Positions 1-27,673 of a DNA stretch of 27,673 nucleotides are shown piece by piece. The stretch lies in IMG/VR virus record IMGVR_UViG_3300016467_000254, positions 1-27,673 of that record, one strand, 5' to 3'. The notes under the pieces were generated by a model that saw only the letters and a list, made by a program, of their open reading frames with translations, searched no databases and was not told the DNA's origin. This DNA is from a virus. Taxonomy: Duplodnaviria; Caudoviricetes. Each line of letters starts with the position of its first letter. Position 1 is the first letter of the stretch. The translations under genes and the position numbers were made by a program.

Positions 1-133
1 GCCTATCTGCTTATAGCTCCAATCGTTTTCCATCCATAGCAAGGTAATCAAATGCTCAAGGCTTCCGCTTAAAGTGCTGGTCAATAAATAGCCTGGCTCG
101 GATGAATTTGTGATGTTGTGCGGTGAGGGTCAT
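1..133 (-). pseudogene. Small gene running off the window edge, apparently frameshifted; possible HTH protein
   Basis: ATG at 133 overlaps the upstream TGA and reads MTLTAQHHKFIRARLFIDQHFKRKP*. Removing one base near 60-61 continues it as LEHLITLLWMENDWSYKQIG, which is HTH-like. Confidence 0.35.
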
Positions 134-456
134 TTCATGGCGTTTAAATCTTCATTCAATCGTTCGTGAAAGCTTTCTTCGCTGTCATCACTTGACAACA
201 ACCAGTCTATCCGCTGCAAGTAAATTTGTGCCAATTTCAAATGAACGATGCCCATTTTAAACTGCACAATAGTTTCGTGTGACCATTCTGGATGGTAGGC
301 CTCACTTGGATATTTATCGAAGTATTCAGGATCGATGCTAATTTCTCGCTTCTCTTCCTTGCTTAGCTCTTTGCCGTTGTTATCTATGATACTTTGCAGT
401 TCTTCAATAACATCTGTGAATTGGTATTGAATGTAGTTAAATCGTCCTCCGCTCAT
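130..456 (-). CDS. Conserved phage hypothetical protein
   Basis: 108 aa with MSGGxFxY N-terminus and RIDWLLSxDDxEESF motif, recognisable from phage hypotheticals; ATGA overlaps at both ends. Confidence 0.8.
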   Translation of the reverse strand: MSGGRFNYIQYQFTDVIEELQSIIDNNGKELSKEEKREISIDPEYFDKYPSEAYHPEWSHETIVQFKMGIVHLKLAQIYLQRIDWLLSSDDSEESFHERLNEDLNAMK

Positions 457-578
457 TTGTTATGTGTTTTACAATGTGGACAAATGGGGAGGCTCTTTTT
501 ACCTCCCCTTATTGTTTGTGTGAATAGCTTCCGGCAGTTACGGCACTTAATCCACTTGGCGGTGATTTGCTTAGTCAT
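453..578 (-). CDS. Small zinc-ribbon protein (41 aa, not in ORF track)
   Basis: Manual translation MTKQITAKWIKCRNCRKLFTQTIRGGKKSLPICPHCKTHNK*; two CxxC pairs; stop overlaps the next ATG. Confidence 0.75.
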   Translation of the reverse strand: MTKQITAKWIKCRNCRKLFTQTIRGGKKSLPICPHCKTHNK

Positions 579-618
579 CAAAAGTATTAATACAATAGTT
601 TAAAAATTGCTCATGTTG

Positions 619-1086
619 TTATTTTGTATTCAGCAAAACATTTGTATCAAATCTTCTATACATCATTCTTTCTTGATCGTATACTATAAATCTATGTCCT
701 TTCATGTGATGTTTTTTAGTTAGCCAAATAACATCTAAATAATGTTCTGGATTATAAGACCAGTGATGTTTTTCAAATCCTTCTTTTTTTAATTTATTAG
801 ACTTTAATTTTGCTAATTCCTTTTCAGGATATTTAATTTTCCATTTAAAATTATTTAATGGATTGTGTTTTGACTTTCCTGAATACAATCTATGATGCTT
901 TTCTCTGCCTCTTTTCCTTTCTTTTTCTATATAACCTTCCTTTTGTTTATTTGCAATGTAGTTTTCCTTAACATCATTTTTATTGCATTCTTTACATTTA
1001 TTTAAATATCCATCACCCATTTGAGGATGTTTATAAAACTGATCTAAAGGCTTAACTACATTGCATTTAAAACATATTTTTTCCAT
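619..1086 (-). CDS. Putative HNH-like (homing-type) endonuclease with N-terminal Zn-binding domain; possibly truncated by a premature TAA
   Basis: CxxC...FY...DG...CxxC N-terminus and EKHHWSY...VIWLTKKHHMKGH His-rich core; markedly AT-rich relative to neighbours. Confidence 0.7.
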   Translation of the reverse strand: MEKICFKCNVVKPLDQFYKHPQMGDGYLNKCKECNKNDVKENYIANKQKEGYIEKERKRGREKHHRLYSGKSKHNPLNNFKWKIKYPEKELAKLKSNKLKKEGFEKHHWSYNPEHYLDVIWLTKKHHMKGHRFIVYDQERMMYRRFDTNVLLNTK

Positions 1087-1131
1087 AATATTATTTTAGA
1101 CAAATATACGACTAAAATAATTAAAACGGAA
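1081..1131 (-). promoter_or_regulatory. Bacteroidota -7 promoter element (TATATTTG) inside a hairpin covering the HNH start codon
   Basis: TATATTTG at 1101-1108 (minus), flanked by a perfect 10-bp inverted repeat (1090-1099/1112-1121); lower stem TTCCGT/ATGGAA includes the ATG. Confidence 0.7.
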
Positions 1132-1132
1132 A

Positions 1133-1432
1133 TTAAAACGGAAGTCCTAAGACATCATCATTAATACTTACTGCAACCGTGCTTCCAGATACAAATACCT
1201 GCTCTTGCTTCTTCTCAGGTGCCTTCAAGTTTCCTATGTATACCTTTGGAGCTTTGGCTTCGCGTTGCTCTTTGGTTTGGTTGATTTGCACGCTGCCGCT
1301 ATTTCCGTACTGGTCGGGTGTTTCGTTCAGCCATACGGTAATATTCAGCCACTTGTTGCCGTTCTTGTCGGTGGTGATGGCTTCCTTTGGAATCTTGCTG
1401 AGGTTGATGCCTCCGTTGAGAAATTTGTTCAT
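1133..1432 (-). CDS. ssb: Single-stranded DNA-binding protein (Bacteroidota-phage type)
   Basis: 99 aa with INLSKI...DQYGN...KEQRE...YIGN motifs and an acidic tail ending DD..LPF; near the annealase. Confidence 0.75.
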   Translation of the reverse strand: MNKFLNGGINLSKIPKEAITTDKNGNKWLNITVWLNETPDQYGNSGSVQINQTKEQREAKAPKVYIGNLKAPEKKQEQVFVSGSTVAVSINDDVLGLPF

Positions 1433-1437
1433 TGTTG

Positions 1438-1617
1438 TTAATTTAATAAATCAATAATATCGTCAAGAGACGAGTTTACAAAGAAGGTTGTCTTTTCAAG
1501 GTCGTTCATTACAATAGCGCAGTTTCCTTGTTCAGTTACAACTGTTGCCCGGATGTAAAGGATGCCACTGATAGCAATCAGCACCCTGCCTATCCTTATT
1601 GCGTTAATGCTTATCAT
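1438..1617 (-). CDS. Small hypothetical beta-rich protein (59 aa, not in ORF track)
   Basis: MISINAIRIGRVLIAISGILYIRATVVTEQGNCAIVMNDLEKTTFFVNSSLDDIIDLLN*; fills the gap exactly with an ATGA overlap. Confidence 0.7.
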   Translation of the reverse strand: MISINAIRIGRVLIAISGILYIRATVVTEQGNCAIVMNDLEKTTFFVNSSLDDIIDLLN

Positions 1618-2090
1618 TTGAGGGTAACTGTTACGGTGGTGGTGGATGTTTTTGAAGGAGGGTAGATGTGTGAAATAACGCCATCTTCGTTGATTACCTC
1701 AATCCCTTCAATCGGTATCATCTTAATGAATTCCTGGCGTTTCTTTATTTTTTCATCAAGTTCTTGGCGCATTGTCATAAGCTCCAATAGCTCCAAATCT
1801 CCGCACTCTTCAAAGTTGTATTTAACACCTGCCTCACGGATGGCGAGCTTGGCATTCACCTTGTCAAAGGTCTTACCATACTTTTCAGCTTCTGTTATGC
1901 AGGCCGCTTTGAAGTCCTTGTTGCCTGTTATCTTGTCGATAATCTCTTCCATGCACTTCAAGGTTATGAGTGCCTTAATCGGGTCCTCATGGCCGTCTAA
2001 AATGCGCTCGATGGCATCGTTGACAAAGCGCTGGCGTTCTCCCTTGTCGGTGTAGAAGAGCGATAGGACGCTGGTGGTGGTTAGTTCCAT
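1614..2090 (-). CDS. Conserved Bacteroidota-phage protein, possibly Tad3-like anti-Thoeris family
   Basis: GxxDPIKA..LKCME, AGVKYNFEECGD and C-terminal YPPSKTSTTTV motifs. Family assignment is from memory and unverified. Confidence 0.5.
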   Translation of the reverse strand: MELTTTSVLSLFYTDKGERQRFVNDAIERILDGHEDPIKALITLKCMEEIIDKITGNKDFKAACITEAEKYGKTFDKVNAKLAIREAGVKYNFEECGDLELLELMTMRQELDEKIKKRQEFIKMIPIEGIEVINEDGVISHIYPPSKTSTTTVTVTLK

Positions 2091-2094
2091 TGTG

Positions 2095-2277
2095 TTATGT
2101 GTGTTTTAGAAAGATACTTAATATATGAGCTGAATCCGCATCAAGTGAAAATATGTTATCGTCTACATCTGAAACGATAGTGATATAAACTTGGTTGCCT
2201 ACCCTGTCAGCGGTGAGGGAACAAGCCCCGTCAACTATCTGGAGCTTGTTATTGGTTACGGTGATTTCCTGGCTCAT
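2095..2277 (-). CDS. Hypothetical protein
   Basis: 60 aa ORF with ATGA overlap to the upstream gene. Confidence 0.7.
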   Translation of the reverse strand: MSQEITVTNNKLQIVDGACSLTADRVGNQVYITIVSDVDDNIFSLDADSAHILSIFLKHT

Positions 2278-2921
2278 TCGGTGTCGTTTACTACGTTATG
2301 GAAAGCATTCATAGCATTCTCAATGGCCTTGCGCTGGTCTTCGGTGAGGTTAAAGTTATCAAGGCACTTCTGCCCTACCTCCATCTCGCCTTCTGTTATC
2401 CGCTTAATGGCTTGCAACAACTGCTTGTCTGTAATGTCTGGTTTGATGTCAATCATCTCTTCAGGCACATATACAGGCTGTTCGTAGATGTCGGGAGTGT
2501 ACCACTTAACACCATTACTCATTGCGCGGGCAAAAAGCATATTGCGGGGAAATTTGTCGAGGTTCTTTGTGCCTGCTTTCTTGGCATCATCAATGGTGAA
2601 GGTGCTAACGCCCAAAGATTCCTTACCCTGGAAGAATTCAATGCTGCAAGCCTTGTCATCATGCTGCTTTACCTTGTAGTCGTACTTTCCGAATGACTTA
2701 ACGCGAGCTGCCATAAGACCAGCACCTACGACTGGTTTGCCAGCTATGATGTGGATGCCATTCATGGATGCCATGGGGGAAATGCCCATTTCCTGACCGG
2801 CCAAGATCTTGACTACGGCTTGGTGTACGCTTTTAATGTCTTGGAATAGTCCTGACTTGAAGAATACTTCACCGATGGATAACGCATCGGCTGCGGTTCT
2901 GACGATTTCGTTGTTTTTCAT
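2274..2921 (-). CDS. RecT-like single-strand annealing protein
   Basis: KSGLF..QAVVKILAGQEMG..P..SM.GIHII.GKP and PRNMLFARAMSNG motifs typical of phage RecT/Redbeta-like SSAPs; in a cluster with ssb. Confidence 0.8.
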   Translation of the reverse strand: MKNNEIVRTAADALSIGEVFFKSGLFQDIKSVHQAVVKILAGQEMGISPMASMNGIHIIAGKPVVGAGLMAARVKSFGKYDYKVKQHDDKACSIEFFQGKESLGVSTFTIDDAKKAGTKNLDKFPRNMLFARAMSNGVKWYTPDIYEQPVYVPEEMIDIKPDITDKQLLQAIKRITEGEMEVGQKCLDNFNLTEDQRKAIENAMNAFHNVVNDTE

Positions 2922-2938
2922 TGTGTGTGTGTGTTTTG

Positions 2939-2968
2939 TAAATGTACTAAATTAACTATTCTGAAAAA
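2939..2968 (-). promoter_or_regulatory. Putative early promoter (-7 TACATTTA)
   Basis: TACATTTA at 2939-2946, identical to the element at 3759-3766, followed by an ACAC-rich leader and ATG. Confidence 0.55.
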
Positions 2969-3111
2969 AGTTTTTTTATCGCCCTTGTAAGGCTTCCATG
3001 TTGTTGCTTTAAACCTTGCGCCTCATCAGGCTTAAGGTATACATAATAAGATTTTACCTTAGTTACTGGATCTTTGCGCGGCCTTCCTCTTTTTTTCTTA
3101 GTTTTGTCCAT
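2956..3111 (-). CDS. Small DNA-binding protein, AT-hook plus probable ribbon-helix-helix (51 aa, not in ORF track)
   Basis: MDKTKKKRGRPRKDPVTKVKSYYVYLKPDEAQGLKQQHGSLTRAIKKLFSE*; RGRP motif, alternating beta strand, then two short helices. Confidence 0.75.
   Translation of the reverse strand: MDKTKKKRGRPRKDPVTKVKSYYVYLKPDEAQGLKQQHGSLTRAIKKLFSE
3073..3106 (+). promoter_or_regulatory. Antisense Bacteroidota-type promoter
   Basis: TTTG (3073-3076)-N22-TAGTTTTG (3099-3106) on the + strand, about 30 nt upstream of a + strand terminator. Confidence 0.55.
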
Positions 3112-3165
3112 TCGAACGTGTTTTATTGTGTGTGGCCTGAGGGTAAAACCTCAGGTTTTTTATTT
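3110..3165 (+). ncRNA. Candidate ~50-nt antisense sRNA
   Basis: Bracketed by a + strand promoter and a + strand intrinsic terminator; unstructured 5' seed GUGUUUUAUUGUGUGU. Confidence 0.5.
3134..3165 (+). terminator. Intrinsic terminator, + strand
   Basis: GGCCTGAGG-GTAAAA-CCTCAGGTT stem-loop followed by TTTTTTATTT; the U-tract is on the + strand only. Confidence 0.7.
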
Positions 3166-3176
3166 CCACACTGGTT

Positions 3177-3208
3177 AAAAATTAGCCAGTCATAGACATA
3201 ACCGGCCA
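3177..3208 (-). terminator. Possible terminator or processing hairpin, - strand
   Basis: TGGCCGGTTAT-GTCT-ATGACTGGCTA (11 bp, 3 G-U pairs valid only on minus) followed by ATTTTT. Confidence 0.45.
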
Positions 3209-3226
3209 TTGCTTACTATACCTCAT

Positions 3227-3364
3227 CTATACCAATTCGCCTTCATAAATCCACGCCCAGGATAGGCTTCCTTCGGTGGACTTTATAATGTCATCAGCTT
3301 CCTTGATGCTATCCGCTTGTATTATTTTATATTCGGATGCAAAAGTGTAAAGAAATTTTTTCAT
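3227..3364 (-). CDS. Small hypothetical protein (45 aa, not in ORF track)
   Basis: MKKFLYTFASEYKIIQADSIKEADDIIKSTEGSLSWAWIYEGELV*; ATGA overlap. Confidence 0.65.
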   Translation of the reverse strand: MKKFLYTFASEYKIIQADSIKEADDIIKSTEGSLSWAWIYEGELV

Positions 3365-3546
3365 AGTGCTTCAATGTTGTTAAATGGTAAAAAATAATCA
3401 GGCACCAATAGACCTGAAAATGTGTGTTTGATTTTCGGATCCAGTTGCTCGAAGGCCTCGCTGTTAATGGCAATCTTTCGAGGCGCACGGAGGTATTTTA
3501 TTATATACGCTCCGATAATTTGGTGGATAATAGTTTCAGTTATCAT
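3361..3546 (-). CDS. Hypothetical protein
   Basis: 61 aa ORF coupled to neighbours on both sides. Confidence 0.7.
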   Translation of the reverse strand: MITETIIHQIIGAYIIKYLRAPRKIAINSEAFEQLDPKIKHTFSGLLVPDYFLPFNNIEAL

Positions 3547-3625
3547 ACCAATCTTTTTTGAGTTCTTCCCATCCTACGAGCATTCCTCCAACAAGTAAGA
3601 TGCAAAGGGGGATTATTAAAGACAT
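3536..3625 (-). CDS. Small membrane peptide (29 aa)
   Basis: MSLIIPLCILLVGGMLVGWEELKKDWYDN*; this is the 3' part of track ORF 3536..3787, and its ATG overlaps the upstream stop. Confidence 0.6.
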   Translation of the reverse strand: MSLIIPLCILLVGGMLVGWEELKKDWYDN

Positions 3626-3738
3626 AGGCCAAGTATTACCAGCACTGCGGCTGCGATGAGTAAAGCGATGTCGCGACGGCTTGGGTTGTATTCGGGCTCT
3701 TGCTCGAATTTCCATTGGATGTTTTCGTTCTTTTTCAT
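3616..3738 (-). CDS. Small membrane peptide (40 aa, not in ORF track)
   Basis: MKKNENIQWKFEQEPEYNPSRRDIALLIAAAVLVILGLCL*; preceded by a promoter and ACACACAATG leader. Confidence 0.7.
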   Translation of the reverse strand: MKKNENIQWKFEQEPEYNPSRRDIALLIAAAVLVILGLCL

Positions 3739-3758
3739 TGTGTGTGTTTTTATTTTTA

Positions 3759-3788
3759 TAAATGTACGAAATTGTTTTGAACTGCAAA
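3759..3788 (-). promoter_or_regulatory. Early promoter, Bacteroidota type
   Basis: TTTG (3785-3788)-N18-TACATTTA (3759-3766) in an intergenic gap. Confidence 0.65.
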
Positions 3789-3795
3789 ATTTATT

Positions 3796-4569
3796 TTAAT
3801 CTATGTTGCAAAAACACTCAAATGTGGGATCTTGGTCGAATAAATCTCCATGAATTGTACTTAGTTCAAGTAGTTTTTGATAACTTATTTCTTTTTTAAA
3901 TGTGCCTATTTTTATTCCTTGGTTTAACCAAAAATCTTCTTTATCTATCCACCACTGTAATAAATCCGGTCGCTCTTTTGCTATTTTCATCAATTTACCT
4001 TTTCCCTTCAGAAAACAGCAATCACAGTTGCCATAGGGCTCGACAACTTGTAAGTCAAAGTCCTGCAATGCCCACCAGTTCAATACATCTTGTTTTGTTA
4101 CCTTCCATCTTACTAATGGCATTTCCAAATCTATATAATTTGGCAATCCATTCATTTTTCCCCATCTATGCGGTTCATCATATCTTATTCCATTATAAAA
4201 AGTCCAACTTTTTAATCCTCTACTTTTTAAATATCTTTTTGATGTTTGTATTTTTAATTGATCTGTACAAAATCGGCTCATTCTATTTGGAATAAAACCA
4301 TTTTTATGATTTATCATTTCATCGAACGGTCTCCCATCTCTCGAAGCTGTTTGATAAGTCACCACTTCAAAACTATTAGGCTTCCTATATTCGAGCCAGA
4401 CAATACCTAAATTCCATCTTTTATCACATTCATTAATGAAATCCAAAGTTTCAGGCATTTCCTTGCCAGTATTTTGGAATGTAACGATATAGTCCTGCAA
4501 TCCTTCATCTATTAATCGCTTGGTCATGTATGCCGATGTTCGGCCTCCGCTAAAGTTTATAATATTCAT
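3796..4569 (-). CDS. PAPS-reductase-like / adenine nucleotide alpha-hydrolase (PP-loop) protein
   Basis: FSGGRTSAYM PP-loop, NTGKEMPETLDF, RFCTxxLKI, GIRYDE, GNCDCCFLK and terminal CFC. Confidence 0.85.
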   Translation of the reverse strand: MNIINFSGGRTSAYMTKRLIDEGLQDYIVTFQNTGKEMPETLDFINECDKRWNLGIVWLEYRKPNSFEVVTYQTASRDGRPFDEMINHKNGFIPNRMSRFCTDQLKIQTSKRYLKSRGLKSWTFYNGIRYDEPHRWGKMNGLPNYIDLEMPLVRWKVTKQDVLNWWALQDFDLQVVEPYGNCDCCFLKGKGKLMKIAKERPDLLQWWIDKEDFWLNQGIKIGTFKKEISYQKLLELSTIHGDLFDQDPTFECFCNID

Positions 4570-4573
4570 ATTT

Positions 4574-4903
4574 TTATTTTTCAGGCCCTACAAACATTAC
4601 CTCTTCTCCTCTGATGATCATGTCTATTAAGGTTTCCACCACTTCCCTTTGTGCTGGGTTCAGTAGTCGGATGCGGTCGCTGATGGCATCAACCGTCATC
4701 ACATCACTTTGCAGCTCGTCGCGTATAGCTTGGCGCACATCATCAGGGAAGTGGATGGAGGCTTGGAAGTCGTTTAAGATGTAATCAAGGCGCGTGATAT
4801 AATTGCGCAAGATTGGCTTGCTTAAAGCTCGATTGAAATCAAGACCAAACTCCTTAGCAATTTTAATGTGGTGCAGGAATGCGACGAGTGAGGTGGCTTT
4901 CAT
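4574..4903 (-). CDS. Hypothetical protein
   Basis: 109 aa helical ORF in the operon. Confidence 0.75.
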   Translation of the reverse strand: MKATSLVAFLHHIKIAKEFGLDFNRALSKPILRNYITRLDYILNDFQASIHFPDDVRQAIRDELQSDVMTVDAISDRIRLLNPAQREVVETLIDMIIRGEEVMFVGPEK

Positions 4904-4906
4904 GCT

Positions 4907-5206
4907 TTAAAATTTATAATATGGATCATGCTCGAAATACAGAGATGCTTCGCGCTTGTCATGGATGGCCTTGTTAGTACAAGTGATGCAAATCTCGCGC
5001 TTGTTGTCGCTTTTGCCGTAGTAACTGGCAAGTGATTTATTGACTTTGCACACTGGGCATATTTTTTTTGCACCATTATACTTCCGCTCGTTACGTTCCT
5101 GCGAAATGCAGTCGTAACAAACGCTCGCATAGTTATCTTTATTTTGCGGTGCTATTTGAAATCGTTCGTAGTCTTTCAACTTCTTACATCGTAGGCAGGT
5201 TTTCAT
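4907..5206 (-). CDS. Tandem zinc-finger protein
   Basis: Four CxxC motifs in two repeats resembling the N-terminus of the 619..1086 protein; no nuclease core visible. Confidence 0.75.
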   Translation of the reverse strand: MKTCLRCKKLKDYERFQIAPQNKDNYASVCYDCISQERNERKYNGAKKICPVCKVNKSLASYYGKSDNKREICITCTNKAIHDKREASLYFEHDPYYKF

Positions 5207-5298
5207 TTCAATTTCTTTATTTCGTTATCTACTATAATTGCAAGCACCAGCACGCCTACAAAGGCGGCCAGTGCAAGGATAAAGCTAATTTTCAGCAT
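5203..5298 (-). CDS. Small membrane peptide (31 aa, not in ORF track)
   Basis: MLKISFILALAAFVGVLVLAIIVDNEIKKLK*; overlaps both neighbours. Confidence 0.65.
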   Translation of the reverse strand: MLKISFILALAAFVGVLVLAIIVDNEIKKLK

Positions 5299-5725
5299 CA
5301 TTGATTCGTTTTTTTAGGCGTTCTATTTTGGCTTTCTTAATCTTTTCAATGCCATCGTTAACATCGAACAGATAGGCCATTTGTTCCAACATAATAAAAC
5401 AGTCCGCTATTTCCTCCCTGATAGCTTCCTGGTTCTCGGATCCAAGGAGGTTCTTACTTAGTTCCTTTTGCAGCTCTGACATTTCCTCGATGGCCTTGAC
5501 CATTTGGTTGGTGGCACCGAAATGGTCGGTAGCCTTTGCAGTGTAATCGTCACCTAATGTAGCCCTCTTAATATACATAGCTGCGTCCAATAACTCTTCG
5601 TAAAGGTGTTGTGTCCAGTCGGCTGGGCTTAGATCGGTACGGTCTACTGTGGTGCCGTATTTTTGAAATCCTGCCATTTCGCGCTTGGCAAGATCGCGCG
5701 CTACGGCTTCAAGTGTTTTACTCAT
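5285..5725 (-). CDS. Fusion of two MazG-like nucleotide pyrophosphohydrolase domains
   Basis: N-half GFQKYGTT.DR.DL...W.QH.YEELLDAAMY; C-half HFG...Q..KAIEEMSEL...IREEIADCFIMLEQ. Confidence 0.75.
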   Translation of the reverse strand: MSKTLEAVARDLAKREMAGFQKYGTTVDRTDLSPADWTQHLYEELLDAAMYIKRATLGDDYTAKATDHFGATNQMVKAIEEMSELQKELSKNLLGSENQEAIREEIADCFIMLEQMAYLFDVNDGIEKIKKAKIERLKKRINDAEN

Positions 5726-5915
5726 GTGTTTTAAGTTGTGATGTTAAAAATTCGATTTCTTTAATGTAATCGTGATTTGCTTCGATGAATGCGTCGTAAT
5801 CGCCTTCCTCGTTCTTTTGGCGGAGGCTTCTGATAACGTCTTTGTGCTTTATGATTTCGGCATTAAGAATGTCGAGCATTTCCTCGACGAAATGGTCTTT
5901 AATTTCGAGTGTCAT
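5718..5915 (-). CDS. Hypothetical protein (65 aa; start revised to ATG 5915)
   Basis: ATG preceded by the AAATCTACACACA leader motif. Confidence 0.7.
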   Translation of the reverse strand: MTLEIKDHFVEEMLDILNAEIIKHKDVIRSLRQKNEEGDYDAFIEANHDYIKEIEFLTSQLKTHE

Positions 5916-5974
5916 TGTGTGTAGATTTATTGTGTGAAAAATTGCAGTTGTTAGGATGCTGCGCCCCTTGGGTG

Positions 5975-6172
5975 TTAAAATCGAAGTTCGTGCAAATCCC
6001 AAAAATTGTTATTTTGAGCGTATGAAATTGGATTTTCAAGTTTCTCTAATTGTTTTGAAATCTCAAAAGCTGCTTTATCTCTCAATTGCTGCTGCCTAAA
6101 AGTTTTTGGCATGACTGAATAAATAGCCTCTAACTGTTTTTTTAAATCTGAGATTCGTTGTGTAGTGTTCAT
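5975..6172 (-). CDS. Hypothetical protein, first gene of the early region
   Basis: 65 aa directly downstream of a consensus promoter and an ACACACAATG leader. Confidence 0.75.
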   Translation of the reverse strand: MNTTQRISDLKKQLEAIYSVMPKTFRQQQLRDKAAFEISKQLEKLENPISYAQNNNFWDLHELRF

Positions 6173-6194
6173 TGTGTGTAGTTTTATTGTGATT

Positions 6195-6224
6195 CAAAGT
6201 TAATAATTTTTATATCACTACAAA
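6195..6224 (-). promoter_or_regulatory. Early promoter, Bacteroidota consensus
   Basis: TTTG (6221-6224)-N18-TAACTTTG (6195-6202). Confidence 0.75.
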
Positions 6225-6248
6225 ATTAATTTTACCCATTTATAAAAA

Positions 6249-6266
6249 ACTACTAATGTTAGTAGT
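6249..6266. promoter_or_regulatory. Palindromic operator candidate
   Basis: ACTACTAA-TG-TTAGTAGT, a perfect 8-2-8 dyad upstream of the promoter. Confidence 0.5.
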
Positions 6267-6268
6267 AT

Positions 6269-6303
6269 AAACAAAACACCCCACCTGTAGAAACAGGCAG
6301 GGT
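6269..6303 (-). terminator. Intrinsic terminator ending the late/lysis operon
   Basis: ACCCTGCCTGT-TTCT-ACAGGTGGGGT (11 bp, 2 G-U) followed by GTTTTGTTT. Confidence 0.75.
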
Positions 6304-6365
6304 AAACGACTGCTTACATGAGAAAAAAAACAACGAAAAAACCGATTCGTCAGTCGTGATCCATG

Positions 6366-6878
6366 CTATCCTTCATTCAAACTTATTTCGCCCTTTTCAG
6401 GTAGTACTATCTTTCGCACATTCCAAGGAGTCACGCTGTACGCTGGCCGACGTGGTTTGTACAGTCTTGTTTTATCTATCCGTACAATAGAAACGGAATT
6501 GCCTTGGTTACCACCCAACACATGGTAAAAGTACTTATCCTCACCAACATACAGCCCTACATGACCACCTCCATTGCGTTTGAAGGTCAACACATCACCA
6601 AGCATTGGCTCGACAACAGGAACTCCCCAGTCCGCCCAACTTAACGCCCAGAGCGGGTTCTTTGCAGGGATTCGTTCAGCTCGCTTCATGATCACTGCCA
6701 TGAACAAACCACACCAAGGTATCTCGTCGGCATTGTAGGCAGTGAGGCTCAACTCTTGCGCCCATCCCATTATCACCGGGTTGTGCTTAGTGCCAGCTAT
6801 TTCTTTAACGCCTATTAGCTCAATAGCTTTGAGCAAGTGGCGTGGAGCTTGTTCTAAATTGAGCCAGTCGTAATTCAT
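6366..6878 (-). CDS. Endolysin, NlpC/P60-CHAP-like peptidase (TIGR02594-type); start revised to ATG 6878
   Basis: GVKEI.G..HNP.I, DEIPWCGLF (catalytic Cys), GGGHVGLY (His) and VLGGNQGNSV; located at the end of the lysis cassette. Confidence 0.88.
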   Translation of the reverse strand: MNYDWLNLEQAPRHLLKAIELIGVKEIAGTKHNPVIMGWAQELSLTAYNADEIPWCGLFMAVIMKRAERIPAKNPLWALSWADWGVPVVEPMLGDVLTFKRNGGGHVGLYVGEDKYFYHVLGGNQGNSVSIVRIDKTRLYKPRRPAYSVTPWNVRKIVLPEKGEISLNEG

Positions 6879-7186
6879 TTGAAAATATGGTTGTAAAATG
6901 TGTTGAAGGTAATATTCCAAACTATGCCGATGTAAATAAACGGCATCCATCCATGGCCGTTATACACCACCACTGCACCGGCCAGCGAAAGGATCATGCA
7001 GGACTTTGCCAAGTGCCAGGCATCAACAGGGTAAGAGCCTATCCGTGTGCAATACTTCCAGCTTTCGCGTTTATACCAAAAGCGCGCATTCCAATGCCTG
7101 AACCTGGAGGAATAATAACGCTCATGCTCGATGGTATCCATGAAAGCATTGAAGATGGCAGCGATGGCAATCAATAAGTAGCTCAT
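6875..7186 (-). CDS. Membrane protein in lysis cassette; start revised to ATG 7186
   Basis: Three hydrophobic segments and a DAWHLAK motif; ATGA overlaps at both ends. Confidence 0.7.
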   Translation of the reverse strand: MSYLLIAIAAIFNAFMDTIEHERYYSSRFRHWNARFWYKRESWKYCTRIGSYPVDAWHLAKSCMILSLAGAVVVYNGHGWMPFIYIGIVWNITFNTFYNHIFK

Positions 7187-7377
7187 TTCGGCTTGTTTCC
7201 AAAAATGAACATTGAAACCAAACAACCTACGCCTACAATAAATAGCCCTATCGCCCAACCTTCGAGCATTCGGCCGAGGTTGCCGTCGGAAGTGTTTTCG
7301 CTCCATCCGTACAAAATAGCGGCAATAACAGCTAAAGTTATGCCAATAACAAAGGCAGCAAATTCGTTGTATTTCAT
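7183..7377 (-). CDS. Small two-TM membrane protein
   Basis: 64 aa with two hydrophobic helices. Confidence 0.7.
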   Translation of the reverse strand: MKYNEFAAFVIGITLAVIAAILYGWSENTSDGNLGRMLEGWAIGLFIVGVGCLVSMFIFGNKPK

Positions 7378-7811
7378 ATCAATCGTTTAATAATAAAATA
7401 AATCGCTCCGCACAAGGCAAGGATTAAAAACCACTTCCGCCAGCGGTTGCGTGATTCCGTCACGTTATCAAGTTCACGTTGTACAATAGCCAGCTTGCCG
7501 TTTATTGACACTATTCGAGCGCTATCGACTATCGTTGTGGTTATTGTAGTGGTAGTGGAAATGCAGGGCTTTATTTTAGCTTTAATTACCTTGTAAAGTG
7601 TGTCGTGCGTTTCGATGTACATACTATCGATTAAAGCTATTAGCTCCGTGTTAATAGTCGTGTCATGTACATAGCTTGTATCATGTGTTATAATGGGAGG
7701 AAACTTATCCGCGCAATAAGTCGCAGCGTCCACCGGATGCGCATCAAGCCATTTAGTCACCTTGTTTTGAGTTGTGCAGGATGCAAGTAATATGATGAAC
7801 AGATATTTCAT
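7374..7811 (-). CDS. Putative unimolecular spanin
   Basis: Lipoprotein signal MKYLFIILLAS-C, Thr-rich linker, and C-terminal TM helix flanked by basic residues. Confidence 0.7.
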   Translation of the reverse strand: MKYLFIILLASCTTQNKVTKWLDAHPVDAATYCADKFPPIITHDTSYVHDTTINTELIALIDSMYIETHDTLYKVIKAKIKPCISTTTTITTTIVDSARIVSINGKLAIVQRELDNVTESRNRWRKWFLILALCGAIYFIIKRLI

Positions 7812-8020
7812 TTCTTAAAGAGGTTTGTAACCTGCTCACCGAACACCGTACCGCTTACCCAAATAAGCATATAAAAGAGCTGATCTCCAATAGTTGGACT
7901 GAGAGCCTTGCCAGTGGTTAGGTTAGTAATGCAATGGGCAATAAACATGGCAAGCAGGATAAACATTACCACTCGCTTGCTGGAGAGTGAGCCGTTGATG
8001 TCGGTAAGGACTTGTTTCAT
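7808..8020 (-). CDS. Putative holin
   Basis: 70 aa, two TM helices, G.LSSKRV motif, basic C-terminus. Confidence 0.7.
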   Translation of the reverse strand: MKQVLTDINGSLSSKRVVMFILLAMFIAHCITNLTTGKALSPTIGDQLFYMLIWVSGTVFGEQVTNLFKK

Positions 8021-8244
8021 TTATCTTGTTTTTTTTCCAAGGCAATCATAACCTTTTCAAGTTTAGCGTAAATGTTATCAATTTTCTCTTCGATGCGGTT
8101 ATCCTGGCTCTCAACGTGAGCGATAGATTTTTCAAGTGAAATCATTCTAATTTCAATCTCTTTAATCTTTGTTTGAGTGTTCACCCAAACGCCAACAAGA
8201 CCTCCTAACATTCCTAATACTGCCAACACTTGCGACATTTCCAT
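8017..8244 (-). CDS. Holin/antiholin-like protein (one TM plus coiled coil)
   Basis: N-terminal TM, heptad-rich tail ending KQDK. Confidence 0.6.
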   Translation of the reverse strand: MEMSQVLAVLGMLGGLVGVWVNTQTKIKEIEIRMISLEKSIAHVESQDNRIEEKIDNIYAKLEKVMIALEKKQDK

Positions 8245-8631
8245 CTATATTCCTATTAGTTTGTAAAAAATCGGATAATATTCATCCGTTTCAACTTGCT
8301 CAACCAATTCAACGATATTCGCTTCACCCCAAAATGGTTTAACATCAATCTCTTTCTCAGCCTCAAGCATCTCCGTTAGTTCCTTATTAAACTCCAAAAT
8401 ATTCTCAGGCTTCAACACAATGTTTTGGTCTTTTTCTTCACCGTACTTCTTGTAAAGCTCCAACCTTTGCTCCTCATATGTCTTATTTTCCTCGGCCGTC
8501 ATTTTGCTGATTCGGTGCAGGAATATCTTTAATTTCATCGGCATTTTTTGCGCCAATAGGCCTTTGCTTTGTTTTTGGATGCCGTTCAATTCGTAGTGAA
8601 GAGCGACCAGCTCATGTAATTTTAAATTCAT
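8245..8631 (-). CDS. Hypothetical protein (helical, typical downstream of tail fibres)
   Basis: 128 aa with R..L.KKYG motif and an A-rich leader. Confidence 0.75.
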   Translation of the reverse strand: MNLKLHELVALHYELNGIQKQSKGLLAQKMPMKLKIFLHRISKMTAEENKTYEEQRLELYKKYGEEKDQNIVLKPENILEFNKELTEMLEAEKEIDVKPFWGEANIVELVEQVETDEYYPIFYKLIGI

Positions 8632-8693
8632 TGTCGTTTGTTTATATAAAATTAAAGTTTTCCAACGTTAGCGAAAACGTTTTTTCACGCTCG

Positions 8694-9038
8694 TTACCAC
8701 GTTTTTTTCTTATCGTGAAATGCTTCTTCAAAATGCCCTGTGTCTATTTTCTCAATTAGCCAATAAAGGCACTTTCCCGCTGTTGTTAGCCGATGGCGAT
8801 TTTGATACATGACGCTTGAAATTGTTTCGTCCGGATTACCGAATACCTCATCTTTTACAATTAGGCGGTTAAACATATAAGCGCAAACCACGTTCCCCAT
8901 TTGGTCAATGCTGTAAGCGATAACGTACAAGTAAATAAATACTCGCTTGGACTTAATGCAAGTCCAAATGAAGCCGATGGGGAACAATACCACGGCTAAG
9001 GCTAAGCTAACAACAAGCAAGAAAATGTTAAGCAACAA
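8694..9038 (-). CDS. Conserved phage membrane protein (GNPDETISS family); probable TTG start
   Basis: N-terminal TM, IDQMGN and FGNPDETISS motifs; exact start uncertain. Confidence 0.7.
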   Translation of the reverse strand: MLLNIFLLVVSLALAVVLFPIGFIWTCIKSKRVFIYLYVIAYSIDQMGNVVCAYMFNRLIVKDEVFGNPDETISSVMYQNRHRLTTAGKCLYWLIEKIDTGHFEEAFHDKKKTW

Positions 9039-9408
9039 TCTCTTTACCTGCGGCCACATAGCGAGCGCACTCTTCAAAGTTTGCATTTCTAATAGCGGTT
9101 ACGTTATCTGCTAATTGAATCCATTCAGGGTCACCTGACTGAACACCTGCTGTTATCTGCGGTGTCAATAAGTCCATCATTTCGGTGTTGGGACGGTTGT
9201 AAACGCCTTCGGGTTGCCTTGACAATTGGTTGAAGATATCTGTAAATTTCTGCACTTCTACCGACACATCGCAAAGGTCTGTATCTGCTTTGCCTGTGGT
9301 TGCTACTTTGATGGCATTTACAAGGTCGAAATTTGCCTGTAAAACTTGACTACCTAATAAGTTTGTTATGAGGTAGAAGTGTCCTGCTTGAAGTTGTATT
9401 GTTACCAT
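9028..9408 (-). CDS. Hypothetical protein downstream of tail fibre
   Basis: 126 aa, starts 1 nt after the fibre stop. Confidence 0.75.
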   Translation of the reverse strand: MVTIQLQAGHFYLITNLLGSQVLQANFDLVNAIKVATTGKADTDLCDVSVEVQKFTDIFNQLSRQPEGVYNRPNTEMMDLLTPQITAGVQSGDPEWIQLADNVTAIRNANFEECARYVAAGKEIVA

Positions 9409-9409
9409 A

Positions 9410-12394
9410 TTATACGATATTTATTATTCCTAAATTGTTCCACAAATCACCAGCGGAAAGACCAGCGGATGATGTTGGGAGTCCTGATAATCTAACTTGA
9501 CCTGTTGCTCTCATAGTACCTTGCACGTCTAAACGATAGCCTCCGTCGGTAAAGGTGCCACCGTTTTGGATAATTACATTTCCACTACTTTCATAAATTT
9601 TCATTCGTTCAATATTGGTTGTAACAATTCCAACCCCTGATGAATAGTAAAAACCAGATTGATTATTTGCGGAAAAGCTAATTCCTGGATTTGTTGGGCC
9701 TGAATTGCCTACCCTTATTCTTGTTGGGTAAAAATCACCGCTTGAATTTAAATATCCAATTAAAGTATTTCCTGCATACCATCTTTGTAAATCTGAACCA
9801 CCTCCTCCTGTTAATGACCTTACAACTAAAGTCGGTATATCTGTAATTCCTTGGATAAAATGATTTGCAGACACAAAAGGAGTATTAGTACCTAATGAAG
9901 TAGTACCAATTACAGATAATCCATAACCAGGACTACTCGTCCCAATCCCAAGCCTATTATTGGTATCATCCCAATACATCGCACTTGCAGCGGTAGAGCC
10001 GACACGCATGGAGCCAATGACTTGAAGGCGTTGGCCTCCGTCGGTGAATGTGCCTCCGTTTTGGATTAAAACGTTACCAGTGTTACCAAATACACGAAAT
10101 CTTTCTGTTTGTGAAGTTGTTGATGTAATTCTAAAGTGAGCGTTTGCATTATTATTATATAAAATAACATTGAAACCATTTGCAGCACCCGATGTAAAAC
10201 TTACTAAATTTCTTTGGGTAGCACCTACCCAACTTGATCCAAATATTTCTAAAGCTCCATATTCAGAAACTTCATTTCTTACTAATAAACCTGCTTCACC
10301 GGTGCTACTTGTATTTGTAGCTCTGATAAATACTGTACCACTTGAACCTACTGATTTACTTACATCTATATCAACCCCTGGACTACTCGGCCCAATCCCC
10401 AGCCTTGCATTAGTATTATCCCAAAACAAATTACTACTCCCCGTAACCGCACTTGTTCCGCTCCAATAGGTCACCTGTCCAGCTGTGCCGCTGCCTGTTA
10501 CTCCTGCGGCACTTGTGATAACATTACCGCTGCTGTCGAAGCCTAACAAGCCTGCGACCGTGCCTGTGAAGACGGATGTGGAGGTGTAGCCGTTTAATTT
10601 AAGCTGACCAGTACCATCTACTTCAAGCCTATTGCTCAACGTTTGCAACGTAGTGCCTGTTGTTGTTGCTGTGGATGTTTGAACAATGAATTTACCGGGA
10701 GTTCCTGTGCCTCTACCTTGTCCACCTGCTAAAATTAAATTTGAGCCATAGCCATCAGTTACTTGTCCGCTTGCTGGTTGAATCGTAAAGTTCCATTGTG
10801 AAGTTGCTGTACCTCCAGCATTGTAATAACGTGATGGCCCAAGTATCATTCTTGTAGGGCCTTGTCCACCGTTATATGTACCACCAAGAAAAATACCTTG
10901 TTCATCTAACCCATAGGTACTTGTATAATCAACTAAAGGAGCTGATACAAGTAACATTATTTGTGAAGTGCTTAAACTTGAAGGCACGCCTCCAGGAACT
11001 ATAGCAATACCACCTGTTGAACTACCCCCTATTTTTCCATTGAATCCAATAGTATTTGTAAAAGTGGCTGTCCCTGAAAATTGCAAAGCTCCAGCATTTG
11101 TAAGTGTTGCAATAGCTGTACCAGCTTGGTTTGAAATTGTTAGAAATGTACCACCGCCTCCTATATTTGATTGTATTAAATGCTGCCCTATCGCACGAAC
11201 ACTCCCATTCACATCCAACTTATAAGTAGCAGAACTTGCAGGATCCGAAGTGTAGCCTATTACCGTATTTCCCCCACCTGTATTAAGTAGATTATTCCCT
11301 ACTGTAGTCTGTAACGCATTTTGAAACGTCTTAACGCCTGTGATATTCTCAGAGCCTGCTAAGTGTACGACGAGGCTATCATTCGCAGCTGTGTAGCCTA
11401 ATATCGTTGAAATGGATTTGTTTTTCCAAAGTGTTGTGCTACTCTCATAAACCAACACATCGTTATTGGCAACGGATGAAATAGCAACATCATGAATCTC
11501 ATTTAATTCGTAACCATTCTGAATTCGATACACTATAGTGCCAAGTGTTGGTGAAGTGCGCACTACCTTTCCAACATATACGATGTGATTTGGCGCGGAT
11601 GGCTTAACGTTAGTAACATATCCAGCGGTGTTTGGATCTAAGTAAATAGTATCACCATCCGCAAGTGTTACGGATGTAAATGGATTAGTAGCCGTTGTCC
11701 GAGTATCAAGGTCTGCAATTGTGCCAATAGTAGCAACGTACCCGTCGCTATTATTCGCAATATCCGAAACAACAACGCCAAACGTACCTGCACTTGTAGC
11801 CTCGCTGTTAGCTTGAGCCTTTACGAAATTTGGACGGTTGCCAGTACTTCCGCTGATGTATACAATAGTTCCTTTATACAACGTTACACCTGTGCTATTT
11901 CGTCCAATGGTTTGCATTTTTTCAGCCGCATCAACCACCCCATTTCCATCAGTATCATATACCGCGCGGTTCATGTAGGTGGTGCTGTCTACGCTTCCGT
12001 CAGCCTTTAGAAACTCCGTTGCAAGGCCTCCAGCTCTGATGATATTGGTGGCCGTTATGTTGTAAGCTCCCAAGTTTACGGATGCAGTTGCTCCTGTGTA
12101 AGGCACCAAACTATTTACATAAGCCGCACTTACGGTGTTGAATACATACTTTGTACCAGCCGAAAACGATACCGCTGCACCTCCATTGCTTGACGCTTCA
12201 ATAGTGGTGCGGGTAAGTACTCCACTTGTCACGGTTCCCTCTCCAACTTCCCATTCGCTTTCCGTTTCATTAACAATGCAATATTTATAAGTGCCATTAG
12301 TGAACACCTTGTACCCAAGTACAGCACCGCCAAGTGTAAAGGTGCCTGTGCCGGTAGAGGTGCTGGTTTCTTTTATTCTATCTAAGAATGTCAT
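9410..12394 (-). CDS. Tail fibre / receptor-binding protein
   Basis: 994 aa, G/T/S-rich; DRIKETSTSTGTG N-terminus, VH..G.E.ITG.KTF motif, and repeated WD..N.RLGIG and QNGGTFTDGG.RL.V modules. Confidence 0.85.
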   Translation of the reverse strand: MTFLDRIKETSTSTGTGTFTLGGAVLGYKVFTNGTYKYCIVNETESEWEVGEGTVTSGVLTRTTIEASSNGGAAVSFSAGTKYVFNTVSAAYVNSLVPYTGATASVNLGAYNITATNIIRAGGLATEFLKADGSVDSTTYMNRAVYDTDGNGVVDAAEKMQTIGRNSTGVTLYKGTIVYISGSTGNRPNFVKAQANSEATSAGTFGVVVSDIANNSDGYVATIGTIADLDTRTTATNPFTSVTLADGDTIYLDPNTAGYVTNVKPSAPNHIVYVGKVVRTSPTLGTIVYRIQNGYELNEIHDVAISSVANNDVLVYESSTTLWKNKSISTILGYTAANDSLVVHLAGSENITGVKTFQNALQTTVGNNLLNTGGGNTVIGYTSDPASSATYKLDVNGSVRAIGQHLIQSNIGGGGTFLTISNQAGTAIATLTNAGALQFSGTATFTNTIGFNGKIGGSSTGGIAIVPGGVPSSLSTSQIMLLVSAPLVDYTSTYGLDEQGIFLGGTYNGGQGPTRMILGPSRYYNAGGTATSQWNFTIQPASGQVTDGYGSNLILAGGQGRGTGTPGKFIVQTSTATTTGTTLQTLSNRLEVDGTGQLKLNGYTSTSVFTGTVAGLLGFDSSGNVITSAAGVTGSGTAGQVTYWSGTSAVTGSSNLFWDNTNARLGIGPSSPGVDIDVSKSVGSSGTVFIRATNTSSTGEAGLLVRNEVSEYGALEIFGSSWVGATQRNLVSFTSGAANGFNVILYNNNANAHFRITSTTSQTERFRVFGNTGNVLIQNGGTFTDGGQRLQVIGSMRVGSTAASAMYWDDTNNRLGIGTSSPGYGLSVIGTTSLGTNTPFVSANHFIQGITDIPTLVVRSLTGGGGSDLQRWYAGNTLIGYLNSSGDFYPTRIRVGNSGPTNPGISFSANNQSGFYYSSGVGIVTTNIERMKIYESSGNVIIQNGGTFTDGGYRLDVQGTMRATGQVRLSGLPTSSAGLSAGDLWNNLGIINIV
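9539..10405. repeat. Two pairs of imperfect direct repeats within the tail fibre
   Basis: 9930-9955 vs 10380-10405 (24/26 identical); 9539-9571 vs 10034-10066 (30/33 identical). Confidence 0.85.
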
Positions 12395-12804
12395 ACAACT
12401 TGTATTAATCCGTTTACCTGATCAAAATCCAAAACAAAGCTTTTGCCATTCAACAGCGTTAAATTACTGCCATAATCCGCCCAGCCTATCAGCAAATCAT
12501 TGTCGCTATTATAAAGCACCGCATATCTGAACGGTCCGATATCACCACCGAATGCCGAAAGCGTCGCATCCGCACAAACCAGCTTGTAAACTCCGCCAGT
12601 TTGCGTACTGCTCACATTTGTAACTGTTATGCCTCCCGTTGCATATCCATTGCCTGGCGTTATTTCTATGATGTCGGCCGTATCAAGGTCCGTAGCCAAT
12701 GGCAACGTATTAGTCAGCATTACCTTTAATACATCGCTTCCGAGGTTATGTAACCCTTCGGCCATTGCCTCCACGAATGAATTAAATTTATTAAACGATG
12801 CCAT
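12391..12804 (-). CDS. Conserved virion/minor tail protein
   Basis: SFNKF..F...HNLGSD.LKV.LTN, GNGY..GG, GPFRYAVLYN and LIGW.DYG motifs of a widespread phage structural family. Confidence 0.75.
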   Translation of the reverse strand: MASFNKFNSFVEAMAEGLHNLGSDVLKVMLTNTLPLATDLDTADIIEITPGNGYATGGITVTNVSSTQTGGVYKLVCADATLSAFGGDIGPFRYAVLYNSDNDLLIGWADYGSNLTLLNGKSFVLDFDQVNGLIQVV

Positions 12805-12856
12805 ATTCGAAATAACTAATTATTTATAATTCCCGCCTCATTTATGCGGATTTATT

Positions 12857-13552
12857 TTAGACTGTTTGGGTCAATGTTACCGCTGTGCTATACATTCCAT
12901 TGGTGCAAATTGGTATTACATAAATTGTGTTACTTCCAGCTGCCAATTGGATTGGAATAACCCCAGTAGTGCCACCCGTCCAATCAGTTACCACCACAGG
13001 CGCACCGTTTATGCTGTAGCCTATGGAATCACAACCGCTGGAGCTTGCTGTTATGTTTATCTGATAATTGTGCGCTGGATCATCCGCCCTCGTGCTAATG
13101 TTAGCCGACAACGTAGCCGTGCAAGGGGTTTTGGTGTCGAAGATGTCAGGCTCACCTGTTCCTGTGATGCGGAAGCTATCAGTAGTAAATCCTTCAGAAG
13201 GCCCGTTAAGTGAGGTAGATTCAATGATACCCGCACCAAATATGGCCTTTACGTTGCTGCTTGAATCTTCAAAGGTAATGCGGAAAAGCACATCATTAAA
13301 CGCTATTTGTTCATTTAGCAAATCAAATGCCACTGCATCGGTTTCATTTAGCTTCATTACGCCATTAAGGGTCACGCTGTAGCCAATGGATTGCGGCCGG
13401 TACCTCTTCCATACTCCATCTCCAACGGTTTTCACGCTCTTGATGTCTGTGGTAAATTCTATTGTGATGTCAGTAGCGCACACAAAATCACGATAGGTCC
13501 CGTTTTTAAAGACCCTCATGATTGCGTTACTGCCAAGTACTGGTTCTGCCAT
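12857..13552 (-). CDS. Second tail-tube-like protein with C-terminal Ig/FN3-like domain; start revised to ATG 13552
   Basis: MAEPVLGS start parallels MATEILGS of the major tail protein; CAT.I.I, YSVTLNG and S.RITGTG tube-fold pattern. Confidence 0.65.
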   Translation of the reverse strand: MAEPVLGSNAIMRVFKNGTYRDFVCATDITIEFTTDIKSVKTVGDGVWKRYRPQSIGYSVTLNGVMKLNETDAVAFDLLNEQIAFNDVLFRITFEDSSSNVKAIFGAGIIESTSLNGPSEGFTTDSFRITGTGEPDIFDTKTPCTATLSANISTRADDPAHNYQINITASSSGCDSIGYSINGAPVVVTDWTGGTTGVIPIQLAAGSNTIYVIPICTNGMYSTAVTLTQTV

Positions 13553-13553
13553 G

Positions 13554-15581
13554 TTATTTAAATATATATGAAAATTCGTCCGTTGTTCCTGTCTGAGTGC
13601 CGTCGCTGCCACCTGTCAATATCACCTCTTGAAATACCGCCCTAAAATTGCCCGACATTAAATCTTCTTCCACACTTGGCACCAAGATGAATGTCCTTGT
13701 CGGTGAAATATCGCTAAACAAATAACGCTTCGCCAAATCTAATGGCGCATTTGTACCATTGGTAAAATCGCCCTCTATCTTCCAAAATCTACGATAGGAC
13801 TGGTTGTATTTGCCGTAATTTATAAGCTGCTTCCAGTTCAATATTTCCGTGTTGGGATAACGGAAGAAAGAAGTGGTAATAAGATACCTTACGGATGAAA
13901 TAGTGCAAAATAAAGAGCCTTTAATTATCTTCTTAGGGCTGTCAGATATTCGCACTGTGTTGCTGTAAACATCGGGCAAATTATTGCTTTGCGCATTGGT
14001 GTGCTTGTCACCTGCCAAGTTGAAGATAGAACCGCGGTTGTTTAGCTGAAGGTCAATTTTAATATCTTTTAAGTACATTTCATTACCACTAACGGAACTA
14101 TTGTTACCGCGCGAAATAAGTAAATAAGCAGTACCTGATTCTCTTACTGCATTGCTATCAACGCTGACTGTTTTCCACTCATTGGTAGCTTCAGGATAAA
14201 TAAAGTTTGCAAATGCTCCGTTTGGATTATTTTGCCAGCTTCCGTTACTATCTAAACAATACCAATCTGTTGTACTTGACCCGCTTGCGCCATCTTTCAA
14301 TATCAGTAAGAAAGCCGACCTAATGGGTGCCGTGATGTTGTAAGTACTTCCGCTTGTTTCGTCGTACTTCATTTTGAAGGTTACGGAAATATTTATCTTA
14401 TCTCCATTGTCTACAAAGAAATCATTGTTGTTGTTTCGAATGTAGTTGGCTTGATTGGTGCCAGTTGCAGTGGTGTCAATCGGAACCACATAATAGCGAT
14501 CGGTCATATTACCGAATCCATCTACAATCTGCTTAATATAAGCGTAAACGCTTGACGTACTTTGTGAGGTTGGTGAACCTTTGTAATGCGTCCAACCAAC
14601 TAAATCGTAACCATTAACGCCTCCATTGAACGCACCAAGATATTGCAAGGCTTGGTTGTTTACCAAATCAGTAGGAACGCTGTAGTCAAACTGATTCACC
14701 ACCTGCCTATTAGCGAATAAGCTACTGATATTTTGGCTTTCATTGATTGGATAAATACTTTGTGCCTTCCCAACATTGCTGCCCGTAATAGTGGCCGTAT
14801 TGCCCGTTGACACTACTCCTGCAACGGTGTAGTCGACGTAGTACCAACTACCTGGAAGATATTGCCTTTCAGCAAGTGTCACAATTTGCCATTTGCCATT
14901 GTGCTGGATTACGTGCGCCCAACCTTGCAAAATAACCTTTAAAGCATCGTAGCAATTTTCGTACTCCCCTGGATTCTTTAACAGCGTCCTTGCGTGTATT
15001 TCAGCTTGATTAAATAGGTCGTAGGTAAGCGCATCGCCTTTATCTTGCATCGAGTTCCAAAAGTAGCCGCAATAGGCTCTAATGGGTAGCTCAAGCTCTG
15101 TTTTGCGTAATGCTCCAGCTATATAGTCAATAAGTAGGTTAAAGTTTGTAAATTCGTCACCGTTGACGTCAACAAGCTCATAACCCTTCAAAAGTCCAAT
15201 GCCATCAGTGGCTGTAATGTTAATTTCATAAGGTTTATCCTGAAACGGTGCGCTACCTTCGTCTGGTGTAATAAAGCCAACAAACCAAGTATAGCCGTTG
15301 CTGATTACCTCTACCTTCCATTCATTGTAAGCCGATGTAATAAATGTTTCCCACGTGATGGCGTCGGTTTCCTCAGTCCATAGCGACAATTGCAGCTCTT
15401 TGCTCAATATAGTTGCATAGCTGTCCTGTTCGTCCGAGATAGTCGAAACTTGGCACTTAGTAACCTTGTAGCTGTAAGTTGTGGTTGGGATAACGTCCGG
15501 ATCAAGCTGGTAAATATTTACTTCAATCAGTTGACCTTGTTCGTTGGTAAAATCGGCCGTGTATGTTAGGTAGTAAGCCAT
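13554..15581 (-). CDS. Tail tip/hub protein
   Basis: 675 aa immediately after the tape measure; WF.GFI.PD and I.ATDGIGLLK motifs. Confidence 0.7.
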   Translation of the reverse strand: MAYYLTYTADFTNEQGQLIEVNIYQLDPDVIPTTTYSYKVTKCQVSTISDEQDSYATILSKELQLSLWTEETDAITWETFITSAYNEWKVEVISNGYTWFVGFITPDEGSAPFQDKPYEINITATDGIGLLKGYELVDVNGDEFTNFNLLIDYIAGALRKTELELPIRAYCGYFWNSMQDKGDALTYDLFNQAEIHARTLLKNPGEYENCYDALKVILQGWAHVIQHNGKWQIVTLAERQYLPGSWYYVDYTVAGVVSTGNTATITGSNVGKAQSIYPINESQNISSLFANRQVVNQFDYSVPTDLVNNQALQYLGAFNGGVNGYDLVGWTHYKGSPTSQSTSSVYAYIKQIVDGFGNMTDRYYVVPIDTTATGTNQANYIRNNNNDFFVDNGDKINISVTFKMKYDETSGSTYNITAPIRSAFLLILKDGASGSSTTDWYCLDSNGSWQNNPNGAFANFIYPEATNEWKTVSVDSNAVRESGTAYLLISRGNNSSVSGNEMYLKDIKIDLQLNNRGSIFNLAGDKHTNAQSNNLPDVYSNTVRISDSPKKIIKGSLFCTISSVRYLITTSFFRYPNTEILNWKQLINYGKYNQSYRRFWKIEGDFTNGTNAPLDLAKRYLFSDISPTRTFILVPSVEEDLMSGNFRAVFQEVILTGGSDGTQTGTTDEFSYIFK

Positions 15582-17245
15582 TATACAAATCTGCTCCTCC
15601 GTGCGCTTGTTCGTTGCTGTTGAAGGTAAATGTTTTCACCGCTCAAAACTCCTGTTACAAAGATATTTTGATTGCCGCCAATCATGCTGTCCAGCTTATG
15701 CAATGGAATAACCGCCTCAGGGCCTGCCTCACCAATCAATGCCCTTGTAGGGCCGCTGACAATGCCACCGTCGGCAAACTTTAGGCCTGATAGTTGGCCG
15801 AATAAGGCCTTAAATCCTGCTGTAAAATTAGCCGTTTGCGCACCTGCACCAGCTCCAAAGTTCATGCCTCCTGTTGCCGCTCCAATAATAACGGCCAAGA
15901 TTGCCGCTGTAACTGCCGCAGCAATAAGTTTCTTTATGATTCCTGCAATGGCTTGCCCAAATGCTTGAAATGCTGTTTGTGATCCGCTTAAAATATCATC
16001 AAATAATTGAGTAAACGCTGGCCCTAATGTGCCTGAAATAGATTCTCCTATCTTATTAAATGTTTCAGCTACTTTTTGACCACCTTCTTGTAATGCTGTT
16101 ATTTGATCTAATACTGCATTGCTACCCTTTCCAAATAACTTGGTTATATCACCAAGCTTATCACTCTTAATATCAACTGTTAAGCCTTTAAGAGTTATTT
16201 TTTCACTTGCAATTTTTACACGTTCTAATCTTGCAAGCCTTTCATTTTCAATCCTCTTTAATTCTTCAGCTCTTTTTCTTTCAGCTTCAGAAAGTTCGTT
16301 AGTTGATGTTTTATTATTTGTATTTAGAACTTTATTATTTGCTAAGGTTTGTTCTAATTTCTCAACTTCTTTTCTGTAAGAGGCAGTTATTTTTTCACCT
16401 TCTTGTATTGCTTTAAATTGATTAACAGTACCTATTGCGGCATTCTTTGCTGAGGTTAAAACTGTATTTCCAAGTGATGTGAAGGTATTTTTTAATTGAT
16501 CAAGTGCAGTCACTGATTCACTTGTTGCCGCCACTCTGAGCTGTTCAGTTTCGAGTGTTTTATCATCAATTAATTTATTGAGTGCCTTTATCCTGCCAAG
16601 TGTAATTAAGGTCTTTGCAAGCTCATCATAATTAGCTTTAATATCTCCAATGGTTATTTTTTCCTTGTCAAGATTTGGAAGATACTTAGAATACTCTTCA
16701 GTGATTTTTTTCATGATTTCTTTACGACCAGTTTCAGTCGTATTGACATCATCATAAATTTTAATCAATGAATTTAAATCACCTATTTGCGCTTTTGCAC
16801 CCGCATCAGTTTTAGCAAATTCTTCATTTAATTTTCTTTGTGCAAGTGCAGCGGCATCGGTGTTTCCAAATAATTCTTCAAGTGCCGCACTCAAGCTCCC
16901 ATACTTTTGAATGGCCGTTGTAACCAAAGCGGAAACCACGCTAAATCCAACAGCTATGCCAGTAGGGCCAGCAAGCGATGACGCTAAAGCCTTCAACGCT
17001 CCACCTGCACTGCCAGTTTCTTTTTGTAAAGCACCAAAAGAGCCAATCAATGGCTCTAAGTTATTCTGAATCGCAATAAACCCAAAAGGAGCATCGCTTG
17101 CCACCCGTGAGAGGTTGGTAAGTGCGTATTGAGCGGAACCGCTTGCTTTCTTGACATCGTTAAGAGCGGCTGTTGCTTTGGAAGTACTCTTTTGTAGTCC
17201 ATCCGCGTTGCCGGTTATTAATATTTCAATTTGCTGTTCAGCCAT
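15581..17245 (-). CDS. Tape measure protein
   Basis: Ala/Gly-rich helical; DAPFGF.AI.NN and FADGGIV.GPT.ALIGEAGPEAVIPL motifs; follows the chaperone genes. Confidence 0.9.
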   Translation of the reverse strand: MAEQQIEILITGNADGLQKSTSKATAALNDVKKASGSAQYALTNLSRVASDAPFGFIAIQNNLEPLIGSFGALQKETGSAGGALKALASSLAGPTGIAVGFSVVSALVTTAIQKYGSLSAALEELFGNTDAAALAQRKLNEEFAKTDAGAKAQIGDLNSLIKIYDDVNTTETGRKEIMKKITEEYSKYLPNLDKEKITIGDIKANYDELAKTLITLGRIKALNKLIDDKTLETEQLRVAATSESVTALDQLKNTFTSLGNTVLTSAKNAAIGTVNQFKAIQEGEKITASYRKEVEKLEQTLANNKVLNTNNKTSTNELSEAERKRAEELKRIENERLARLERVKIASEKITLKGLTVDIKSDKLGDITKLFGKGSNAVLDQITALQEGGQKVAETFNKIGESISGTLGPAFTQLFDDILSGSQTAFQAFGQAIAGIIKKLIAAAVTAAILAVIIGAATGGMNFGAGAGAQTANFTAGFKALFGQLSGLKFADGGIVSGPTRALIGEAGPEAVIPLHKLDSMIGGNQNIFVTGVLSGENIYLQQQRTSARRSRFV

Positions 17246-17577
17246 CTCTTAAACCTGCTTTAATTTCTAATTGTTTGCGGTTTTCATACCATGCTTTTAA
17301 CTCTTCGCCTTTCAAATCTTTTAGCCTTTTCGGATCGCCTGGAAGTTCTAACAAATCGCTCATCTTGGTTCCTTTTTTCAAGTACCCAACAGCTGAATAA
17401 TACGCCACAAATCTCGCCCTATGCCATTCGGATAATTCACGTTGCTGGTAACCTTTGCGACGTGCTGCAAAATCATCCATGCTGTACAAATCAAGCTCCC
17501 AAGGGTGCAACCCCATTTCACCGTATGCCTCAGCTGTTAAATCAGTCCAAGTGTACGGCTTACTGTTGCTGTGTGTC
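17238..17577 (-). CDS. Tail assembly chaperone C-terminal (gpT-like) reading frame, probably reached by frameshift
   Basis: TW.DL...AYGEMGL.P.E...YS pattern between the chaperone and TMP; first ATG only at 17516; 5' end uncertain. Confidence 0.6.
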
Positions 17578-17901
17578 AGCCTTACCGGTTGCCTCCACCG
17601 AAAAAGCAGCTGCAAAAGCTGTGGTCACGCTAGTAGCTTGTTCCATGCTTAATTCTGAAATCCAGTCTGTAAGTTCAGCATCCGTAAAGTCAATCTGTTT
17701 CTTCATGCTTAAATAATTGCTCATAAGAGCGGCATGAATAATTACCTTGACATACTTAAACTGCTCACCGACGTTGGAAGCACCCGCCATAAGTAACGGG
17801 TCGCTCCCAGTCAGCTCACCTATAAACCGAAGTGTACCAAAATTAAATTTTAGGCCTCGTTCTTGCCCTCCGAGGAAAAGGGTCATGTAAGTCTTATTCA
17901 T
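17560..17901 (-). CDS. Tail assembly chaperone (gpG-like)
   Basis: Lies between tail tube and TMP; LGG.ER.LKFNFG motif. Confidence 0.75.
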   Translation of the reverse strand: MNKTYMTLFLGGQERGLKFNFGTLRFIGELTGSDPLLMAGASNVGEQFKYVKVIIHAALMSNYLSMKKQIDFTDAELTDWISELSMEQATSVTTAFAAAFSVEATGKADTQQQ

Positions 17902-17912
17902 CGTCGTTGTTT

Positions 17913-18353
17913 TTAAACAGTAGTATCAATTGTGCCGCTGAAGTTGAAGGTAGCGGTGAACTTTACCAAATCACCCTCAGCACTTGTAACCTGAGCGCTG
18001 GAAAAATAGCCAGTGCCAGCGGCATAAACTGCAGTACCTGCACTAACGGAACCGCTCACGGCATTCTGATATTTGGCGTAAAGTTTGGTTTTGTTTACTA
18101 CCCAGCCAGCAATATCGTTGTAGCTGTATTCTGAACCGCCAAGAGAAGCGTTAACCACGCCACTCACGTTGATGGTGCCTTCAGGAGTATCAACGGCCGT
18201 GAAGCTACCGCATTTGGTTTTTGTTACGTTCACGTTTGCCGAAAGGTTCAAATCGCTTGAATCTTCGCAAGTGATAGTTTTAAGGCCGGTAGCGCCTGTA
18301 GTATCTGTGCTGATTTGCAGGGTAACTATTGACCCTAAAATTTCTGTTGCCAT
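17913..18353 (-). CDS. Major tail tube protein
   Basis: 146 aa, beta-rich, TKC motif, C-terminal VKFTATF.FSG; synteny. Confidence 0.8.
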   Translation of the reverse strand: MATEILGSIVTLQISTDTTGATGLKTITCEDSSDLNLSANVNVTKTKCGSFTAVDTPEGTINVSGVVNASLGGSEYSYNDIAGWVVNKTKLYAKYQNAVSGSVSAGTAVYAAGTGYFSSAQVTSAEGDLVKFTATFNFSGTIDTTV

Positions 18354-18362
18354 GTTTGTAGA

Positions 18363-18638
18363 TTATAAAATTGGTTCTTTAAAATTACGATAAACTATCT
18401 CTCCATATGCAATTTTACCGCTTAACACTGCATAAGCCTGAAATTCCCAAACACCACTCTGATTAATATCACCGCTCAACACCGAATAAATCAAATATTG
18501 AGTTGATGGTGTTGCCGTCCAATATCCTGTATCTCCGTTGGGCTTCTTATACAATATCCTTGCAGTTGTGGCACCTGTAACGGTAGTCCCGCAGTCCAAG
18601 GTTATTGTTATGAGTGTTTGTTTATTAAATAAGCTCAT
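18363..18638 (-). CDS. Small Ig-like (BppU N-terminal-like) virion protein
   Basis: ILYKKP.G..G.W.A and GDINQSG.W.FQA motifs. Confidence 0.65.
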   Translation of the reverse strand: MSLFNKQTLITITLDCGTTVTGATTARILYKKPNGDTGYWTATPSTQYLIYSVLSGDINQSGVWEFQAYAVLSGKIAYGEIVYRNFKEPIL

Positions 18639-18883
18639 CCTATTATATTTGTATCAAATGTTGATGGCCATCCAATGCCCCTCAAATCTAGCTTGCTCTT
18701 ATCTTCCAAATTGGGTGCCACAATAGACTTCCACGCCAATAGCTTGTAATCATGCACCCCAATATTGAACGTTTGCATATTGACGTTGTAAATGCACGTG
18801 TCAATAGTCAGAACAAGCACCCCAGTTGCGCCTGGAAGCGCAGATAATGGAGTGGCTGATATGGGTGTAAAACCTAACGTCAT
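18635..18883 (-). CDS. Hypothetical virion-associated protein
   Basis: LGFTPISATPLS N-terminus; ATGA overlaps on both sides. Confidence 0.65.
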   Translation of the reverse strand: MTLGFTPISATPLSALPGATGVLVLTIDTCIYNVNMQTFNIGVHDYKLLAWKSIVAPNLEDKSKLDLRGIGWPSTFDTNIIG

Positions 18884-19311
18884 TGAATCACTCTATTTCT
18901 AAATATCAATGTTTTTTTTATTTCAAAACCTCGCTGTGTTTGGATGGCAATATCATCCACCGTATTAATCAAGCGTGCATACGACAACTTGTAAGGATTA
19001 TCTATAGTTAGGCCGTTGGTTGATACCGTTGGACAAACGATGTCCATAATTTGGCTCGCAATTGCTTCAAGTATGGTCTTACTTGTTGCGCTTCGCTGGA
19101 TTGAAACGATTTGTAAATTTATGTCACACTCACCACCAAAATAAGACTTTGTATTGCTGCTTGTCATGTTTTGAGTAGTAACCCTTACATAATAAAGCTT
19201 ATCAGTTTCAACCTTGTCATCCACAATGGCAACTTCATCCACGCCATAAAGTACGTTTCCTTCAAGTGCGTTGATGTATGCTGCTCGTAGTGATGTGCCG
19301 AAATCTAACAT
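18880..19311 (-). CDS. Tail terminator/completion protein
   Basis: Size and synteny in the head-tail joining cluster. Confidence 0.65.
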   Translation of the reverse strand: MLDFGTSLRAAYINALEGNVLYGVDEVAIVDDKVETDKLYYVRVTTQNMTSSNTKSYFGGECDINLQIVSIQRSATSKTILEAIASQIMDIVCPTVSTNGLTIDNPYKLSYARLINTVDDIAIQTQRGFEIKKTLIFRNRVIQ

Positions 19312-19835
19312 TATGGTTGTATATTTTTAAGGCCTTGTTGTAATGCTGCAATGTACCTTTCTTTTATTATTTGTAGCCTGTTTTGGCCGTTTTTTGTTGT
19401 AAAGAAAAAAGGATGCGGTTTAACACCGTTTTTCATAATACTCCACCAAACTGATTTCCAATCTTGAATGCCTTTTTTATCTGCCCATGTTTTTATCGCC
19501 ACTTTGCTATCCGTTTGCACTGGAGCTGGCCCTCTGTACTTTGCTGCGTAATCGTTGGCTACCCATGATGGAATATGAACCTTCCTTTTTGTTCCGAACT
19601 CCATATAGGCGGCATAAAATGTTTTGGCTGTAAAAGTTAGCCTTAATTCTTGTTGGTCAAAATCAATTGCATTTTTCAATCTTGCATCAACACCAACAGG
19701 CGCATCCGCTTGCATCTCACTTTTTATTTTGTTCGCCATATCTCTTATCTCAATTGCCATATAGGCTTTTGAGTTCTGATTCAACGAACCAAAATAACGC
19801 TCTACCTCTTTAATATTTTTAATTACGATGTTCAA
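19311..19835 (-). CDS. HK97 gp10-like tail completion/neck protein; probable TTG start at 19835
   Basis: DAPV...RLKNAI, YAAYMEFGT and GVKPHPFF motifs; TTGA overlap with the upstream stop. Confidence 0.8.
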   Translation of the reverse strand: MNIVIKNIKEVERYFGSLNQNSKAYMAIEIRDMANKIKSEMQADAPVGVDARLKNAIDFDQQELRLTFTAKTFYAAYMEFGTKRKVHIPSWVANDYAAKYRGPAPVQTDSKVAIKTWADKKGIQDWKSVWWSIMKNGVKPHPFFFTTKNGQNRLQIIKERYIAALQQGLKNIQP

Positions 19836-20164
19836 GAAACTTTTGTTAGTTGAAACGTGTAAAATCTCCGATCCTCTTTCTGTCTCCAAAAGTTTACTAT
19901 TTCATAGTTGGCATTGTCAATTAGTACCAACGTATCCTTCGTAATGTTATCCTCTAAGGCAGTTTTGTAAAAGCAAACAAAATCATAGTTATCCGCCATC
20001 AAGTCCTTGCCGTCAACAAGCACCCGACTTCCACCCGTGCGCTCAAGGCTTCCCCTGGTGGTGCAAAACGTCGTGAAAGATTCCAAGTTTCCCCCTGCAT
20101 TATCAGATGTTTTCGTTGGATTCTTAAACGTTGCTATATGCCAAAAGTCACCTAAGCGAGCCAT
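19832..20164 (-). CDS. Head closure (head-tail adaptor) protein
   Basis: G.F...A.F..P...D..GG pattern of SPP1 gp16-like proteins; synteny. Confidence 0.75.
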   Translation of the reverse strand: MARLGDFWHIATFKNPTKTSDNAGGNLESFTTFCTTRGSLERTGGSRVLVDGKDLMADNYDFVCFYKTALEDNITKDTLVLIDNANYEIVNFWRQKEDRRFYTFQLTKVS

Positions 20165-20709
20165 GATTTCATATTAAATTGAGCCAATAAATTGCGCGCT
20201 TGCGCGGAGCAAATGCCTGTTTCATTGCTGTCACCTCTGTTACTATACCTCCAAACCACCTCTTCAATGATGGCTTGCTTCAATGACTTAGGCACCTTCA
20301 ATCCTAAAGCCGCATATCCAGCCGTGTATGTAAACTTGATGAAATCGTATAACGGACTTACTACATAAGGGTAACGGCCTCCTTTAAGCGTGTAGCTCGT
20401 TACGGCATCGCCATCGGCATCAACCACCGCAGTAATGGCATCCACAGGCCCCGCTGGTAGCGCAACATTTCCGCATTCATTCCGTACTTCTGCCTCAATG
20501 GACTTTTCAAGGATGGATATATTACAATGCCTCTCCACCGCCTCACGGCAATTAGCAATAAGCATCGCAATAAAAGTATCATCGTCGTTAAAGTCGTAAT
20601 CCTGCGTAGTATCAAACTTCATGTTTAGCTGAAATTTGACCTCATCCACGCTAACAGGTTCAGGGCCGGTTTCTGAAATGATGAAATATTGACTATCGTT
20701 GTACAGCAT
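20152..20709 (-). CDS. Head-tail connector (gp6-like)
   Basis: EPVSVDEVK..L, DD..I..LI...RE..E, YTAGY and P..LKQAI...V...Y.NRG motifs. Confidence 0.85.
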   Translation of the reverse strand: MLYNDSQYFIISETGPEPVSVDEVKFQLNMKFDTTQDYDFNDDDTFIAMLIANCREAVERHCNISILEKSIEAEVRNECGNVALPAGPVDAITAVVDADGDAVTSYTLKGGRYPYVVSPLYDFIKFTYTAGYAALGLKVPKSLKQAIIEEVVWRYSNRGDSNETGICSAQARNLLAQFNMKSWLA

Positions 20710-20915
20710 TACTTTAATTTTCTTTTGCGTTCAGGCTTTAGCACTTGGGCTTTATTTTCACTGGTTTCTTCGCCATGTGGTTCAATTTTATTCTTTTCTA
20801 TTAATTCAGTGTATCGATCCGCACTAAATTCAACCACCTCACCAATATTATAATATTTACGGGTAATCTTATCGATAAATGCGGAAATTATTTTTGCTTT
20901 CATATATGTTTCCAA
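20709..20915 (-). CDS. Small protein following capsid gene
   Basis: F.DK....Y..GE.V.....R..ELI pattern typical of post-capsid small proteins; basic tail. Confidence 0.7.
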   Translation of the reverse strand: METYMKAKIISAFIDKITRKYYNIGEVVEFSADRYTELIEKNKIEPHGEETSENKAQVLKPERKRKLK

Positions 20916-21397
20916 AGTTTTCGTGTAATTACTTTTTCTATCGTTGTTTTTTTAACTCCAAATAACTCAGCAAGCTCTTTTCTTTTATAGTTACCTGAAG
21001 CAAATTTTTGCCTAATATCTTTTACTTTTTCTTCATTCAATTGAGCCATTGGATGGTTTTCTCCTTTATTGCTTTGTATTCCTATTTCAAAGCTATGTTT
21101 GCTATTTTCTGATTTTGTTACCCATTCAAGATTAGAAATATCATTATTTGCTTTATTCCCATCTTTATGATTTACAAAATCTTTACCATCAACTTTAGGC
21201 AAAAATGCTTCAGCTACAAGTCTATGAACATAGACTACAGTTCTTTTTTTATTCTTTGTTAGTCCTATTAACCTATAACCATCTCTATGATGCCAATCTT
21301 TTTTAAACTTATTTCTGATTAAGCTAAAAACTGACCCGTCTGAATTAATCTCATAAAGATTTTCGTAACCTGCAATTTGTTTAGAAGAAGGATTCAT
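20900..21397 (-). CDS. NUMOD4-HNH homing endonuclease with C-terminal HTH
   Basis: IAGYENLYEIN..G.V.S (NUMOD4), VHRLVAEAF...VNHKDGNKANN...NLEWVT..EN (HNH) and ELAELFGV (HTH); AT-rich. Confidence 0.92.
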   Translation of the reverse strand: MNPSSKQIAGYENLYEINSDGSVFSLIRNKFKKDWHHRDGYRLIGLTKNKKRTVVYVHRLVAEAFLPKVDGKDFVNHKDGNKANNDISNLEWVTKSENSKHSFEIGIQSNKGENHPMAQLNEEKVKDIRQKFASGNYKRKELAELFGVKKTTIEKVITRKLWKHI

Positions 21398-21433
21398 ATA
21401 AATGTATTTCTACAAATATACGAATCCTTTTCT
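21384..21433 (-). promoter_or_regulatory. Promoter -7 element (TATATTTG) within a start-codon-occluding hairpin
   Basis: 13-bp stem 21417-21429/21388-21400 containing the AUG, capped by UGUA-GAAA-UACA; TATATTTG at 21413-21420. Confidence 0.75.
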
Positions 21434-21470
21434 TATTTGCGTATCTTGTTTATCATTTAAATAAAACTAA

Positions 21471-22586
21471 CTACGCAATATTCCCGAGGTCGCTGTAGAT
21501 AGCGGAGGCAGGGAACATCAAATTCACCTCTTCCAAACACTCGATACGAGCGGTGATAAGGTTCTTCTGTACGTTGTCAGAATCTTGCTCAAAGAACTCA
21601 ATCATCAAGCCTTCGGCCTCAACGCGCTCAATGAAGTTGTTGTCGAGAATCAAAACCTTGTCATCAGTTACCCAAGGAGCTGCGATAATAGGCACACCGC
21701 TGATAGTCATGCTACCATTGGGAGCAGTAACCACACCACCTGATCCGCTATAGTATCCATTGGTATAAGTCAGCTTATTCAGACGGCCCAATTGTGCAGG
21801 GTTTACCAAAGCGTAGGAAGCGTCAAACAATGCGCTGCGTTGGTTGGCGATGTAGTCAATCAACTGCTTCACGTCATCAGTTTCAGCGGTGGTTGTAGAA
21901 CCAGTGGCAGCACCTGAAACGGTGGTGAAGAATGCGCTGTTCTCAGCCTTGTAAAACTCACGCAACAACATGGTTGGGAGTGTTTGCTGGAAGAAAGGCA
22001 ATGACTTAGCCAATTGCTTGCTAAAGCGAGCAAAACCAGATACATACTTTGTAACGGTCTTAACTTCAGTCAAATCAAAATCAATCTGAGTTTTTGCGCT
22101 ACCTTCAGTTTGTGCGCTGATTGAACCTTCACCGGCACTCTCCCTGTAATAAGCTTGCACAAGGGTAGAGCTGTTAGAGGTGCGGATAAGGTCACGGAAA
22201 TTGGGCATTTGCGATGGCAGAATGGCGTTAGTGCCATAGTTAACCACGCTGTCACCGGTCAGGTTGTTAGCAATGGTCATGTTGGCAACAGCTTTCAATT
22301 CCATTTTGTAACGGCCACCACCACGGGAAAGCGATTTGCTAAGATCAGCCCACTCTTCTTTAACTTGGTCCGCGAAAACTTGACCAAAAGATTTCTTAGA
22401 CTGAGCAACTTGAGCCTGCACGGCATTGGCGGCAATCAAGGTGTCCAGAGCCTTCTGATTTTTGTCGGCCTCGTCACGCAATACATTAACAGAAGATTTA
22501 ACTTCATTAAGGCCAGCTTCAAAAGCGGCTGCCTTTTCGTTGAAGCCTTTAACGCCTGCTTCGATGGCTTTCAATTCTTGTTCCAT
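21471..22586 (-). CDS. Major capsid protein (HK97 fold)
   Basis: 371 aa with N-terminal coiled-coil delta domain; EG.AK, GVPII and KNLITARIE motifs. Confidence 0.92.
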   Translation of the reverse strand: MEQELKAIEAGVKGFNEKAAAFEAGLNEVKSSVNVLRDEADKNQKALDTLIAANAVQAQVAQSKKSFGQVFADQVKEEWADLSKSLSRGGGRYKMELKAVANMTIANNLTGDSVVNYGTNAILPSQMPNFRDLIRTSNSSTLVQAYYRESAGEGSISAQTEGSAKTQIDFDLTEVKTVTKYVSGFARFSKQLAKSLPFFQQTLPTMLLREFYKAENSAFFTTVSGAATGSTTTAETDDVKQLIDYIANQRSALFDASYALVNPAQLGRLNKLTYTNGYYSGSGGVVTAPNGSMTISGVPIIAAPWVTDDKVLILDNNFIERVEAEGLMIEFFEQDSDNVQKNLITARIECLEEVNLMFPASAIYSDLGNIA

Positions 22587-22591
22587 TTGTC

Positions 22592-23341
22592 TTAATTAAA
22601 AAGTTTTAGGATGTTATCAATCAATTGCATTTCCTTCGCGTTGTCCGGTACAATGGCGGCAGCCGGTTGTATGGTTTCGTTTGTGCTTTGGATTGCTGCA
22701 AATAAATTCTTTATACGTTCGTTGAGCATTTGTAACCTCATTTCAAGAAGTTCACCCCCCTCGTCGCTGATATTTCCGTTTCTCAGCGTTTTGGTGCATA
22801 ACTCAAGGTCTTTGTTAAGCTTGTCCAGTTCGCTGTCGGCCTCCTCTTTAGTTATGGACTTTCCAGCGGATAAAGTAGGCGTATTGGGATTTGCTCCCCA
22901 CAAAACAGCGGAGCCTTCGTACAGCATCACCTCTTTAATTAGGTTGTAATCTGCATCCTTTGCCTGCTCTTCCTTAATAGTCCTGAATCCGATGGAATGC
23001 TCAGTTATATGGCCTGTCTTGTAAAACTCAAGCACATCATTACCCCAAGTGGTGTTTGGAATATTGGTAATGCCCACCAAATAATCTCCCTCAGTGTAAA
23101 GGTCGCTGAACTTGCCTACAGCTGATTTGAGGCTTGGGTTATGGTCTGTAAGGTGCCAAATTTGATTCTTAGCCTTTGGCCCGCGTTCGCTCAGTGTTTT
23201 GGTGTATGCACCGTGATCGATAACGTCACCGTCAAAGTCCTTGCTACCCATTTGCGAAATGGCAACCTTTACCCTGCGGTCATTCTCTGATACATCCAAA
23301 ATACCGCCTTGAATACTTTTAATATTAAAGAAGTTCTTCAT
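22592..23341 (-). CDS. HK97-type prohead protease
   Basis: D.DGDVI..GAY.KT, DH, SIGF and LYEGSAV.WGAN motifs. Confidence 0.92.
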   Translation of the reverse strand: MKNFFNIKSIQGGILDVSENDRRVKVAISQMGSKDFDGDVIDHGAYTKTLSERGPKAKNQIWHLTDHNPSLKSAVGKFSDLYTEGDYLVGITNIPNTTWGNDVLEFYKTGHITEHSIGFRTIKEEQAKDADYNLIKEVMLYEGSAVLWGANPNTPTLSAGKSITKEEADSELDKLNKDLELCTKTLRNGNISDEGGELLEMRLQMLNERIKNLFAAIQSTNETIQPAAAIVPDNAKEMQLIDNILKLFN

Positions 23342-24184
23342 TTATTGATTGTTTAACAAGTTTATTAATCTTTGTGCTGTTCTGCCCTGCCTACGGCTTA
23401 CCGTGTACGTCCTGCCAGCTTGTCCTATTGGCTTTCCATTGGAATCGCGCTTGATGCTGTAATCCAAGTGGCAGCGGCAATTAATTGTTTGATCAGGTGC
23501 ACCGTTCGGATCACCCGGATAAGAAAGGCCTGGCAGAAATTCTTCGTTCATGTCGACCTTCTTTGTGTCAAGTTGAACGTGTGCATGGCGGGTTCTGTTA
23601 TCATGCACTGCCACCCATTCCTTCCATGTTTGGAATCCCGTTTGCTGTGCTCCCATTTGCGCGCCGAAATTGATGGCTCTATTGGATTCAGTTCGTGCAA
23701 TCATACGCGCCCTCCATCCTAAAAACTGCGATGTTTCAACTTGTTGCACCAACCATTCTATGGAATAACCGTTAAGGATCATCTCATTTATCTTCTCTTC
23801 TATCATTTTGCGTGTAGTGGCCGTGATAGGTACTACTACTTTGTCCATGAGAAATAGAGAGAAATAATCGAGTATTTGCTGCGTCCAAGTGGCATTGAAG
23901 CCCATGTTCTTAGCTTGCCTTGATTCCTTGCGAAGCTGTTGATAGGTTTCACCTGCCTTAGCTTTCCCAGCGGCAAGGTAGAGCTTTTGAATGACCGGCC
24001 CAATATTGGCATTGATGAGCGTGGTTTGCATACGGTTCTGAGCAATGGCAAAACCGCTGCTTTTGATGTCAGCGGTAAATGCCTTCACTTGGCTAACTAA
24101 AGCCTTGTTGATGCGGTTGTAGAAAAGTTTTTCATACTTCCTCCTGAACCGCTCTGCCTTCCGTATCTTGTCCCTTCTGCTCAT
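23342..24184 (-). CDS. Minor head protein (SPP1 gp7 / Mu gpF-like)
   Basis: RARMIARTE, KEW...D.RTR..H and YPGDP......INCRC motifs. Confidence 0.88.
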   Translation of the reverse strand: MSRRDKIRKAERFRRKYEKLFYNRINKALVSQVKAFTADIKSSGFAIAQNRMQTTLINANIGPVIQKLYLAAGKAKAGETYQQLRKESRQAKNMGFNATWTQQILDYFSLFLMDKVVVPITATTRKMIEEKINEMILNGYSIEWLVQQVETSQFLGWRARMIARTESNRAINFGAQMGAQQTGFQTWKEWVAVHDNRTRHAHVQLDTKKVDMNEEFLPGLSYPGDPNGAPDQTINCRCHLDYSIKRDSNGKPIGQAGRTYTVSRRQGRTAQRLINLLNNQ

Positions 24185-24329
24185 AATACTTGAATAAATC
24201 TTTGATTTTTTCCGTCATCATGTGTCGCAGTCCGTTTTTCTCTATTCGTTTCAGCGGGCAATCCGTTTTCTTTATTGGGATGGCCTCGTTTACGATTTCT
24301 GTTATTTTATGAAGGTTCTCCGCTGTCAT
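24132..24329 (-). CDS. Hypothetical protein
   Basis: 65 aa filling the gap between portal and minor head gene, overlapping both. Confidence 0.6.
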   Translation of the reverse strand: MTAENLHKITEIVNEAIPIKKTDCPLKRIEKNGLRHMMTEKIKDLFKYYEQKGQDTEGRAVQEEV

Positions 24330-25737
24330 AATCTACCATTCCTGATCCAGTTAAGTCCGCTTGAATCTGTGCCAATTGTGCCTCGTCCATGCCCATCAAT
24401 ATTTCTTGAAGTGTTACTTTACCGCTATCCAACAAAATCAAATCCCTTGGCAAGTCGGCCGGTACGTCCAAATCCATCATTTCGAGCTTGTAGGCCTCAG
24501 GTACGGGCAATTGCTTTACCCACTCCCATTTGGCTGCCTTATCTTCCTGCAATTCTTGGAAGCAATCTAAATCGAAATCTATGTAAACATTTTCCCCTTT
24601 CAGCCCCCAATCGCTCTGAATCTTTCGGTTCAAGTGGTCACGGGTAGCGATTAAGTGAGGCACTACGCAACGTTGGGTAAGTGCTTTCTCTCCCTCCTTT
24701 TGATTGTTGTAGGTCTTATTTTCGGGATCGTTCAATAGCTGCGAAGGGATGCCCCAAATATTTGCAAGTCTTCGCAAGTCCAAATCTTCAGCCTTCAAGA
24801 TGTTCAAATCTACCACGCTATCGCCCACTTTAATGAATCCAACAGGGAAACCGCTGGTCGCAATCTTCCCGCTATTACCCGCTCCGCTGTATTCGGATGC
24901 TAAAACTTGCTTTACTGCCTTAGCTTGTGCCAAACCTTCCTCAGGTTGTATCCTGTCATCATTAACAAATAGGATGCCATCGGCTCCACCATTCTCAAAC
25001 TTGGCAGCGGATGCGGTTTTAGCGTAGTTATTACGAGTTAAGTTCTTTAATGCTGCCTTAAGCGGGCTTTGTCCGTACAAGTGCGACCCTTGCCAGTAAT
25101 ATTCAGGATTCCAATATTTTTCGTGCAATACTTGCTCACGGGTGAAGTTGAGCAGCTCGGTTGCCATCAATCGGTAACCCACTACCCTATTGGGAAATCC
25201 AAGTGTAGCGAGAATAGTCATATACTGAGCAGGAAGAGCTTGCAGTTCAATAGGCACCCCAGCATTGGCTCCCATATCCAGCATATTAGCCCACCAAAAC
25301 TTGTTACCGGTGAGCATCTTGTAAGCCGCTCCATTAGCCACGAAATCGCCAAATGTTTCGTTTTCGTTCGGCCATTGCAACAGCTCTGCCCATCTTGCTT
25401 GCCTGCTATTGTAGTTAGTGATCTCTTCCAGGGACTTCCTGCGATGCTTAGCTGCAGCGCGGTAATCTTTTGCAGCAAGCGCGGATTTGTACCGCTTCAT
25501 TTCTGCCTCATCAACGACCTTGTAAAGCTCCCATTCGGGCATCCGCAGCTTGTCAGTCACCAAATTAATAGCACTGTAAACGATGTCATTAGCCGCGTAT
25601 CCGTTCCGAATATAGTTTTCGGAAGTGTCAGCCATCCAAACAAGCGATCCATTGACGTATGCATAGGAACCGCTTCCCGTTGGAAGTGCTTGCTTTATGT
25701 TGAATAATTTGGCAACTGCCTTTTGTATCTGATTCAA
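24307..25737 (-). CDS. Portal protein (HK97 family)
   Basis: LL..PN, L.GN, LYGQSPL, FENGG, GIP..LL and YNN.KE motifs; follows terL. Confidence 0.92.
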   Translation of the reverse strand: MNQIQKAVAKLFNIKQALPTGSGSYAYVNGSLVWMADTSENYIRNGYAANDIVYSAINLVTDKLRMPEWELYKVVDEAEMKRYKSALAAKDYRAAAKHRRKSLEEITNYNSRQARWAELLQWPNENETFGDFVANGAAYKMLTGNKFWWANMLDMGANAGVPIELQALPAQYMTILATLGFPNRVVGYRLMATELLNFTREQVLHEKYWNPEYYWQGSHLYGQSPLKAALKNLTRNNYAKTASAAKFENGGADGILFVNDDRIQPEEGLAQAKAVKQVLASEYSGAGNSGKIATSGFPVGFIKVGDSVVDLNILKAEDLDLRRLANIWGIPSQLLNDPENKTYNNQKEGEKALTQRCVVPHLIATRDHLNRKIQSDWGLKGENVYIDFDLDCFQELQEDKAAKWEWVKQLPVPEAYKLEMMDLDVPADLPRDLILLDSGKVTLQEILMGMDEAQLAQIQADLTGSGMVDYDSGEPS

Positions 25738-26912
25738 GCTACTAATATTTTGAATTTAAACGCCCCTTGACTTGTAAAGATAGCGTATCTCAGCGCATCC
25801 GTGATGTGATCGTTTTCTTTTACCGGTTCATCCAGTACTTTTCCGTTCTTATCGGTCTTCCACTTGTATGTCTTGAGCTCATTCATCAGGTTTGAGCTGC
25901 TTCTTGTTACATACAGCGGCATCGATTTAACTTTCCTTATCCCCTCTGTCACGTCCTTATGTGCTGGTTTAGCGTTGAATCCAGCGCGAGTTAGCTCTTC
26001 TATCGTTTTAGGCTCCGCAGCGTCGCAATACAGCGTTTCTGTGCGTCCTATGCCTATTGATTTCAATCTTTCGATAAGGTCACCCGTTGTCAGCTTTGTT
26101 TGGTAGATTATTTCCTCCGCATAGTTGGCACCTTCGTAGTGTTCAAGCTTCACCAATGCGGTAGGCACGTTGTAGCCAAAGTCAAGGCCATAGCATACAG
26201 CACCTTTTCCTGGAAGCGCATCCGTCACCTTCCAATGGGTGTAGATTTGTTCTTGTGATGTGCCGCGTAGTCCAAGGCCAAACACCTGCCACATGACAGG
26301 ATCAGCTTCGCGGTAGCTTTCGATTACCTCAATTTGTGGCTTAGGAAGATTTGAAATATTGTTAAGGTAGGTTGAGTGAATAGTTACAGAATTATTACCG
26401 TCTGCAATATCATAACACCATACATCAAAATCAGAAGGGTTAAGGTCTAAAATTGACTTGTAGCGCGTCCTCATGTCCAGCTGATCAAACAACTGCTTAC
26501 TAATCATGTTGGCCTCATTGATATAAAGCACGTCACGCCCTGGGCCTCTTGCCTTGTCAGGGTCCTCAAGGCCTACAAATTCAATATATGATTTGTTTGG
26601 GAAGTTGTAAATGTGGTCGGTTTTATTGTGGTTGGATTCTTTGTAATAGCCCCAAACGTCCATAACCTCCAAAAAATCTCGCATTGCTCCACTTTTCAAA
26701 TGGGGGAGGGAGCGGCTAACTATGGTTATTTTGGTCCCCTTGTTCTTGATGGCATAGGATATAAGCACTTGAACAATGCTATACGTTTTCCCCGACCTTG
26801 ATCCACCCTCATTGACAATGTACCGCTTATCGGATAAGTTTAAAGCTTTCCAATTAGCGGCATACACCGGAGTAACTTTAACCTTTGGTAGTGACTGGGT
26901 GATTACTGTCAT
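25734..26912 (-). CDS. terL: Terminase large subunit (PBSX/SPP1-like)
   Basis: Walker A GGSRSGKT, Walker B LYINEA, LNP, YGLDFG and NDHITDALRY nuclease motifs. Confidence 0.95.
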   Translation of the reverse strand: MTVITQSLPKVKVTPVYAANWKALNLSDKRYIVNEGGSRSGKTYSIVQVLISYAIKNKGTKITIVSRSLPHLKSGAMRDFLEVMDVWGYYKESNHNKTDHIYNFPNKSYIEFVGLEDPDKARGPGRDVLYINEANMISKQLFDQLDMRTRYKSILDLNPSDFDVWCYDIADGNNSVTIHSTYLNNISNLPKPQIEVIESYREADPVMWQVFGLGLRGTSQEQIYTHWKVTDALPGKGAVCYGLDFGYNVPTALVKLEHYEGANYAEEIIYQTKLTTGDLIERLKSIGIGRTETLYCDAAEPKTIEELTRAGFNAKPAHKDVTEGIRKVKSMPLYVTRSSSNLMNELKTYKWKTDKNGKVLDEPVKENDHITDALRYAIFTSQGAFKFKILVA

Positions 26913-27255
26913 CTAATTCAATTATTAAACCTCCACTAATTTCTGTTTTTGATTCGCTATTTACTTTAGTAAGAGTCAAGGCCTCAAGTTCTTCAACGGT
27001 GGCCATTAGTTTGAATGCGGCAATTTGTAGCGTCGGGTTGTCGGAATCCTTCCAGTTCTTTCGTAGTTTCTTCTTGCTGCCTATTTTAACCTTGTTGATG
27101 GCCTCTTTTATAGGTTGCAATTCGTGCAACTGCCATTCATACAAGGTGCGCAAAGATGGCTCCACAAAAAGAGTAATCTCATCAAATTGAGTGATTTCCT
27201 CTTTAGGTATTAATTCCAAAATATCGGCAATTATCTTCTCTTTATCATATGCCAT
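26878..27255 (-). CDS. terS: Probable terminase small subunit
   Basis: 125 aa helical protein directly upstream of and overlapping terL; called by position. Confidence 0.65.
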   Translation of the reverse strand: MAYDKEKIIADILELIPKEEITQFDEITLFVEPSLRTLYEWQLHELQPIKEAINKVKIGSKKKLRKNWKDSDNPTLQIAAFKLMATVEELEALTLTKVNSESKTEISGGLIIELDDSNHPVTTKG

Positions 27256-27259
27256 ACAA

Positions 27260-27292
27260 CAAAACTAATACATTTCCAAAATATTCACCAAA
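27260..27292 (-). promoter_or_regulatory. Promoter of the packaging/late operon
   Basis: TTTG (27289-27292)-N21-TAGTTTTG (27260-27267), 4 nt before the terS ATG. Confidence 0.7.
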
Positions 27293-27469
27293 TTAATTTT
27301 CATTCACCTGCCCTTGCTGCACTTGTGACGCTGGCGGTGCTATGGGTTCCTGAACCATTGCCCTGATTTTAGCCCCCAGTTCCTGATCGTTCGGTGTTTC
27401 ATTGATCAGGCTTACTGGGATGGTGATGCTGTGGAGTTTCATGAAGAGGTGTTTTAGGAGTTTAAACAT
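27293..27469 (-). CDS. Small hypothetical protein (58 aa, not in ORF track)
   Basis: MFKLLKHLFMKLHSITIPVSLINETPNDQELGAKIRAMV...; PNDxELGxxIR motif seen in small phage proteins. Confidence 0.65.
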   Translation of the reverse strand: MFKLLKHLFMKLHSITIPVSLINETPNDQELGAKIRAMVQEPIAPPASQVQQGQVNEN

Positions 27470-27493
27470 GGGGTAAAGGTACTTATTTAGACA

Positions 27494-27673
27494 AAAGTTA
27501 CATGAAAGTTACAATAGTTACATGAAAGTTACACGAAAGTTACACGATAATTTTTTATAATTAACTGATAATCAAATAGTTAACTACCAAAGTTACAAAG
27601 TTACACGATTTTATAGGAAAATACATTCGTTACAGAAGTTACACTATATTATATATATATAATAATAATAATA
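27494..27673. repeat. Iteron-like GTTACA array with IHF-box and AT-rich tract; candidate replication origin
   Basis: Nine GTTACA copies at 27497, 27508, 27517, 27528, 27539, 27592, 27600, 27629 and 27638; AATCAAATAGTTA (WATCAANNNNTTR) at 27570-27582; pure AT end. Confidence 0.7.

Follow-up and report, generated by a model that had tools for sequence, protein, structure and literature searches.

General features of the window

The window, that is, the whole stretch of DNA analysed here, is a virus record of 27.7 kb, and all of its recognised genes are located on the minus strand. The PHROGs matches include terminase, portal, protease and major head protein genes, which we read as a head of the HK97 type. 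A RecT-like gene (PHROGs match) is situated in the small-gene region at 1–6200. An integrase was not found among the 31 proteins of the window and nine proteins of relatives scanned with PHROGs, and a repressor or antirepressor was not found in the same proteins either. The relatives include G001 (L001/L003), L033 and L034, which are 84–87% identical to the window over aligned DNA, and the complete sister genomes G002 and G003.

The gene starts of the window lack Shine-Dalgarno motifs, and several come after TAnnTTTG boxes. Bacteroidota ribosomes are reported to disregard Shine-Dalgarno sequences (PMC6847099), and TAnnTTTG is described as the primary promoter type of Bacteroidota (PMC7366714, PMC9723704). 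We therefore infer that the host of the phage is a Bacteroidota bacterium.

Other elements were observed in the window. Repeated AAAGTTAC(A) units together with an AT-rich tract at about 27490–27650, near the contig end, are possibly a replication origin. A strong GC hairpin at 486–508 lies within a small cysteine-motif ORF ending at 453; it is kept in L033 and L034 and has a weak Rfam match to the L13 leader (E = 0.06). Hairpins whose loop reads TTTCTA are found repeatedly, at the late/early boundary terminator and ahead of early genes (window 6277–6304; G001 26373, G002 11674, G003 16367 and L034 373, in script coordinates).

The AT-hook gene and the antisense unit

The locus consists of a small gene on the minus strand and a putative transcription unit facing it on the plus strand. 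The features are as follows.

2956–3111, minus strand: gene of a 51-aa AT-hook and predicted ribbon-helix-helix protein, the cis target (Pfam AT_hook at its cut-off)
3112–3135, minus strand: leader of the AT-hook gene, CACAATAAA-x-C-N8-ATG, in register with the leaders of genes 6172 and 5915
3183–3208, minus strand: upstream hairpin on the mRNA strand, convergent with the plus-strand terminator
3073–3076, plus strand: −33-like TTTG in codons 12–13 of the AT-hook ORF, kept in 4/4 genomes
3099–3106, plus strand: −7 element TAnnTTTG, here TAGTTTTG, which predicts a start site at 3111
3111–3165, plus strand: predicted small RNA of about 53 nt with a single-stranded 5′ tail, a hairpin and a U-tract
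3111–3135, plus strand: seed or 5′ tail of 25 nt; 2/25 positions differ, in one of the three relatives
3134–3165, plus strand: intrinsic terminator, a core stem of 7–8 bp whose sequence has turned over, followed by a U-tract

The initial annotation had described a TTTG at 3073–3076, a 22-nt spacer and TAGTTTTG at 3099–3106, followed by a terminator stem at 3134–3157 and a U-tract, and all of these are present on the plus strand.

The model of the AT-hook protein (pLDDT 81) has helices at residues 28–38 and 41–50. The 30 structure matches listed were led by NikA, ORF56, PutA, NikR and Arc and were mostly known ribbon-helix-helix proteins, with low scores (Z 2.0–3.3; the best, Z 3.3, had an rmsd of 3.6 over 47 aligned residues). 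The AT-hook is followed by a predicted strand-helix-helix, putatively a ribbon-helix-helix, which is also the fold of CopG. The protein family is wider: at E up to 0.001 it comprises 28 representatives, and several of these are long repeat proteins matching the AT-hook only.

In the leader of the AT-hook gene, position −3 is C and position −6 is G; adenines there are reported to favour initiation (PMC6847099). No minus-strand TAnnTTTG box was found between the hairpin at 3183–3208 and the AUG of the AT-hook gene, so the gene is probably read through from the promoter of gene 3738 and weakly expressed. The hairpin at 3183–3208 folds at −13.9 kcal/mol on the minus strand and −3.3 kcal/mol on the plus strand, and its pairing is kept in the relatives, as judged by eye. 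It could be a weak terminator or a processing site. An ATA at 3124–3126 (minus strand), in frame with the AT-hook ORF, comes after ACACACA five codons before the ATG and may be a decayed or non-canonical start.

Distribution of the unit

The unit is carried by the three relatives G001, L033 and L034. The order of promoter, seed and terminator, whose conservation the initial annotation had offered as a check, is kept in these and in the window (4/4), and in all four genomes the unit co-occurs with the AT-hook gene. The AT-hook gene is absent from G002 and G003, in which the upstream gene runs straight into RecT. A genome-wide scan of G002 and G003 found no comparable antisense terminator with its own matching seed.

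Searching the viral collection with leader and architecture patterns returned G001 only. The protein search added two more metagenome contigs, and a protein search of genomes gave no match. A terminator was found behind the seed core in none of the 29 viral contigs carrying its 16 nt. The one distant homologue of the AT-hook/ribbon-helix-helix protein for which DNA was available (L047) overlaps its upstream gene, and no such unit was seen on reading its sequence. The match to L002/L035 was spurious, as it covers the K-rich N-terminus only. Within the collections searched, only a narrow clade carries the element.

Two insertions were observed near the unit. In G001, three tRNA-like genes (L003 4198–4295, 4508–4598 and 4670–4738) and a 60-aa ORF sit between the hairpin matching window 3183–3208 and the antisense terminator; the window, L033 and L034 lack this block. 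L033 has an inserted DNA methyltransferase gene (1989–2975) that separates the AT-hook gene from the RecT promoter, with no change in the antisense unit.

The antisense terminator

The genome-wide scan of the window gave two antisense terminator candidates, of which 3134–3165 is the stronger and the only intergenic one. It is the strongest short canonical antisense terminator of the window, and its counterpart in the near-complete G001 is the one intergenic antisense case of that genome. The stem sequence was replaced between the window and its relatives, yet the stem is fully paired in 4/4 genomes (7–8 bp). In a plain alignment, 4/7 stem pairs changed on both sides, which 7 of 500 shuffles attained; all of these two-sided changes fall between the window and the other three genomes. 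Pairing was found in 82% of the alignment cells of the stem, the rest being due to differing loop lengths.

The conservation shows a strand polarity. A G-U pair on the plus strand corresponds to a C·A mismatch on the mRNA strand in 3/3 relatives, at two different positions, and the plus-strand hairpin fold is 3–6 kcal/mol more stable than the mRNA-strand fold in 4/4 genomes. Among 57 contigs (4 DNA runs, 4 studies), 16 of the 21 listed substitutions are in the hairpin (3139–3156), none is in the seed (3111–3135), and three flank the −7 box or fall on its free position; the table leaves out differences near contig ends. One further contig difference beyond the table is at spacer position 3082.

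The plus-strand terminator is well supported by these sequence comparisons. Its strand-specific conservation, together with the retained promoter motif, supports a plus-strand transcription unit. A plus-strand protein gene ending at the terminator was rejected, since the sole ORF of at least 40 aa over it (3016–3195) runs through. The terminator hairpin can also be enclosed by an outer stem of 6 bp, 3130–3135 with 3166–3171, which leaves a 10-nt bulge rich in A; this stem shows compensation in G001 and a single mismatch in L033. On a plus-strand read-through RNA, this outer stem could mask part of the seed.

The putative antisense promoter

In F. psychrophilum, the promoter box is reported at −12 to −5 (PMC9723704). 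The antisense start site is therefore predicted at 3111, opposite the A of the AUG of the AT-hook gene. The whole promoter motif is located in codons 2–13 of the AT-hook ORF, a K-rich coding stretch, and is retained in 4/4 genomes (window, G001, L033 and L034). In L034, K-T-K has become K-S-I at the −7 box, yet only free and flanking positions of the box are altered.

The full pattern with a spacer of 17–23 nt occurs 4 times on the plus strand of the window, against 1.2 ± 1.1 in 200 shuffles, and with a spacer of 19–21 nt it does not occur there. The spacer of the antisense promoter is 22 nt, whereas that of the promoters of genes 6172 and 3738 is 18 nt. The chance of a −7 box 30–120 nt before a given plus-strand site is 4.6% in the window and 7.2% in the early region. 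When the same 16 residues were recoded with phage codon usage (20,000 trials), the −7 box appeared in 5% and both boxes in 0.6%. Third positions varied at 3/13 of the promoter codons, compared with 2–7/13 at the 5′ ends of six other genes, and codon conservation across the promoter is not above that of other gene 5′ ends. The antisense promoter is weaker evidence than the terminator, and we regard it as plausible, not established.

The octamer TAGTTTTG recurs at 27260–27267 (minus strand), 4 nt before the ATG of a 125-aa gene upstream of the large terminase. This position suggests a leaderless late transcript.

It is conceivable that no dedicated small RNA exists. The terminator might insulate the upstream operon (and the tRNA-like genes of G001) against antisense read-through, or a structure on the mRNA side might keep the AT-hook gene weakly translated, with the promoter motif as a by-product of K-rich codons. 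The four occurrences of the promoter pattern and its unremarkable conservation agree with this, and so do the fold of the mRNA strand, in which the hairpin is enclosed by the outer 6-bp stem and a 4-bp hairpin holds the AUG (−35.7 kcal/mol, z −4.6), and the pervasive antisense transcription reported for flavobacteria (PMC9723704). However, the G-U polarity speaks against an mRNA-side role of the main stem, as does the mismatch of L033 for the outer one. An insulator would leave the promoter at the right distance unexplained (0.6–7% by chance), and G002 and G003 manage without such a terminator at that place. We find an explanation without a dedicated RNA rather doubtful, and it is fairly likely that the RNA is made.

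The predicted small RNA

The predicted RNA folds at −15.6 kcal/mol (z −3.1). The initial annotation had called the seed unpaired, and the computed mean unpaired probability of 0.78 agrees that it largely is. The relative with seed differences is G001, at positions 3120 and 3135. An own intrinsic terminator, a free 5′ tail and a single hairpin, which are among the hallmarks of cis antisense RNAs of the RNAII/Sar type, are all found in the unit. In silico, its conserved single-stranded seed also pairs at the start codons of several mRNAs.

Rfam covariance models gave no match over the element in window 1–7000 at E up to 5, nor in L003, L033 and L034 at E up to 1. Membership of FopS, Sar, c4 or another Rfam family was therefore rejected. 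A match of the Sar model at 6278–6303 (E 4) is a chance hairpin away from the element.

Predicted pairing of the seed with early leaders

The four best trans sites, all on the minus strand, are as follows.

6168–6191, minus strand: leader and AUG of gene 6172, the first behind promoter TAACTTTG at 6202–6195
5912–5936, minus strand: leader and AUG of gene 5915
3733–3746, minus strand: 14-bp match spanning the AUG of gene 3738, the first behind TACATTTA at 3766–3759
2916–2929, minus strand: 14-bp match spanning the AUG of the RecT-like gene (2921), the first behind TACATTTA at 2946–2939

The match lengths given earlier were reproduced for gene 6172 (11 nt at 6181–6191 and 9 nt at 6171–6179), gene 5915 (11 nt at 5926–5936), genes 3738 and 2921 (10 nt each) and genes 5725 and 456 (8 nt each). 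For gene 2090, the longest Watson-Crick run is 8 nt, upstream of the AUG, instead of 7 nt. When G-U pairs were allowed, the four best matches reached 13–14 contiguous bp across the AUG, with the G-U at its G. Among 2764 mRNA-strand windows, the four best non-self duplexes were the starts of genes 5915, 6172, 2921 and 3738, at −23.1 to −21.5 kcal/mol; the next was at −20.0. The four sites are open (unpaired probability 0.73–0.93), and three of these targets are the first genes behind early promoter boxes.

Genes 5725, 456 and 2090 were rejected as targets, being at chance level (of the 2764 windows, gene 5725 ranked 10th and gene 456 23rd, and gene 2090 fell below the top 25). Seed matches of 8 nt are common, with 18 bins in the window, and one 11-nt match lies within the terminase gene. 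The initial annotation had proposed silencing of seven genes in trans. For four of them, including three that come first behind early promoters, this is physically plausible; for all seven it is not.

The seed copies, in register, the leader type of genes 6172 and 5915. For 4/7 other leaders, antisense 25-mers placed over the AUG bound the same set equally well, at −21.5 to −23.8 kcal/mol, while seeds confined upstream of the AUGs of other leaders were weaker (−11 to −18). The chance sites of the window seed in G002 and G003 reached −21 to −24. In a seed swap between the window and G001, the cognate pair was better in 5/8 cases, by about 1 kcal/mol on average, and no compensatory seed-target change was seen in this comparison. 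Three of the top six non-self matches of the G001 seed were flagged start leaders. The caveat attached to the original proposal, that the complementarity could arise from a shared leader class, still holds, since the seed is an in-register member of this class and AUG-spanning pseudo-seeds do equally well. Multi-target silencing cannot be separated from the shared leader class.

The leaders themselves differ between clades. At orthologous starts, the ATG is preceded by ACACA in the clade that carries the unit and by CTATAACAC in the clade that lacks it. The sister clade shares the leader CTATAACACATG at orthologous early starts (gene-strand coordinates: G002 4946, 8409 and 9794; G003 10861, 12805 and 14191). 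Because the shared leader differs at orthologous starts, the leaders changed in concert between the clades. The contrast between ACACA and CTATAACAC would fit a co-adaptation of seed and leaders, as a single contrast. G002 and G003 have uniform leaders without an antisense unit, so uniform leaders do not need a small RNA.

These data also bear on a countertranscript of the RNAII/Sar type that acts in cis only and tunes the AT-hook/ribbon-helix-helix gene alone, by pairing or by convergent transcription, with the trans matches as a by-product of the shared leader. In its favour, the AT-hook gene accompanies the unit in 4/4 genomes, and G002 and G003 lack both; the RNA is predicted to start opposite the A of the AUG; the duplex reaches −40.6 kcal/mol in cis versus about −22 in trans; and the anatomy is that reported for the 48-nt RNAII (PMC4485353). 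On the other hand, the early leaders are more open, and an RNA with such a free tail should bind them in any case; the 13–14-bp matches are located on AUGs, and the ACACACAATG leader is retained at the RecT start in all four genomes. We consider an action in cis alone rather unlikely.

Comparison with known systems

The initial annotation had named phage RNAs such as P1 c4 and P4 CI as precedents; pMV158 RNAII, for its architecture, and FopS/GibS, for their mechanism, are closer. RNAII is described as a countertranscript of about 50 nt with a single-stranded 5′ tail, one hairpin and a U-tail, in which the function is carried by the tail and translation is inhibited (PMC4485353). The small repressor CopG is reported to be encoded in the same operon on pMV158 (PMC4485353). 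RNAII differs in that it controls plasmid copy number and has the single cis target repB, which lies downstream of the small repressor gene. In the present case the replicon is a phage, the RNA is directed in cis at the small, putative ribbon-helix-helix gene, and further targets in trans are predicted.

Blocking of start codons by small RNAs is reported to work in Bacteroidota (PMC7366714, PMC11697453). The FopS family, with GibS, of Bacteroides thetaiotaomicron likewise uses an unpaired 5′ seed for binding close to start codons; the canonical promoter drives the FopS RNAs, whose targets are the first mRNAs of several polycistrons (PMC11697453, PMC7366714). According to the same reports, these small RNAs are host-encoded, 65–70 nt long, members of a 14-copy family and directed at glycan-uptake targets, whereas the phage unit is single-copy, antisense to a phage gene, has predicted phage mRNA targets and no Rfam match.

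P22 Sar and P1/P7 c4 are likewise antisense RNAs of phages and prevent the mRNA of a regulator from initiating translation, as reviewed (PMC12197685). They repress an antirepressor in temperate phages, and c4 carries its sites in loops; in the present phage, neither an antirepressor nor an integrase was found in the proteins scanned. A functional analogue is RegB/RegA of phage T4, through which many early mRNAs are reported to be inactivated via a shared translation-start motif (PMC3014915). That system is protein-based (nuclease and repressor), and its host uses Shine-Dalgarno sequences. A literature search at the level of titles and listings returned no description of such an RNA in a Bacteroidota phage.

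Proposed role

As a tentative reading, we propose a brake in cis and trans: the roughly 53-nt RNA would prevent the AT-hook/ribbon-helix-helix gene from being translated and would pair across four early start codons. The host primary sigma factor would transcribe the plus strand from about 3111 to the U-tract, and the free 5′ tail would occlude ribosomes, by analogy with RNAII and FopS. If the RNA is made, its free tail with 13–14-bp matches would probably act on open start codons, as FopS and GibS do on Bacteroides mRNAs. The RNA would accumulate during infection and lower the first cistrons of three early promoters. The targets and the lack of an integrase among the proteins scanned suggest a possible early-to-late role. 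The weights given to this brake and to its two alternatives follow from the probability that the RNA is made, the free tail, the 13–14-bp matches on open AUGs and the retention of the match in the clade.

The initial annotation had also considered carrier state and immunity. Immunity is the less likely reading, because no integrase was found among the 31 proteins of the window and nine of the relatives; a carrier state without integrase may be envisaged.

A more far-reaching reading joins these observations, and we offer it as a speculation that is rather improbable as a whole. One self-encoded RNA would time the early-to-late switch through a phage-specific ACACACA-AUG-AAA signature on early first cistrons. 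The seed U opposite the G of the AUG would let it cover start codons without a new one arising on the strand opposite its own. The leaders of the clade would have been shaped together with the RNA, which would make it the RNA counterpart of T4 RegB.

Bacteroidota ribosomes disregard Shine-Dalgarno sequences, so the shut-off of early translation by their phages wants explaining. If the RNA acts in cis only, it would be an ordinary countertranscript in a new host group. If the proposed brake is true, the shut-off of early translation would be explained by an RNA with which the phage silences its early regulon via a shared start signature.
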